This document shows positions 1 to 64,000 of a stretch of DNA of 64,000 bases, piece by piece. The position numbers and the translations under genes are program-made. Location of the stretch: NCBI GenBank assembly GCA_038215995.1, contig JBBQQL010000001.1, positions 15,514 through 79,513 on the forward strand, written 5' to 3'. This DNA comes from Lysobacterales bacterium. GTDB taxonomy: Bacteria > Pseudomonadota > Gammaproteobacteria > Xanthomonadales > Rhodanobacteraceae. The notes beneath the pieces were generated by a model. That model searched no databases. It was not told the origin of the DNA and saw only the letters and a list, made by a program, of their open reading frames with translations. Every line of letters starts with the position of its first letter. The first letter of the stretch is position 1.

Positions 1-2
1 CG

Positions 3-626
3 ACCCTGCTGCGCATATTCAACCGGATCTATGCGATCTATCCCAAGCTTGAGGCGAAGGGCGAGATCCTGCTCGACGGCGAGAATATCCTCGCACCCGA
101 CTACTCGATGAATCGGCTGCGCAGCAAGATCGGCATGGTGTTCCAGAAGCCGGTGCCGTTCCCGATGACCATCTTCGAGAATGTCGCCTACGGTATCCGC
201 CATCATGAGAAGCTGTCCAAGTCATTGATGGAATCGCGCGTCGAACAGGCACTGCGAAGTGCGGCATTGTGGGACGAGGTCAAGGATAAACTTAAGCAGA
301 ATGCGCTGGGCCTGTCGGGCGGCCAACAACAGCGCTTGTGCATTGCCCGCGCGATTGCACTGAAGCCCGAAGTGTTGCTTCTGGATGAGCCCACCTCGGC
401 GCTCGACCCGATTGCGACAGGCCGCATCGAGCAGTTGGTGGAAGAGCTCAAGAGCGAGTTCACCATCGTGATCGTCACCCACAACATGCAGCAGGCAGCC
501 CGTGTTTCGGACCAGACCGCCTTCATGTACATGGGCGAGATGATCGAGTTCGACCAGACCGAAAAAATATTCACCAAACCGGGCAAGAAGCAGACCGAGG
601 ATTACATCACCGGACGCTTTGGCTGA
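3..626 (+). CDS. pstB: Phosphate ABC transporter ATP-binding protein PstB (5' partial)
   Basis: Frame open from base 3 ([10 protein letters not shown]...); [38 protein letters not shown], ending [10 protein letters not shown]; upstream of phoU. Confidence 0.97.
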
Positions 627-704
627 CGCCAGCAACGGAACGCACGCAAGCCCAGGTGCCGGCACCAGAGATCGGCATGACACCGCAGACATTCGAGGCA
701 CAGC

Positions 705-1340
705 ATGAGCACTGACAAAGACCACATCATCAAGAGCTATGACAGCGAGTTGGGTCGACTGACCGGTGAAATCGTGCGTATGGGCGAGTTGTCGGTGAGC
801 CAGCTCGATGCGGCTATCGACGTACTGGACCGCCGTGATGATCGCGCCGCCCAGCACGTGGTCAGCAATGATGAAGCGATCGACCAGATGGAACAGGAGA
901 TCAGCCACGACGTAGTGCGTCTGCTGGCGCTGCGTGCACCGATGGCTGGTGATCTGCGCAATATCTTCGCCGCCCTGCGCATTGCGGCCGACATTGAACG
1001 CATCGGCGACTACGCTGCCAACGTGGCCAAGCGCTCGATCCCACTGTCCATGTTGGCGCCGGTAGGCCCGTCCGGCGGCCTTGCCTACCTGGCCGAGCTC
1101 GCTTCCGAAGCGGTCCGCGAAGTGCTTTTCGCTTACCGCGATCGCGATGCCGAGCGCGCCTACAAGGTGTGGAAAGGGGATGTCGTGCTGGATGAGGCTT
1201 ATACCGGCTACTTCCGCCAGTTGCTTACCTACATGATGGAAGACCCGCGCAACATCACACCGTGCACCCACCTGCTGTTCATGGCCAAGAACATCGAGCG
1301 GATTGGCGACCATGCCACCAACATCGCCGAGAACGTCTGA
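705..1340 (+). CDS. phoU: Phosphate signalling protein PhoU; TGA at 1338-1340 looks premature (frame continues to TAG at 1434-1436)
   Basis: Two PhoU repeats (DIERIGDYAANVAK; NIERIGDHATNIAENV); in-frame continuation FQVTGEPLDKQRRKGD resembles the usual PhoU C-terminus. Confidence 0.95.
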   Translation: MSTDKDHIIKSYDSELGRLTGEIVRMGELSVSQLDAAIDVLDRRDDRAAQHVVSNDEAIDQMEQEISHDVVRLLALRAPMAGDLRNIFAALRIAADIERIGDYAANVAKRSIPLSMLAPVGPSGGLAYLAELASEAVREVLFAYRDRDAERAYKVWKGDVVLDEAYTGYFRQLLTYMMEDPRNITPCTHLLFMAKNIERIGDHATNIAENV

Positions 1341-1463
1341 TTCCAGGTGACCGGTGAGCCGCTGGACAAGCAGCGCAGAAAGGGTGACCTCACCTCCAGT
1401 CCCGAAATGACCAAGCTCGGCGACAAACCCGAATAGACGCTGGGGCCCCTTACCGGGCTTCGC

Positions 1464-1781
1464 TCAGGTGGCGGTAAGCTTGAGCCCGATGATGCCGACC
1501 ACGATCAGCGCCACGCATGCCAGTCGTGGCAGCGTGGCCGGCTCGCCGAACAAGGCGATGCCGAGTGCCACCGTGCCCACCGCCCCGATGCCGGTCCAGA
1601 TGGCATAGGCCGTGCCGATCGGCAAGCTGCGCACCGATGCCGCCAGCAGGGCAATGCTCACCGCCATCGCCGCCAGTGTGCCCACGCTGGGCCACAGCCG
1701 GGTAAAGCCGACGGTGTACTTGAGGCCGATCGCCCAGACGATCTCGAACAATCCGGCCAGCAAAAGATAGATCCACGCCAT
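1464..1781 (-). CDS. sugE: SMR-family guanidinium exporter (Gdx/SugE)
   Basis: [46 protein letters not shown]; 105 aa; guanidine-II riboswitch directly upstream. Confidence 0.93.
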
Positions 1782-1801
1782 GATGACGACCCTCGCTCGG
1801 C

Positions 1802-1846
1802 GCGGGGTCGTCCCCGCCATGGGAAAGACACGAGGTCGTCCCCGTG
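1802..1846 (-). promoter_or_regulatory. Guanidine-II (mini-ykkC) riboswitch
   Basis: Minus strand has two hairpins with ACGA loops (CACGGGG-ACGA-CCTCGTG and GCGGGG-ACGA-CCCCGC); GGGTCGTC near the RBS is complementary to GACGACCC; precedes sugE. Confidence 0.92.
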
Positions 1847-1847
1847 C

Positions 1848-2117
1848 TCAGTGCAGATCGCGTGTTTCCCGCCGATATTTGGCGCCACGCACCATGCCGT
1901 AGACGCCGATCAGCAACCACGCCACCTGCATCAGGAATGCGGCGAGGTTGAAGTTGCCGAACAGCAGCGAAAGCATCACGCCGATCGCGCCGAGGGTATT
2001 CATCACCTGGTAGACCAGTCCATGGCCTTGCAGTTTGCGCTCCTGCAACAGGAAATACGCCAGAAGTACCAGCACCACGCCCAGATAGCCGGCCCAATCA
2101 TGCCAAAGCAGATTCAC
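1848..2117 (-). CDS. Small membrane protein (CBU_0592-like)
   Basis: GTG start overlaps rlmB stop (GTGA); three hydrophobic segments; GYLGVVLVLLAYFLLQ, YQVMNTLGA, FNLAAFLMQVAW. Confidence 0.75.
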   Translation of the reverse strand: MNLLWHDWAGYLGVVLVLLAYFLLQERKLQGHGLVYQVMNTLGAIGVMLSLLFGNFNLAAFLMQVAWLLIGVYGMVRGAKYRRETRDLH

Positions 2118-2860
2118 CGCTTCGCACTCCGCTGACGCAAGGCCTCGAACAGCGCCACGCCGGTAGCGACGGAGACATTGAGGCTTTCCATCGTGCCGGG
2201 CATCGGAATCTTTGCCACGAAGTCGCACAGTTCACGGGTAAGCCGACGGATGCCCTCCCCTTCGCCGCCCAGCACGATCGCCACGGGCCCGCGAAAGTCC
2301 ACGCCGTAGACGGTGGTATCTGTATCGCCGGCCAGACCAGTGATCCATACGCCGGCATCCTTCAGTTCACGCAGCGTACGGGCCAGGTTGGTCACCGCGA
2401 TCAACGGTACCCGGTCGGCACCGCCAGCGGATGCACGGCGAACCACCGGCGTCAGACCGACGGCGCGATCCTTCGGCACGATCACCGCCGTCACCTTCGC
2501 CGCAGCGGCGCTGCGCAGGCAGGCGCCGAGGTTATGCGGGTCGGTGACGCCATCGAGTACCAGCACCAAAGTATCGTTGCCGTCACGCTCGAGCAGGCCG
2601 GCCAGATCATTTTCATGTGCGGCAGGCGCCGCCTCGTAGCGTGCCACGATGCCCTGATGACGGGCTTCACCCGCATGCTTGTCCAGCTCATCGCGCGAAC
2701 GGTGCTGCACCGGAATATTCAACTTCTTCGCGCGCTCGGCCAACTCAAGCACTCGCGAATTGCGCTGGCCACTTTCGACCAGCACTTCGCGCACCCGCTC
2801 AGCATCGTTGCTCAGCGCGCCTTCGACCGGGTTGATCCCGACGATCCAACTCTCACTCAT
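2114..2860 (-). CDS. rlmB: 23S rRNA (Gm2251) 2'-O-methyltransferase RlmB
   Basis: SPOUT motifs LDGVTDPHNLGACLRSA, VLGGEGEG, ESLNVSVA; follows rnr. Confidence 0.96.
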   Translation of the reverse strand: MSESWIVGINPVEGALSNDAERVREVLVESGQRNSRVLELAERAKKLNIPVQHRSRDELDKHAGEARHQGIVARYEAAPAAHENDLAGLLERDGNDTLVLVLDGVTDPHNLGACLRSAAAAKVTAVIVPKDRAVGLTPVVRRASAGGADRVPLIAVTNLARTLRELKDAGVWITGLAGDTDTTVYGVDFRGPVAIVLGGEGEGIRRLTRELCDFVAKIPMPGTMESLNVSVATGVALFEALRQRSAKR

Positions 2861-5574
2861 GACTTGCCTTTCGGTTTCGGTTTCGATCGACGCCGGCTGC
2901 TCTTCTTCGGCGCCGCATCAGCTGCGGCTGCCGGAGTGTGTTTTGCCGACTTGCTGGTACCTGCGTCCTGACGCGGACGGCGTGCCGACGAACCCGTCGA
3001 CTTGCCGGCACCACTGCCGCGTGGTTCATCCCTGCGCTGGCGCGTTGAGCCACGCGAAGCGGGTAGCGGATTATCGCGCGAAGCAGCGGCTTTGTGGGGT
3101 GCTGGCGCGGGAGCCTCGACCACGGCCTCCTTGCGTCCGAATGCCCGACCGATCGCCTTTGCCGCACGACCAAACAGACTCGACGACGATGCCGCAGCGG
3201 CCGGCTTCCTGGGCAGCGAATAGCGCTCACCACTGGCCGCGTAATCGTAGGCCTTCTTGCCGCTGGAGCTCGGTGGCGTGCCCTTGTCGCGCGGGCTCAC
3301 CATCTTGAAGTCGATCTTGCGATCTTCCAGGCTGGCGCGCAGCACCTGGATGCGCACATGGTCGCCGAGTCGGAACTGGGTGCCCGTACGCTCGCCCTGC
3401 AACAGCTTGCGCACGGCATCGAAGTGGTAGTAGTCGTTGGCCAGCTGGCTGATATGCACCAGCCCCGAGACCTTCGATTCGTCCAGCTCGACGAACAACC
3501 CGAACGAGGTCACGCCGGTAACCACGCCATCGAATTCGCTGCCGATGTGCTTTTCCATCCAGGCACATTTGAAGCGCTCATCCACATCGCGCTCCGCTTC
3601 CTCGGCCCGCCGCTCGCGCTGCGAGCAGTGGATCGCCATGGCCGACATTTCGGACGGACTGTAGCTGTAATCCACGGGCTTGCTGCCGGTCAGCGCAAAG
3701 CGGATCGCGCGATGCACCAGCAGGTCGGGATAGCGCCGGATCGGCGAGGTGAAGTGGGCATACGCCTGCAGCGCCAGCCCGAAATGGCCGCGGTTGTCGG
3801 GCTGGTACGCGGCCATGCTCTGCGAGCGCAGCAGCACATTCTGGATCAGTTCGCGCTCGGGGCGATCGTGCACCATGCGCAGGATTTCGGAAAAATCGGC
3901 CGGGGTGACTTCATCCACCGGCGGCATGCGCAGCTTGAACTCGCGCAGGAACTGCTGCAGATCCTCGTATTTCTCGGCCGGCGGCGGCTCGTGTGCGCGG
4001 AATAGCGCGGGAATCTTCTTCTTTTCCAGAAACAATGCCGCCTGCACGTTGGCGGCGATCATGCATTCCTCGATCAGCTTGTGTGCGTCGTTGCGCTCAC
4101 TCGCGCCCATCGACTCGACGTTGCCGGTCTGGTCGAGGCGGAATTTCACTTCCGGTGTCTCGAAGTCGATCGCACCGCGGCGCTTGCGTTGCCCAGCCAT
4201 CGCCTTGTAAAGCGCGTGCAGGTTTTCCAGCTGCGGCAGCACGTCGGCCACTTCGTGGCGCGCATCCTCGTCGCCCAGACCCACCACCTGCCACACCTTG
4301 TCGTAGGTGAGCCGTGCATGCGACAGCATCACCGCGTCGTAGAATTTCGATTTGGTGACCACGCCTTCGGCGTCGACCACCATGTCGCACACCATGCACA
4401 GCCGCTCGACCTTCGGCATCAACGAGCAGATACCGTTGGACAGCGTCTCCGGCAGCATCGGCACCACGAAACCGGGGAAATAGGTCGAGGTACTGCGCTC
4501 GTAGGCCTCGCGATCCAGCGCACTGCCCACCGGCACGTAATGCGAGACATCGGCGATCGCCACGATCAGCCGCCAGCCACCGCCACGTTTCGGCTCGGCA
4601 TACACCGCATCATCGAAATCGCGCGCGTCGGCACCATCGATCGTCACCAGCGGCAGCTGGCGCAGATCGACACGACCCTCGCGTTCGGCAGCAGCCACCT
4701 GGGCTTCCACCAGCGCGGCATCACGCAGCACTTCAGCTGAAAACTCATGGGGCAGGTCGTGGCTGGCAATCGCCATCTCCACCACCAGCGACGGCTGCAG
4801 GCGCTCGCCCAGCACGGCACGGATCTCGCCCATCGGCCCGCGGTGCTGGGTCGGCGGGTCGGTGATCTCGACCACCACGATCTGACCTGCCGTCGCGCCC
4901 TGCTCCTGGCCGGGCTTGATCATCACGTCCTGGTTGAGCCGGCGATCATCCGGCGCAACCAGGGTCACGCCGTTCTCGACCACGACCCGGCCGACCAGAC
5001 GTGGAGAACGCCGCTCCAGCACTTCGGCAATCGCGCCCTGCTTGCGCCCGCGCCGGTCGATACCGACCACGCTGGCCAGCACACGATCACCATGCATCAC
5101 GGTGCGCATCTGCTGCGGGGAGAGATACAGGTCGTCACCGCCCTCATCGGGCCGCAGGAAACCGTAGCCTTCGGCATTGGCCAGCACGCGGCCAGCGATC
5201 AGGTCGAGTTTCTGGGTCGGCGCGTAGCCGCCCCGCCGACCCAGCAGCAGTTGGCCGTCGCGCACCATGGCCGCGAGGCGCTTGCGAAGCGCTTCCAGAT
5301 CGACTTCGTCAAAAATTTGCAGCGCCTCGGCAATGCGCGCCTCGGTCAACAGCTCGGCGCGCTGCTCGAGCAAGGCCAGGATCGCTTCACGGCTCGGGAT
5401 CGGGCGCTCATACCGCTGCGCTTCACGCGCGGCATTGGGATCGTGCAAGGCGCCTGTGGCTGCCTTCTTGCGCTTTTCCGGCCTGCTCGTATCGCGTGGC
5501 GCCCGATTGGCGGTCTTGCGCGTGCTGCTCGGGTCTTGGGGATGGCCGGAATGGGGGGGAGTCTTTTTGGTCAC
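2857..5574 (-). CDS. rnr: Ribonuclease R
   Basis: TIDGADARDFDDAV, AHFTSPIRRYPDL, S1 domain (GVTSFGLFVELD), basic C-terminal tail. Confidence 0.97.
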   Translation of the reverse strand: MTKKTPPHSGHPQDPSSTRKTANRAPRDTSRPEKRKKAATGALHDPNAAREAQRYERPIPSREAILALLEQRAELLTEARIAEALQIFDEVDLEALRKRLAAMVRDGQLLLGRRGGYAPTQKLDLIAGRVLANAEGYGFLRPDEGGDDLYLSPQQMRTVMHGDRVLASVVGIDRRGRKQGAIAEVLERRSPRLVGRVVVENGVTLVAPDDRRLNQDVMIKPGQEQGATAGQIVVVEITDPPTQHRGPMGEIRAVLGERLQPSLVVEMAIASHDLPHEFSAEVLRDAALVEAQVAAAEREGRVDLRQLPLVTIDGADARDFDDAVYAEPKRGGGWRLIVAIADVSHYVPVGSALDREAYERSTSTYFPGFVVPMLPETLSNGICSLMPKVERLCMVCDMVVDAEGVVTKSKFYDAVMLSHARLTYDKVWQVVGLGDEDARHEVADVLPQLENLHALYKAMAGQRKRRGAIDFETPEVKFRLDQTGNVESMGASERNDAHKLIEECMIAANVQAALFLEKKKIPALFRAHEPPPAEKYEDLQQFLREFKLRMPPVDEVTPADFSEILRMVHDRPERELIQNVLLRSQSMAAYQPDNRGHFGLALQAYAHFTSPIRRYPDLLVHRAIRFALTGSKPVDYSYSPSEMSAMAIHCSQRERRAEEAERDVDERFKCAWMEKHIGSEFDGVVTGVTSFGLFVELDESKVSGLVHISQLANDYYHFDAVRKLLQGERTGTQFRLGDHVRIQVLRASLEDRKIDFKMVSPRDKGTPPSSSGKKAYDYAASGERYSLPRKPAAAASSSSLFGRAAKAIGRAFGRKEAVVEAPAPAPHKAAASRDNPLPASRGSTRQRRDEPRGSGAGKSTGSSARRPRQDAGTSKSAKHTPAAAADAAPKKSSRRRSKPKPKGKS

Positions 5575-5643
5575 TCAGTATCCTTGTGATGATTGTTGCG
5601 CCGCGGAGAATGCCACGTCGCAGTGATGGGTTGTGAAAAAGTG

Positions 5644-5672
5644 TTGACAAGCCACTGACAGATGCCTAAATT
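5644..5672 (+). promoter_or_regulatory. Sigma70 promoter for tRNA-Leu
   Basis: TTGACA (5644-5649), 17-bp spacer, TAAATT (5667-5672), then GC-rich discriminator. Confidence 0.75.
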
Positions 5673-5709
5673 ACGCGGCTCACGCAGCTCGATGAGCAAC
5701 GTGACACCT

Positions 5710-5796
5710 GCCCAGGTGGCGGAATTGGTAGACGCACTAGCTTCAGGTGCTAGCGGGGGCAACTCCGTGGAGGTTCGAGTCCTCTCCTGGGCACCA
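5710..5796 (+). tRNA. tRNA-Leu(CAG)
   Basis: GCCCAGG/CCTGGGC acceptor stem, D-loop GGAATTGGTAGAC, anticodon arm CTAGC-TTCAGGT-GCTAG, long variable arm, GGTTCGAGTCC T-loop, encoded CCA. Confidence 0.97.
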
Positions 5797-5803
5797 ATTG
5801 TAA

Positions 5804-5838
5804 ACGAAGGCCGCCTAACAAGGCGGCTTTCGTCTTTT
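5804..5838 (+). terminator. Rho-independent terminator after tRNA-Leu
   Basis: ACGAAGGCCGCC-TAACAA-GGCGGCTTTCGT stem followed by CTTTT. Confidence 0.75.
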
Positions 5839-5896
5839 CGGGGTTCGAAAAGATGCAGACAAGGCTCGCCACATGGCGGGCCTTTGTTCTTGTTCT

Positions 5897-6331
5897 TCAG
5901 GCGTCGCTTGCCGACATGCGCATGGGCAGCACTGGCGGCGCCTTCAACTCGAGCATGTTGCCCTGCGGGTCGTAGAGATAGAGAGAAGGCCCCTCGCCTT
6001 GCGCGCCATAGCGCACGCCCCGCTCACCCACGCGCACATCGTGGGCACGCAGTTGCGCGAGGATGGCGGGTTCGTCGTAGTTCTCCACCAGCAGGCACAG
6101 GTGATCCATGTTGTGCCCCTCACTGCCCGGCGGGAGGCCGCCCTGGCGGCCGAGCTTGCCGTCGATGCTTACCAGATCGATCAGTTGCGCTCCCGCGCGC
6201 AGCTGAACCAGACCGATGCCGTCCTGGCGGCGCTCGACCTGACAACCGAGAACCTCGCAGTAGAACCGTTGCATGGCGGCGATGTCGATCGCGCGCAGCA
6301 CCACATGGTCAATGCCGGCCAGCTTGATCAC
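5897..6331 (-). CDS. VOC/glyoxalase family protein
   Basis: IDHVVLRAID..FYCEVLG, NMDHLCL, LYLYDPQGNMLELK. Confidence 0.9.
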   Translation of the reverse strand: MIKLAGIDHVVLRAIDIAAMQRFYCEVLGCQVERRQDGIGLVQLRAGAQLIDLVSIDGKLGRQGGLPPGSEGHNMDHLCLLVENYDEPAILAQLRAHDVRVGERGVRYGAQGEGPSLYLYDPQGNMLELKAPPVLPMRMSASDA

Positions 6332-6390
6332 GAGACACCTCGAGTGTGGTCAGGGAACAGGCCTCAGAGGATAGCGCCGACCATGCCGAT

Positions 6391-8484
6391 TCAGAGCGTG
6401 AAGGCTGCCGCGGCATCCAGGTCGAGGCAGCGCCGCTCGAACTCCGCCGGTGGCATGGGCAAGGACAGCAGGAAGCCTTGCAACTGGTCGCACCCAAGCG
6501 TACGCAGCTGTTCGGCCTGGCTGATGGTTTCCACGCCCTCGGCCACCACTTCCATGTCCAGCGTATGCGCCAGCGCAATGATCGCGGTAATGATGGCCTG
6601 GGCCTCTGGGCCGCCTTCGTCCAGCGCCTGAATGAAGAGGCGGTCAATCTTCAGCTGGCAGGCCCGGAATTTCTGCAGGTACGCCAGGCTCGAATAGCCG
6701 GTGCCAAAGTCATCGATGGCGAAATCGAATCCACGCGCACGAAACTCGCGCAACAACGCCGTGGTGCGTTCGGCGTCGTGCATGGCCTGGCTTTCGGTGA
6801 CTTCGAACATGATCTGGCCGGGCTTGAGCCAGGCCTCGCTGACAATCCGGCTGGCCGTATCGAGCATGCCTGGCTGGTTCAGCTGCAAGGGCGACAGGTT
6901 GATCGCGATACGGATACTCGGGCGGCCGCGCTCATGCCATTCGCGCAGTTGCCGACAGGTCTCCCTGATCACCCATTCGCCGAGTCGTGCAATTTGGCCG
7001 CTGCGTTCGGCGACCGCGATGAACTCCGCCGGCGACACGACCCCCAATTCGTCATGATGCCAGCGGGCCAGCGCCTCAGCCCCCACGATTACCCCGGTCA
7101 GACCGTCGTGCTTGGGCTGGTAGTGCAGTGTCAGGCTGCCATCCTCGATTGCCGTGCGCAGCCCATGCTGGATGGTCAGCACACGCCGCGCCTGTGCCTG
7201 CGTTCCGCCATCATAGACACGATAGCCATTTCGACCGTTTTCCTTGGCCCCGTACATGGCGACGTCGGCGTGCGCAATCAGGTCTTCGACGGCGTCCCCG
7301 TCCTGCGGGTGGAATGCCAGACCCATGCTGGCAGTCACCCGCAGCTCGGTGCCGTTGATCACGAAATCGTGCTGCATCGACTCGATCAGTCGCTCGACGA
7401 TGCGCAGCGCGGAATCGGGGCTGCGCATGTGATCGAGTACGGCAATGAATTCGTCACCGCCCACCCGGGCCAGGCTTCCGATTCGCAGCTGGGTTTCCAG
7501 TCGTTGCGCCACCGCCCGCAGCAGATCGTCGCCGAAGGCATGACCCAGGGTGTCGTTGATGGTCTTGAAACCATCAAGGTCCAGGCACAGCACGGCAAGA
7601 TGCTGGTCACCCTTGCGCGCTCCCGCCAGGGCATCGTCGATCTGCGCCACCAGGCTTGTCCGGTTGGGCAGGCCGGTCAGCGAATCGTGCATGACGAGGT
7701 GGCTCATCCGGCGACTGAGCTGGTCCAGCGAGCCCTGCAACCGCTGTGCCCGCACGACCAGCCGCGTCCAGTAGTGCGACAACACCAGTGTGCCCAACCC
7801 GGTGACCAGCCCGAGTGCGCCCAACGTGCCCCCCAACCAGAACAGACCCTCAGGCTCCGCCGGATACGGTGCCAGTCGCAGGGGAACGATGGCGGCGGCC
7901 ACGGCGGAATGGAGCAATCCGAAAAGCGTCATTCCCAGCAATACCGCCAGACGCAGTTTTCGCCAGATGCTGTGCTCGTCAGGCGATCGCACGCCCAGGC
8001 GCAGCGCCCTCACTGTCAAGACGATGGCGAGCGCAGCGCATACGTGGACAAAAAGGGATCGCCACCAGATCACATGGACGAGTGCGGGGTCAATATCGAT
8101 CAATAGCAGGCTCAGGTATTGCGTCGACACGCCGGCGAGGCTGAGCACGAGCGCCGTACCGAGGATTTGAAGGCGCGTCATGGACACGGCACTGCCCATA
8201 TACAGCGCCGCCCCGCAGGTGAGCATGGCGGCGCACACGGCTGCCATGCCGACACCAGGATCGAAAGCGACCGGCAGGCGCGGAAGCCAGGTCAGCATGC
8301 CGATCAGGCGCCACGCCGCGAGAACCATGCCCATGCTGATCGTCCCCACGGTCAGCCAGACAACGCGCTGCCAGCGGTTGAGAGACGGCGCCAGCCGCTC
8401 ACAGGTATCCAGACCCTGATAGGCCAGCAGTACCCCCAACAGCAACGACAGCAACGCGAGACTGGTGTGAAACGTGAAAACCAT
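6391..8484 (-). CDS. MHYT-type membrane sensor with GGDEF and EAL domains (c-di-GMP enzyme)
   Basis: About seven TM segments (WLTVGTISMG), HDSLTGLPNR, DLDGFKTINDTLGH, ARVGGDEF, GAEALARW, FAIDDFGTGYSSL; start moved to ATG 8484. Confidence 0.9.
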   Translation of the reverse strand: MVFTFHTSLALLSLLLGVLLAYQGLDTCERLAPSLNRWQRVVWLTVGTISMGMVLAAWRLIGMLTWLPRLPVAFDPGVGMAAVCAAMLTCGAALYMGSAVSMTRLQILGTALVLSLAGVSTQYLSLLLIDIDPALVHVIWWRSLFVHVCAALAIVLTVRALRLGVRSPDEHSIWRKLRLAVLLGMTLFGLLHSAVAAAIVPLRLAPYPAEPEGLFWLGGTLGALGLVTGLGTLVLSHYWTRLVVRAQRLQGSLDQLSRRMSHLVMHDSLTGLPNRTSLVAQIDDALAGARKGDQHLAVLCLDLDGFKTINDTLGHAFGDDLLRAVAQRLETQLRIGSLARVGGDEFIAVLDHMRSPDSALRIVERLIESMQHDFVINGTELRVTASMGLAFHPQDGDAVEDLIAHADVAMYGAKENGRNGYRVYDGGTQAQARRVLTIQHGLRTAIEDGSLTLHYQPKHDGLTGVIVGAEALARWHHDELGVVSPAEFIAVAERSGQIARLGEWVIRETCRQLREWHERGRPSIRIAINLSPLQLNQPGMLDTASRIVSEAWLKPGQIMFEVTESQAMHDAERTTALLREFRARGFDFAIDDFGTGYSSLAYLQKFRACQLKIDRLFIQALDEGGPEAQAIITAIIALAHTLDMEVVAEGVETISQAEQLRTLGCDQLQGFLLSLPMPPAEFERRCLDLDAAAAFTL

Positions 8485-8751
8485 CAAGTTCGCCAACCTG
8501 GCACCCCGGGATGGGGAACAAGAGTGTATCGGCGCAACATGACCAATCTTGAACCACACGAACAGTCGCAGCGCAGTCACTGCCCCGTTGATTGCTACTG
8601 CACGAGATCGGGTGGAAAACCAGTCGACCTCTGTATAATCGTCGCGGTAAACGCATGGTGGGAGAAGCGGTCTGCCCTTTACCGGGTACAGCCGCTGCCG
8701 AAGACGCAACGCCCGTAATCGCTCAGGCCCCCATACCACCATGTGCGAACA

Positions 8752-8845
8752 CTCTGGAGAGACCGGTTGAATCCGGCGCCGAAGGTGCACGAAGCTGCGG
8801 CAGGTCATTGCCGGCTTCCAAACTCTCAGGCAAAAGGACAGAGGG
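8752..8845 (+). promoter_or_regulatory. Glycine riboswitch (single aptamer)
   Basis: CTCTGGAGAGAC...CGCCGAAGGTGCA...AACTCTCAGGCAAAAGGACAGAG directly upstream of gcvP. Confidence 0.9.
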
Positions 8846-8891
8846 GCGCCTCGCGTGCGGCACGGCACGCAAGTCTTCGGATGCCCCAGTC

Positions 8892-11783
<2,892 letters not shown>

Positions 11784-11819
11784 TCCCGCGCGGGCCGCAG
11801 GCCCGCCGTGCGATGGTTG

Positions 11820-11848
11820 AAAAAGGCCCCGCCACGCGGGGCCTTTTT
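11820..11848. terminator. Bidirectional intrinsic terminator
   Basis: AAAAAGGCCCCGC-CAC-GCGGGGCCTTTTT. Confidence 0.85.
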
Positions 11849-11932
11849 CGTTGAGTATTCCGATCGCGGCCTTGTTATGTCGATCGTCCGGACGCATCCC
11901 TGCCAGACGCAGCATGGCCAGGAAAACCCCCG

Positions 11933-13066
11933 ATGCGATCATTTGGCAAATCCGCTCAGGGCGAACGCCTCGAGCGCCTCCGTTCTTCACCACTTTGGAA
12001 CGGCGAACGCCTGCGCAATGTCTACCCGGTGCTACCCGGACTGAAGGACCCCGCCGTGGCGATGCCGAGTCTGCGTGACTTCGTTTTCGGCGACGCCAAC
12101 CGCACGCCCGCCGCGCCTCTTGGCGCCGACGATCCCCGCCCGGCATGGCTGAAGCGACCGGACAGCGACCTGCGCGCCACCTGGCTCGGTCACTCCACCG
12201 TGCTGATCGAGATCGATGGCTGGCGCGTGCTGACCGACCCGGTCTGGGGCCAGCGTGCCTCACCGTTTGCACTGCTCGGACCCAAGCGCTTCCAGCCGGT
12301 GCCAGTGGCACTGCGCGACCTGCCCGAGGTTGATGCGGTGGTGATCTCGCACGACCACTACGACCACCTCGACTACCCGACCATACGCGCACTGGCAAAG
12401 TCCAAGGTGCCCTTCATCACCTCGCTCGGCGTCGGTGCCCACCTCGAAGCCTGGGGCATCGCGCCCAGCCGCATCACCGAACTGGAGTGGTGGCAAAGCC
12501 ATCGGGTGCCTGGTACCGGGCTGACCGTCACCGCCGCACCCTCGCAACATTTTTCAGGCCGCGGCCTGAAGGATCGCAACCTCACCCTGTGGTCATCGCT
12601 GGTCATCGAAGGCGAGCGCCACAAGGTGTTCTTCAGCGGCGATACCGGCCTCACTACCGAGTACGAAGCCATCCGCGACCGGCTCGGCCCGTTCGACCTG
12701 GTGATGCTGGAAGTCGGCGCGTTCCACCCCGCATGGGGCGATATCCACCTGGGTCCGGCGCATGCGCTCACCGCCCACCGACTGCTCGGCGGCGGCGTGT
12801 TGATGCCGGTGCACTGGGGCACGTTCGCGCTATCGACGCATGCCTGGGACGAGCCGGTGGAAACCCTGCTGTCGCTCGCCGATCCGAATGAAACGCAGCT
12901 GTTGCTGCCACGCCTCGGCCAGGCCGTCGAGCCAGCGCAGCAACGGCCGCTGATGCCGTGGTGGCGCAGCTCGACTGCATCGGGCGAGCAGCCCATTGCC
13001 TCCCAACCGACCGATGAACCCGCCAGCGAACCGCTCGTCGACCCATTGCCCTGGCCGCTGGATTGA
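11933..13066 (+). CDS. MBL-fold metallo-hydrolase (RomA/NAPE-PLD-like)
   Basis: TWLGHSTVLIE, VLTDPVW, SHDHYDHLD, FFSGDTG, PVHWGTF. Confidence 0.9.
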   Translation: MRSFGKSAQGERLERLRSSPLWNGERLRNVYPVLPGLKDPAVAMPSLRDFVFGDANRTPAAPLGADDPRPAWLKRPDSDLRATWLGHSTVLIEIDGWRVLTDPVWGQRASPFALLGPKRFQPVPVALRDLPEVDAVVISHDHYDHLDYPTIRALAKSKVPFITSLGVGAHLEAWGIAPSRITELEWWQSHRVPGTGLTVTAAPSQHFSGRGLKDRNLTLWSSLVIEGERHKVFFSGDTGLTTEYEAIRDRLGPFDLVMLEVGAFHPAWGDIHLGPAHALTAHRLLGGGVLMPVHWGTFALSTHAWDEPVETLLSLADPNETQLLLPRLGQAVEPAQQRPLMPWWRSSTASGEQPIASQPTDEPASEPLVDPLPWPLD

Positions 13067-13099
13067 GCATGACTCAGCTCAACAGCTGAGCGGCCACGG

Positions 13100-13984
13100 C
13101 TACGGCGCCTCGGCAAAGCTTTTCTGCAGAAACTCGACGAACAATCGGACCAGCAGCGACGACTGACGGTGCTGCGGATACACCGCATGCACCGAGCTGG
13201 CTGGTGGACGGAAAGCGTCGAGCACGGTCACCAGATCGCCTTTCGCCAGCGCTGGTGCCACGATGAACGTCGGCAACTGCGTGATGCCCAGGCCCTGGAT
13301 CGCGGCATCGCGCAACAATTCGCCATTGTTGGCGCGGTAGCGACCGCTCACCAGCAGGCTCTTTTGTGCGGCGCCTCCAAACGCCCATTCGACCCGCGGG
13401 CCATGGCCATAGAGCAGGCACGCATGCGTGGCCAGTTCAGCCAACGTGGTCGGTGCCGCGCGCGTCTGCAAGTAGTCCGGACTGCAACACAGCACGACCT
13501 GCATGGGCGCGATGCGTCGGGCGATCAACGACGAGTCGGCCAGCACGCCGATACGCACCGCCAGGTCAAAACCCTCGCCGAGCATATCGACCATGCGGTC
13601 GCTCAACTCCAGCTCGACCGTGACCTCCGGATACGCAGCCAGAAACTTCGGCAACAAGGGACTCAGATGCATGGTGCCGAACGACATCGGGGCACTGATG
13701 CGCAGGCGTCCGCGTGGTGCGCGGTTGGCGCCGGTGATCGTCTGCTCCAGATCGTCGACCTGTTGCACGATGGCACGGGCCTGCTCGTAGTAAGCAAGGC
13801 CAAGGTCGGTGGCGCGCAAGTGCCGGGTGGTGCGCACCAGCAGGCGTACACCGAGCTGCGCCTCCAGCACCATCAATCGCTTGCTGACGAATTGCTTGGA
13901 AAGCCCGAGCCGTTCCGCCGCCGCGGTGAAACTGCCCTGATCGAGCGTGGCGATGAAAAGACGCATGTCCTCGAGCTGGCTCAT
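13100..13984 (-). CDS. LysR-family transcriptional regulator
   Basis: GSFTAAAERLGLSKQFVSKRL..LEAQLGVRLLVRTTR HTH; EGFDLAVRIG; divergent from doxX. Confidence 0.94.
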   Translation of the reverse strand: MSQLEDMRLFIATLDQGSFTAAAERLGLSKQFVSKRLMVLEAQLGVRLLVRTTRHLRATDLGLAYYEQARAIVQQVDDLEQTITGANRAPRGRLRISAPMSFGTMHLSPLLPKFLAAYPEVTVELELSDRMVDMLGEGFDLAVRIGVLADSSLIARRIAPMQVVLCCSPDYLQTRAAPTTLAELATHACLLYGHGPRVEWAFGGAAQKSLLVSGRYRANNGELLRDAAIQGLGITQLPTFIVAPALAKGDLVTVLDAFRPPASSVHAVYPQHRQSSLLVRLFVEFLQKSFAEAP

Positions 13985-14105
13985 TGTCAATCACATGACG
14001 ACGATATTACGCAATTTAGCTTATTTATCTATATTCGAGTAGACATTAAAGTGCATCCCACGGTCGGCAACTCGTGCCGATCACACATTCCCAAGGAGGC
14101 ACCTC

Positions 14106-14522
14106 ATGAACACTTCTACCGTTTCCAGCTCTGCCCTGGTTGGCCGCGTTCTCCTGGCCAGCCTGTTTCTGATCAGCGGTTTCGGCAAGCTGCTCGCGCC
14201 GGCCGCCACCAAGGCCTACATTCTGTCCGCCGGCCTGCCCCTGCCCGATCTGTCCTATCTGATTGCCGTCGTGGTCGAGGTCGGTTTTGGACTGGCCCTG
14301 GTACTCGGATATCGCACCCGCGCGGTAGCAGCCATCATGGCCGTGTTCACGCTGGCCACCGCGTTCGCATTCCACGCTCACTTTGGCGATCAGAACCAGA
14401 TGATCCACTTCCTGAAGAACATCGCGATCACCGGTGGCCTGCTGCAAGTGGTCGCGCTCGGAGCAGGCAGCTACAGCCTGGACGCGCTGCGGCGCCGGAC
14501 CCCGCGGGTGGCGCTGGCTTGA
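14106..14522 (+). CDS. DoxX-family membrane protein
   Basis: GRVLLASLFLISGFGKL, HFLKNIAITGGLL, GAGSYSLD. Confidence 0.9.
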   Translation: MNTSTVSSSALVGRVLLASLFLISGFGKLLAPAATKAYILSAGLPLPDLSYLIAVVVEVGFGLALVLGYRTRAVAAIMAVFTLATAFAFHAHFGDQNQMIHFLKNIAITGGLLQVVALGAGSYSLDALRRRTPRVALA

Positions 14523-14537
14523 AGCCACCGTTCCGCT

Positions 14538-14571
14538 AAAAAAGGCCGGGCGCATGCGCCCGGCCTTTTTT
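14538..14571. terminator. Bidirectional intrinsic terminator
   Basis: Perfect palindrome AAAAAAGGCCGGGCGCATGCGCCCGGCCTTTTTT between convergent genes. Confidence 0.88.
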
Positions 14572-14576
14572 GCGGT

Positions 14577-14723
14577 TTAGCCCTCCTGTGCTGATGACTG
14601 CACGCCGGCAGCGACAACATCGGGCACGCTGACCCGCGTGGTCAGCATGGCGCCCATCACCAGCACGCAAACCAGCAGGCAGGCGCTGAACAAGGTCTTC
14701 AACATCAGGGTCTCGAATTTCAT
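14577..14723 (-). CDS. Small single-TM hypothetical protein (48 aa)
   Basis: MKFETLMLKTLFSACLLVCVLVMGAMLT...; GGAG-type RBS upstream; ends at the terminator. Confidence 0.55.
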   Translation of the reverse strand: MKFETLMLKTLFSACLLVCVLVMGAMLTTRVSVPDVVAAGVQSSAQEG

Positions 14724-14982
14724 GATCGTTCTCCGTGGGGGACATGACACTTTCGAGGGTGATGTTGCAACCGCCATGCCAGCCGCCGAACGCCCCGCAG
14801 CCCGCATGGCTGTGGAGTTTTTTGGCATCAAGGAAACCACCCGTGTTGTCCGCGGACAGCCGCGCCCTCCTCCGGACAACGCCTTCGGACACCGTTCGAG
14901 GTTGCCTGCTTGGGGTCGGGAGATCATCGAGGCCACGGAAATTCGCCGTGGCAGAAAGCGGTAACCGTCAGTCTGTCCCGGC

Positions 14983-16107
14983 TCAGTACTTCACCAGCGT
15001 CAGTACCACTTCGACCACGATCAGCAGCACGATGGCGATCTCCAGCAGTTCGGCGCGACGACTTGACGCCTCTTCATAAAGCGCGGCATAGGTGTCCCTG
15101 ATGATGGCCAGCTTGCGGTCCACCGAGGCACTCAGGGCAGAAACGCGGAACAGCTCCAGGGTGGTGCTGTAGACACGCGCCAGATACACGTCCTCGGTGA
15201 CCTGCAAGGCGTTGTCCACTTTTTCGGTCAACTCGGTGGTCTCCGCGACCAACGTGTACAGGCCGCGTGCGAGGTGGGCAAAGCGACGCGACGCGAGCAG
15301 CGAAATCGCACCCCGCGCCTGCTCGACCCGCTTGTACATCCGCGGCAATTCGTCATCCAGCAAGGTGTCGTAATAACGGAACTCGACCAGCTGCGCATTG
15401 GCCACTTCGATCACGTCGGCCACATCGGAATCGCCACGCGGCTCATAGATGAAGGCGCGATCCCAGGTCAGCACCACCAGGTCGTCAGCGTAGTAGGAGT
15501 AGCTGCGTGCCAGCAGATCGCGCCGCGCCCCTTCGGACAACGCGCGCGTCTCACCCGACAACAGCCCGGCGAGGTCCACCCGCTCGCGCAGCTCGGTCGC
15601 ATCGATCGGCTCGTCCAGTGCGGACACGATACCGAGCAGGTAATCCTCCTGCAGCGAGGCGTCCGGTGCAGGACGATCCAGCGCGGGGGCGACCACGCGG
15701 CGCACCTCGTCGCGCAAGGCGATCCAGAACTCGTCCGGGGCCGTCGGCCCTACGGCACGATCAAGCGCGTTGAACTGCGCCACAAACGCCGGCCAGGATG
15801 CATCGGCCACGCCCACCCGCATAGCCAGCGCGGCAACCCCGAAGTCATACAGTCGCACGCTTGCCTGTGCCATCACGCTCTTGCCATCGAGCATCAGCTC
15901 GATCGGATCCATCAACATCAGCAGCGGCGCCACACCGAATGCGAGCGCCTTGGGTGAGGTATTGACCAGTCGCGTGCGGCTGCTGGCACCACCTGCGCGG
16001 GCAAGCCACGCCAGTTCGGCGGCGGCGAGGTCGATCGCGTAGGCGATATCGAACAGCCTCAGGGCGACCAGTTCACCCGACTTGATGGTGATATCAGATC
16101 CCTTCAT
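14983..16107 (-). CDS. Hypothetical protein, RMD1/DUF155-like with C-terminal TM helix
   Basis: RLFDIAYAIDL, YYDTLLDDELP, DVYLARVY, ends RRAELLEIAIVLLIVVEVVLTL; start uncertain. Confidence 0.6.
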   Translation of the reverse strand: MKGSDITIKSGELVALRLFDIAYAIDLAAAELAWLARAGGASSRTRLVNTSPKALAFGVAPLLMLMDPIELMLDGKSVMAQASVRLYDFGVAALAMRVGVADASWPAFVAQFNALDRAVGPTAPDEFWIALRDEVRRVVAPALDRPAPDASLQEDYLLGIVSALDEPIDATELRERVDLAGLLSGETRALSEGARRDLLARSYSYYADDLVVLTWDRAFIYEPRGDSDVADVIEVANAQLVEFRYYDTLLDDELPRMYKRVEQARGAISLLASRRFAHLARGLYTLVAETTELTEKVDNALQVTEDVYLARVYSTTLELFRVSALSASVDRKLAIIRDTYAALYEEASSRRAELLEIAIVLLIVVEVVLTLVKY

Positions 16108-16252
16108 CTTGCCGTGCTCCGCGATGCCCCTGACCCGGTCCAGTGTAGCGGCCTGGTTGCGCACAGACGACGCCATCACCATGCAGGGCCACTTTGACCG
16201 ACAGCGCCACGGTCACCATGATGGAACCGGCACCAGCAGCTGGGGAGGAAGG

Positions 16253-17430
16253 ATGGAAGGCATCCTGATCGGGACGTTGCTTGGCGGGCTGGGCCTGTTC
16301 CTGCTGGGCATGCTGTTGATGACCAATGGCCTGAAGCAGGCCACGGGCCCCTTGCTGGGTCGCGTGCTCGGCTCATCCACGCAGACCCGCTGGCGTGGCC
16401 TGTTGTCCGGCATGCTGATCACCACCGTCGTTCAGTCCTCCGGCGCCGTGACCGTCGCGGCCATCGGCTTCGTCAATGCCGGGCTGCTGAATCTGCAGCA
16501 ATCGCTATGGGTGCTGTTTGGTGCCAACATCGGCACCACCGTGACCGCCCTGCTGGCGGCGATAGGCGCCACTCCCAACGCACGCCGCGCGGCCAGCGCG
16601 CACGTGGCGTTCAATGTGCTGGCCGCCTCGGTCGCCCTGGTGTTGCTGCCATTTCTGGTCCATGCGGTCGACGCCCTGCGCAGCCTGCTTGGCCTTGATG
16701 CATCACCCGCCATCAGCCTGGCCATGTTCCACACCGTGTTCAATCTGCTCGGGGTCGCGTTGATGTGGCCACTGGCTGATCGCCTGAGCACCTTTCTGAA
16801 ATGGCGCTTTCGTTCCGGCGATGAGGACGTCGCGCAGGCGCACTATCTCGATCGCAACGTCGCTTCGGCACCCTCACTGGCTGCCGACCGCGTTGCGCCG
16901 GGAGCTGGCGCGTCTGGGCGATCTGGCCATGTCCAGCGCATGGGCGCGCCTCGGCCAATGGCTGGGCGACGAGCGCAGGGAGCAACATGCGGAGGCCTGC
17001 CTGGCCCTTAGTCAGGTGATCCATGAATTCGTCACCCGGGTCAACCGCGGCTCGATGTCCGAGCGCAGCGCACAGGCGATCGCCACCTTGCTGCGTGTGC
17101 AGCGCTATTACGACACCTGCCACGAACGGTGCGCCAAACTGCTCACCCCCATCGCACTGGCCGCGAATTCACAGGAGGCTGCGACCCGATCTCTAGCTGC
17201 AACTCGGTGAGCAACTGCTGATCCAGCTCAATCCGGCCCGTGCCGGCTTCGCACTCTTGCAGGCCGAGCAGACAGATCGCTTCGAGGCTGACTACAAGCG
17301 ACTGAAAGCCAGCCTGCTCAGCGGCGGTGCTGCCGGTCAGATCGATGTCATTCGCATGGATGCACTGCTGCACAGCCTCAGCGCATTGCGACGGATCATT
17401 TCGCCTGCTCGCCGGACTCAAGACCGACTG
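16253..17430 (+). pseudogene. Na/Pi cotransporter-family pseudogene (internal deletion, frameshift, stop)
   Basis: GGLGLFLLGM..MTNGLK, QSSGAVTVAAIGFVNAG, one GANIGTT joined directly to ALLAAIGATPNARRAASAHVAFN; coding shifts frame near 16880 (ALRRELARLG), stops at 17208-17210, then resumes (FEADYKRLKASLL). Confidence 0.8.
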
Positions 17431-17721
17431 AAACCCATCAGGATTGATGGCGAAGCGAGCGGCAAGGGCCTGACCAGGAGACGTGGCTCACCCCATGTCC
17501 GCGTCGCGGGGATGCCACTCACGCGTCGGATGGCGTACCGCCTGCCCCAGTGTCCCAACCCCGAACGGTCATGCATCGGCAGCTCGGCGAGCTGCCGTTC
17601 AGAGCAATGATTCAAGTCATGCGCTTTAACGCATCGTCGCGAACAATACGGCGATGCCTGCGTGCCGCGAGAAACCGTAGCGGCGCGGCTTGCTGTCCAT
17701 GCCGTTAAACCACGCAGTGAC

Positions 17722-18765
17722 CTAGGGCTTGGGGCGAGGAGTGGCGGCAACGCTGGGGGGAAGAATCGGCAACGTCACCTTCGGTTGATCGCCGGTCAGC
17801 GAGCCAAGAAATAATTCGATCTTGCCGACGTCATCGTCGGTGAGCTTTGCACCAAGCTGGCTGCTGCCCATGATCGCAATGGCCTGGCGAAGATCCCAAA
17901 CCTTGCCCGTATGAAAATAGGGCGCGGTCAGCGCAATATTGCGCAGCGAAGGTACCCGGAATACGTATTCATCGCTAACCGTTTTGGTGACCGCGAAGCG
18001 CCCTTTGTCGCCAGGCGGAAGGATGTCGGCGCCGGGACGCTCCACCACCCCGAACGGTGCATACATGCCACCGCCCACATTGATGCCGTTGTGACATGCC
18101 GCGCAGCCCTTGCCGACGAACAGGGCCAGGCCCTCCTTCTGGTTCGCATCAAGCGCCTTCTCGTTGCCCTTGAGATAACGATCGAACGGCGCATTCGGCG
18201 TAATCAAGGTCGCCTCGAACAGGGCAATCGCCTTGCGCACGTTGTCGAAGGTGATCGGATCGGTTGCACCGGGGAAGGCTTTGCCGAACACAGCCGCGTA
18301 ACCGGGGATGCCCTTGAGCTGCTCAACGACGTGCACCTCGGTGGTATCCATCTCGACCGGGTTGACCAACGGACCGCCAGCCTGCTGTTCAAGATCCTTC
18401 GCGCGACCATCCCAGAACTGGGCAACATCGAAGACCGCGTTGTAGACCGTCGGCGCATTGCGCCCGCCGTGCTGCCAGCGATGCCCCAGCGAGGTTTCCT
18501 GCAGGTCGACACCGCCCATGCCAACCATATGGCAGGAATTGCAACTGATGGAATGGCTTTCGGAGAGCCTTGGCTCAAAGTAGAGCATCTTGCCGAGATC
18601 CACCTTCGCCGGGGTCGTCGTATTGCCCGGGAGCGGTGGCGCGCTGGCGGGTATCGGCTTGAACAGAGCCTGTGCCTGTTTCATCAGTGGCGTCTGTGAC
18701 CACACGACCCCTGTTGCCAGGCATCCACCAAGAACTATCAGAGTTGCTGCCGTTTTCGAGCGCAT
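17722..18765 (-). CDS. Di-heme cytochrome c peroxidase
   Basis: Signal peptide; CNSCH and CAACH heme motifs; LGKMLYFEPRLS, QFWDGRAKDL, FRVPSLRNIALTAPYFHTG. Confidence 0.93.
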   Translation of the reverse strand: MRSKTAATLIVLGGCLATGVVWSQTPLMKQAQALFKPIPASAPPLPGNTTTPAKVDLGKMLYFEPRLSESHSISCNSCHMVGMGGVDLQETSLGHRWQHGGRNAPTVYNAVFDVAQFWDGRAKDLEQQAGGPLVNPVEMDTTEVHVVEQLKGIPGYAAVFGKAFPGATDPITFDNVRKAIALFEATLITPNAPFDRYLKGNEKALDANQKEGLALFVGKGCAACHNGINVGGGMYAPFGVVERPGADILPPGDKGRFAVTKTVSDEYVFRVPSLRNIALTAPYFHTGKVWDLRQAIAIMGSSQLGAKLTDDDVGKIELFLGSLTGDQPKVTLPILPPSVAATPRPKP

Positions 18766-19012
18766 GGAATGATCTCCCGCTTCCTGGTCGTTCAGTTTGG
18801 CTGTCCAATGCCGACATGGATTGCGCCGGCGGAGTGCTTGCAGATCAAGCGCCCTACTCAGCGCATGGTGTCCTGATCCCCGTCAGCCGCGGCACGTGCC
18901 TTGTCACTTGCATGAGACATCCGGAAAAATCAGTGTCGCGTGAATGCCTGGCGCCAGGCAGTGAGCTGTCAGGGTGCCGTCACACATGCAGCACCGTCCT
19001 GCCATCAGCTCA

Positions 19013-19546
19013 TCAGTTGCCGCTGTTTTCCGCAGGTTGCCGGATCTCCTGTTTGGTGGCTGGCTTCTGCTTGATCAGCTGATCCTTGCCCTGATTCTGC
19101 TGTTGCTGCTGGGTCTGCTGCAGAGTGTTCTGATGCATGCCGCCAGGACCCATGCCGCCTGGTCCCATCATTCCGCCACCCGGACCCATGCCGCCGCCCT
19201 GACGTGGAGGCATATCCGGCAGGCTCATGCCCCGTTCACCGGCGCGCTTCTGCATCTGTTCGTGGTGCTGCTTTCTGAACGCCTCGCGTTCCTGCGTGGT
19301 TTTCATGCTACGCATTTGCTTGCGGTAGGCGCTGCGTTCGGCGGGTGTCATCAGCTGCGAGCCGTAGACCGTATCGCGCGTCTTCAACTGACTCTGCGAC
19401 GGGTTGACGGCAGTCGACGGCTGGCTGGTCGATACAGCGTTGCCTCCGCGCTGAGCGTTTCCGCCCCCACTTTGATAAGCCCACGCCGGCATGGCGCTGA
19501 CAAGGGAGACAGAGATAGCCAGCGTGAGAATGTCATTGATTCGCAT
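19013..19546 (-). CDS. Secreted hypothetical protein with helical core and G/M/Q-rich tail
   Basis: Signal peptide ending PAWA; VYGSQLMTPAERSAYRKQMR..HHEQMQKRA; GGMGPGG repeats; Q-rich end. Confidence 0.75.
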   Translation of the reverse strand: MRINDILTLAISVSLVSAMPAWAYQSGGGNAQRGGNAVSTSQPSTAVNPSQSQLKTRDTVYGSQLMTPAERSAYRKQMRSMKTTQEREAFRKQHHEQMQKRAGERGMSLPDMPPRQGGGMGPGGGMMGPGGMGPGGMHQNTLQQTQQQQQNQGKDQLIKQKPATKQEIRQPAENSGN

Positions 19547-19624
19547 CGAAAAACCTCGCTCAAATGGAGACACCACCGGCGCTTCCTACCGGTTGAATGC
19601 TCTACCCGCGATCGCAGGTACGTA

Positions 19625-19638
19625 TTGACTGAGGTCAA
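19625..19638. promoter_or_regulatory. FNR/Anr-type box
   Basis: TTGAC-TGAG-GTCAA, 79 bp upstream of ATG 19546. Confidence 0.65.
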
Positions 19639-19790
19639 CTGCGTCGTTCAAAACACAAAAATCCACGATCGAGATTGAACATCCTGGTGCATGTCGCCGT
19701 GTGCGCCAGGGGAGCGTTGGCGCCAGCGGCTGGTGAATTCAGCGCCCTATGACATCCTCGCTCGATGGAGTGCCCCCTCTCGCTGGGCCC

Positions 19791-21038
19791 TCACCCGCGT
19801 ACCCGAGTCGCCGCTTGTCGTTCAATCGCGCGATAGAACAGCAGGCCCAAGATGGCCAGCGCAGCGAATGCGGCGCCGGCGATGAAGGTCGCCGAAGGGC
19901 CAAACAGGCGCCACAGGGCGCCGGCGATCGTACTCGCCAGCAAGAGCGAGACACCGGCGGTCAGATTGAATATCCCAAAAGCCGTACCGCGGAGATGGGC
20001 CGGCGCGGCATCGGCTACCAGCTTCGAAAGCAGGCCCTGGGTGATTGCCATATGCAGTCCCCAGAAGGCCGCACCGACGAATACCTGAATTGGCTTGGCG
20101 GATGTCGCCAGCAACCCATCGGCGAGGATGAGAACGCCGAGACCAAGGATCAGTAGTGCCCGGGCAGAAAACCGATCGGCAGCAACGCCTGCTGGATAGG
20201 CAAATGCCGCATACACCACGCTCATCGCAACCATGACCAGTGGAATGTAACCCACCGCGAGCCCCACATCCTGCGCGCGAAGAACCAGAAAGGCCTCGCT
20301 GAAGCGGGCCAGCGTAAAGCCCGCCCCCAACGCAACGACGAGCCAGTAGTCAAAACTCAGGCGTTTGATATCGGTGAGCTTCAGTCGTGCGCGACTATCG
20401 ACGGGCGATGGTGCGTGAGCAGGCTCACGAATGGCGACCACCAGCAGCAACACGGCAATAAAGGCCGGTGCCACCGCAATCCACAGGACGGCCTTGATGT
20501 TGTTGGCCAGCGATGCCATGAAGATCACCGCCAACAGCGGGCCGATGAAGGCACCCACCGAATCAAGCGCCTGACGCAGACCATAGGCCGTACCGCGCTG
20601 TGACGGCGGCACGATATCCGCGATCAACGCATCGCGGGGCGCGTCGCGAACACCCTTGCCGATACGGTCGACGAAACGCGCCGAAAAAACCCAGCCCATG
20701 CTGGACGCCAGCGGGAACACCGCCTTGGTCAGGGCACTGAGCCCGTAGCCAAGAACAATCAGCCATTTGCGTTTTCTGAAGTAGTCGCTGATCACGCCGG
20801 AAAACACCTTGCTCACCGATGCCATGGCATCAGCGATACCCTCGATAACCCCGACCGTGAGCACCGATGCCCCCAGCACGGTAGTCATGAAGATCGGCAG
20901 CAGGCTGTGGACCAGCTCCGACGATATGTCCATGAACATCGAGGCGAACCCGAGCACCCAGATTCCCCAGGGCAAGCTGCGATAAGTCGGCCTGGGTGGC
21001 GCGGGCACCTCGGCGTCCTTTGATGACAATGGGCTCAT
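19791..21038 (-). CDS. MFS transporter
   Basis: About 12 hydrophobic segments; ARFVDRIGKGVRDAPRDALIAD; GVAADRFSAR. Confidence 0.92.
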   Translation of the reverse strand: MSPLSSKDAEVPAPPRPTYRSLPWGIWVLGFASMFMDISSELVHSLLPIFMTTVLGASVLTVGVIEGIADAMASVSKVFSGVISDYFRKRKWLIVLGYGLSALTKAVFPLASSMGWVFSARFVDRIGKGVRDAPRDALIADIVPPSQRGTAYGLRQALDSVGAFIGPLLAVIFMASLANNIKAVLWIAVAPAFIAVLLLVVAIREPAHAPSPVDSRARLKLTDIKRLSFDYWLVVALGAGFTLARFSEAFLVLRAQDVGLAVGYIPLVMVAMSVVYAAFAYPAGVAADRFSARALLILGLGVLILADGLLATSAKPIQVFVGAAFWGLHMAITQGLLSKLVADAAPAHLRGTAFGIFNLTAGVSLLLASTIAGALWRLFGPSATFIAGAAFAALAILGLLFYRAIERQAATRVRG

Positions 21039-21191
21039 TCGCGTTGATCGCTCCTGGCATCGAAGGATTGGCTGGGTTACAGCAAGCGTGAATGTCCTTG
21101 CCCGGGAAACCGGATCCTGGCCCAGCCACCCACCCGCATCACGAGGATGTCATCGCCAGAACAACCATGCCGCGCGTCGAATGAAGCCATC

Positions 21192-21205
21192 TTGATGTCG
21201 GTCAA
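21192..21205. promoter_or_regulatory. FNR/Anr-type box in divergent intergenic region
   Basis: TTGAT-GTCG-GTCAA between the MFS gene and the MacA-like operon. Confidence 0.65.
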
Positions 21206-21358
21206 TAACGGCGGCTCAGCGATTGCTATGGTGATCGCTCCCATGTCCGGTGCCCGGTGCTGGCAGGAGCGTTTCGTGCGAACTCAAGTTATTCACGTCG
21301 ACAGCAACTCGAGCAGCTCACCCTCGTGGTAGCTGCCCGGGTTGCGGAAATATCGCCG

Positions 21359-22642
21359 ATGGCCGCCGACCGCGCAGGGGATCTGCTCAAGACACTGGGG
21401 CCGCCACCAAAGCGCGGCGGGCTGCGCAGGGGGTGGCGGTGGCTGCTGATCCTGCTCGTCCTGCTGGGCGCAATTGCCGCTGGCTTCGCGTTCTTCCTCA
21501 GCGGTGGCTCGTCTGCTCCACTCTACGAGACTGCCGCGGTCAGCCGTGGTGATCTGGTGGTACGGGTGACGGCCACCGGCAACCTGCAGCCGATCAACCA
21601 GGTCGATGTCGGTAGCGAGCTGTCGGGCACCATGGAAGCGGTGCTGGTGGACGTCAACAACAAGGTCACGCGTGGCCAGGTGTTGGCGCAACTGGATGTC
21701 TCGCGGCTACAGGACCAGTTGGCCAATGCGCGTGGCGCACTGGCGTCGGCGCAGGCCCAGGTGAACCTGGCGGCCGCCACGGTGAAGGAGACCCGCCTGC
21801 AGTTCGGTCGGCTCAGCAGCCTGTTCAAGTTGAGCCACGGCGAGCACCCGGCCAAGGCCGATGTGGACACCGCCGAGGCTGCGTCGCAGCGCTCACTGGC
21901 CTCGCTCGCCAGCGCCCGTGCGGCGGTCACCCAGGCGCAGGCCTCGCTGAGTTCGGGCGAAACGAATCTGGCCAAGGCCTCGATCCGCTCGCCGATCGAC
22001 GGGGTGGTACTCAGCCGCACGATCGAACCGGGCCAGACCGTGGCTGCCTCGCTGCAGGCGCCGGTGCTGTTTACGCTGGCCGAGGATCTTTCCAAGATGG
22101 AGCTGCAGGTCGATGTCGACGAAGCCGATGTTGGCGTGGTGCGCGATGGTCAGGACGCCATGTTCACGGTCGATGCCTATCCGGGGCGCGAGTATCCAGC
22201 CAAGGTACGCCGGGTGGGTTTCGGCTCGCAGACGAAGGATGGCGTGGTGTCGTATCTGACCGTGCTGACCGTCGACAACAATGATCTCAGCCTGCGCCCG
22301 GGCATGACTGCCACTGCCTCGATCGTGGTCAGCGAGCGCCGCAACGTGCTGCGGGTGCCCAGCGCTGCGCTACGCTTTACGCCCTCGACGACGCCCGCCA
22401 CGGCGGCGCCGGCTTCCGGCAGCCTGGTCAATCGGCTGATGCCACATCCGCCGCGCGGCGCGGCGGCGAAACCCGCGGCACTGGCAGGTACGGCACGCCA
22501 GGTCTGGATCCTGCGTGATGGCCAGCCGGTGGCCCTGCCAGTCAGTATCGGTGCCAGCGACGGCAAGCAGAGCGAGGTGACCGCTGGCGAGCTGAAAGCC
22601 GGCATGCAGGTAATCACCGGGCGCGCAGGCACGTCGCCATGA
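21359..22642 (+). CDS. Efflux membrane-fusion (periplasmic adaptor) protein, MacA-like
   Basis: N-terminal TM; ATGNLQPINQVDVGSELSG; IRSPIDGVVLSR..GQTVAASLQAPVLF; VDEADVG; LRPGMTA. Confidence 0.9.
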   Translation: MAADRAGDLLKTLGPPPKRGGLRRGWRWLLILLVLLGAIAAGFAFFLSGGSSAPLYETAAVSRGDLVVRVTATGNLQPINQVDVGSELSGTMEAVLVDVNNKVTRGQVLAQLDVSRLQDQLANARGALASAQAQVNLAAATVKETRLQFGRLSSLFKLSHGEHPAKADVDTAEAASQRSLASLASARAAVTQAQASLSSGETNLAKASIRSPIDGVVLSRTIEPGQTVAASLQAPVLFTLAEDLSKMELQVDVDEADVGVVRDGQDAMFTVDAYPGREYPAKVRRVGFGSQTKDGVVSYLTVLTVDNNDLSLRPGMTATASIVVSERRNVLRVPSAALRFTPSTTPATAAPASGSLVNRLMPHPPRGAAAKPAALAGTARQVWILRDGQPVALPVSIGASDGKQSEVTAGELKAGMQVITGRAGTSP

Positions 22643-23373
22643 GTTCGGCCGCGACGGATGCTGGTGCGGCCTCCACGCCAGCGTTGATCGAGCTGATCGG
22701 CGTCACCAAGACCTATGGTCAGGGCGCGGTGGCGATGCAGGCGCTGCGCGGCGTCGATCTGGTGGTGCATGAGGGCGAGTTCGTCGCCATCATGGGTCCC
22801 AGCGGATCGGGCAAGTCCACCGCGATGAACATCCTCGGCTGTCTCGACGTGCCGACCACGGGCAGCTACCGCTTTCGCGGCGTCGCGGTGGAAACGCTGT
22901 CGCGCAATCAGCGGGCGCTGCTGCGGCGCAACTACCTCGGCTTCGTGTTCCAGGGCTACAACCTGCTCGGACGCACCTCGGCGCTGGAGAACGTGGAACT
23001 GCCGCTGCTCTATCGCGGCGAGCCGCCGGCCGCACGTCATGCCGCCGCACGCGAGGCGCTGGCCGCAGTGGGCCTGACCGATTGGGAGCACCATTCGCCG
23101 GCCGAGATGTCCGGTGGCCAGCAGCAGCGCGCGGCGATCGCCCGCGCCATCGTCACCCATCCGGCGGTGCTGCTCGCCGACGAACCCACCGGCAATCTCG
23201 ACACCCAGCGCAGCCGCGAGATCATGGATCTGGTCGTCGCGCTCAACCGCGATCGCGGCATCACTGTGCTGATGGTGACCCACGAACCGGACATGGCGGC
23301 CTATGCTCGGCGCATCGTGCGCTTCGTCGATGGCCGCGTGGAGAGCGACATCCGCAACCCGGAGCCGGCGTAA
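22639..23373 (+). CDS. ABC transporter ATP-binding protein (MacB/LolD-like)
   Basis: GPSGSGKST, MSGGQQQRAAIARA, LLADEPTGNLD, MVTHE. Confidence 0.95.
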   Translation: MSSAATDAGAASTPALIELIGVTKTYGQGAVAMQALRGVDLVVHEGEFVAIMGPSGSGKSTAMNILGCLDVPTTGSYRFRGVAVETLSRNQRALLRRNYLGFVFQGYNLLGRTSALENVELPLLYRGEPPAARHAAAREALAAVGLTDWEHHSPAEMSGGQQQRAAIARAIVTHPAVLLADEPTGNLDTQRSREIMDLVVALNRDRGITVLMVTHEPDMAAYARRIVRFVDGRVESDIRNPEPA

Positions 23374-24581
23374 TGCTCTGGAATACGCTGCTGCTGGCGC
23401 TCAGGGAGATCCACCGCAACCTGACCCGCTCGTTCCTCACCGTGCTGGGCATCCTGATCGGCGTGGCTGCGGTGATCACCATGGTCACCCTGGGCAACGG
23501 TGCCACCGTGGCAGTGTCCGCCCAGATATCCAGCCTCGGCAGCAACCTGTTGATGGTACGGCCGGGGCAGCGGCTTGGCGCCAGCCGCGACACCGCCGGC
23601 GCGTCGGCATTCAAACTGGCCGACGCCAGCGCGATCGAGAGCGAGGTCAGCCAGCTCAATAGCGTGGCGCCCGTGGTCTCACGCACGGTGACGGTGGTGC
23701 ACCTGGCCAGCAACTGGTCGACCAGCGTGGTCGGCAGCAGCAACGCCTACTTCAGCGTCGGAAACTGGAAGATCGTCGACGGGCGCATCTTCTCCGACGC
23801 CGAACTGCAGACCGGCAAGGCAGTCTGCGTGCTGGGCGAAACCACGAGCAACAAGCTGTTCGGCAGCGAAAACCCGGTCGGCGGCACGATCCGCATCAAG
23901 CAGTTTTCCTGCGAGGTGATCGGCCTGCTGGCGGCCAAGGGCCAGTCCTCGATGGGCCGCGACCAGGACGACACCATCATCATGCCGCTGCGCACGGTGC
24001 AGCGCCGGCTCACCGGCAACCAGGACGTCGGCATGCTGCTGGTATCGGTCCAGGACGGTGCATCGACCAGCCAGGCCAAGCAGCAGATCGAGGTGCTGAT
24101 GCGCGAGCGACGCCGCATCGCCGCCAACCAGGAGGACGATTTCAACGTCCTCGACACCCGCGAGATTGCCGAGATGCTGTCCAGCACCACCCGCGTGCTC
24201 ACGCTGTTGCTGGGCGCGGTGGCGGCGGTCAGCCTGCTGGTGGGTGGCGTGGGCATCATGAACATCATGCTGGTGTCGGTGACCGAGCGCACCCGCGAGA
24301 TCGGTATCCGGCTGGCGGTGGGTGCGCTGGAGCGTGAGGTGCTGCTGCAGTTCCTGATCGAGGCGGTGGTGCTGTCCTCGATCGGTGGCCTGTTGGGCAT
24401 GCTGCTGGCCACCGTCGCCTCGATCGTGCTGGCCAACCTGATGGCGGTGCCCTATGTCTTCGGGCTGCAGATCAATCTGCTGGCGTTTCTGTTTTCGGCG
24501 GCGATCGGGGTGATCTTCGGCTATTTCCCCGCGCGCCGCGCTGCACACATGGATCCGATCGAGGCGCTGCGCCATGAATGA
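23373..24581 (+). CDS. MacB-like ABC transporter permease
   Basis: RSFLTVLGILIGVAAVITMV, GVGIMNIMLVSVTERTREIGIRLAVGA, DPIEALRHE; TAATG overlap with ATPase. Confidence 0.94.
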   Translation: MLWNTLLLALREIHRNLTRSFLTVLGILIGVAAVITMVTLGNGATVAVSAQISSLGSNLLMVRPGQRLGASRDTAGASAFKLADASAIESEVSQLNSVAPVVSRTVTVVHLASNWSTSVVGSSNAYFSVGNWKIVDGRIFSDAELQTGKAVCVLGETTSNKLFGSENPVGGTIRIKQFSCEVIGLLAAKGQSSMGRDQDDTIIMPLRTVQRRLTGNQDVGMLLVSVQDGASTSQAKQQIEVLMRERRRIAANQEDDFNVLDTREIAEMLSSTTRVLTLLLGAVAAVSLLVGGVGIMNIMLVSVTERTREIGIRLAVGALEREVLLQFLIEAVVLSSIGGLLGMLLATVASIVLANLMAVPYVFGLQINLLAFLFSAAIGVIFGYFPARRAAHMDPIEALRHE

Positions 24582-24769
24582 TTCGGTCGCTTCTCCCCCT
24601 CCTTGTCCGAACCTGAGCTTTTGTTTTCTCCAGACTATCCGCTGCCCCGGCGCGGCATTCGATCGCGCCGCAGACTACCTCGGGCCGACAGGCGCATCTG
24701 CACTCACAGCCAGCACCCAAAGGGGTTGAATCACTTCGTCATCTCCGCATCCACCGTCAAGGACATGCC

Positions 24770-25171
24770 ATGCAAACTGTTTTTATAGGACGCGCGTTTT
24801 CGGTGATAGAACGGCTCGGCTTGCTGACCATTCTCGTCGCAACGCTGCTCATCGGCTATCACGAAGTGCGCCTGATGATCGCTTCCGGGCAGGCCAACGT
24901 GAGCGACCTGCTGTTGCTGTTCATGTATGTCGAAGTGATTTCGATGGTCGAGGTCTACTGGAGTGCGGGCAAGCTTCCTGTGCGCATGCCGCTGTATATC
25001 GCGATGGTGGCGCTGGCCCGGCACATGCTGATCGAGCAGGGCCTGCTTGCACTGGACCTGCTCGGCACGGCGCTCGCCATCCTGCTGCTGGCGGTATCCG
25101 TCGTGGTGGTGCGTTACGGCCACCTGAAACTGCCCTACCGCGATGCGATCGACGAACGACATCTGAGCTGA
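24770..25171 (+). CDS. PsiE-family (phosphate-starvation-inducible) membrane protein
   Basis: DLLLLFMYVEVISMV..Y...GKLPVRMPLYIAMVALAR. Confidence 0.85.
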   Translation: MQTVFIGRAFSVIERLGLLTILVATLLIGYHEVRLMIASGQANVSDLLLLFMYVEVISMVEVYWSAGKLPVRMPLYIAMVALARHMLIEQGLLALDLLGTALAILLLAVSVVVVRYGHLKLPYRDAIDERHLS

Positions 25172-25304
25172 CCCAGCGGCTTGCCACGTTGCGGGATCGT
25201 GGTGGCAAGGTGCCGACTGGCGGCGACGAAGGCAGAATCAGCATGCAACCTGCGCAGCGTCCTGCCAACAGGATCCGGTAACAGCAACAGCCAGCTTCAG
25301 GCCA

Positions 25305-26900
25305 TCATCCGCCCGCCATCTTTTCCGGGTGCGCGACAAGATAGGCACGCATTTCCGCAGCCTGCGACTTGAACTGCGGCTGGCTGCCGAAATGATCGAT
25401 GAAATAGTGGATCGTCTCGTAGCGGCCAGCCAGGTTGTGATCCATCTGGTTGCAGGCGCGCACGATGTAGCCACTCGGATTTTCGGGATGGCGACTGATC
25501 AGGATGTCGGCCAGCGCCTCTGCCTTGTCCGGTTGGTGGCCGGCGTGATTGTAGAGGTCCCCGAGTTCGGCCATCGCCCGTTGATTGTCCGGCTCGCGTT
25601 TGAGTACGGCCAGATAGGTGCTTTCGGCCTCCTTCACATGGCTCGTAGCGGTATAGATATTGCCCAGCACGGTGGCGATTCCCTGGTCTTGCGGAGAGCG
25701 CTGCACGGCTTGTACAACACTCTCGATGGCGCCATCCGTATCGCCGAGCATCATCATCTGGCGTGCGCGCCAACGCAGTACATCGGGGTTCCGCGGATTG
25801 AATCGCAGCGACTCCGAATAGAGCTCCACCGCCAGGTGATGGAGTCCGGCGTTATAGGCCTCGTTGGCAAGATCGGCCAGGCTCGCAGAGCTGCTGTCCT
25901 TGTCGGCAGCGATGGTGAGCAGACGGATCTCCTGGGCATGAGTGGCTCCGCAGTCACAGGTCGCGCGATCAACCGCCGGCGTATGCGCCACCATCCGCAA
26001 CAGCGGGTTGCGCGGCACCAGCGCATCGACCTCGCTTTGCTGCTCGCTCTCGCCGCCGAACATGCTGCCCCACCGGCGCTGCGCCATCGCCATCATCTGG
26101 CCACGCAGAGCGAAGTTCGACGGCTCCACGGCCAGTCCGCGGCGAGCTGCCTGATAGGTATAGGCGATGTCCGCCCCCATCGCGCCCACGTAAATCATCG
26201 ATGTGTAGGGAGCGACCATCCCGGGCGAGAGTGCTGCGGCACGTTCGAGGTCTTGCCGCGCAAGCACGAGTTGCTGGTGCATCCCCACGCGCTGGCCATC
26301 GCTCAGATCACGCGCCCAACCATCGCCACGCGCCAGTTGGGCCGCGGCTTCGTACTGCATACCGCTGGCTTCGGACGCGAACGCACTTTGTGGTGACTGC
26401 CGCTTCCATTCATCGATGATCCTGCGCGTGGCCGCGCTGGCATCCATGAAGCCGGCATCAATGAAGGCCGTGTCGAGCGCGCCGGGTTGACCGGGATCGT
26501 GCAGCTGCTTGTCGAGGTAGCCGGCAAATGTACGATCCACTTCCGCCGCCTTGCCCTGTTGCAGCAGGGCATCAAGCTCGGCCAGTGACATGCTGCGGCG
26601 GTTGCGCAGCTGGCAATAGGCGCTGCTGGTTGCCTCGTTCCAGTGGCTGCCCGGCAGATTCGGATAGCGCAGGCAACGCTGCAGCGGGTCGGCGATGCCA
26701 TCGGCATGACGTACAGCCTTGATGAACCCGACGTAGTCGGCAGTCGCCTGCCTCGCCTGGTCGCCCGCGCGCGTTCCATTCCAGGCCCGAAGCATCAGAA
26801 CAATAGCCACCAGCCCCAGCAACAGGGCGAGCAGAAGCCGCTGCCTGTTCTTGCCGCGAGCACTGGTCGCGCCGGCATCTCTGCCGTTCAAGGAATCCAT
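25305..26900 (-). CDS. Membrane-anchored hypothetical protein with DUF4034-like region and TPR repeats
   Basis: N-terminal TM; EWKRQSPQSAFA, ARGDGWA, QRRWGS; C-terminal TPR-like repeats (LYSESLRFNP, YLAVLKREPDN). Confidence 0.65.
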   Translation of the reverse strand: MDSLNGRDAGATSARGKNRQRLLLALLLGLVAIVLMLRAWNGTRAGDQARQATADYVGFIKAVRHADGIADPLQRCLRYPNLPGSHWNEATSSAYCQLRNRRSMSLAELDALLQQGKAAEVDRTFAGYLDKQLHDPGQPGALDTAFIDAGFMDASAATRRIIDEWKRQSPQSAFASEASGMQYEAAAQLARGDGWARDLSDGQRVGMHQQLVLARQDLERAAALSPGMVAPYTSMIYVGAMGADIAYTYQAARRGLAVEPSNFALRGQMMAMAQRRWGSMFGGESEQQSEVDALVPRNPLLRMVAHTPAVDRATCDCGATHAQEIRLLTIAADKDSSSASLADLANEAYNAGLHHLAVELYSESLRFNPRNPDVLRWRARQMMMLGDTDGAIESVVQAVQRSPQDQGIATVLGNIYTATSHVKEAESTYLAVLKREPDNQRAMAELGDLYNHAGHQPDKAEALADILISRHPENPSGYIVRACNQMDHNLAGRYETIHYFIDHFGSQPQFKSQAAEMRAYLVAHPEKMAGG

Positions 26901-27044
26901 GCAATCTCCCATTCCTGGTGAATCGGTGTGTTGTCCGCATACTTCACCGCCATGCATTTCGCCGATGGCGACTGCATTGAAACCATGCAGGTTTCCTGCA
27001 CCCGCCGATGCGCGCCGGGAGCCATCCGGCGCGCATGGGAGAGC

Positions 27045-27482
27045 TCAGATTTCGTCAGCAGGTACGGGCAACGGTGGTTGTGCCGACGACATCCGATGAT
27101 AGGCGAACGTTCCGCGCACGCCATTGATGAACAACATCAACAACACCACGCCCAAGGCCAGACCGACAATCGCAAACTGCGGCTGGGTCGCATACTGGAA
27201 GATCTTTTCGAGCACAAAAAGGCAAAGACCTGCCACGGCGAACGCCTTCGAACGTCGACGGATACGCCAGGCAATCAGCCCGAACAGCGCCGCGTCAACA
27301 TAGGCCCCTGCACCGATCCCCATCGCGCTGGCATGTGTCACCACACTCACAGTGGCGAAAAGTGCAGTAACCACGCCACAGAACAAAGCGGCCCAGAACC
27401 CGCCGTTGGACGCCTGCTCTGCATCCGCCACATTGCCAAACTGAGGCCAGTACCAGCGTTCTGACTCATATTTCCTGACCAT
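27045..27482 (-). CDS. Hypothetical membrane protein (about 4 TM)
   Basis: Hydrophobic segments; DAALFGLIAWRIRRRSKAFAV; LFINGVRGTFAYH. Confidence 0.7.
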   Translation of the reverse strand: MVRKYESERWYWPQFGNVADAEQASNGGFWAALFCGVVTALFATVSVVTHASAMGIGAGAYVDAALFGLIAWRIRRRSKAFAVAGLCLFVLEKIFQYATQPQFAIVGLALGVVLLMLFINGVRGTFAYHRMSSAQPPLPVPADEI

Positions 27483-27886
27483 GCATTCCCTCCCCTGAAT
27501 ACCACCGACTGTCGCCAGCGCCACGCGCGCTCCGGCCCGTTACGGCATGCTATGACCAAACCGGCTCTGGCGTGAACCCTTCGACGCAACCAACAGGTCA
27601 TCCCGAATCGGAATGGCCCCCTGCCTGACCCGAAGCCCTCGACGTGTGCGAGTGAGCAGATGAGAGCCTGATTCGGAACTTCCATAGCGGAGCGCCTGGA
27701 CGGCTGTCGAACGGGCGAGACCATGCGCAGGAAACGACTTTCCGTGGCATTGGCCGCCAACAAAGTGCACTCTGGACGCTTCTGGTTCCTGACGTGTTTC
27801 CTCCTGAATGACCAACGATGGACCATGACGGCTGCGGTGGTTATCGGGTGAGGAGGCGACATCACCCGCAGCCTGGGAGAGACGAC

Positions 27887-28315
27887 ATGACCGACAAACA
27901 TGCAGGCCGCTGTTTTTGTGGTGCCGTGGAGATCGAAGTCACCGGCGCGCCCGAGGCGATGGGCTACTGCCATTGCCGCTCCTGCCGCTCCTGGTCAGCC
28001 GGGCCGGTCAACGCCTTCACCCTGTGGAAACCCGACAGCGTCAAAGTCACCAAGGGTGCGCAATACATCGGTCATTTCCAGAAAACTGCTGCGAGCGATC
28101 GGCAGTTCTGCACGCAGTGCGGTGGCCATCTGATGACCGGCCACCCGAGCTTTGGCCTTACCGATGTGTACGCCGCGACGATCCCCAGCCTCACCTTCAT
28201 GCCCGGCGTCCACGTGAACTACGCCGAGACCGTGCTGCGGATGCAGGACGGACTGCCCAAGCTGCGGGACTTCCCGGCCGAGCTCGGTGGCTCGGGCGAG
28301 ACTGTCCCCGAATAA
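27887..28315 (+). CDS. GFA/CENP-V family zinc-binding protein
   Basis: GRCFCGAV, YCHCRSCR, RQFCTQCGGHL. Confidence 0.92.
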   Translation: MTDKHAGRCFCGAVEIEVTGAPEAMGYCHCRSCRSWSAGPVNAFTLWKPDSVKVTKGAQYIGHFQKTAASDRQFCTQCGGHLMTGHPSFGLTDVYAATIPSLTFMPGVHVNYAETVLRMQDGLPKLRDFPAELGGSGETVPE

Positions 28316-28684
28316 TCGCGCTAGTGACAGAGCCGACAGCACGCGCCAGCTGATGCGTTTCGGGCGCTGGCGTGCAGTTTATGGCGGCTGCCCGAGCGAC
28401 TTTACCGGACGAGTGACGCCGGCAAAGGCAGCCACGAATAGCGTGCGATCAGGGCATCGGTGCGCTTGTCACAACGAAACTGCTCGGCAGTTTGCTCGTG
28501 ATCCGGCTTACACGATGGGCATTCATTTCAGCACGCGCGCCGACTCGTCTGCCCGCTCCGAAACGCGCCTGGAATATACCGTTGCCCGGCACGATAACTT
28601 GGTGCATACGTGCCACCGTTGATGCATCATGACCTGCATATCCGGTTGACTGCCGGTGGTTTCGAAAGGGGATCGGCCAGTAGG

Positions 28685-30235
28685 ATGCGAAGCCGGAATA
28701 CCACTCTGATAGCTGTAGCCGTAACCCTGCTGGCCACGGGCATACCTGTGCTGGCCGCGCTCTACCTCGCTGATCGCGAGAGTATTTCCGAGGCTTCGAC
28801 CCAGACACAGGTCATGGCGGGAGCCTTGCTCGTCCGGGCCGAGAGCATGGCTGACCAGGCAACAGCCGCCTATGACCGGTTGCGCGCACTGAAGACAGCA
28901 CCATGCTCGAATGTCGGCCGGCAGCAGATGATTGCCATCGCGCTGGACTACAGCTATCTGAAAGCCGTGGGTTACGTCATCGATGGCCGCGTCGCGTGCT
29001 CGTCTTTTGCGCCCAAGGGCGACGGATCCAGGCTCGAACCGTTTGCCTATACCGGCATGTCCGACGTTCGAGTTGCCCCGCATGCCGACCTGGGCACCGG
29101 CAAGCGGTTTCTGGTTTTCGAAAAGGATGACTATGTAGCTGCCATCCTCCCCGAAGTGCTGGTCGACGTACCATTCGATCAGGCCCACATTTCCTCAGGC
29201 GTGATCGGCAGGAGCAAGTGGCTGCGCCTTGCCGGAAGCGGCCCGTTCGATCCGCGATGGCAGCAACAGTTGGGCCGGGCCCATCGGTCCACCTTTGTCG
29301 AGAACGGCAACCTGGTGACGATCAAAGTATCGACACGTTACGATCTGGCCAGTTACAGCACCATTCCCATCGCCAATCTGCGCTCCCGCATCGTCGCGTT
29401 TGCCATCATTCTGGTGCCGATCGGCCTGCTGCTTGGTGTGGCTGCCGCCCTGGCGATCCTCTATCTGGTTCGACAACGCACATCACTGCCTGCCCTGCTG
29501 CGAAGTGCCATCAAGAAGCAGGAGTTTGTGCTGCATTACCAGCCGATCGTCGAGCTGGCCTCCGGTCGCATGGTGGGCGCCGAAGCGCTGCTGCGCTGGC
29601 CACGCCACGACGGCAGCCAGGTCATGCGGCCGGACGCTTTTATTCGGGTCGCCGAGGACTGCGGGTTGATACGGAGCCTGACCGCCTACGTGCTGGCACG
29701 GGTGGCTATCGAGGCACCGGCTTTCGTCCGCCAACATCCGGATGGCTACATCAGCATCAATCTCTCGCCTGCTGATCTGCATGATGAGCGCATCCTCGAG
29801 CAGTTGCGCCAACTGAGTGCAACGCCTGGCCTCATGGCTGGGAATCTGGTGGTGGAGGTCACTGAGCATTCCTTCCTTGATCCGAAGCATGCCAGCAAAA
29901 ACATTGCGGCGATTCGCGCGCTCGGCATACGTGTGGCGATTGATGATTTCGGTACCGGCTTTTCCAGCCTCTCCCACCTCACCACGCTGAAGACCGACTA
30001 CCTCAAGATCGACAAGGTCTTCGTGGATACCATCGGCACCGACTCGGCCACCAGCGAGGTGGCACTTCACATCGTGCGCATCGCGCATTCGCTCGATCTG
30101 ACGGTGAGCGCTGAAGGTGTCGAAAGCCGAGTGCAGGCCGACTTTCTGTTCGAGCATGGCGTCAAATACGCGCAAGGCTGGCTGTTCAGTCAGGCGCAAC
30201 CCATGGAGACCGTGCTGCTGCAGTCATCTGGCTGA
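28685..30235 (+). CDS. CSS-motif sensor EAL phosphodiesterase
   Basis: Two TM flanking a periplasmic region with PCS and VACSS; LHYQPIV, GAEALLRW, VAIDDFGTGFSSL, YLKIDKVFV. Confidence 0.9.
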   Translation: MRSRNTTLIAVAVTLLATGIPVLAALYLADRESISEASTQTQVMAGALLVRAESMADQATAAYDRLRALKTAPCSNVGRQQMIAIALDYSYLKAVGYVIDGRVACSSFAPKGDGSRLEPFAYTGMSDVRVAPHADLGTGKRFLVFEKDDYVAAILPEVLVDVPFDQAHISSGVIGRSKWLRLAGSGPFDPRWQQQLGRAHRSTFVENGNLVTIKVSTRYDLASYSTIPIANLRSRIVAFAIILVPIGLLLGVAAALAILYLVRQRTSLPALLRSAIKKQEFVLHYQPIVELASGRMVGAEALLRWPRHDGSQVMRPDAFIRVAEDCGLIRSLTAYVLARVAIEAPAFVRQHPDGYISINLSPADLHDERILEQLRQLSATPGLMAGNLVVEVTEHSFLDPKHASKNIAAIRALGIRVAIDDFGTGFSSLSHLTTLKTDYLKIDKVFVDTIGTDSATSEVALHIVRIAHSLDLTVSAEGVESRVQADFLFEHGVKYAQGWLFSQAQPMETVLLQSSG

Positions 30236-30384
30236 AGCGCGACGCGCAAGAGTCGCCTTCCGGCCTTTTCCAGCGCACAGGTCTTGGTGTTCGCAACACC
30301 GGCGTAACCGCCGGGTGCAGCGGTGTCCGCGACAAAAATGCCCCCTGTCTGGCCCGTGTTCCCCTGTTTGCGTCAGCCGAAACC

Positions 30385-31710
30385 TCAGCTCCCAGCCTTC
30401 GGGTAGATCCGGCCATTCTTGATCACCAGGGTGATCTTGCCAGTGTTGTGGATGTCGTTTGTCGGGTCGGCGCTGAGCACGACCAGGTCGGCGCGCTTGC
30501 CGACGGCAATCGTGCCGCGCTGCGTCGACTGTCCCATCGCGGCGGCGCTGACCTCCGTGGCGGCGCGAATCGCCTCGATCGGGCTGAAGCCGGCATGCTC
30601 CACCAGCAAGGCCATTTCCGCGTGCACCTGAGGCAAGGCGCGCAGATCGGGGCCGTGGCTATCGACCGCCAGCCCGGAGCTGTCCGAACCCGCATCGATC
30701 AACACACCTTGCTCATGCGCCAGCCGGGTTACCGCATAGCTCCACGGCATGATGCCGGCACCCACCTTCGCCGGATCGTGCTCCGCTTCCTGCTGGAACG
30801 GCAGCAAGGTGGCATCGAGGATCGTGCCGTGCTGCTTCATCGCCTTGAACAGCGCGAGGATTGGTGGTGCATCCGGGCGGATGTGCTCGAAGTCGCCCAG
30901 CGCGCGCACGCGGTAGTCGTCCGGCACCTTCGGCGCCGCTGCCCAGACCAGGTACGGGCTGTGCGAGATGGTGTCGGCACCGGCAGCCACCGCATCGGCC
31001 GGCGTGGCCGGGAAGATCGTCGCGTGCGTCCACACGCGCAGCCCCTGTCGATGCGCCTCGGCGGTGAGCTTGCTGACCAGCGCCGCGGGCAGGTTCGCGT
31101 AGAGCTTGAGCGCGGTCGCCCCGGTGCCCTTGGCCTCGGCCACGGCGAGCGGAATATCGGTGTTGGCGCTGATCGCCTGCATCCACGGCGCAAATCCGAG
31201 CCGCTCGCCCGCGGAAGCCTCCTGCGCACGCGCGTCTTCGGCGAAGAACGTCGGCCCGGCCATCAGTGCCACGTAGTAGATGTCCGGCGACGCCAGCCCG
31301 TCGGAGTTCGCCTCGCTGGCGAGATAGCTGACCAGACGGTCGTGGCCCGCCATGTCGCGCACGGCGGTGACGCCGCCTAGCAGCAGGGCACGCAGATGCG
31401 GCACGTAGTGCGCAAAATCGGGCTCGGCACCGGTGAGATGCACATGGGCATCAATCAGCCCCGGGATCACGTAACGCCCGCTAAGGTCCTCGACCCGTGC
31501 GCCCTTCGGTGCCGCGCGGCTGCCGTCCGGATAGATCGCCGCGATGCGATCGCCATCGATCGCGATGGTCATCTGCCGCTGCGCTGGCGCGCCGCTGCCG
31601 TCGATGATCGCCACATGGGTCAGCAGCAGCGCTGGCTCGGCGGCAAGCGCCGGCATGATCCATGCGGTAAAGCACAGCAACGCGATGCGCCTGATGATGC
31701 GTACGGACAT
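30385..31710 (-). CDS. Secreted amidohydrolase family protein
   Basis: Signal peptide; VIPGLIDAHVHL, GVTAVRDM, AGSDS, GTIAVGKRADLVVLSADP. Confidence 0.9.
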   Translation of the reverse strand: MSVRIIRRIALLCFTAWIMPALAAEPALLLTHVAIIDGSGAPAQRQMTIAIDGDRIAAIYPDGSRAAPKGARVEDLSGRYVIPGLIDAHVHLTGAEPDFAHYVPHLRALLLGGVTAVRDMAGHDRLVSYLASEANSDGLASPDIYYVALMAGPTFFAEDARAQEASAGERLGFAPWMQAISANTDIPLAVAEAKGTGATALKLYANLPAALVSKLTAEAHRQGLRVWTHATIFPATPADAVAAGADTISHSPYLVWAAAPKVPDDYRVRALGDFEHIRPDAPPILALFKAMKQHGTILDATLLPFQQEAEHDPAKVGAGIMPWSYAVTRLAHEQGVLIDAGSDSSGLAVDSHGPDLRALPQVHAEMALLVEHAGFSPIEAIRAATEVSAAAMGQSTQRGTIAVGKRADLVVLSADPTNDIHNTGKITLVIKNGRIYPKAGS

Positions 31711-32062
31711 TTATCACTCCCCTGTTTGGCGCAGGTACCCGGAGTTCGCCAATCTCACTCTTTGATACCGTCGCGTGTGGCGCTGAACGAAGATACACCC
31801 CCGGGATCGGCTCCATTCGGGCGTAGCCGGTCCGCCGCGCCGGTGCTCGTGTACCTCATTCGTGCTCAAGGATCGCATCGGGCACAAGAGCGTCCCATGG
31901 ATGGTACGGAACAGATTCATCGGCAGTCCACATTCGGCAAGCTCAACTTGTAACCATGATCGCCGATAACCTTCTTGCCCATGGCAACATTCTTGAACCG
32001 TTACCATTCATGCTCTCCTTCTTCACAGCAGCAAGCTCGGTCGCGACCGATTCGACCATGTC

Positions 32063-32908
32063 ATGATCACGAAACTGCCGCTTCCCGCCGAGCTGCTCGA
32101 CCTGTTGCCTGATGCGATTTGCGTCGTCGATGCCGAAGGGCGCCTGCTTTTTGTCAACGCGAGTTTCGAACGCATCTTCGGTTATGCCCCCGCGGAAGTG
32201 CTGGGGCGTCCCATCTTCGAACTCGTCCATCCTGACGACCGCGCGGGCACCGTGCAGCAGGCACAACAGGTGACGGCCGGCGCAATGCAGCGTCACTTTC
32301 GCAACCGCTATATCCACAAGGACGGTCACAGCGTGGACATCCAGTGGTCGGCACGCTGGTTGCCGGATCATGCCGTGCGGATCGGAGTGGCCCATGAGGT
32401 CACTGAATTGCGCCGGGCCGAGCGCGAGATCGAACACCGCGCCAGTCACGATCCGTTGACCGGATTACCCAACCGCCACCGGCTGGAACGCGAGCTGCGA
32501 TACGCGATCGCCGAGGCGATGCAGACGGGCGACAGGCTTGCCCTGCTCTACCTGGACCTGGATGGCTTCAAGAAGGCCAACGATCGCGGCGGACACGCCG
32601 GAGGTGATCGTGTGCTGCGCGAAGTCGCGCAGCGACTGCAGCGGGGCTTGCGGCACCACGACCTCATTGCCCGCGTCGGTGGTGACGAGTTTGTCGCCCT
32701 GCTAACCGACTGCCGCGACGCCAAGGCGGCGCGTACAGTCGCCGACGGCCTACGCGCTCGCCTGACACCACCTTACACGCTGCCTGATGGCCCGTTTCAT
32801 CTGGATGCCAGCATCGGCATCGCCTGCTTCCCTGATGATGGAAGCGACATGAAATCCCTGCTCGCGCACGCCGACCGGGCGATGTATGTGGAGAAACGGC
32901 GCCGCTAG
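32063..32908 (+). CDS. PAS-GGDEF diguanylate cyclase
   Basis: PAS (FVNASFERIFGY, VHPDD); HDPLTGLPNR; RHHD I-site before ARVGGDEF. Confidence 0.92.
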   Translation: MITKLPLPAELLDLLPDAICVVDAEGRLLFVNASFERIFGYAPAEVLGRPIFELVHPDDRAGTVQQAQQVTAGAMQRHFRNRYIHKDGHSVDIQWSARWLPDHAVRIGVAHEVTELRRAEREIEHRASHDPLTGLPNRHRLERELRYAIAEAMQTGDRLALLYLDLDGFKKANDRGGHAGGDRVLREVAQRLQRGLRHHDLIARVGGDEFVALLTDCRDAKAARTVADGLRARLTPPYTLPDGPFHLDASIGIACFPDDGSDMKSLLAHADRAMYVEKRRR

Positions 32909-33091
32909 TGGCCGCTGAATGAAACGTGCTGCTGGCGCCACCTTTTGCCAGTCTCGGAGCCAAGCGCCACGCCCCTGTCCTGACAGCTTGTGGACACTTC
33001 AACCCGACCCTGATCCAGGGCGTCCGCCTGGATACCCCCCACACTCCGGGACAGCTACACGATCAGAGCAAGCCATGATCGGCTCGTGCCA

Positions 33092-34306
33092 TCAGCCGCT
33101 TCGCGTCGCCAGTGCCGGTGGAATCGCCGCGGCGCGCAACGCCGGCCACAACACCGCCGCCTGACCGAGCAGCAGTACCGCGATCGCTGCGGCCAGCACC
33201 GGCAGGAGCGGCATGCGCTGCATCTCGAAACGGCTGACCATCCACAGGTTTAGCGCCACCGCGAGGCCGGCACCAAGGGTGCAGCCCACGCTGGCAATGA
33301 TCAGGTTCTCGATCTGGAACTGCTGCACGATGGCGCGACGGGTGGCGCCGAGCGCGCGGCGAATGCCGATCTGCCGCCGGCGCTGGGTCACCCATGAACT
33401 GGTCAGGCCGACGATACCGAACGCCGTGACGGCCAGCATGATCGCGCAGACCGTCGCCAGAATGGCGGCGAAGCCGCGGGCGCCACGGTAGGCTCTGGCG
33501 CGCACTTCGGGGAAGGTGCGCACGTAACGCACCACCCGAGCGTGGTCGAGCTGGCGCAGTACGTCCGGCACTTTGTTTGCTAGCGCGTCAATCTCGCCGG
33601 GACGGCTACGGATGAGATAAGCACCGCCATGGCCGATGAAACGGTTCGGCTGCAATACGGCATCTTGGTTGTCCTCCCCGCCATCGGACACATTCGGTAC
33701 CAGCAAGTGATCGATCACGCCCACGATGGTCTGCGCCGCACGGTCGATATAGATCGTCTTGCCGAGCGCGTCGCCAGCGGGAAACAACCTGTCAGCCAGG
33801 GCGCGGGTCACGATGATCACACTCGACGGCGGCTTCGCATCGTTTTCGCGACGGTCAACGATCTCTGAAGCAGTGAACCAGCGCCCCGCCAGCGGGCGCA
33901 CACCCAGCACCTTTTGCGCATGCTCATCCACCAGATAGGTCGAGCACCAGGTGCTGGCCAGGGCCTGCGCTGCGAACAGGCGCACCGAGCAGCCCCAGCC
34001 GCCACCGCCGAGCGGGAACGAGTACGTCGCATAGGCGTCAACCACCCCGGGCATCCGCCGCAATGCCGCCAGGTCGGCCAGTTGCAGCGCCTTGCTGTCT
34101 GGCGGATCGCCGACCCAGGCGTTGCTCACCACCAACAGGTTGGCCTCGTCGCCGATACCGCTGGGTTGGTGGCTGTCTTGCACTTGCTGATGGATGAGAA
34201 ACAGTGCGTTACAGAGGATCGCCAGGGTCAGCGCCATCTGCAGTGCAACCAGGATGGCGCCGACCTTGTTGCGCCGCATCGCCGACATGATCGGACAAAT
34301 TCGCAT
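33092..34306 (-). CDS. ABC transporter permease (MacB/FtsX-like)
   Basis: MRRNKVGAILVALQMALTLAILCN; QRRRQIGIRRALGATR; PPALATRS; start re-assigned to ATG 34306. Confidence 0.88.
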   Translation of the reverse strand: MRICPIMSAMRRNKVGAILVALQMALTLAILCNALFLIHQQVQDSHQPSGIGDEANLLVVSNAWVGDPPDSKALQLADLAALRRMPGVVDAYATYSFPLGGGGWGCSVRLFAAQALASTWCSTYLVDEHAQKVLGVRPLAGRWFTASEIVDRRENDAKPPSSVIIVTRALADRLFPAGDALGKTIYIDRAAQTIVGVIDHLLVPNVSDGGEDNQDAVLQPNRFIGHGGAYLIRSRPGEIDALANKVPDVLRQLDHARVVRYVRTFPEVRARAYRGARGFAAILATVCAIMLAVTAFGIVGLTSSWVTQRRRQIGIRRALGATRRAIVQQFQIENLIIASVGCTLGAGLAVALNLWMVSRFEMQRMPLLPVLAAAIAVLLLGQAAVLWPALRAAAIPPALATRSG

Positions 34307-34314
34307 CCGCGCTC

Positions 34315-35622
34315 CTAATTCGTCTTCAGTTGCCAGGCCGGCTGCACCTGTGCCGCACGCCAGGTTGGATACAGGCCGGCAACCACCGTCGCGCCCAGGG
34401 ACAGTGCGATGGCGATCAGCACGTCGGCCACACCAAGATGTGCCAACCGTTCGATGTTGCTGCTCAGTGTCGCGCGCAAGCCGAGCAGGCCGAGCACGGT
34501 GAATCCGATCCCCAGGATGCTGCCGGCGCCGCCGATCACGACGGTCTCGACCAGGCACTGCCAAAAGATCGCGCGGCGGCTCGCGCCCAACGCGCGGCGT
34601 ACGCCGAATTCCCCCGCACGGCCCATGAATTTGGCCAGCATCAAGGCCATCGCGTTGATCAGGCAGACGATGAGAAAGCTGAAAGACACCACCACCATGA
34701 TCCACGCCTTGTTCGATACCACATGCTCGGCATCCAGCCACTCGCGCACATTGCGCAGCCGGTTGTTCGGGGCATGGTCGAAGCGCCCGCTGCGTTGCTG
34801 GTCGCGTGCGTAATGGTCGAGAAAGCTGCGGTAGTGCTGTACATCCGCCGCGGTCGGCAGCTCCACCCACAGTTGCAGCCATACGCAATCGGACTGCAGG
34901 TGTGCTTCCCAACTTGACCCGGATGACTTGTTGCAATTGATGTCCTGCCACGGCAGGTGACTGGCGATGGCCCGAGTGAGAGGCAGGAACACATCTTCCG
35001 TATCGGCGAAAGCAGCGCCACCGCTGCTCACCGCGTAGAAAAGAGGAACCGGCTCCCAGTGGGCGAGCACGCCGCTGATCCGGTACGTGTGGTTGTCCAG
35101 CACAATGTTCCGACCGACGCTGTCGGCACCACCAAACAGCCGCTGATTGAGCTTCTGCCCGATCACGACCACCTCGGCACCGCGCTGGTCGTCGTCGGCC
35201 GTCCACGGCGCGCCGTACTGAAACGGCACCTCGAACATGGCGAAGAAATCGGCATTCACCGCGCGACCATCGACGTCGAATGGCGGCTGCGCGGCATCCT
35301 GCGGTATCACCGAAAAGCCCACGCCATACATCGCGCTCTGTCGCCGTGCGATGTGCTGCCGCAGAAGTTGTTCAATGTCCAGCCAGCTCAATTGATCCGG
35401 CGGCTCGTCGCCGAAACCATGGCCGTGCCCCCAGGGATCGATCTGCGGCACGAACAACTGCGAGGACTTGCCCGGGATCGGGTCGCCCGACATCGCGCGG
35501 AACACCGTCAGCACCGTCATCGACCCGCCGATGCCCAGGCCAATCGCGGTGATCACCAGCGCGGTGAGAATCGGCGCACGGCGCAGGCTGCGGGCGGCGA
35601 GGCGGAGGTAATAGGGGAGCAT
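34315..35622 (-). CDS. ABC transporter permease (MacB/FtsX-like)
   Basis: YLRLAARSLRR..LTALVITAIGLGIG; RAGEFGVRRALGASR; YPTWRAAQVQPAWQLK. Confidence 0.88.
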   Translation of the reverse strand: MLPYYLRLAARSLRRAPILTALVITAIGLGIGGSMTVLTVFRAMSGDPIPGKSSQLFVPQIDPWGHGHGFGDEPPDQLSWLDIEQLLRQHIARRQSAMYGVGFSVIPQDAAQPPFDVDGRAVNADFFAMFEVPFQYGAPWTADDDQRGAEVVVIGQKLNQRLFGGADSVGRNIVLDNHTYRISGVLAHWEPVPLFYAVSSGGAAFADTEDVFLPLTRAIASHLPWQDINCNKSSGSSWEAHLQSDCVWLQLWVELPTAADVQHYRSFLDHYARDQQRSGRFDHAPNNRLRNVREWLDAEHVVSNKAWIMVVVSFSFLIVCLINAMALMLAKFMGRAGEFGVRRALGASRRAIFWQCLVETVVIGGAGSILGIGFTVLGLLGLRATLSSNIERLAHLGVADVLIAIALSLGATVVAGLYPTWRAAQVQPAWQLKTN

Positions 35623-35742
35623 GGCGTTATCCCGGCTTCATGCCAAGCTTGCTCCGGTCATCGAGTGTTGCACCACAAGAATTGCCCCCAACAGCCTTCC
35701 CACGAGGTGACCTTCTTTTCAAGCCACTGCCTTTTCAGACCT

Positions 35743-36612
35743 TCAGTGCGCGCCCCTTTCGTCACGTCTTCCCACTGGTACAAGCTCCGCCACAACCGGA
35801 AAATGGTCGGACGGATAGTGCACTCCATCGTTCTTGGTGATGGTCTGCACGGCGCGCGTCTTGAAGCCACGGGTGAGGATCCAGTCGATACGCTGATCGG
35901 GGTTGCCGGTGAAGTTGTGGAATGTCTTCGCCGGCCCGGCATGCGCGGTTGCCACGATCCAGGCATCGTGCAGCGCAGCGGTCAGTTTTGCGTAGACAGG
36001 GCTGTCGGGGCCGCTGTTGAAATCCCCGGCCAGAATCACCCTATCCGCCGATGGCAGCTTGCTGATCCGCTGCAGGATCTCGTCCGCGCTGAGCATTCGC
36101 GCGCGCACATCCTCCGGCCGATAAGGGAAATGGGTATTGAAGTAATCGAACGTGCCGCCGCCGTGGCGCAGGCGGAAGCGCGCCCAGGTCACCATGCGCG
36201 GATACGGCTGGCCCCAGGTCTTGCTGCCGGGCACCTCCGGCGTATCCGACAGCCAGAAATCGCCCGAGCGCAGCACCTGCAGGCGGTCCGTACGATAGAA
36301 CACGCCCATGTGCTCGCCCTTGCTGCCGCCTTCCCTGCCCCGGCCAAACCAGGCATAGCCGGGCAGATGAGCGGCGATGAACTCGCCCTGCTCCTGGGTC
36401 AGCTCCTGCGTGCCCAGCACGTCCGGGTGTTGCGCCTTGATCACCTGCACCAGCAGGTCACGCCGGTTCATCCACGCGTTGATGTTGGTGTCCACCGGTA
36501 CGCGGACATTGAACGTCATCACCCGCAGCCGCGACTGCGCGGCCGCGCTGGGCCCAGCCACACCCAGGATCAAAAGACAGAGCAGCAGCAAAAAGCATCG
36601 GCGCAGAGTCAT
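35743..36612 (-). CDS. Secreted endonuclease/exonuclease/phosphatase family protein
   Basis: Signal peptide; VMTFNVR, DVLGTQE, NTHF, LAGDFNS, RIDWIL, YPSDHFPV. Confidence 0.92.
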   Translation of the reverse strand: MTLRRCFLLLLCLLILGVAGPSAAAQSRLRVMTFNVRVPVDTNINAWMNRRDLLVQVIKAQHPDVLGTQELTQEQGEFIAAHLPGYAWFGRGREGGSKGEHMGVFYRTDRLQVLRSGDFWLSDTPEVPGSKTWGQPYPRMVTWARFRLRHGGGTFDYFNTHFPYRPEDVRARMLSADEILQRISKLPSADRVILAGDFNSGPDSPVYAKLTAALHDAWIVATAHAGPAKTFHNFTGNPDQRIDWILTRGFKTRAVQTITKNDGVHYPSDHFPVVAELVPVGRRDERGAH

Positions 36613-36717
36613 CGCGCAGCCTCTTATGGTCAATGACGGCAGGAACCCGAGCCTAGCAAAGCCGGGGCACCTTCGGAGTCGATATTTCATCGGGCTGCGT
36701 ACTACCCCGCTTTCAAG

Positions 36718-37263
36718 TCACTTGTCGACGCTCCCGCTGCCACGTTTCGATAGTCTCCAGCACCGCGTCGGACAATTTCTGCGCGGAGCGCCCGCCCACG
36801 GGCCAGCCAGCGTCCAGCAACAGTCGGCCAACGGCGTGTTGTCGCCAGCCTGGCCTTCCACCATGCGACTCCCTTCGGTGGCCCACACCAGTGACTGGTG
36901 GCGAAATTCACGATCGCGTACGTTGGTGGCAGCACCACGCGCCAGCAGACGCACGGTGTCCATCAGTCCGCCCGTCACTGCGCAGTAAAGCGCCGCATAA
37001 TGATCGGGCCGGGTCTGGCTGCGCCATGCCGCATGCCCGGCAAGCAAGGCGTCAACGGCGATATGGTCGCCGCGGCTCGCAGTGGCGATCCACCGGTCGA
37101 CCGGCTCAAGCGTGTCGCGGGCGCCAGGCAGGGCCAGCCACTCCGCCACGGCGACGTTTCCGTCTATCGCCGCCAGGGCATACGGGGAATAACCGTCAGC
37201 CCGAAGTCGCGACAGATTCGCTCCGCGCGCAGCCAGCAGTTCAAGCAGATTACCTCTGGCCAC
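36718..37263 (-). pseudogene. Ankyrin-repeat gene remnant (5'-truncated, degenerate 3' end)
   Basis: LELLAARGAN..ADGYSPYALAAIDGNVAVAEWL; MDTVRLLARGAATNVRD; no credible start and homology decays. Confidence 0.6.
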
Positions 37264-37720
37264 TCAGATCGAGGTACAGGAATTGGTTGAACTCGCTCTG
37301 GCTGTACGCCGCGAACGCCTCGCCATTCTGGAAACCCCGGCGTCGATACAGTGCCAGCGCTGGCTCAAAAGCCGGCCCGCTTCCTGTCTCGAGGCTGAGC
37401 CGCCTGGCGCCTCGCGCCCGCGCAGTGGCAATGACGGTCTCAAGCACGGCCGCGGCAGCGCCCATCCGAAGAAAATCCGGATGCGTTCGCATCGATTTCA
37501 CTTCACCGTTGCCGTCGGCAAGCCATTTCAATGCGCCGACACTGGCCAGATCGGGGCCGCGCCATGCCGTCCACACGGTCACCCCGGGCCCCTGCAAGGC
37601 GGACAGGTCAAGTGCAAAAACACTGCCCTGCGGCGAGTTCTCGTGCATGGCGGCCATATGTCGTGCCAGCAGAACGCGTACCCGATCTCCCGACAGATCA
37701 TCCTCACGAATGTCGAACAC
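37250..37720 (-). CDS. GNAT N-acetyltransferase
   Basis: HMAAMHENSPQGSVFALD; GEVKSMRTHP..GAAAAVL; RLSLETGSGPAFEPALALYRRRGF. Confidence 0.9.
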   Translation of the reverse strand: MFDIREDDLSGDRVRVLLARHMAAMHENSPQGSVFALDLSALQGPGVTVWTAWRGPDLASVGALKWLADGNGEVKSMRTHPDFLRMGAAAAVLETVIATARARGARRLSLETGSGPAFEPALALYRRRGFQNGEAFAAYSQSEFNQFLYLDLSGQR

Positions 37721-37891
37721 GTTGCCTCCGTCACGTAGCGGGCCTGACTGGCCATGATGCGAAAGGTCATCCTCCTGCCGGCAAGAGAGGGACAAACCCG
37801 CTGACTTCATCCATGCCGCTTCAACCGGCGCACGTATTCGAACGGAAGGCGACATGGCGGCGGCGTTTCACGCGATGCCTTGCCCAGTTGC

Positions 37892-38806
37892 TCATGATCC
37901 CCGATGCAGTTGCCGGTAGGCGATTTTCTGCAATGTCGCAGCCTGGCCCGGTGAGACTCCCAGATCGTCCGCAGCCTTCTCCTGCGGGCCAAGGCTGCGC
38001 GGATCCTTGCCGGTGATGCTGCCGAAGTCCATCAATGCCTGGAGGTAGTAGCCGAACGTGCTGGCGTGATAGTGGTCGTAGGCCCACAGGTCGATCTGGT
38101 TGAAGCCGATACCGTCATACGGATTGGCGTCGGCCACACCTTCCTGGATGGCGCTGTTGAAGGCACTTCCCACCGGAATGACTCCCTCGATCAGGGGATT
38201 GCCGCTGGCGACTTCCGCGTAGGCTTTTTGCAGGTCGATGCCCATGCCCTCGATTGGCTTTCCATGCCAGTGGCCACCGACCTCGTAGGTCTGGTCTGGT
38301 CTTGACCACGTCGCCATCAGCCTGATATCGACCGCCGGGTTCTTTCGCTTGAACATGGTGGCGAGCTTGCCAGCGTAGCGTTTGAACGTAGCGGGATCGC
38401 CCGGTCTGTCCGGGCTGAGCGTGCTGTACTCCTGCATGACCACATGATCCCAGGCGCGATCGATCTGCTGCCGTTTCTTGGTGTAGTGAAACTGGAGCGT
38501 CTCGCCACCGGCCGTCTCCAGGCTCACGTCGTAGTTCAAGCCTGCCTCCTCGGTGAACAGCTTGAACAGCGCAGGCACCCCTCCGACGCCGTCGCCATTG
38601 AGATCGTGGACCAGGTTCGCGTTGTAACGATGCACAGGCGACAAGGCACCGAAGGTAAAACTGTTGCCGATGAACAGAACGCTCTGCGCCGGTATCGGCA
38701 TCGTGCCGCACATGGCCGCTGTCGCCGTGATCGAAAGCGACGCAGCAAGGCAAAGTAAAACGTGGTGCTTGCCTGCGCGACCGGACTTGAAACAGAAAGA
38801 CCTCAT
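37892..38806 (-). CDS. Secreted SGNH/GDSL-like hydrolase (DUF4886-like)
   Basis: Signal-like N-terminus; LFIGNSFT, WDHVVMQEYS, DHYHAS (DxxH). Confidence 0.7.
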   Translation of the reverse strand: MRSFCFKSGRAGKHHVLLCLAASLSITATAAMCGTMPIPAQSVLFIGNSFTFGALSPVHRYNANLVHDLNGDGVGGVPALFKLFTEEAGLNYDVSLETAGGETLQFHYTKKRQQIDRAWDHVVMQEYSTLSPDRPGDPATFKRYAGKLATMFKRKNPAVDIRLMATWSRPDQTYEVGGHWHGKPIEGMGIDLQKAYAEVASGNPLIEGVIPVGSAFNSAIQEGVADANPYDGIGFNQIDLWAYDHYHASTFGYYLQALMDFGSITGKDPRSLGPQEKAADDLGVSPGQAATLQKIAYRQLHRGS

Positions 38807-39126
38807 GGATGGCGACTTCCCTTTGCTATGGATTGCTGATGCTCCCGGAAGAATCGCAGAAAGTCCGGCCGGGCTCGAGTTTTCCGATGAAACCGGTAGA
38901 CCGCTTTCGCCACCCGACTCCAGGGGCACCAAACACCCGCCACCGATTTGCTTCGCAGAGCATGACGTCCCGTCTGGCCGCCGACCACCAACGATACTGT
39001 TTTACCCGCCAGCGTTTCAGCAACCACGGCAAGGGCCATCGTCAACAAGCCCAGCAAGTGCGGGATAAAGCTGTTGGCCGGGAAGCAGCCCCCAAGTGAA
39101 CGGGACGAACCAAGCGGCCCGGCAGC

Positions 39127-39591
39127 CTATTCGAACGGGCCGAACCAGACGTGGATGATCTTGCCATGGCGTACTTCGAACATGGCCATGCCGCTCGGCG
39201 TTGATCCGCTACGGGTATTCACCGAACGCTCGCTCACGACTACCACCGGTCCATTGATCAACTTGCCGACGTATTCGGAACGGAAACCGGCCGGCATGCG
39301 CTTGAACAAGCTGCCATAGACCTCACGCAGGGCGGCCTTGCCGACGATGGGCTCGCGCTTTCTGCTCAGGTCGGTGATCACCACATCGTCGGCGTAGCAG
39401 GCGGCGAATGCATCGAGATCGTGTGCCACATACGCCTTGTGCTGTGCCATCACCACCGCATCGGCGCCCTGCGTCCCACTGCTGCACGTCGCCGCACGCG
39501 CGCCAGACGAAACAGCAAGCGCAGCAAGCGCAAGCAGCCATCCGCAACGATGATTCACAATTCCTGCCACCTCAGTTGCTGCGTTCCGCAT
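39127..39591 (-). CDS. Secreted SnoaL/NTF2-like protein
   Basis: AYVAHDLDAFAACYADDV..GKAALREVY..; MFEVRHGKIIHVWF. Confidence 0.85.
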   Translation of the reverse strand: MRNAATEVAGIVNHRCGWLLALAALAVSSGARAATCSSGTQGADAVVMAQHKAYVAHDLDAFAACYADDVVITDLSRKREPIVGKAALREVYGSLFKRMPAGFRSEYVGKLINGPVVVVSERSVNTRSGSTPSGMAMFEVRHGKIIHVWFGPFE

Positions 39592-40252
39592 GCATCCGAC
39601 GGATGCGCACCGTGCCGCCGCCCTGGTAGATCACGACGTAGGTCGAGCCTTCGTGCTTCTGCTGCGCCACCTGCACGGGGTCCGTCTGCACTGCCTTCTC
39701 CACGGCGTCCTGATGGAAGGCGGCCATATCCCCGTTGGGAACCAGCATCAGCGGAGGGCTGAGCTGCTGGAAGCTGGTGAAGTGGCCGCCACACTTGGTT
39801 GTCGTCGGGTCGAACGCAAGCCAGCCCTGGCCGCAGCTCGCGCCGGAGACTTCCGGCAGGCGCTTGAGCCAGATGAAATACTTGTTCTCGTGGGTGATCC
39901 AGACCCGGTTGTGTCGGGCGTCGTCGCCACCGACATCGGTCGAATTCCAGACACGAACCACCGATGCCAGGTGGCAGTCGGCCGAAGCACATTCCTGCAG
40001 CACCAGGTATTCGTCGTCCTGCAGATGGACCGGCTCGATGCTGAGGATGTCGTCCTTCACCAGCGCCTGTGCAGGAAACACCACCGAAGGCATGCGCGGG
40101 TCGACCCTGAAGTCACCGGAGATCAGGTAACCACCATGTTGCGATGAGTATGCCGGTGCCGTGACCCTGACCGAGGGAAGAGTCGTTTGTGCCGAGAGCG
40201 CGAGACTGGCCAAGGCCAGGCTACCTGCCCACAGGATGCGTGCTGTTTTCAT
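39572..40252 (-). CDS. Secreted hypothetical protein
   Basis: Signal peptide; TLPSVRVTAP; four Cys (QECASADC, SCG, KCG); no recognised domain. Confidence 0.65.
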   Translation of the reverse strand: MKTARILWAGSLALASLALSAQTTLPSVRVTAPAYSSQHGGYLISGDFRVDPRMPSVVFPAQALVKDDILSIEPVHLQDDEYLVLQECASADCHLASVVRVWNSTDVGGDDARHNRVWITHENKYFIWLKRLPEVSGASCGQGWLAFDPTTTKCGGHFTSFQQLSPPLMLVPNGDMAAFHQDAVEKAVQTDPVQVAQQKHEGSTYVVIYQGGGTVRIRRMHAERSN

Positions 40253-40472
40253 CGAGTCCCTGCCCTGGAACAAAACAGAAGCCGCGGCGGCACAGAGGTC
40301 GAGCGGTGCGATCATCCTAGCAAATGCTGAACTGAAATCAGCAGCTGCTGTTCAGCCACGGGAGGCGGCTACGCGCCAGGCAGTCGCCGTTGATGAATTG
40401 AACGTTCTCCTCCCCGGGGACTTCCAGCGTGAAGCAAGTTTTTGCGTGACCTTCCCCGTCCCTGGTGACAGC

Positions 40473-40904
40473 TCAGACAAGCAGCCACGCAGCATGCAGG
40501 GCCAGTACCACAAGGCTGATGCCCAGACGCATGCGCCTGTATGCGGGCGACCACAGCGGGTCGCGCTGGTCGACGACCAGCCAGATCGCGAAACCGATCG
40601 CCAGCAGTGACAGCGCGATCCAGGTGACGTGCAGCAGCAACAGCGCAGAGAAACCAATCAGGCTGGGCAAAATTGCGTCGGCATAGCGGCCCGTCGACGC
40701 ACGGCCAGCCAAGGCGCGGCCCCAGCGCGCGCCGCCGAGAAAGCTCAGAATCACCGCGCCGTAGGATACGAATACCGCCGCGGCGAATCCGGCCCATGCA
40801 GGCAGCGCCATGGCAGCGATCACGGCCAGCGCAAACGGCAGCACGCCGCTCCAGCCCAGCGGGAGCACGCCACGCGGCAGCGGCGGATTCAGGTCGTCGG
40901 TCAT
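40473..40904 (-). CDS. DUF3429-like membrane protein
   Basis: LGWSGVLPF, YGAVILSFLGGARWG, YRRMRLGIS. Confidence 0.85.
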   Translation of the reverse strand: MTDDLNPPLPRGVLPLGWSGVLPFALAVIAAMALPAWAGFAAAVFVSYGAVILSFLGGARWGRALAGRASTGRYADAILPSLIGFSALLLLHVTWIALSLLAIGFAIWLVVDQRDPLWSPAYRRMRLGISLVVLALHAAWLLV

Positions 40905-41407
40905 GCGCAGACTCCGTCACCAGCACCCTGCCGGCGATCGTCGGCATTATGACGCAAGCGGGCGCAGCGCCCGAGACAACCGTCTGTCGGGGGCAACTTT
41001 GCCGAAGCCTGATCGTGCGAACGGAAATCGCCTTCGCCACTCAGTTGCCGACAGCATCTTCGAGACGCTCCCGGACGAGCAGAAACTATCGATCTGCAAT
41101 TCCATTCCCGCCGCTACCCAGCCAGCCATCGCGCATCATGTCCCCGCCCATGCGCACCCATCTCGACCAGGTGCCGTTCGGGCCTCAGCAATCCAGGCGC
41201 GGCGACAGATCACACCCTATCAGTGTGCAAGCTGCGCCAGGGCGTGGAGCCCTTCCTGGCGCTGGTCACGACGACCCATTCGGCAACAGGCGTGATGGTC
41301 AGAGAGAGCAAGTGGCGGTGACCCGAATGGCAGGAAGGGCACCAGCGCAACTAGTGCACACTCGGCCCTGCCCTGCTAGCGGCGCGCCGTTACCCTGAAG
41401 TCTGGCC

Positions 41408-41832
41408 ATGATTCCTGCCATCACCGCCTTTGCAACTTTGCCCGACCGCGGCAGGGGACTCGCGCGCGACATGCGCGTTCGCTGGGCGCTGGAAGAAGCT
41501 GGCCAGGCTTGAGAGGTTCGCCTGCTGTCCTTCGTCGCGATGAAGGAGGCCGCCCATCGGGCACGGCATCCCCTCGGGCGGATCCCCGCCCACGAAAAAG
41601 GCGATCTCGCCCTATTCGGGTGGGGGCCATCGTGTTGCATATCTCACAGGGGCATCGAGGCCTGCTGCCCCCTGATTCGAATGCGCGGGCGCGCGCCATT
41701 ACCTGGATGTTTGCCGCGGTAAACACCGTGGAGCCACCGATCCTCGATCTCGTCATCGGCAAGCTGCTGCAGGGCTGCAAGCCCTGGTCGATGCCGACGG
41801 GCTTGATGGTACGTTCAGCGCGGGCGATCTGA
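41408..41832 (+). pseudogene. Glutathione S-transferase pseudogene
   Basis: GRGLARDMRVRWALEEAGQ then TGA (41510-41512); HPLGRIPA..GDLALF then frameshift into GAIVLHIS; ARARAITWMFAAVNTVEPPI; 3' truncated. Confidence 0.85.
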
Positions 41833-41886
41833 TGATGGTGGGCGTGCATCCAGCGGCTATCGCCTCCGCGACGCGCCCCTGCTCGC

Positions 41887-43443
41887 TCAGAACCCGAATC
41901 GTGCCAGCGCAACAGAGATTCGTTCACGTACCGTCGTCGACTGCATCGGAAAAGCGCGAAAGAAGTCCACCCGCGCCAGCCCGGGGTTTCGCGCGCTCAC
42001 GTCGGCAGCCCACGCTGCCGCGCCAATGGAATCACCGGCCAGCATGAGGGCGGCGACCGCAATCATGGCGATCAGCACATGCGCACCCGGTGAGCGCGCT
42101 GCCCGTTCGGCCCAGTCCGCAGCCTCGGCATCTTCGCCCAGCATCATGTGGGTGAAAGCGCGGGTGCCGAGCATGGCGTAATAGAGTGGATCCAGCGGAC
42201 TCAGGCGCATCGCCAGATCGACGTGCCGGCGGCCCTCGGCACCGCGCTCGGCCAACGTTTCGGTCCAGCCGCGGGCATAGATCCCCTGCGCATAGTTCGG
42301 GCTGATCGAGGTCGCGCGCTCGAGCCAGGCGAGGCTGCTCTGCAGATCGCCCTCGAGCCAATAGCTGCGCCCCATCGCGAAATTGACGAAGGGATCGATC
42401 GGATCCAGTTCCAGCCCGCGTACCGCAAAACGTCGAGACAGCTCGATTTCGCCGGCGATGTCCTCGCTGTGGTGCATGAAGGCCGTCTGGAAGTGCACGA
42501 ACGACAACCCCGCGTGGGCGCGTGCAAAGCCGGGGTCTTTCGCGATCGATTGCTGGAACAGCGCGGTGGCCGCCGCATTGTCGCTGCGGCTGAACCGATA
42601 CATGTGCTGCAGGCCGAGGTGATACGCCGACCAGGCATCAAGATTTTCGGTGACCGTCAGCCGTGCCAGCGCTGCCTCGTGCAGAGGAATCCGGATTTCC
42701 AGCGCGCCGAGTATCCGTGAGCGGATGTCCTCGCGCACCTGATGCAACTGGTCGATCACGCCAGCAAAGTGCTCGGCCCAGACGATGCCGCCATCGCGCG
42801 TGTCGATCAACTCCACCGTCACCGCAAGCTTCCCGCCCGTCACCTCCATCGTGCCTGACAGGTAGTAGCGCACACCCAGCAGACGGCCGATCTCACCCGC
42901 GTCGGCATCCGCCCCGCGCAGCCGGAACGACGATTCACGCGCCGTGACGAACAGCCAGTGCAGGCGCGCGAGCTCGGTGATCAATTCATGCGGCAGGCCG
43001 TCGGCCATCGCCGCATGCGCGCCAGCGTTGCCGACCAGGCGAAACGGCAACACCGCGATCGACGGCCTTGCGCCGTGTCCGGCGCATGCGGGATCAGTTT
43101 GCGGCGGGCCAGCCGAGGCCGGCATGCCCACCCCCACCACCCTGGCCTCGGCCACGAAGCGAAATCCCTGCCGGTGAATGGTCTTGATCAGGCACTGCCG
43201 GCTGCCGTCATCATCCAGCGCACGGCGTGCCGACTTGATCCGGCTGGCGATCGCCGATTCGGAAACGATGCGCCCGTCCCACACCTTCTCGATGATCTCG
43301 TCACGCGACACCATCCGCTCGCGATTTCCCACCAGCAAGGCGAGCAGGCTGAACACCTGCGGTTCCACCGGGCGCACTTCGCCATTGGCGCGCAGTTCGA
43401 ACTTCGCCATGTCCAGCTCGAAGGGATCGAATCGGTAAATCAT
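41887..43443 (-). CDS. Winged-helix (OmpR/CadC-type) regulator with TolB-like and TPR regions
   Basis: MIYRFDPFELD..VEPQVFSLL..SRDEIIEKVW..IKSARRAL..IKTIHRQGFRF; PSIAVLPF; TPR-like C-terminus. Confidence 0.88.
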   Translation of the reverse strand: MIYRFDPFELDMAKFELRANGEVRPVEPQVFSLLALLVGNRERMVSRDEIIEKVWDGRIVSESAIASRIKSARRALDDDGSRQCLIKTIHRQGFRFVAEARVVGVGMPASAGPPQTDPACAGHGARPSIAVLPFRLVGNAGAHAAMADGLPHELITELARLHWLFVTARESSFRLRGADADAGEIGRLLGVRYYLSGTMEVTGGKLAVTVELIDTRDGGIVWAEHFAGVIDQLHQVREDIRSRILGALEIRIPLHEAALARLTVTENLDAWSAYHLGLQHMYRFSRSDNAAATALFQQSIAKDPGFARAHAGLSFVHFQTAFMHHSEDIAGEIELSRRFAVRGLELDPIDPFVNFAMGRSYWLEGDLQSSLAWLERATSISPNYAQGIYARGWTETLAERGAEGRRHVDLAMRLSPLDPLYYAMLGTRAFTHMMLGEDAEAADWAERAARSPGAHVLIAMIAVAALMLAGDSIGAAAWAADVSARNPGLARVDFFRAFPMQSTTVRERISVALARFGF

Positions 43444-43470
43444 GGATTCAGCATAGAACAAGGCAACGCA

Positions 43471-43510
43471 ATCTCCCACGGACCTCCATGAAATCTCCAC
43501 CGGGTCTTCA
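43471..43510. promoter_or_regulatory. Four heptamer direct repeats at 11-bp period (putative winged-helix operator)
   Basis: ATCTCCC 43471, ACCTCCA 43482, ATCTCCA 43493, GTCTTCA 43504. Confidence 0.7.
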
Positions 43511-43597
43511 AGCATCGGACACCAGGGCATGTTGAACTTCATTCGACGCCGCCGTAACCGTTCCGGCGCGCGCGTCCCACCCTGAAGGAGAAATCAC

Positions 43598-43822
43598 ATG
43601 CCACTGGTCACCATCGACGTCATCAAGGACGTCTTCACCCCGCAGCAGAAGCAGGAAATCATCAGCAAGGTCACCCGCGCCATGGTCGAGGTCGAGGGCG
43701 AAAGCCTGCGCGGCGTCACCTGGGTGCGCATCAACGAGTTCGAAGGCGGTAACTGGGCCATCGGCGGCATGCCACTGAAGGCGTCCGACGTGCATGAGAT
43801 GGCCACTGGCAAGGCGGCCTGA
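43598..43822 (+). CDS. 4-oxalocrotonate tautomerase family protein
   Basis: Begins MP (catalytic Pro1); [17 protein letters not shown]...WAIGG; AGGAG RBS. Confidence 0.9.
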
Positions 43823-43875
43823 TCGGGCGTCGGCCACCTCGGCCCCAACGGATTCAGCAACGGAGTAACCGGACC

Positions 43876-44262
43876 ATGCGGATAGCCAGGCAGGACATAC
43901 CCGTCAGCATCCACGCGCCAGGGGCGGTGGCGCGCCAGCAGACCCACTTCGGTGACGCCACCGGCTACGGCACGATCAGCGGTGAGTATTTCTCCCTCGG
44001 CAGCGGCACCGATATCGCGCCGCTGCTCAAGAGGCTTCGCCACGACCTGTGCCAATGCCCGCATTGGGGTTACGTGCTGCAGGGCGAGCTCACCGTAACC
44101 TACGCCGACGGCAACAGCGAACAGATCAACGACGGCGACCTGTTCCACTGGCCACCGGGTCACACCGTCAACGTCGGCCAGGATGCCGAAGTCATCCAGT
44201 TCGGCCCGCAGCACGAACACAGTACGGTGATCGATCACATGCTGGGCCGGATGGCTGGCTGA
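43876..44262 (+). CDS. Cupin-domain protein
   Basis: CQCPHWGYVLQGEL..GDLFHWPPGHT. Confidence 0.85.
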   Translation: MRIARQDIPVSIHAPGAVARQQTHFGDATGYGTISGEYFSLGSGTDIAPLLKRLRHDLCQCPHWGYVLQGELTVTYADGNSEQINDGDLFHWPPGHTVNVGQDAEVIQFGPQHEHSTVIDHMLGRMAG

Positions 44263-44458
44263 TGGCAGATCAATGCGGACAAAGGATTGGATGACGTTGC
44301 CGCGAATAATCTTCATCCTTCAGGTTTCGGGTCGCCCCGTTGTATCCCTGACTCCGTTCTCCTTTGCATCCGGGACGCAGCGCTGACTGCAATTGCGTGA
44401 GCGGTGCGGCGGGCGTAGCCTGACACGCACCAGAACAAGCTGGCTTCAGGGGAAATGC

Positions 44459-45904
44459 GTGAAAAAGACTTTTCGTGTCGTCGTTCCGGCGATGTCGATG
44501 CTGGCGTTCGCCTCCATGGTTTGCGCTGCCACACCAGCCCATCCCTCCGAACAGGGGCTGATGCCGCCCGCCGCCAACCAGAAAATCGCACACGATATTT
44601 TTCGCGATCTGGTCGATATCCGCTCGGTGCACGACGTCGGCACCAAGGGCACCGCCGATGTCATCGTGAAATATCTGAAAGCCAACGGCTTCACCGATGC
44701 TGAAATCCATGTCGCGCCGGAAACACGATATCCCACCCAGGTGAACGTCGTCGTGCGCATCAAGGGCAAGGGCAAGGGCAAGCCGGTGATGTGGATCGGC
44801 CATATGGATGTGGTGGATGCACGCGCACAGGACTGGACCTTGCCACCCTTCAAATTCACGCAGAAGGACGGCTACTTTTACGGCCGCGGCACCGCCGACA
44901 TGAAGGACGAAGATGCTGCCGTTGCCGCATCGATTATTCGCCTCAGGAAGGAAGGCTTTGTCCCCGATCGTGACATCGTCGTGGCATTCACGGCGGACGA
45001 AGAAGTGGGACTTGAGCAGGACGGCCCGAACTTCCTCTTGCAGCATCGCAAGGATCTCGTCGGCGATGTGGGTCTGGTGATCAATCCCGATGGCGGTTCG
45101 GGTGAGATCAAGAACGGCAAGCGCATCGATTTCGCGGTCGAGACCGTACAGAAAACCTAAATGACCTTCCAGATGCAGACTCGCAACAAAGGTGGTCATT
45201 CATCCGATCCGCGCCCCGACAATGCGATCTATCAGCTTGCGGGCGGATTGACGAATCTCTCTCGCTACGTGTTCCCATACAAGACCAATGCCACGACGCG
45301 CGCCTATTTCGCAAGCATCGCCCGGGACGCGACCGGACAGGTCAAGGCCGACCTGCTGACGCTGTCGAAAGAGCCCGTTGACGTAGTTGCTGCCGCGCGT
45401 CTTGCGCAGGACACCTCGTTGAACGCGATCCTGCACACCACCTGCGTCGCCACCATGCTGAGGGCCGGCGTGCAGGAGAACGCGTTGCCATCAAGTGCCA
45501 ACGCGACCATCCAGTGCCGCGTGTTTCCCGGCGAGAGCGAGCAGCAGACGCGCGCCACACTGGCGAAAGCCGCCGCCGATCCGGACATCGCCGTAACCCT
45601 GCTGGAGCCGGTGCAGCCCGCGCCGGAAACCACACCAGATCCCCAGGTGATGGCCGCGGTCGCCGATGTCGTGCATGGCATGTGGGGCAAGGACATTCCG
45701 GTGATGCCGGTGATGGCGGCGGGCGCCAGCGATTCCATCTTCACCCGCGCGGCCGGCATGCCGAGCTATGGCGTGGGTGGCGGCTGGAATGATATGGACG
45801 ACATCCGCATGCATGGCCGCGACGAACGCAACAAGATCGGCAATTTCTACGAGACGGTCGAGTTCACCTACCGGCTGATGAAGAAGCTTTCGACCGTGCA
45901 GTGA
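44459..45904 (+). pseudogene. Secreted M20/M25/M40 metallopeptidase interrupted by in-frame TAA (45158-45160)
   Basis: IGHMDVV, YGRGTADMKD, TADEEVG in the first half; GGHSS, ENALP, GASDS, RMHGRDE in the second half; same frame across TAA. Confidence 0.85.
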
Positions 45905-46063
45905 CCGCGCACCAGGCGTTGGACAAGGGGTGAAGGGAAGTGAGTCGGTTTTGATCGACTCCTCATGCCCGTGACTCTTCCGCAATTCGCCCTGACACTC
46001 TCTGCCAAAACGTGATGCTGATCCGATCACCTTCCACGGCAACTCGCCGTAACAAGGGAACAC

Positions 46064-46654
46064 ATGAACATCCGACTCACGGGCTTCTGTGCCCTCGCCT
46101 GCCTCGCACTGATGGCAACCTCGCTGCCGCTGCGGGCGACCGACCATACCAAGGCACCCGCCAAAGCCACTGCGTCGACGACCTGGATTTATCCGGTCAT
46201 CGCGAAGTTCGGGGCGATCCATCCACGCCCTGACGTATCCGGGCAACCGGATCCGAACGTCGACTACAAGGTATTCATCGACGTGATCGGCACCCCTCAG
46301 GACAAGGGCAAGCACCTCGCTTCGCTCGGCCGCGTCGCGCGTCTTGTCAATCTGATGGGCTTTGCCAAGGTGCCCCCCGAGCACGTGCACATCGTGGCCC
46401 TGCTGGATCGCGACGCAGAGGACGCCGCCATGGTCAACGCGGCGTATCGCAAACTCTACAAGAAGGACAATCCCAATCTGGAGATCCTGCATGCACTGAA
46501 GAAGGCCGGCGTCGAGCTGCTGATGTGCAGTCAGGCCATGGCCGGCCAGGGCCTCAAGGACAGCGACATCGACCCCAGCGTCACCATCACGTTGTCGGGC
46601 GTGATGGCCCCGGTGGTCTACGGTCAACGGGGCTACACCTTCATGCAGTTGTAG
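46064..46654 (+). CDS. Secreted DsrE-family protein
   Basis: Signal peptide; YKVFIDV, LGRVARLVNL, NPNLEILHALKKAGVELLMCSQAM, QRGY. Confidence 0.8.
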   Translation: MNIRLTGFCALACLALMATSLPLRATDHTKAPAKATASTTWIYPVIAKFGAIHPRPDVSGQPDPNVDYKVFIDVIGTPQDKGKHLASLGRVARLVNLMGFAKVPPEHVHIVALLDRDAEDAAMVNAAYRKLYKKDNPNLEILHALKKAGVELLMCSQAMAGQGLKDSDIDPSVTITLSGVMAPVVYGQRGYTFMQL

Positions 46655-46756
46655 GAGGCTTGCCGCCGTTGAAAGGGGCGGATATGGCGGACGCAGGGAA
46701 TTGGCGCGACTGAGCCTGCTCCGTCCCGGCCTCGCCGGTTTTAGCAACGCCATGCA

Positions 46757-47662
46757 TCAAGTGTCCCAGTAAGGGGGATCACCGAAACTGACTCGCAGGC
46801 TGTGGATGAGTGCCGCGACTTTCGTCGCCACGTTGCACTCACGGGAATAGGAAAGAAACAGCTCCGCGCCTTCGGCCTCGACGCCGATATCAACGCGAAG
46901 CAGTGAACCCCGGCGGAGCTCATCGCGCACGAAGAATGTCGGCAGCAGGGTCAGGCCAAGACCGGCGATCGCGGCGTCCCGCATCACCATGCCGTTGTTC
47001 ACGCGCAGGCTTGCGCGGGGACGCACGACTGCCCAGCCATCGTTCATCGCAAAGCGCCAATCGGTTTCGCGATTGATGTAGAGAATGCCGTGGTGCCGGC
47101 CCAGTTCTTCAAGCGATGTCGGCGTGCCCTCGCGCGCCAGGTATTCGGGTGATGCCAGCAGAACCCTCCGGCTCGTCGCCAGGCGCTTTGCCACCATGCG
47201 TCGGTCCGCCACCGGACCATGCCGCAGCACGGCATCGAAACCGTCAGCGGCAGGGTCGATGAAGCGATCATCCAGCACCAGGGTCAGATCGATGGCGGGG
47301 TATTGCGCCAGGAATTTGTACAGCGCCGACCCGAGATGCAGTACGCCGAAACTTACTGGAGCCGAGATCCGCAAGGGGCCCGCCAGCGATCCTTGCCGGT
47401 CGGTCAGCTCAGCGACGGCTTCCCGCGCCTCACCGAGAATACGGTGCGCCCGTGGCAGGAAGCTTTCGCCATCCGAGGTCAGCGACACGCGGCGAGTCGT
47501 GCGCTGCAGGAGACGCGTGCCGAGGGTCTGTTCGAGGTCAACCAGCCGCTCGCTGACCACCGACTTGCTGTAGCCGAGCCTTCGAGCAGCGCCGCTGACC
47601 GAGCCTTCTTCGACGACGGCGACGAACGCCGCAAGCCCCTGGAGCTTCATATCGTTCGGCAT
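46757..47662 (-). CDS. LysR-family transcriptional regulator
   Basis: GSVSGAARRLGYSKSVVSERL..LEQTLGTRLLQRTTR; divergent from the hydrolase operon. Confidence 0.93.
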   Translation of the reverse strand: MPNDMKLQGLAAFVAVVEEGSVSGAARRLGYSKSVVSERLVDLEQTLGTRLLQRTTRRVSLTSDGESFLPRAHRILGEAREAVAELTDRQGSLAGPLRISAPVSFGVLHLGSALYKFLAQYPAIDLTLVLDDRFIDPAADGFDAVLRHGPVADRRMVAKRLATSRRVLLASPEYLAREGTPTSLEELGRHHGILYINRETDWRFAMNDGWAVVRPRASLRVNNGMVMRDAAIAGLGLTLLPTFFVRDELRRGSLLRVDIGVEAEGAELFLSYSRECNVATKVAALIHSLRVSFGDPPYWDT

Positions 47663-47772
47663 TGCCGTAAGCCAGTTCCGGTCACTGGTGACTACTGGCG
47701 ACTTTGCACCGGTGCAAGACTCGTGTCCACACACGCGGCAACCCGCCGACGCCCCTTCTATCGGAGATCCCC

Positions 47773-48699
47773 ATGCGACCACTCCTCGCCATGGCTGCCC
47801 TGGTCCTGGCCGCGACGTGTACCGTCGTGCCCGCGGCAGCCGCCCAGCCCGACCGCTTTCCGCCAGCGTTCCAGACCCGCGAGATCAGCACCAATGGCGT
47901 GACCCTGCACGTACGCTACGGCGGCAGCGGGCCTGCAGTAATCCTGCTGCATGGGTACGGTGAAACCGGGGACATGTGGGCACCGCTGGCGGCCGAGCTG
48001 GTCAAGGATCACCGCGTCATCGTGCCGGACCTGCGCGGCCTCGGCCTGTCCAGCAAACCGGCGACCGGCTACGACAAGAAAACCCAGGGCGAAGACATAG
48101 CCGGCGTGCTGGATGCACTGAAGGTCGATCGAACCGTGGTGGTTACCCACGATATCGGCAACATGGTCGGCTATGCGTTCGTGGCCGAGCACCCCGACCG
48201 GGTCACCCGTTTCGTGCTGATGGACGCACCGCTCCCGGGCATTGGTCCGTGGGAAGAGGTTCTGAAAAGTCCGATGCTGTGGCACTTCCATTTCGGCGGC
48301 CCCGACATGGAGCGCCTTGTTGCCGGGCGCGAACGGATTTACCTCGATCGCTTCTGGAACGACTTCTCGGCCGACCCGCGCCGCTTCAGCGAGGCAGATC
48401 GCCAGCACTATGCACGGCTCTACGCCTTGCCCGGCGCCATGCATGCCGGCTTCGCCCAGTTCGCGGCCTTCGAACAGGACGCCAGGGACAACCAGGCATT
48501 CCTCGCACAGGGCAAGCTGAGCATGCCGGTGCTGGCCATCGGCGGCGAAAAATCATTTGGGCCGACAATGGCCGTGGTCATGCGTGCGGCGGCCACCAAC
48601 GTCACCGAGCTGGTGATCCCCGACGCCGGCCACTGGTTGATGGAAGAGCAGCCCAAGGCAACGATCGCTGCGGTACGCGCCTTCGTGGATGCCCCGTGA
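47773..48699 (+). CDS. Secreted alpha/beta hydrolase (epoxide hydrolase-like)
   Basis: LLHGYGE, VPDLRGLG, THDIG nucleophile elbow, AGHWLMEE. Confidence 0.92.
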   Translation: MRPLLAMAALVLAATCTVVPAAAAQPDRFPPAFQTREISTNGVTLHVRYGGSGPAVILLHGYGETGDMWAPLAAELVKDHRVIVPDLRGLGLSSKPATGYDKKTQGEDIAGVLDALKVDRTVVVTHDIGNMVGYAFVAEHPDRVTRFVLMDAPLPGIGPWEEVLKSPMLWHFHFGGPDMERLVAGRERIYLDRFWNDFSADPRRFSEADRQHYARLYALPGAMHAGFAQFAAFEQDARDNQAFLAQGKLSMPVLAIGGEKSFGPTMAVVMRAAATNVTELVIPDAGHWLMEEQPKATIAAVRAFVDAP

Positions 48700-49211
48700 G
48701 CCCGTACCTCAGGGCATGCATGGCGTGTCAGCTTGCCCTGATGGTCCAGACCGCCTGCGGCGGTGAGGACCTTCGGGCCCCGCTGCAGGTCCAGCGCATG
48801 ACAGTCGAAGAGATTGCAGAGCGGCCGCCGCTTGGTGCCATCGCCGGCACGTCGGGCCTGACGGGTATCCGCACCCGCGTGCTGGCCGGCAATCCGACCC
48901 GCCCCGGCATGTACGCCATCGAGTTGCTGGTACCCGCCCATACACGCATAGGCGTCCACGAACATCGCGACGATCGCACGGCTGTTGTCGTCTCGGGCAC
49001 CTGGCATCTGGGGTATGGCCGCATCGCGGACGACGCTGGCTCCAAGTCGCTTGGTCCGGGCAGCTTCTACACGGAGCCCGCCAACGTGGCGCACTTCGCC
49101 CATACAGACGATGAGCCGGTCACCGTCATCATCACGGGCGACGGCCCCACCGACACGCGTTATGAGATTCAGCCCACGGCACATGCAGCACCCGAAAGGA
49201 GCCGACCATGA
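48696..49211 (+). CDS. Cupin-domain protein
   Basis: GTGA overlap with hydrolase stop; VHEHRDDRTAVVVSGTW..GPGSFYTEPANVAHFA. Confidence 0.82.
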   Translation: MSPYLRACMACQLALMVQTACGGEDLRAPLQVQRMTVEEIAERPPLGAIAGTSGLTGIRTRVLAGNPTRPGMYAIELLVPAHTRIGVHEHRDDRTAVVVSGTWHLGYGRIADDAGSKSLGPGSFYTEPANVAHFAHTDDEPVTVIITGDGPTDTRYEIQPTAHAAPERSRP

Positions 49212-49819
49212 CCTCAGCGAATACCCCGCGCGACCCCGTCGCCGATCACATGCTTACCGCACAGAATGCGGCCCTCCTGATCATCGACTTCCAGCCCGTC
49301 CAGGTCGCCTCCATCGCCTCCATGAACAAGCGACTTCTGGTCGCCAACGTGGTGGCCGTTGCACGCACCGCAAAGCTTTATGACATGCCGACGGTGCTCA
49401 CCACGGTCAACGTGACGAGCGGGCGCAACCAGCCAATGCTCAACCCCATCACCGACGTGCTGAGCGGCGTGCCGATTGTCGACCGCACCTCGATCAACGC
49501 CTGGGAGGACGACGACTTCGTCGCTGCCGTCAAGGCGACCGGCAGGAAAAAGCTGATCATGGTCGCGCTGTGGACGGAGGTCTGCCTGGTGTTCCCCGCC
49601 CTGGATGCGCTGCAGGATGGCTTCGAGGTCTACGTGGTCGTCGATGCCGTAGGCGGCACCTCGGAGGAAGCCCACCGCGCCGGTCTGCAACGCATCGTCC
49701 AGGCAGGCGGCATTCCGATCAGCTGGATCCAACTGGCCTGCGAGCTACAGCGGGACTGGAACCGGGAAAGTACCGCGCCAAGCTTCGCGGAGATCGTGTT
49801 TGCGGAGGTAGGGCATTGA
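49208..49819 (+). CDS. Isochorismatase-family hydrolase (YcaC-like)
   Basis: LLIIDFQP, DRTSINAWED, ALWTEVCL, VVDAVGG. Confidence 0.92.
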   Translation: MTSANTPRDPVADHMLTAQNAALLIIDFQPVQVASIASMNKRLLVANVVAVARTAKLYDMPTVLTTVNVTSGRNQPMLNPITDVLSGVPIVDRTSINAWEDDDFVAAVKATGRKKLIMVALWTEVCLVFPALDALQDGFEVYVVVDAVGGTSEEAHRAGLQRIVQAGGIPISWIQLACELQRDWNRESTAPSFAEIVFAEVGH

Positions 49820-49911
49820 CGCGCCATCGCCAAAAAAAGGAAAAGGCTCAGGCAGCGCGCCTTGACCTCCTGCGATCCGGCTTACCCTGGGCCTGAGCGT
49901 AACGATGTGCA

Positions 49912-50484
49912 TCAACCAGAAGCAGACGGCGCGGCCCGGTTGAAGGGGATGATCCGGGCTGCCGGCAACAGGCGCTGACGAAGCAGGTCGAGTGGGCGGT
50001 GATAGTCCATGTTGTAGCGCGTGTCACGACCCAGCGCAGGATGCTTGAACAGGCCATCCCACTCCTGGGCCGCGACCTCCGGCATGGAGCGGTCGCCGTG
50101 TTCGAGAGCCAACCAGAAGCCGAACTTGCGCTGATTGAGCGACGCCAGCAGGCTGCGATCGCGAGTGGCGGCGAAGGCGAAACCCGCATCGAAGCCATGC
50201 AGCTCGGCATCCACACCCGCCCCGCACAGCCCGACGTGCTCGCAAATCGCAGCGAACTGCAGCAGCGCGCGCTCGTGCAGCCGGCGCAGGCCTTCGGCGT
50301 TGCCCGGCAGCACCAGCACCGCGCCGGTGGCGGCATTGAGCATCACCACGAACGGCTGCCGACGCCAGAAGTCGATATCCGCATACCACTCGCCCAGCGG
50401 ATTGGTCTGTGGCGCCGGTTCCGTTGGCTTGGTGACCTGCTTCAGGCGCTTGAGCAGCTTGGCAGTGCAACGCAGGACGGTCAT
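49912..50484 (-). CDS. Hypothetical protein (DUF6933-like)
   Basis: VLRCTAKLLKRL, LGEWYA, TRDRSLLASLN. Confidence 0.65.
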   Translation of the reverse strand: MTVLRCTAKLLKRLKQVTKPTEPAPQTNPLGEWYADIDFWRRQPFVVMLNAATGAVLVLPGNAEGLRRLHERALLQFAAICEHVGLCGAGVDAELHGFDAGFAFAATRDRSLLASLNQRKFGFWLALEHGDRSMPEVAAQEWDGLFKHPALGRDTRYNMDYHRPLDLLRQRLLPAARIIPFNRAAPSASG

Positions 50485-50501
50485 GGGAATCTCTGCTCTC
50501 G

Positions 50502-50541
50502 GGGACACCGAAAGTTAGCGCAACTCAACTTCCGCTGTCCC
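50502..50541. repeat. REP-like imperfect palindrome
   Basis: GGGACACCGAAAGTT...AACTTCCGCTGTCCC; 15-bp arms with 2 mismatches; no U-tract. Confidence 0.55.
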
Positions 50542-50573
50542 GGTTTCCAGTCAGCTCCATGAGCTGCGAGCGC

Positions 50574-51455
50574 TCACGAGCCCACCGGACAAATCCCGGC
50601 AAGATATCTTTCAACGATATCACGGCTTGCGCAATGCCATGCCACATGACTTCCGCGTCGCAGCGCAATCAATATCAGCGACCGGCCACCAAGATGTTTG
50701 TCGGTCGCCGTTTCATCGAACGTCAACCAGATGCTTCCCTGGTGAATCCGGACTTCGCTTACGTACTGACTGTGAAGGGATACCGGTGACAGCAGCCCCA
50801 GCGCACGGCTGTCTTCAGGCAAAGCGCCGTGATCTCGCAGATAGGCTTCAACGGCTGCGGTTGCGCCGGAAGCTGATGCCAACGCTTCATCTACCTGCCT
50901 TCGTGCAACGCTGACCTGGTGAAGCGACTTGGCGATCCAGGCCAGATTCGAAATCACGATCACCCCACAAGCAAACTGGAGCGCTTGAAACGCCGTCCAT
51001 CCCCGCGCTCGGCCGGCGGAGCGCCGCTCGCCCGTGCCGATGGATCTGCGCCGGTTGCCGCCCCTTGCGACGAGCCCCTTGTCGCCAGGCACCAGCATCT
51101 TCAGCAGAAACGCCAAAGCCATGAGCATGAACAGCACAAAGATACTCAAGAGCCACACGACAAGCGCCCAGAACAACCCGGGGCTTTCATCATGACTGTG
51201 GCAAGTCACGTGAATGGTAAACCGGCCCGATGCACAAACCACCCCATCCAGTCCGTCTGCCACGACTGAGGCATACAGCGCGAAAAAAAACATCAGCAAC
51301 ACGAAGGCCAGAACAAACTGGCACACCTTGTGGAACGCGACGCTTTCATGGAAAAAACGCGCCCATACGAACCACAGGATCACCCAGAAGGTGAACCCGA
51401 ATACCGTGGCATGGAAAAACGCGTTCGAACTCGCAAGACGAACCAGATGTTCCAT
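50574..51455 (-). CDS. Multi-TM protein fused to a C-terminal type IV pilin-like domain
   Basis: About four TM segments, then ARRQVDEALASASGATAAVEAY..SQYVSEVRI..VAWHCASRDIVERYLAGIC, resembling a PilA alpha1C/D-region. Confidence 0.7.
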   Translation of the reverse strand: MEHLVRLASSNAFFHATVFGFTFWVILWFVWARFFHESVAFHKVCQFVLAFVLLMFFFALYASVVADGLDGVVCASGRFTIHVTCHSHDESPGLFWALVVWLLSIFVLFMLMALAFLLKMLVPGDKGLVARGGNRRRSIGTGERRSAGRARGWTAFQALQFACGVIVISNLAWIAKSLHQVSVARRQVDEALASASGATAAVEAYLRDHGALPEDSRALGLLSPVSLHSQYVSEVRIHQGSIWLTFDETATDKHLGGRSLILIALRRGSHVAWHCASRDIVERYLAGICPVGS

Positions 51456-51536
51456 GTCAAAAATCCATTTCGTGTTGCCATGTGCCGCGGGCGGAGCGTG
51501 TTGGTTCGGGCTTGGTCCCGCCCCGCGTAGTCCGCA

Positions 51537-53054
51537 TCAGTATGCTGCCGCGGCGATGTCGAAGCGTTCGACCCGACCGACTTTTGCCAGCGCGGCCTGG
51601 ACGTCGGGACGTGCGGTAACGGTGTTCCAGCGTTGTTGGAATACCCTCATCGTCGGTGTCTGATCGCTGCGCAGGTAATGCTGCATCTCGACCAAGGCAG
51701 CGCTACGCCAATCCGGGGCCTGCAACCGATCGATCAGCAGCGCCGCAGCGGCATCGAGATCGCCATGGCTCAGCAGGGCGCGCTGCCATGTGCCGATGTC
51801 ATCGGTGCGGTGTTGCCGTAAATAAGCCATCTCCCTGGCGATGGAAGCGGAGTCGTTCTTCTCCATGGCGATCTGCAATCTGACGTAACTCAGTTGCATG
51901 CGCCCCATCGGCGACATGGCCCCCGGCTCGACGATGGCGGCGGCGGCCTTGTCGGGCTGGTCCAGGTCGGTCAACAAGCCGGCGAGGTTGATCGACTGGC
52001 TGACGTTCACGCCGCCACCCTCGGGGCGTCGTGCGGCACGCGTCATTTCACGCACGGCATCGTCCCAGTGACCCGCGTGCGCGAGCGCAAGCGAACGCTG
52101 GTTAAGCACCCAGTTGTAGCTCTCGCCGAAGTCGGTATAGGTCTTTTCGCCATCGCCGCGTTCGGCGTGCGCCACGGCGGCGTCACTGACCGCGAGAACC
52201 TCGGCGTTCTGCCCTTTCTCGAGCAGCAGATCCTGCAATCGCTGGACGGGCTCGAGCTGGTCAGGATGGGCCTTGATCCGCGCCCGCGCGGCCTGGATCT
52301 GCGCGGCCAGCAGGCGATCCACATCAAAGGTCTGTGGCTGGCCGCGGGTAAGCGGGTCAAAGCGCTTGTCGATGCGCATGCTCAGGGCCGCCTGGGCGGA
52401 GCGGATGCGCTGGGCGACCGTTGCGGCACGCTTGGGGTTGTTGTGCTCGATCTGCATCAGTGCCAGGTCGCGCCACAGGGTGTCGTAGGCGCTCTGGCCA
52501 GCCTGCCACTTCGCATCGAACAGTGCATCGAGCATGGCGCGGTCAACGTCGTCTTCATGCGCTGCGCGCAGCGCAAAGTGGAGCTGCGCCATGCCCTGCG
52601 GGCGCACGTTGTCGAGCTTGTCAGGCCATTGGCTGGCGATAGTCTCCACACACCGTGCGGCGTCAGGGTTGTCGCTTATGTACATCGCGGCAAACAGACG
52701 AATCAGCCACGCGCCGCCCGCCGCCTGATCGAGCCCGGTGGCCTTGATCGCGAGGCCGTGTGCCTTGGCGTAGTGCTGTGTCTGGAGCGCTATCGCAGCT
52801 GCCACGTTCAACGTCTGGAAGCGGAGCGCGGGCGCCAACTCGCCAAAACTCGAGGCGGCAATGATCCTGTCCAGCTCAGGTACGGCTTTTACATAGTCGC
52901 CATTGCTGACCTCGCCGAATACCTGCCTGAGTTTGAGCGTCGCCTCCTGGACCTCGGTGGATGGTTGCGCGCGGATCGGCTCAATTGACGCGCACGCCAC
53001 GCCAACACCCAGCAGCATCACCCACGCTGCAGCTATCGTGATCGTCCTGTTCAT
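51537..53054 (-). CDS. Secreted helical-repeat (TPR-like) hypothetical protein
   Basis: Signal peptide with ACA; repeated Ala/Leu-rich helices; RIDKRFDP, NVSQSINLA. Confidence 0.7.
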   Translation of the reverse strand: MNRTITIAAAWVMLLGVGVACASIEPIRAQPSTEVQEATLKLRQVFGEVSNGDYVKAVPELDRIIAASSFGELAPALRFQTLNVAAAIALQTQHYAKAHGLAIKATGLDQAAGGAWLIRLFAAMYISDNPDAARCVETIASQWPDKLDNVRPQGMAQLHFALRAAHEDDVDRAMLDALFDAKWQAGQSAYDTLWRDLALMQIEHNNPKRAATVAQRIRSAQAALSMRIDKRFDPLTRGQPQTFDVDRLLAAQIQAARARIKAHPDQLEPVQRLQDLLLEKGQNAEVLAVSDAAVAHAERGDGEKTYTDFGESYNWVLNQRSLALAHAGHWDDAVREMTRAARRPEGGGVNVSQSINLAGLLTDLDQPDKAAAAIVEPGAMSPMGRMQLSYVRLQIAMEKNDSASIAREMAYLRQHRTDDIGTWQRALLSHGDLDAAAALLIDRLQAPDWRSAALVEMQHYLRSDQTPTMRVFQQRWNTVTARPDVQAALAKVGRVERFDIAAAAY

Positions 53055-53135
53055 TTTTTCCCCTGACATGGTGGACGTGGCACTCACGCCACGCGCCTCT
53101 GCTCAATGCTGTAGCGTCCATGCGAACACACGAAT

Positions 53136-53190
53136 GGTGTCAGGGACAATTCGAGCAACTTGGTAGCCGACAAAAATCGTCCCTCACACC
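53136..53190. repeat. REP-like inverted repeat
   Basis: GGTGTCAGGGACAATT (53136-53151) pairs with AATCGTCCCTCACACC (53175-53190), 14/16 match. Confidence 0.65.
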
Positions 53191-53234
53191 TTTCCCCAAC
53201 ATGCCGGGCAAGCGGCCCCTGTTTTATCTGAGCG

Positions 53235-53459
53235 TCAGCGAATGAGCGTTTCGTACGGGGGCAGGTCGGCATGCTGGACACACGCCTGCTCATAGACTTT
53301 CCGCAGCTCCATCGCCGTGATCTCATAGGACTCGATGATTTCGTCGTAGTCCGCCTGCTCCGGACCGGCGACGCCGTCTCTCTCGGCACTGTATTGCCCG
53401 GTAACCTGATGGATGGCCTGAATCGACATCATCAGTGCATTGGCGCTGATTTCGAGCAT
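53235..53459 (-). CDS. Tsi2-like immunity protein (74 aa, acidic)
   Basis: LMMSIQAI...YEITAMELRKVYEQACVQHADLPPYETLI matches the recalled P. aeruginosa Tsi2 pattern LMVAIQCV...YDLAADDLKNAYEQA..YSGLPPYDRLI. Confidence 0.8.
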   Translation of the reverse strand: MLEISANALMMSIQAIHQVTGQYSAERDGVAGPEQADYDEIIESYEITAMELRKVYEQACVQHADLPPYETLIR

Positions 53460-53486
53460 GGTAGTTCCTCGTTGACCGGACGGTGA

Positions 53487-53942
53487 TTACTTGAGGCTGA
53501 TGCGGAGTTCGCTGGCCCTTGCCACGCAGTTGCGCGCAAGCGCGTCCAGTGCTCCGCGCAGGGCATCGGCCCCGAGCTCGCCTCCGGTGGCAACTTCGAT
53601 TTGCCAATGCGTGCTTTGGTACTTCTCGTTCCGACTCCCCTGCACCAGCTTCAAGGTCGCGGGAATCACGGTACCCTCAGGGAGTAGAAAATAGCTCCAG
53701 TACGTGTTGCCGAAGACCCCTCTCTTGTCCCAAAGCGACGTGCCATGGCCCTTGATGAAGTAGCCGTCCCTGTCACTGCGCCAATCCTGGCGAGTAACCG
53801 CTTTTCCTGCGACGGTCACGGTGCGCGGGGCTATGTCACCATGCAGGACGGCAGGCGCTGCCTGACCATCCTCGCTGATGACGCCGTAGGTGAACTCGTC
53901 CTTGCGCACGCTTCGGTACAGATGTTCCTTTATTTTTTCCAT
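53487..53942 (-). CDS. Tse2-like toxin (ADP-ribosyltransferase-like fold)
   Basis: LYRSV, GTSLWDKRGV, FLLPEGTVIPATLKLVQGSRNEKYQSTHWQI, LRGALDALARN align by eye with recalled Tse2 LYRAV, GTSVFDRAGV, FVIPDGTDIPPDLKVKQDSYNKRLQATHYTI, LMGQLDNFVRN. Confidence 0.8.
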   Translation of the reverse strand: MEKIKEHLYRSVRKDEFTYGVISEDGQAAPAVLHGDIAPRTVTVAGKAVTRQDWRSDRDGYFIKGHGTSLWDKRGVFGNTYWSYFLLPEGTVIPATLKLVQGSRNEKYQSTHWQIEVATGGELGADALRGALDALARNCVARASELRISLK

Positions 53943-54077
53943 GATCGAATCCGTGATTTGGAACCGGTGAGTGGACGACTGTAACCCTGAAACACCATCA
54001 GGAGCGGAGGACACCGCAGAGGCTCGCTCTCGATGTGACGACAGGTCATTCAACGTCCACCGTCCCGTTTTCCAGCA

Positions 54078-54470
54078 TCAGCCAGCACTCTCGCGAACCT
54101 GGAACACATTGCCCTCGGGATCGTGACCGTCGCAGGCGGTAAATCCGCGGGCCTGCCACTCCTTCGCCTTGGCGCCAATGTGGCCGCCCAGTTGCGCGGC
54201 CCGGGTGCGCGCTTGGTCGATGTCATCGACCGGCAGACAGATCTTGATCGGCATGGCGTCGCGTATTTGCGGCGGTTGGGTGATCTCGATGCTGGAGGCG
54301 ATGCGCGCGGGAATACCGTGGATCACGAGCTGGAAGTGGCCGCCGTCGAGGACAATGTGATCCTTGTCGCCGTGCACCGCTTCCATGCCTGCGACGTCGC
54401 CGTAGAAACGGGCCATGCCCGCCACGTCCCTGGCGAAGACGACGGCGCTGGGTTTCGGTTTGCGGTTCAT
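54078..54470 (-). CDS. VOC/glyoxalase family protein
   Basis: VVFARDVAGMARFY; CDGHDPEGNVFQVRE. Confidence 0.88.
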   Translation of the reverse strand: MNRKPKPSAVVFARDVAGMARFYGDVAGMEAVHGDKDHIVLDGGHFQLVIHGIPARIASSIEITQPPQIRDAMPIKICLPVDDIDQARTRAAQLGGHIGAKAKEWQARGFTACDGHDPEGNVFQVRESAG

Positions 54471-54937
54471 GCCTTGGCGCCGGTGGTGAGTTTGCCGATC
54501 TCGATCACCGCCGCCAGGGTGCGGCGGGCGATGTTGACGTCGGCCTGCCCGACCCTGGCGATCAGTTCGGCGTCGATCAACTCGCGCGCCCCGGCCTGGG
54601 TCGCTGCGGCAGCCTGACCGCGTTCGGTCAGGGTGATGGTCAGCTTGCGCCGGTCGCTCTCGTCGACATCGCGTTTCAGATAGCCGCGAGTGACCAGTGC
54701 GTCGACCAGTTGGCCGGCGGCCTGCTTGGAGATACGCAACTCATGGATCAGCTCGCCCAGAGGCGCATCCCCGGCTCCCATGGCCAGGCCGCCCAGAACG
54801 TATAGGCCGTTGGCGGGAATGTCGTCGTAGCCTGCGTCAGCCAGCGCCTGACGCATGGCCACGCCGTAGGTGTTGCGCGCATGCCGCAACAGCGCGGGAA
54901 TCACCACCTGCAGGTGCCAGGGCTTGTTTTCGGTCAT
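54467..54937 (-). CDS. MarR-family regulator
   Basis: LRISKQAAGQLVDALVTRGYLKRDVDESDRRKLTITLTERG. Confidence 0.92.
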   Translation of the reverse strand: MTENKPWHLQVVIPALLRHARNTYGVAMRQALADAGYDDIPANGLYVLGGLAMGAGDAPLGELIHELRISKQAAGQLVDALVTRGYLKRDVDESDRRKLTITLTERGQAAAATQAGARELIDAELIARVGQADVNIARRTLAAVIEIGKLTTGAKA

Positions 54938-54950
54938 GATGGCTCAACTA

Positions 54951-54972
54951 GTCAATAATATTGACAGTCAAT
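54951..54972. promoter_or_regulatory. Overlapping palindromes, putative MarR operator
   Basis: GTCAATA-A-TATTGAC (54951-54965) and ATTGAC-A-GTCAAT (54960-54972), just upstream of the marR start. Confidence 0.7.
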
Positions 54973-55235
54973 ATACACGACCACCAAGGCGCGACAAGTG
55001 CGCGCCGGTCATCGCTTTCCCGGGTCAGTGGCGGCGCACACCGTGGATCGGGGTCGGGCCCACTTCCGCACGAGGGATAGGTAAACCTGATCGCGCTTTG
55101 CTCCGGCACGCCCGTTCTCCAACGCTAGTCTGCGGAACAAGAGTGTCCGTCATACCCGGGCCGGCTCAACCCGACCGCGTTTTTTCTTTCCGCTGACTTC
55201 AGCGGACACTTGCGCACGGCCGACTTATGCAAAAC

Positions 55236-55255
55236 ACTGAACCACATGGTTCAGT
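55236..55255. promoter_or_regulatory. Palindrome over arsR start, putative autoregulatory operator
   Basis: ACTGAACCA-CA-TGGTTCAGT, perfect 9-2-9, includes ATG 55246. Confidence 0.75.
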
Positions 55256-55611
55256 ATGAGTCCACCACCTTCGACGCCTCGTTCGCCGCGCTTTCGGACA
55301 TCACCCGTCGCGGCGTACTCGAGCAGCTCGGCCGCGCGGACGCCTCCATCACTGAGTTGGCCGACACGTTCCGGATGTCGCTCACCGGCATGAAAAAGCA
55401 TGTCGACGTGCTGGAACAGGCGGGCCTGGTCACGACCCAGAAGGTCGGACGCGTGCGGACCTGCACGCTGGGCGCGCACTGCCTGGAGCAGGAAGCGGCC
55501 TGGATTGCGCGCCACCAACAGCTGTGGAGCGAGCGCTTCGACGCGCTCGACGGCGTCTTGGACGAACTCAAACGACAGGAGAAGGCCGATGGACGCAAGC
55601 AAAGAAAGTGA
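55246..55611 (+). CDS. ArsR/SmtB-family regulator
   Basis: FAALSDITRRGVLEQL..KKHVDVLEQAGLV...KVGRVRTC. Confidence 0.92.
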   Translation: MVQYESTTFDASFAALSDITRRGVLEQLGRADASITELADTFRMSLTGMKKHVDVLEQAGLVTTQKVGRVRTCTLGAHCLEQEAAWIARHQQLWSERFDALDGVLDELKRQEKADGRKQRK

Positions 55612-56107
55612 TCGCACCAACCATGGCGTGGAGGTGACGCGGGTCTCCGACCGTGAGTTGGTCGTGACGCGACTGTTCGACGCCCCGGCGCGCCTGGTGT
55701 TCGAGGCGTGGACGAAGCCGGAATGGTTCCGCCAGTGGTGGACGCCGGCGTCGTTCGGCATGACCTTCCTGGCCTGCGAGATGGACGCCCGCACGGGCGG
55801 CACCTACCGCCTCGAGTTCAGCCACCCCTGCTCGGAGCAGCCAGCGGCGTTCTACGGCCGCTACCTGGAGGTAACGCCCTACTCCAAGGTGGTCTGGACC
55901 AACGAGGAAGGCGGCGGCGACGGCGCGGTCACCACGGTGACCTTCGAGGAACAGGGCGGGCAGACGCGTGTTGTCATGCACGACCTCCACCCATCGAAGG
56001 AAGCGCTGGATGAGGCCATCAGCTCCGGCAGCACCAGCTGCACTGAGGAGCAGTTCGCGCAGTTGAACGATCTGCTCAGCTCGTCGGCGGCTGCAGCGTG
56101 CCAGTGA
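55589..56107 (+). CDS. SRPBCC/AHSA1-domain protein
   Basis: DRELVVTRLFDAPARLVFEAWTKPE..QWW; EMDARTGGTYR; TVTFEEQGGQT. Confidence 0.92.
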   Translation: MDASKESDRTNHGVEVTRVSDRELVVTRLFDAPARLVFEAWTKPEWFRQWWTPASFGMTFLACEMDARTGGTYRLEFSHPCSEQPAAFYGRYLEVTPYSKVVWTNEEGGGDGAVTTVTFEEQGGQTRVVMHDLHPSKEALDEAISSGSTSCTEEQFAQLNDLLSSSAAAACQ

Positions 56108-56154
56108 AGTTTGATCAAAAATTGTCCCTGGCACGAATGGCACTGACTTGAGCC

Positions 56155-56268
56155 CGTCATCCTCGCGAGGCGCTTTGCAACAGCGAAACTGGTCAAGCGA
56201 GGATCCAGAGCCTTTGGCTACGGGGAAAAGGCCGAGGTCACTGGATTCCTGCTCCCGCAGGAATGACG
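56155..56268. repeat. dRS3/CIR-like REP or MITE element (114 bp)
   Basis: Termini CGTCAT/ATGACG; ATCCTCGC..GCGAGGAT; GGATCCAG..CTGGATTC; ATTCCTGC-TCCC-GCAGGAAT. Confidence 0.75.
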
Positions 56269-56317
56269 AAAGATGGCGACTCGCGCTCAAGTCCGCGCCA
56301 TTCGTCCCCGACACCTA

Positions 56318-56864
56318 TCAACCCTGCAGCTGCGTGAAACTCATCCCCGTCACGTTGGCCCGCATGATCCGCCGTTCCAGCTCATCGCGTGCAGCATCGT
56401 TGACGTAGATGTCGCCGGGCATGGAGGGCTCGATGAACACCGCGGCATCTGCCGGAATCGCCGAATCGATGAACGACGGTTTGTTGATCGCCCCCGAGGC
56501 CCGCCTTTGCGATCACTCCGGATCGACGCCATCGATAGGGTGGGTCGGGTTGAAGTAATACTCGACATGACCGTCGACATCGACCTCGAGAAACTGACCA
56601 AACTGCGACAGGAAATCACCGAGCGTATCCCGTGCCTTGGCGCTCATGACCAGGCCTTCGGCGGTGAATGGGCTGATGTCGGCGCGTGGCTTGGGGCCCT
56701 TCTGACGACGATCCTTGAAGACCTCCAGCTTCGGCGGCGCAGTCCAGCGCAGCGGGCGACCATTGCCTTCGAAATGCTTCCAGAAATCGTCGTCCGAATC
56801 ATCGGCAACCACCAGCATGGCCACATTGTTGACCAGGTCATTCTCTAATTTGCCAAACGTTCAT
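56318..56864 (-). pseudogene. Orphan Imm11 (DUF1629)-like immunity gene with frameshift and in-frame TGA
   Basis: MNVWQIRE frameshifts to NDLVNNVAML; ADISPF..GLVMSAKARDTL..FGQFLEV..YYFNPTHPIDGVDPE, TGA at 56513-56515, then SQRRASGAINKPSF..IYVNDAARDELERRI. Confidence 0.65.
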
Positions 56865-56963
56865 GGGTTGAACACCACTCGTCAATTATTCCTGAGACCT
56901 TTTTCCAAGCATCACACTCACGGGCTGGACAGGATGATAGGGCTTCGGTGAGCATGAACGACT

Positions 56964-58643
56964 ATGCCCGCCCCTTCCACGCCGCCCGGAGAACTGCTGC
57001 AGCTGCTGCCCGAGGCAGTGGTGCAGACGGACGCGCTGTGGGTTATCACCTACTTGAATCCCGCCTGGCACAAGCTTACGGGCCATGCGCTGGATGGGTC
57101 GCTCGGTCAGTCCTTGCTTGACTTCGTGCATCCCGACGACACCGGTACCTTGCGATCAGGCATGCCGGTGTTCCGGCTGCGCCTGGCAAACTCGGACTAT
57201 CGCTGGATGCGCCTGCAACTGCAGCCGCAGCATGACGCCGCGCATCGAGTGATCAGTCGCCAGGGCGTCCTGATCGAGATCACCGAGATCACCGAACACG
57301 TATTGATGGAGGTCCGCCAGCGCTTCCTGCGGCTGCTGGAAACCATCGACGGCGTTGTTTGGGAAGCCGAACTCGGCGTGGGCAATACGTTCCTGAGCCC
57401 GCAGGTCGAGCGCCTTTTCGGCTACTCGGTGGAAGAGTGGCGGGCCGATCCGCGTTTCTGGCGGCAGCATGTGCATCCCGATGACTTGCCCGAAGCACTG
57501 GTCATTGACGATGCTGCGTACAACGCAACGCACAGCTATGCGTACGAGATGAGTTACCGGTTGATCGCCAAATCCGGAAACGTCATATGGGTGCGCGACC
57601 TGTGTCGCGTGGTGGTCGACAAGGACCGCCCGAATCGCATGATCGGCCTGATGATTGACGTGACCCAGCAGAAAAACACCGAACTCGAGCTGGTGCAATC
57701 TGACAACCGCTATGCACTCGCCACCCGCGGATCCAATGACGGTATCTGGGACTGGAACCTGCAAACGGACGTCTTGCACGTGTCCCAGCGCTTCCATGAG
57801 ATTGTCGGGCTGAGCGACACCGGCAACCTGCATGAAGACGGCTGGCACTTTCTGCAACAGCTCATTGATCCCGATGACCATGAACGCGTGCAGATGGCGT
57901 ACCGCAGGCACCTGTCGGGAAACCGCCCGAACTTTTCCGTGGATTTTCGCGCTCGTCTTGGATCGGGGCGACTGGTGTGGCTCAATTGGCGCGGGGTCGC
58001 CCAATTCGAAGACGGCGTAGCCGTGCGGATGGCCGGGTCACTCAGCGATCTGGCGGAGCGCGGCAGCTCCTACGACGCCTTGACCAACCTGCCCGGCCGC
58101 CCGTTGTTCCGCGATCGCCTCGAGCACGCCATCGCTGTGCATCAGGACGCGGCTTCGAAAGCTGGTGACGCGCAGACACAAGGCGACGCCACCCTGTTCG
58201 CCGTGCTGCTGCTGGACCTCGATCAGTTCAAGGCAGTCAATGACACCCTTGGACACCATGTGGGTGACCAACTGTTGCAGCAGGTGGCACGCCGGCTTGA
58301 ATCCTGCGTACGGGCGGTTGATCTTGTCGCCCGCATGAGTGGCGATGAGTTCAACGTGTTGCTTGAGTGTGTCGATCAAGCGGGTGCCACCGATCGGGCC
58401 CGACACATTGCCGCCGCCCTCGCCGCCCCCTACCAGATCGACACGCATACCGTGACCTGCGGCGCGAGCATCGGGGTGGTCAGCAGCCAGTCCGGCTTCG
58501 CGACCACCGATGACTACCTGCGCGCCGCCGACGTCGCCATGTACCAGGCCAAGAGCCATGCATTGGGCGTGTGCGTTTTTTCCAAAACCGGCGTTGACGT
58601 GCACTCACTTGAAAGGCCGACTCCGACCCCGGGCTCCCTTTAA
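56964..58643 (+). CDS. Multi-PAS diguanylate cyclase
   Basis: Three PAS/PAC units (VHPDD twice, IDPDD); YDALTNLPGR; DLDQFKAVNDTLGH; RAVD I-site; SGDEF. Confidence 0.9.
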   Translation: MPAPSTPPGELLQLLPEAVVQTDALWVITYLNPAWHKLTGHALDGSLGQSLLDFVHPDDTGTLRSGMPVFRLRLANSDYRWMRLQLQPQHDAAHRVISRQGVLIEITEITEHVLMEVRQRFLRLLETIDGVVWEAELGVGNTFLSPQVERLFGYSVEEWRADPRFWRQHVHPDDLPEALVIDDAAYNATHSYAYEMSYRLIAKSGNVIWVRDLCRVVVDKDRPNRMIGLMIDVTQQKNTELELVQSDNRYALATRGSNDGIWDWNLQTDVLHVSQRFHEIVGLSDTGNLHEDGWHFLQQLIDPDDHERVQMAYRRHLSGNRPNFSVDFRARLGSGRLVWLNWRGVAQFEDGVAVRMAGSLSDLAERGSSYDALTNLPGRPLFRDRLEHAIAVHQDAASKAGDAQTQGDATLFAVLLLDLDQFKAVNDTLGHHVGDQLLQQVARRLESCVRAVDLVARMSGDEFNVLLECVDQAGATDRARHIAAALAAPYQIDTHTVTCGASIGVVSSQSGFATTDDYLRAADVAMYQAKSHALGVCVFSKTGVDVHSLERPTPTPGSL

Positions 58644-58702
58644 TCGCCAGCACCTCTTGCAGCACAGCGACAAGCCAACCCGAGGATGATCCATTGCGCA
58701 CC

Positions 58703-60292
58703 ATGATTGACCCGAAGAAGTTGTTTCTCCTGGTGGCCGTCTGCGGATGTTTCATGTCATCCGCCCTGGCGGCGGACCAGGCCAGCACCAGGCCTGCGGC
58801 ACCGGATTTCAAGCCGGCCGCGGTCACCACCGACGGTTCGGTCACGGTCGCCGGCAAGCGCATCGAGTACCGCGCCGTCGCCGGCACGCTCATCGTGCAC
58901 GCCAAGGGCTGGGATGACGCGGCGCCGGCCGGCGCGAAGGAGGACGGCCACGACAATCCGACCGCCGTCGCCTCGATGTTCTACACGGCCTATTTCAAGA
59001 AGGGAGCGAAGGCCGCCAACCGCCCGCTGACCTTCCTGTTCAACGGCGGGCCGGGCTCCTCCAGCATTTGGGTGCATATGGGTGCATTCGGCCCGGTGCG
59101 CGTGGTCACCAACGGCGTCAAGCACACGCCGGCCGCGCCCTACGCCGTCATCAACAACAACGACAGTCTTCTGGATACCTCGGACCTGGTGTTCATCGAC
59201 GCGCCGGGCACGGGCTTCAGCCGCATCGGCGGCAAGGACGCGTCCAAGTCGTTTTACGGCGTCGACCAGGACATCCACGCGTTTGCCGTTTTCATTCGCG
59301 AGTTCCTGAGCAAATATGGCCGCTGGAATTCCCCGAAATACGTCTTTGGCGAAAGCTACGGCACCATGCGCGGCGCCGGCCTCGCCTATGCGCTGCAGCA
59401 GGAGCACATCGACCTCAACGGCGTCATCCTGCTCTCGGACATCTTGAATTGGGACCTCGTGCCCGATGATCCGGAGTTGAATCCGGGCATTGACGAGCCG
59501 TACATCATGTCCCTGCCCAGCTATGCCGCGACAGCCTGGTATCACCACAAGCTGGCCAACCGCCCGGAGCAGCTGCAGCCATTTCTGGCCGACGTGGAAA
59601 CCTTCGCGATCGGCGAATACGCCCATGCGCTGATGCTCGGCGATCAACTGGACCCGAGGGGCCGTATGGCGGTCGCCGAGAAGCTTCACGCCTACACCGG
59701 CCTGCCGATCGCCTACTTGCTGAAAACAGGTCTGCGCATCGAGTACGGCGCCTTCCAGAAGGAGGTATTGAGCGACCAGGACGAGACGACCGGGACGCTA
59801 GACACACGCTTCGTCGGGCCGACCCTCGACCCGCTGTCGAAAATCGCCAAATACGATCCGCAGGGCGCTGCGATCTCCTCCGCCTATGTCGCGGCGTGGA
59901 ACACCTATGCGCGCAAGACACTCAAATACGGCAGCAACCAGACGTTCAAGGCGGGCATCCCTGTCTACGAAAGCTGGGACTACCGGCACCAGCCGCCTGG
60001 CGCACCCCATCCCTTGATCGCGCTACCCAATGTGTTGCCGGACCTTGCCGCGGCGATGAAGCAGAATCCCGATCTCAGGGTGATGGTCAATGGCGGCTAT
60101 TTCGACATCTCCACGCCCTTCTTTGCCGGCAAGTTCGAACTGGAGCATCTCCCGATTCCTGCCTTGCTGCGCAAGAACATCGAATACCACTACTACGAAT
60201 CCGGCCACATGGTGTACGTCACGCCATCGAAACTCGCCGAACTGCACGACAACGTCGCGGCCTTCATTCGGGGAACGGGCAACGCGAAATGA
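58703..60292 (+). CDS. Secreted S10 serine carboxypeptidase
   Basis: Signal peptide; FNGGPGSSS, DLVFIDAPGTG, GESYG, GYFDISTP, YESGHMVY. Confidence 0.92.
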   Translation: MIDPKKLFLLVAVCGCFMSSALAADQASTRPAAPDFKPAAVTTDGSVTVAGKRIEYRAVAGTLIVHAKGWDDAAPAGAKEDGHDNPTAVASMFYTAYFKKGAKAANRPLTFLFNGGPGSSSIWVHMGAFGPVRVVTNGVKHTPAAPYAVINNNDSLLDTSDLVFIDAPGTGFSRIGGKDASKSFYGVDQDIHAFAVFIREFLSKYGRWNSPKYVFGESYGTMRGAGLAYALQQEHIDLNGVILLSDILNWDLVPDDPELNPGIDEPYIMSLPSYAATAWYHHKLANRPEQLQPFLADVETFAIGEYAHALMLGDQLDPRGRMAVAEKLHAYTGLPIAYLLKTGLRIEYGAFQKEVLSDQDETTGTLDTRFVGPTLDPLSKIAKYDPQGAAISSAYVAAWNTYARKTLKYGSNQTFKAGIPVYESWDYRHQPPGAPHPLIALPNVLPDLAAAMKQNPDLRVMVNGGYFDISTPFFAGKFELEHLPIPALLRKNIEYHYYESGHMVYVTPSKLAELHDNVAAFIRGTGNAK

Positions 60293-60546
60293 TGCCCCAT
60301 GCGCTCCGCATCAACAAAAAAGGAGACGGAGCGTGCAGGCGTTTGACATGAGATCATTTGACTTCCTCCGTCCCGGCTTCGCCTCGGTTTCGCCTGGCCG
60401 TCGCGTCAAATCGCTCGGCTGCCTGAGCGATCAGAAGCGCACTAATCTGCAAGACGGCCCCGTCGCCTGTCGCTATGATTTTCACGGGTCGGCTGACCCA
60501 TTGCGGCAGCTGGTGAGCAGAACATTTCCGATCAAGGCGGCCAGCC

Positions 60547-62046
60547 ATGACACCGCACGTTGAATCTTCTGCCGCCGTGGCGCGGCCTGTGACGCGACGC
60601 GCACTGACCATGGCGGCGATCCTGGCAACCATGTTCATGGTTGCGATCGAGGCGACCATCATCGCGACCGCGATGCCGCAGATCGTCGGTGATCTGGGTG
60701 GCTTGAAGATTTACAGCTGGGTATTCGCGTCCTTCCTTTTGACCCAGACGGCCGCCACCGTGGTGTTCGGAAAGCTGGCCGATGTCTACGGCAGGAAGCC
60801 CGTGATCCTGCTTGGCATAAGCGTCTTCCTGGTGGGTTCCGTGCTGTGCGGTTTCGCCTGGTCCATGCCGACGATGATCGGCTTTCGGCTTGTGCAGGGT
60901 CTCGGCGCCGGCGCAGTGCAGCCAGTCGCACTGACCATTGTGGGCGACCTCTTCCCAGCGCGCGAGCGCGGCAAGGTGCAGGGCTATCTGGCCAGTGTCT
61001 GGGCTGTCTCTGCATTACTGGGACCGCTGACTGGTGGCTTTATCGTGCGCGACTTCTCCTGGTCGTGGATCTTCTGGATGAACGTACCCATCGGTCTGCT
61101 GGCCGCTACGGGCTTTGTGCTGTTCCTGCACGAAGATGTGCGCGTCGAGCGGAAGCCCATCGATATCGCCGGGGCACTCCTGTTCACACTTTCGACCGGA
61201 GCTTTCATGATCATGCTCACCGAGGTCGCCAGGGCTGACTTCCGCGGGGCGGCCATCGTGGGTTCGATCTTCCTGTTCGGCAGTATCGCCTTCGTGTTGC
61301 AGGAGCGGCGCGCGGCGGATCCGATGTTGTCGTTTGCCCTGTGGAGTGCGCGCGCTATCGCGGCAACCAATGGTGTCGCGGTCCTTGCCAGCATGGCACT
61401 GATGGGGCTCACCTCGTTCCTGCCGATGTACGTGCAGGGCGTGCTGCATCGTTCGCCGGTGGTGGCCGGGCTCACGCTGACGATGATGATGGTGGGCTGG
61501 CCAGCCGGCGCCATGGTTGCAGCACGCACGTTCCCTGCTGCCGGACTTCGCCGCCTGCTGATTGCGGGCGGTGCGCTGATCCCGATTGGAGCCATCGCCT
61601 TTTTGCTGCTTACACCGCGCAGCTCGCCGGTACAGGCGGGCCTGGGCTCGCTCGTCATGGGCTTTGGCATGGGTTTGGTGAGCGTCAGTTCGCTGGTGCT
61701 TATTCAGGAAGTCGTGCCGTGGCAACGGCGCGCTAGTGCAACTGCATCCAACATGTTTTCTCGCAATCTCGGCAGTGCACTCGGTGCGACCCTGCTCGGT
61801 ACGGTGCTGAACTTCGGGATCCGCCATTCCGACGGCTCGCGGTCTGTCACCTTCGAGGAACTGGAACGATTTTTTGTTACCGCGAGCCACGATGGCAAGC
61901 AGCTCGTCGACGCCGCCGCCACTTCCACACTCCAGCACGCCCTGCATCTGACGTTTGTTGCGATGTTGATGCTGTCAGCCTTTATCGTCATTCTCGCGGT
62001 CGCGGTGCCAGACGTACAGCTCAAGCAGGATCAGGATGACAAGTAA
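60547..62046 (+). CDS. MFS drug:H+ antiporter (DHA2/EmrB-like)
   Basis: IEATIIATAMPQI, GKLADVYGRKP, RERGKVQG, WIFWMNVPIG; about 14 TM. Confidence 0.92.
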   Translation: MTPHVESSAAVARPVTRRALTMAAILATMFMVAIEATIIATAMPQIVGDLGGLKIYSWVFASFLLTQTAATVVFGKLADVYGRKPVILLGISVFLVGSVLCGFAWSMPTMIGFRLVQGLGAGAVQPVALTIVGDLFPARERGKVQGYLASVWAVSALLGPLTGGFIVRDFSWSWIFWMNVPIGLLAATGFVLFLHEDVRVERKPIDIAGALLFTLSTGAFMIMLTEVARADFRGAAIVGSIFLFGSIAFVLQERRAADPMLSFALWSARAIAATNGVAVLASMALMGLTSFLPMYVQGVLHRSPVVAGLTLTMMMVGWPAGAMVAARTFPAAGLRRLLIAGGALIPIGAIAFLLLTPRSSPVQAGLGSLVMGFGMGLVSVSSLVLIQEVVPWQRRASATASNMFSRNLGSALGATLLGTVLNFGIRHSDGSRSVTFEELERFFVTASHDGKQLVDAAATSTLQHALHLTFVAMLMLSAFIVILAVAVPDVQLKQDQDDK

Positions 62047-62312
62047 CCCGGCCTCTGGCGGCAACACGAAAGACAGGGCCAGGTTCGCTTCCGCGCGAGG
62101 GATAAATGAACCTGATCCCGCTTTGGCGAGCCACGTATCAGCCTGCCGTTTCGCGTGCACGGACGCTCGCCGGGAGCCTGAAACAAGCGACGAGCCCTGT
62201 GCTCGCCGTCTCCTGCGCGAATATCCCATGGAGGATTCGGGCGCTTGTGTGACGCAAGCCGTGCCACTCCTGTTGCCCGGATCTCGAGACTTTCCAAAGC
62301 GCGTCCCCGCCA

Positions 62313-62753
62313 TCAAACACGAACGACCCAGATGCCGACCAGCGCGGCGAATGCCACCAAGATCAGCGAGCCGTTGATACCGACCAGAAGCCAAGGTGGT
62401 AACCGGCGGATATCGGGACGAGGTGCCGGGGCACCGGCGTCCCACTCGCGCCATACCCCCGCCATGAAGCAGAAGGCGCTGAACAGGATCATCAGGGAAC
62501 CCGTGGCGCTGCCCAGCCACGGATCCACCACATCCTTCAGCAGGGCTTTGGCGCCCACACCGGCCGCCAGTGCCGAGAGTCCGGTCCGGACCCAGGCCGC
62601 ATAGGTCCGTTCGGCGGCCAGTATCGTGCGGTCTGCGGCAAGTTCCGTCCGACGGTAGGCACTGTCGGTTTGCTGTAGCGCACTCTCTTTCAGCCCGCTT
62701 GCGCTCTCGTCGAGCGTGGCTTGTACGTGATCCGCTTTGGAGGCATCTGTCAT
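62313..62753 (-). CDS. DUF202/YidH-family membrane protein
   Basis: RTELAADRTILAAERTYAAWVRTGLSAL. Confidence 0.85.
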   Translation of the reverse strand: MTDASKADHVQATLDESASGLKESALQQTDSAYRRTELAADRTILAAERTYAAWVRTGLSALAAGVGAKALLKDVVDPWLGSATGSLMILFSAFCFMAGVWREWDAGAPAPRPDIRRLPPWLLVGINGSLILVAFAALVGIWVVRV

Positions 62754-62918
62754 GCCGCGATGCTCGCAATGAGGCCGTTGAACGGGATCAGGAAGCCGCT
62801 TCAGGATCATGATCCATCGCCGTTGTGTCACGAATAGAGCGCAGCAAGTGAGGCCGGCTCCGTGACGGCTCTCTGTCCCGCTGTCCGCGGTCAAAATGCT
62901 GCGCTGCCGTGCTGGCGG

Positions 62919-63698
62919 TCAGACCTGCACCTGCCCACCATCGACGAACAATTCGGTGCCGGTGATGTAGCTGGCCTCGTCCGACGCCAGGAACGACACC
63001 GCACTGGCGATCTCGTCCGGCTTGCCGGTGCGTCCCAGCGGCGTGATGGCCGCGGCCTGGGCGTCGAACTGCGCGATCTGCTCGTCGTTCATGCCCAGCT
63101 CGTTCTTGTACGCGGGCGTGACCACGGTGCCGGGCGCCACGATGTTCACGCGGATGCCGCTGCCCTTGAGGTCGGACGCCCAGGTGCGGGTGAACGAACG
63201 CAGGGCCGCCTTGGTGGCCGCATAGACGCCGAACGCCGGCGCACCCTTGACCGACGTGATCGAGCCGGTGATGACGATGGCCGCACCGGGCTTCATCAGC
63301 GGCAGCGCCTTCTGCACCGTGAACAGCGTGCCTTTGACATTGATGTCGAAGTACTTGTCGAACTGCGCCTCGGTGATGGCGCCCAGCGGCGCGAACTCGC
63401 CGCCACCGGCGTTGGCGAACAGGATGTCCAGCCGGCCGTGCCGCTCGCCGATGGTGGCGAAGATGCGGTCCAGGTCCGCGGCCACCGCGATGTCGCCGCG
63501 GATCGCGATGGCCTTGTCGCCGATGTCCGCCACGGCGGCATCCAGCTCGCCCTGGCGGCGGCCGGTGATGTACACCGCGGCGGCGCCTTCCTGCACCAGC
63601 CGCTGCGCGGTGGCCAGGCCCAGGCCCGAGCTGCCGCCGGTGACCAGCGCGATCTTGCCGGCATGCCGGGTGGCGTGGATGTTGTCGAGGGTCTTCAT
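62919..63698 (-). CDS. Short-chain dehydrogenase/reductase
   Basis: VTGGSSGLG, FANAG, YAATK, GIRVNIVAPG, YITGTELFVDGG. Confidence 0.95.
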   Translation of the reverse strand: MKTLDNIHATRHAGKIALVTGGSSGLGLATAQRLVQEGAAAVYITGRRQGELDAAVADIGDKAIAIRGDIAVAADLDRIFATIGERHGRLDILFANAGGGEFAPLGAITEAQFDKYFDINVKGTLFTVQKALPLMKPGAAIVITGSITSVKGAPAFGVYAATKAALRSFTRTWASDLKGSGIRVNIVAPGTVVTPAYKNELGMNDEQIAQFDAQAAAITPLGRTGKPDEIASAVSFLASDEASYITGTELFVDGGQVQV

Positions 63699-63835
63699 GA
63701 TCGATCTCCGGTGGTGATGAGTTATCGCGGCGAAAGCACATCCTATTGCTGCAGATGGCGTGGATAAATACGGCTAACGTAGTTTCTTTATTTCGTTGGG
63801 GAGATAATCAACGTCCATCACGCGGAGCCAACTCC

Positions 63836-64000
63836 ATGGATCACCTGCAGGCCATGCGCGCCTTGGCGCGTGTCGTGGAGAGTGGCAACGTCGTGCGCGC
63901 GGCCAAGTCGCTGCAGATGCCGGCAGCCACGCTCAGCAAGGCGATCCAGGCGCTGGAAACGCATCTCGAGGTCCGGCTGCCCGAACCCAACACCCGGCGG
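63836..64000 (+). CDS. LysR-family regulator (3' partial)
   Basis: MDHLQAMRALARVVESG..RAAKSLQMPAATLSKAIQALETHL; divergent from the SDR gene. Confidence 0.85.
   Translation, partial: MDHLQAMRALARVVESGNVVRAAKSLQMPAATLSKAIQALETHLEVRLPEPNTRR

Follow-up and report, generated by a model that had tools for sequence, protein, structure and literature searches.

The locus raises the question whether a compact toxin-immunity gene pair serves as cargo of a T6SS encoded elsewhere in the same genome, or acts as a stand-alone module within the cell that carries it. The pair lies in a window of 64,000 nucleotides (the whole stretch of DNA that was analysed), and the contig to which the window belongs (C1) is assigned to Rhodanobacter on the basis of its proteins; its ClpA shares 96% identity with named Rhodanobacter proteins. 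A sequence-only reading had recognized a Tse2/Tsi2-like pair in a host other than Pseudomonas and had left two alternatives, an orphan T6SS cargo effector and a stand-alone, possibly mobile toxin-antitoxin (TA) or defence module. The assignment to this family in a host other than Pseudomonas was supported by profile, fold and residue comparisons. Between the alternatives, the cargo effector was strongly favoured by the H1-type T6SS of the assembly, by the co-occurrence of the family with T6SS and by a related pair located inside a T6SS cluster. We consider it likely that this pair of the Tse2/Tsi2 family, encoded away from the apparatus, provides a cargo that the H1-type T6SS of the cell loads into its Hcp; its secretion, toxicity, NAD dependence and target we infer by computation only.

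Gene layout and family assignment

Both genes are located on the minus strand. The tse2-like toxin gene (53487-53942; ATG start, TAA stop) encodes a basic protein of 151 aa (16.8 kDa, pI 9.04), and the tsi2-like immunity gene (53235-53459; ATG start, TGA stop) encodes an acidic protein of 74 aa with a pI of 4.28. Toxin stop and immunity start are separated by a spacer of 27 nt on the same strand (53460-53486, minus strand), in which a GAGGA Shine-Dalgarno sequence is found about 7 nt before the second ATG, and the two genes are read as one operon. The arrangement given in the sequence-only reading, a 151-aa ORF and, 27 bp behind it, an acidic ORF of 74 aa, was confirmed and its coordinates are correct. 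A longer reading of the toxin gene with 188 aa, starting from a TTG at 54053, found no support, as the relatives comprise about 151 aa and begin with MAKIEKHLYRS.

The toxin consists of a single ART-like domain. It matched the Pfam profile PF18648 (ADPRTs_Tse2) with 48 bits at a gathering cut-off of 26.6, whereby residues 10-142 were aligned to positions 21-135 of the 137 profile positions, and a scan of the whole assembly with this profile identified it as the only copy. In a phmmer search against PDB sequences the Tse2 chain 5AKO_C was found with 2.4e-10, the N-terminal third of the toxin lying outside the alignment. One of five AF2 models was confident (pLDDT 85.6, pTM 0.82), and the other four reached a pLDDT of 43-48. 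Comparison of the AF2 model with the PDB by Foldseek resulted in a single match at E <= 1e-3, which was again 5AKO_C (E 1.3e-7, TM 0.76). A C-terminal helix is predicted for residues 125-146, at the position aligned with the Hcp1-binding helix of Tse2.

The immunity protein scored narrowly above the cut-off of Pfam PF21643 (T6SS_Tsi2-like; 29.7 bits, cut-off 27) and with 54.6 bits under the equivalog cut-off of 70 of the NCBIfam model Tsi2_fam (NF052667). Going by these profile scores it is a member of the Tsi2 family, but not an equivalog by the NCBI criterion. By phmmer, four Tsi2 entries of the PDB were found over the full length (about 2e-7). The AF2 model is a two-helix hairpin (pLDDT 88.9), for which the ten best Foldseek matches in the PDB were all Tsi2 chains, 3RQ9, 4C18 and 5AKO_A among them (TM 0.86-0.92, rmsd 1.2-2.0 Å). 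The likeness of the two proteins to Tse2 and Tsi2, which had originally been judged by eye, is thus well above chance, with both Pfam cut-offs passed, clear phmmer matches and structural matches in the PDB to Tse2 only for the toxin and to Tsi2 only for the partner. Pfam revealed no HTH, RHH, AbrB or other DNA-binding domain in the immunity protein.

Substitution of E38 or D45 of Tsi2 abolishes Tse2 binding and immunity (PMC3325213). At the aligned positions the immunity protein carries D39 and E46, and its YEQA and C-terminal DLPPY motifs as well as the gene order are those of Tsi2, as had been noted before; the same order is also found in the relatives. The closer relatives, from Rhodocyclaceae, Nevskia and Methylococcaceae and including the metagenomic loci L010 and L011, have the motif DYDEIIE.YEI around D39 and E46; the alphaproteobacterial clade diverges in this segment. 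Compared with Tsi2 (PA2703; 3RQ9, 3VPV, 4C18, 5AKO chain A; PF21643; NF052667), the immunity protein agrees in the two-helix hairpin (TM about 0.9, rmsd 1.2 Å), in its acidic character (pI 4.3 versus 4.1), in the acidic residues at both Tse2-binding positions, in the YEQA and LPPY motifs, in length and in gene order. It differs in a sequence identity of only about 29-30%, in the conservative exchanges of E38 to Asp and D45 to Glu, and in its score below the equivalog threshold. Both families are already represented in Pfam and NCBIfam, and UniRef already names one relative of the toxin "Tse2 family ADP-ribosyltransferase toxin"; the pair adds a further member to a family that is known and has its name already.

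The leader directly 5' of the tse2-like ATG (53943-53960, minus strand) reads ...AAAUCACGGAUUCGAU-AUG. It contains the sequence CACGGAU, which overlaps the ribosome-binding site and resembles the CsrA/RsmA-binding core, A-N-GGA; this is a consensus match only. The H1-T6SS and the tse genes of P. aeruginosa are repressed by RsmA.

Pocket residues, helix and proposed mode of action

According to a 2026 preprint (bioRxiv 10.64898/2026.06.15.732508), R14, T79, S80 and H122 form the predicted pocket of Tse2, and the variant T79A/S80A is its inactive form. In the phmmer and family alignments these residues correspond to R10, T68, S69 and H112 of the toxin. The equation of R10, S69 and H112 with the Arg, Ser and His of Tse2, proposed in the sequence-only reading, holds in these alignments, and T68 is to be added as the counterpart of T79. 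Among 66 full-length representatives of the family, R is conserved in 94%, T in 77%, S in 95% and H in 89%, and the G which precedes the T-S of the pocket in 98% (G-T-S 98/77/95%). The four pocket positions are among the most conserved of these 66 sequences, and their family-wide conservation supports the proposed active site of Tse2. As judged from the alignment, the divergent 151-aa clade keeps the pocket intact at about 33% identity to Tse2. The mechanism of Tse2 was still described as unknown in 2025 (PMC12133291); it is conceivable, though improbable, that the 151-aa clade becomes a tractable orthologue for finding the Tse2 target.

The main Hcp1 interface of Tse2 is the C-terminal helix R133-R156, and the exchange Q139E abolishes Hcp1 binding. 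In the toxin the equivalent of Q139 is Ala131, located within the helix predicted for the aligned region. Ala is found at this position in the majority of the family (73% of the 66 representatives) and also in the pair of genome G407 that is located in a T6SS cluster.

Compared with Tse2 (PA2702; 5AKO chain C; PF18648), the toxin shows the same fold and size class, no fusion to a delivery domain, the R/T/S/H pocket and a predicted C-terminal helix at the Hcp1-binding position. Moreover, its immunity gene is located directly downstream, the genes are encoded away from those of the apparatus, and the host has an Hcp1-type tube protein. The differences comprise a sequence identity of about 33-36% to the P. 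aeruginosa protein, Ala in place of Q139, the host Rhodanobacter (Xanthomonadales/Lysobacterales) and the distinct 151-aa subclade.

For the mode of action we propose that the small single-domain toxin would be loaded into the lumen of an Hcp1-type tube, mainly via its C-terminal helix. The T6SS would then fire it into neighbouring bacteria, where growth arrest would be brought about through the ADP-ribosyltransferase-like pocket formed by R10, T68, S69 and H112. In the producer and its sister cells the co-transcribed acidic two-helix immunity protein would bind the toxin and thereby occlude the pocket.

The sequence-only reading had found no hcp, vgrG, PAAR or tss genes in the 64 kb and had regarded the missing T6SS context as remarkable. 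The first statement holds for the approximately 10 kb that were annotated around the pair; the second had to be given up, because tse2 of P. aeruginosa itself (PA2702) and the other Hcp1-dependent effector genes lie at scattered sites distant from the H1 cluster (PMC12133291), so that a pair without nearby tss genes is normal for this class. Three further Hcp1-dependent cargo proteins of P. aeruginosa, Tse1, Tse3 and Tse4, are comparable to the present toxin in being small, carried in the Hcp lumen and encoded in scattered bicistrons off the main cluster. They are unlike it in their unrelated folds and targets (peptidoglycan hydrolases and a pore former) and in their periplasmic immunity proteins, compared with a cytoplasmic pair here.

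T6SS of the assembly and distribution of the family

Genes of a T6SS were found in the source assembly (4.19 Mb, 266 contigs, estimated contamination 3.3%) on the contigs C36, C88 and C105, which are tied to the window contig by binning only. C36 carries genes for a ppkA-like kinase, tssB, tssC, hcp, tagJ and tssE; the order tssB-tssC-hcp-tagJ-tssE is presumably that of the P. aeruginosa H1 cluster. On C88, the end of tssF, tssG, vgrG, fha and tssK were identified by Pfam or family search and a ClpV-like AAA+ ORF was judged by eye. C105 carries tssM. From gene content and Hcp similarity, the T6SS of the assembly is classed as H1-type and its tube protein as Hcp1-like. The best named matches of TssC are Dyella proteins (95-96%), followed by named Rhodanobacter proteins (93-94%). 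The same type of T6SS is also present in two further genomes of the genus, whose Hcps are 93% and 78% identical to the local one. Tetranucleotide composition of the window and T6SS contigs is unremarkable and uninformative on mis-binning either way. A 338-aa ORF without Pfam match (C88, 7549-8565, minus strand), which is located between clpV and vgrG beside a TPR-methyltransferase-like ORF, is a candidate T6SS effector or adaptor.

The best PDB match of the local Hcp is Hcp1 (PA0085) with 2.3e-38, other Hcps being found at about 1e-18. In the cryo-EM structure 15 residues of Hcp1 are in contact with Tse2, and the local protein, at an overall identity of 47%, has the same residue at each of these positions. 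As a control, the Hcps from 26 further T6SS loci were compared: Hcp1-type tubes keep 13-15 of the 15 residues with or without a Tse2 in the genome, and Tse2-negative relatives with an Hcp1-type Hcp also score 14-15. The contact residues were therefore rejected as Tse2-specific evidence; being a property of the whole Hcp1-type lineage, the 15 of 15 contacts denote compatibility and not specificity. Every Tse2-positive genome from which an Hcp was retrieved has an Hcp1-type lumen (13-15 of 15 residues), and two non-Hcp1 types, which keep 3-6 of the 15, were confined to Tse2-negative genomes. Among Hcp1-type tubes of 40-50% overall identity the 15 residues are near invariant. This qualifies the statement of the preprint that effector-contacting Hcp residues vary substantially between species (bioRxiv 10.64898/2026.06.15.732508). 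Within Rhodanobacter, the Hcps encoded next to tssC (loci L039-L065) are of at least three types, and two Hcp1-type lineages share no more than about 50% identity. The Hcps of the genomes G011 and G015, which are not of the Hcp1 type, show only 3-6 of the 15 Tse2-contact residues.

The Tse2 family is small. Among 1.84 billion representative proteins searched with a profile, only 112 members were found at E <= 1e-3. Nearly all of them are stand-alone proteins with a length of about 150 aa, which fits the Hcp lumen and counts for an Hcp cargo. The closest relatives of the toxin (151 aa, 64-74% identity) derived from genomes of Rhodocyclaceae, Nevskia, Methylococcaceae and Burkholderiaceae and from metagenomes, and a second clade with 46-49% identity comprises Marivita and other Rhodobacteraceae. 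Together with Rhodanobacteraceae, these findings extend the Tse2/Tsi2 family well past Pseudomonas. The toxin gene is tightly followed by a Tsi2-like gene in nine of nine relatives checked, and likewise in the genomes G031 and G407. In the three sets of relatives' contigs whose neighbouring genes were examined the surroundings were all different, and no T6SS genes were located beside the pair.

Within the order, eight of 401 genomes contain the family above the cut-off, all of them in the window's own bacterial family. TssC was present in nine of nine Tse2-positive genomes (these eight and one from the genus sample) and in 10 of 38 Tse2-negative ones, with a Fisher p of 7e-5 that ignores shared ancestry, the nine positives coming from three genera. 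In other classes, seven of nine Tse2-positive genomes have TssC, and the remaining two, both metagenome-assembled, have Hcp matches. Thus all 18 Tse2-positive genomes examined contain at least one T6SS hallmark; Tse2/Tsi2 was organized as a two-gene cassette each time, and the Hcp was of the Hcp1 type wherever it was retrieved.

The most direct linkage was found in G407, which belongs to the same family and another genus. Here a pair encoding a 155-aa Tse2-like and a 72-aa Tsi2-like protein (L037 8116-8814, corresponding to G407:C20 at about 184.1-184.8 kb) is located between tssG and clpV within the T6SS main cluster. The tssG-clpV gap of the source genome (C88, about 14901-14999) is empty. 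In the complete genome G376 of the same family, six Tse2-family matches above the Pfam cut-off were found on contig C1, one of them 36 kb from tssC; by their number they look like a large paralogous arsenal. Within the genus, G031 carries a pair of 147 aa and 81 aa (L035 4617-5325, corresponding to G031:C2 at about 444.6-445.3 kb), which belongs to a different subclade and is located at an unrelated locus. As far as can be judged from this comparison, it implies independent acquisitions within the genus. Such cassettes appear to have been gained horizontally more than once, because the present pair is slightly GC-poor and absent at the DNA level from the other sampled genomes of the genus and the G031 pair of another subclade is located elsewhere.

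Alternative readings and surroundings of the locus

Antitoxins of type II TA systems carry a DNA-binding domain and are usually encoded upstream of the toxin, and the systems are frequent on plasmids and prophages. The present pair resembles them in being bicistronic and in joining a basic toxin with an acidic protein as its inhibitor, which probably occludes the active site; this parallel in opposite charges was already noted for Tse2 and Tsi2 (PMC3325213). A stand-alone TA or anti-phage cassette, acting within its producer by addiction, stress arrest or abortive infection without use of a T6SS, would also be in line with the invariably compact two-gene organization in unrelated neighbourhoods, with the patchy distribution within the genus, with a GC content slightly below the genome mean (58-60% versus 63.8%) and with some metagenomic contigs on which the pair is found near RelE/MqsA-type TA genes or a transposase. 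We regard this reading as very improbable. The inhibitor is encoded downstream of the toxin and has no DNA-binding domain, tblastn detected relatives of the pair in none of 72,556 plasmids and none of 50,697 phage records, and the PADLOC-DB 2.0 models matched neither toxin nor partner at E <= 0.1. None of the 10 annotated ORFs flanking the pair encodes an integrase, a transposase or a phage protein, which together with the missing plasmid, phage and PADLOC matches speaks against the mobile TA or defence module of the sequence-only reading. The family instead tracks the T6SS, with a hallmark in each of the Tse2-positive genomes examined and one pair embedded in a T6SS cluster. To a variant in which a Tse2-type ART-like toxin was domesticated for intracellular TA function or abortive infection, and the co-occurrence with T6SS reflects shared ecology and not delivery, we give even less credence.

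Somewhat less remote, though still unlikely in our view, is that the pair is retained without being used for attack, i.e., that it is kept mainly for immunity against Tse2-type attack by neighbours and that this cell does not export the toxin, its Hcp failing to load it or the T6SS contigs stemming from another organism in the bin. The assembly is fragmented with the T6SS linked by binning, the T6SS is closest to Dyella and the window contig closest to Rhodanobacter, and TssC was not found in G024, the closest relative, a genome with a completeness of only 86%. However, further genomes of the genus have a T6SS of this type. The toxin lacks the Hcp-contact residue Q139, but Ala at this position is the family majority, including the pair inside the G407 cluster. 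Moreover, where orphan immunity genes occur, an intact toxin is usually missing. In the present pair the toxin ORF is intact, with every pocket residue and the C-terminal helix kept, which speaks for the toxin itself being under selection. The reading as a T6SS cargo encoded away from its apparatus is in our view the best explanation for the pair.

A mobile element or island as the carrier of the pair was rejected, since mobile genes are missing among the 10 flanking ORFs, the only tRNA is 47 kb off and the GC content drops only slightly. In the other sampled genomes of the genus no DNA resembling the pair was found. The genes flanking the pair are split over different contigs in relatives, and in G024, the closest genome, an unrelated 790-aa ORF follows the glyoxalase gene. 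A clean insertion boundary was not definable from the empty-site comparison within the genus.

A simple scan for promoters and terminators called no promoter and no canonical terminator at the pair. About 40 nt 3' of the immunity stop a REP-like palindrome is located, which is about 62 bp long (53132-53193, minus strand; stem of about 19 bp). On the transcript it forms a long hairpin which may end or stabilise the operon mRNA and which we place outside the toxin system proper; a 121-nt stretch around the element folds at -47 kcal/mol. Copies of the element with 81-94% identity were detected in the same genus, three on one contig of G054 and two on one contig of G023, and a partial copy is found on C120 of the source genome. 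A 15-nt inverted repeat (53137-53151 / 56120-56134) with one arm in this hairpin was discarded as near chance, about 0.3 being expected in 3.5 kb by estimate.

Further genes on the minus strand nearby encode a 293-aa protein (50574-51455) with a C-terminal Pilin domain (PF00114) and a hydrophobic N-terminal part that we interpret as membrane segments, and beside it a DUF6933 protein (49912-50508), at a distance of about 2 kb from the pair. In G026 a homologue with 73% DNA identity is present. Positions 52910-53049 represent the 5' end of a gene for a 516-aa TPR-like secreted protein. A copy of these 140 bp with 89% identity is located on the same contig about 19 kb away, outside the window (G000:C1:87761-87900), which suggests a paralogue of the TPR-like gene with the same N-terminal or signal region.
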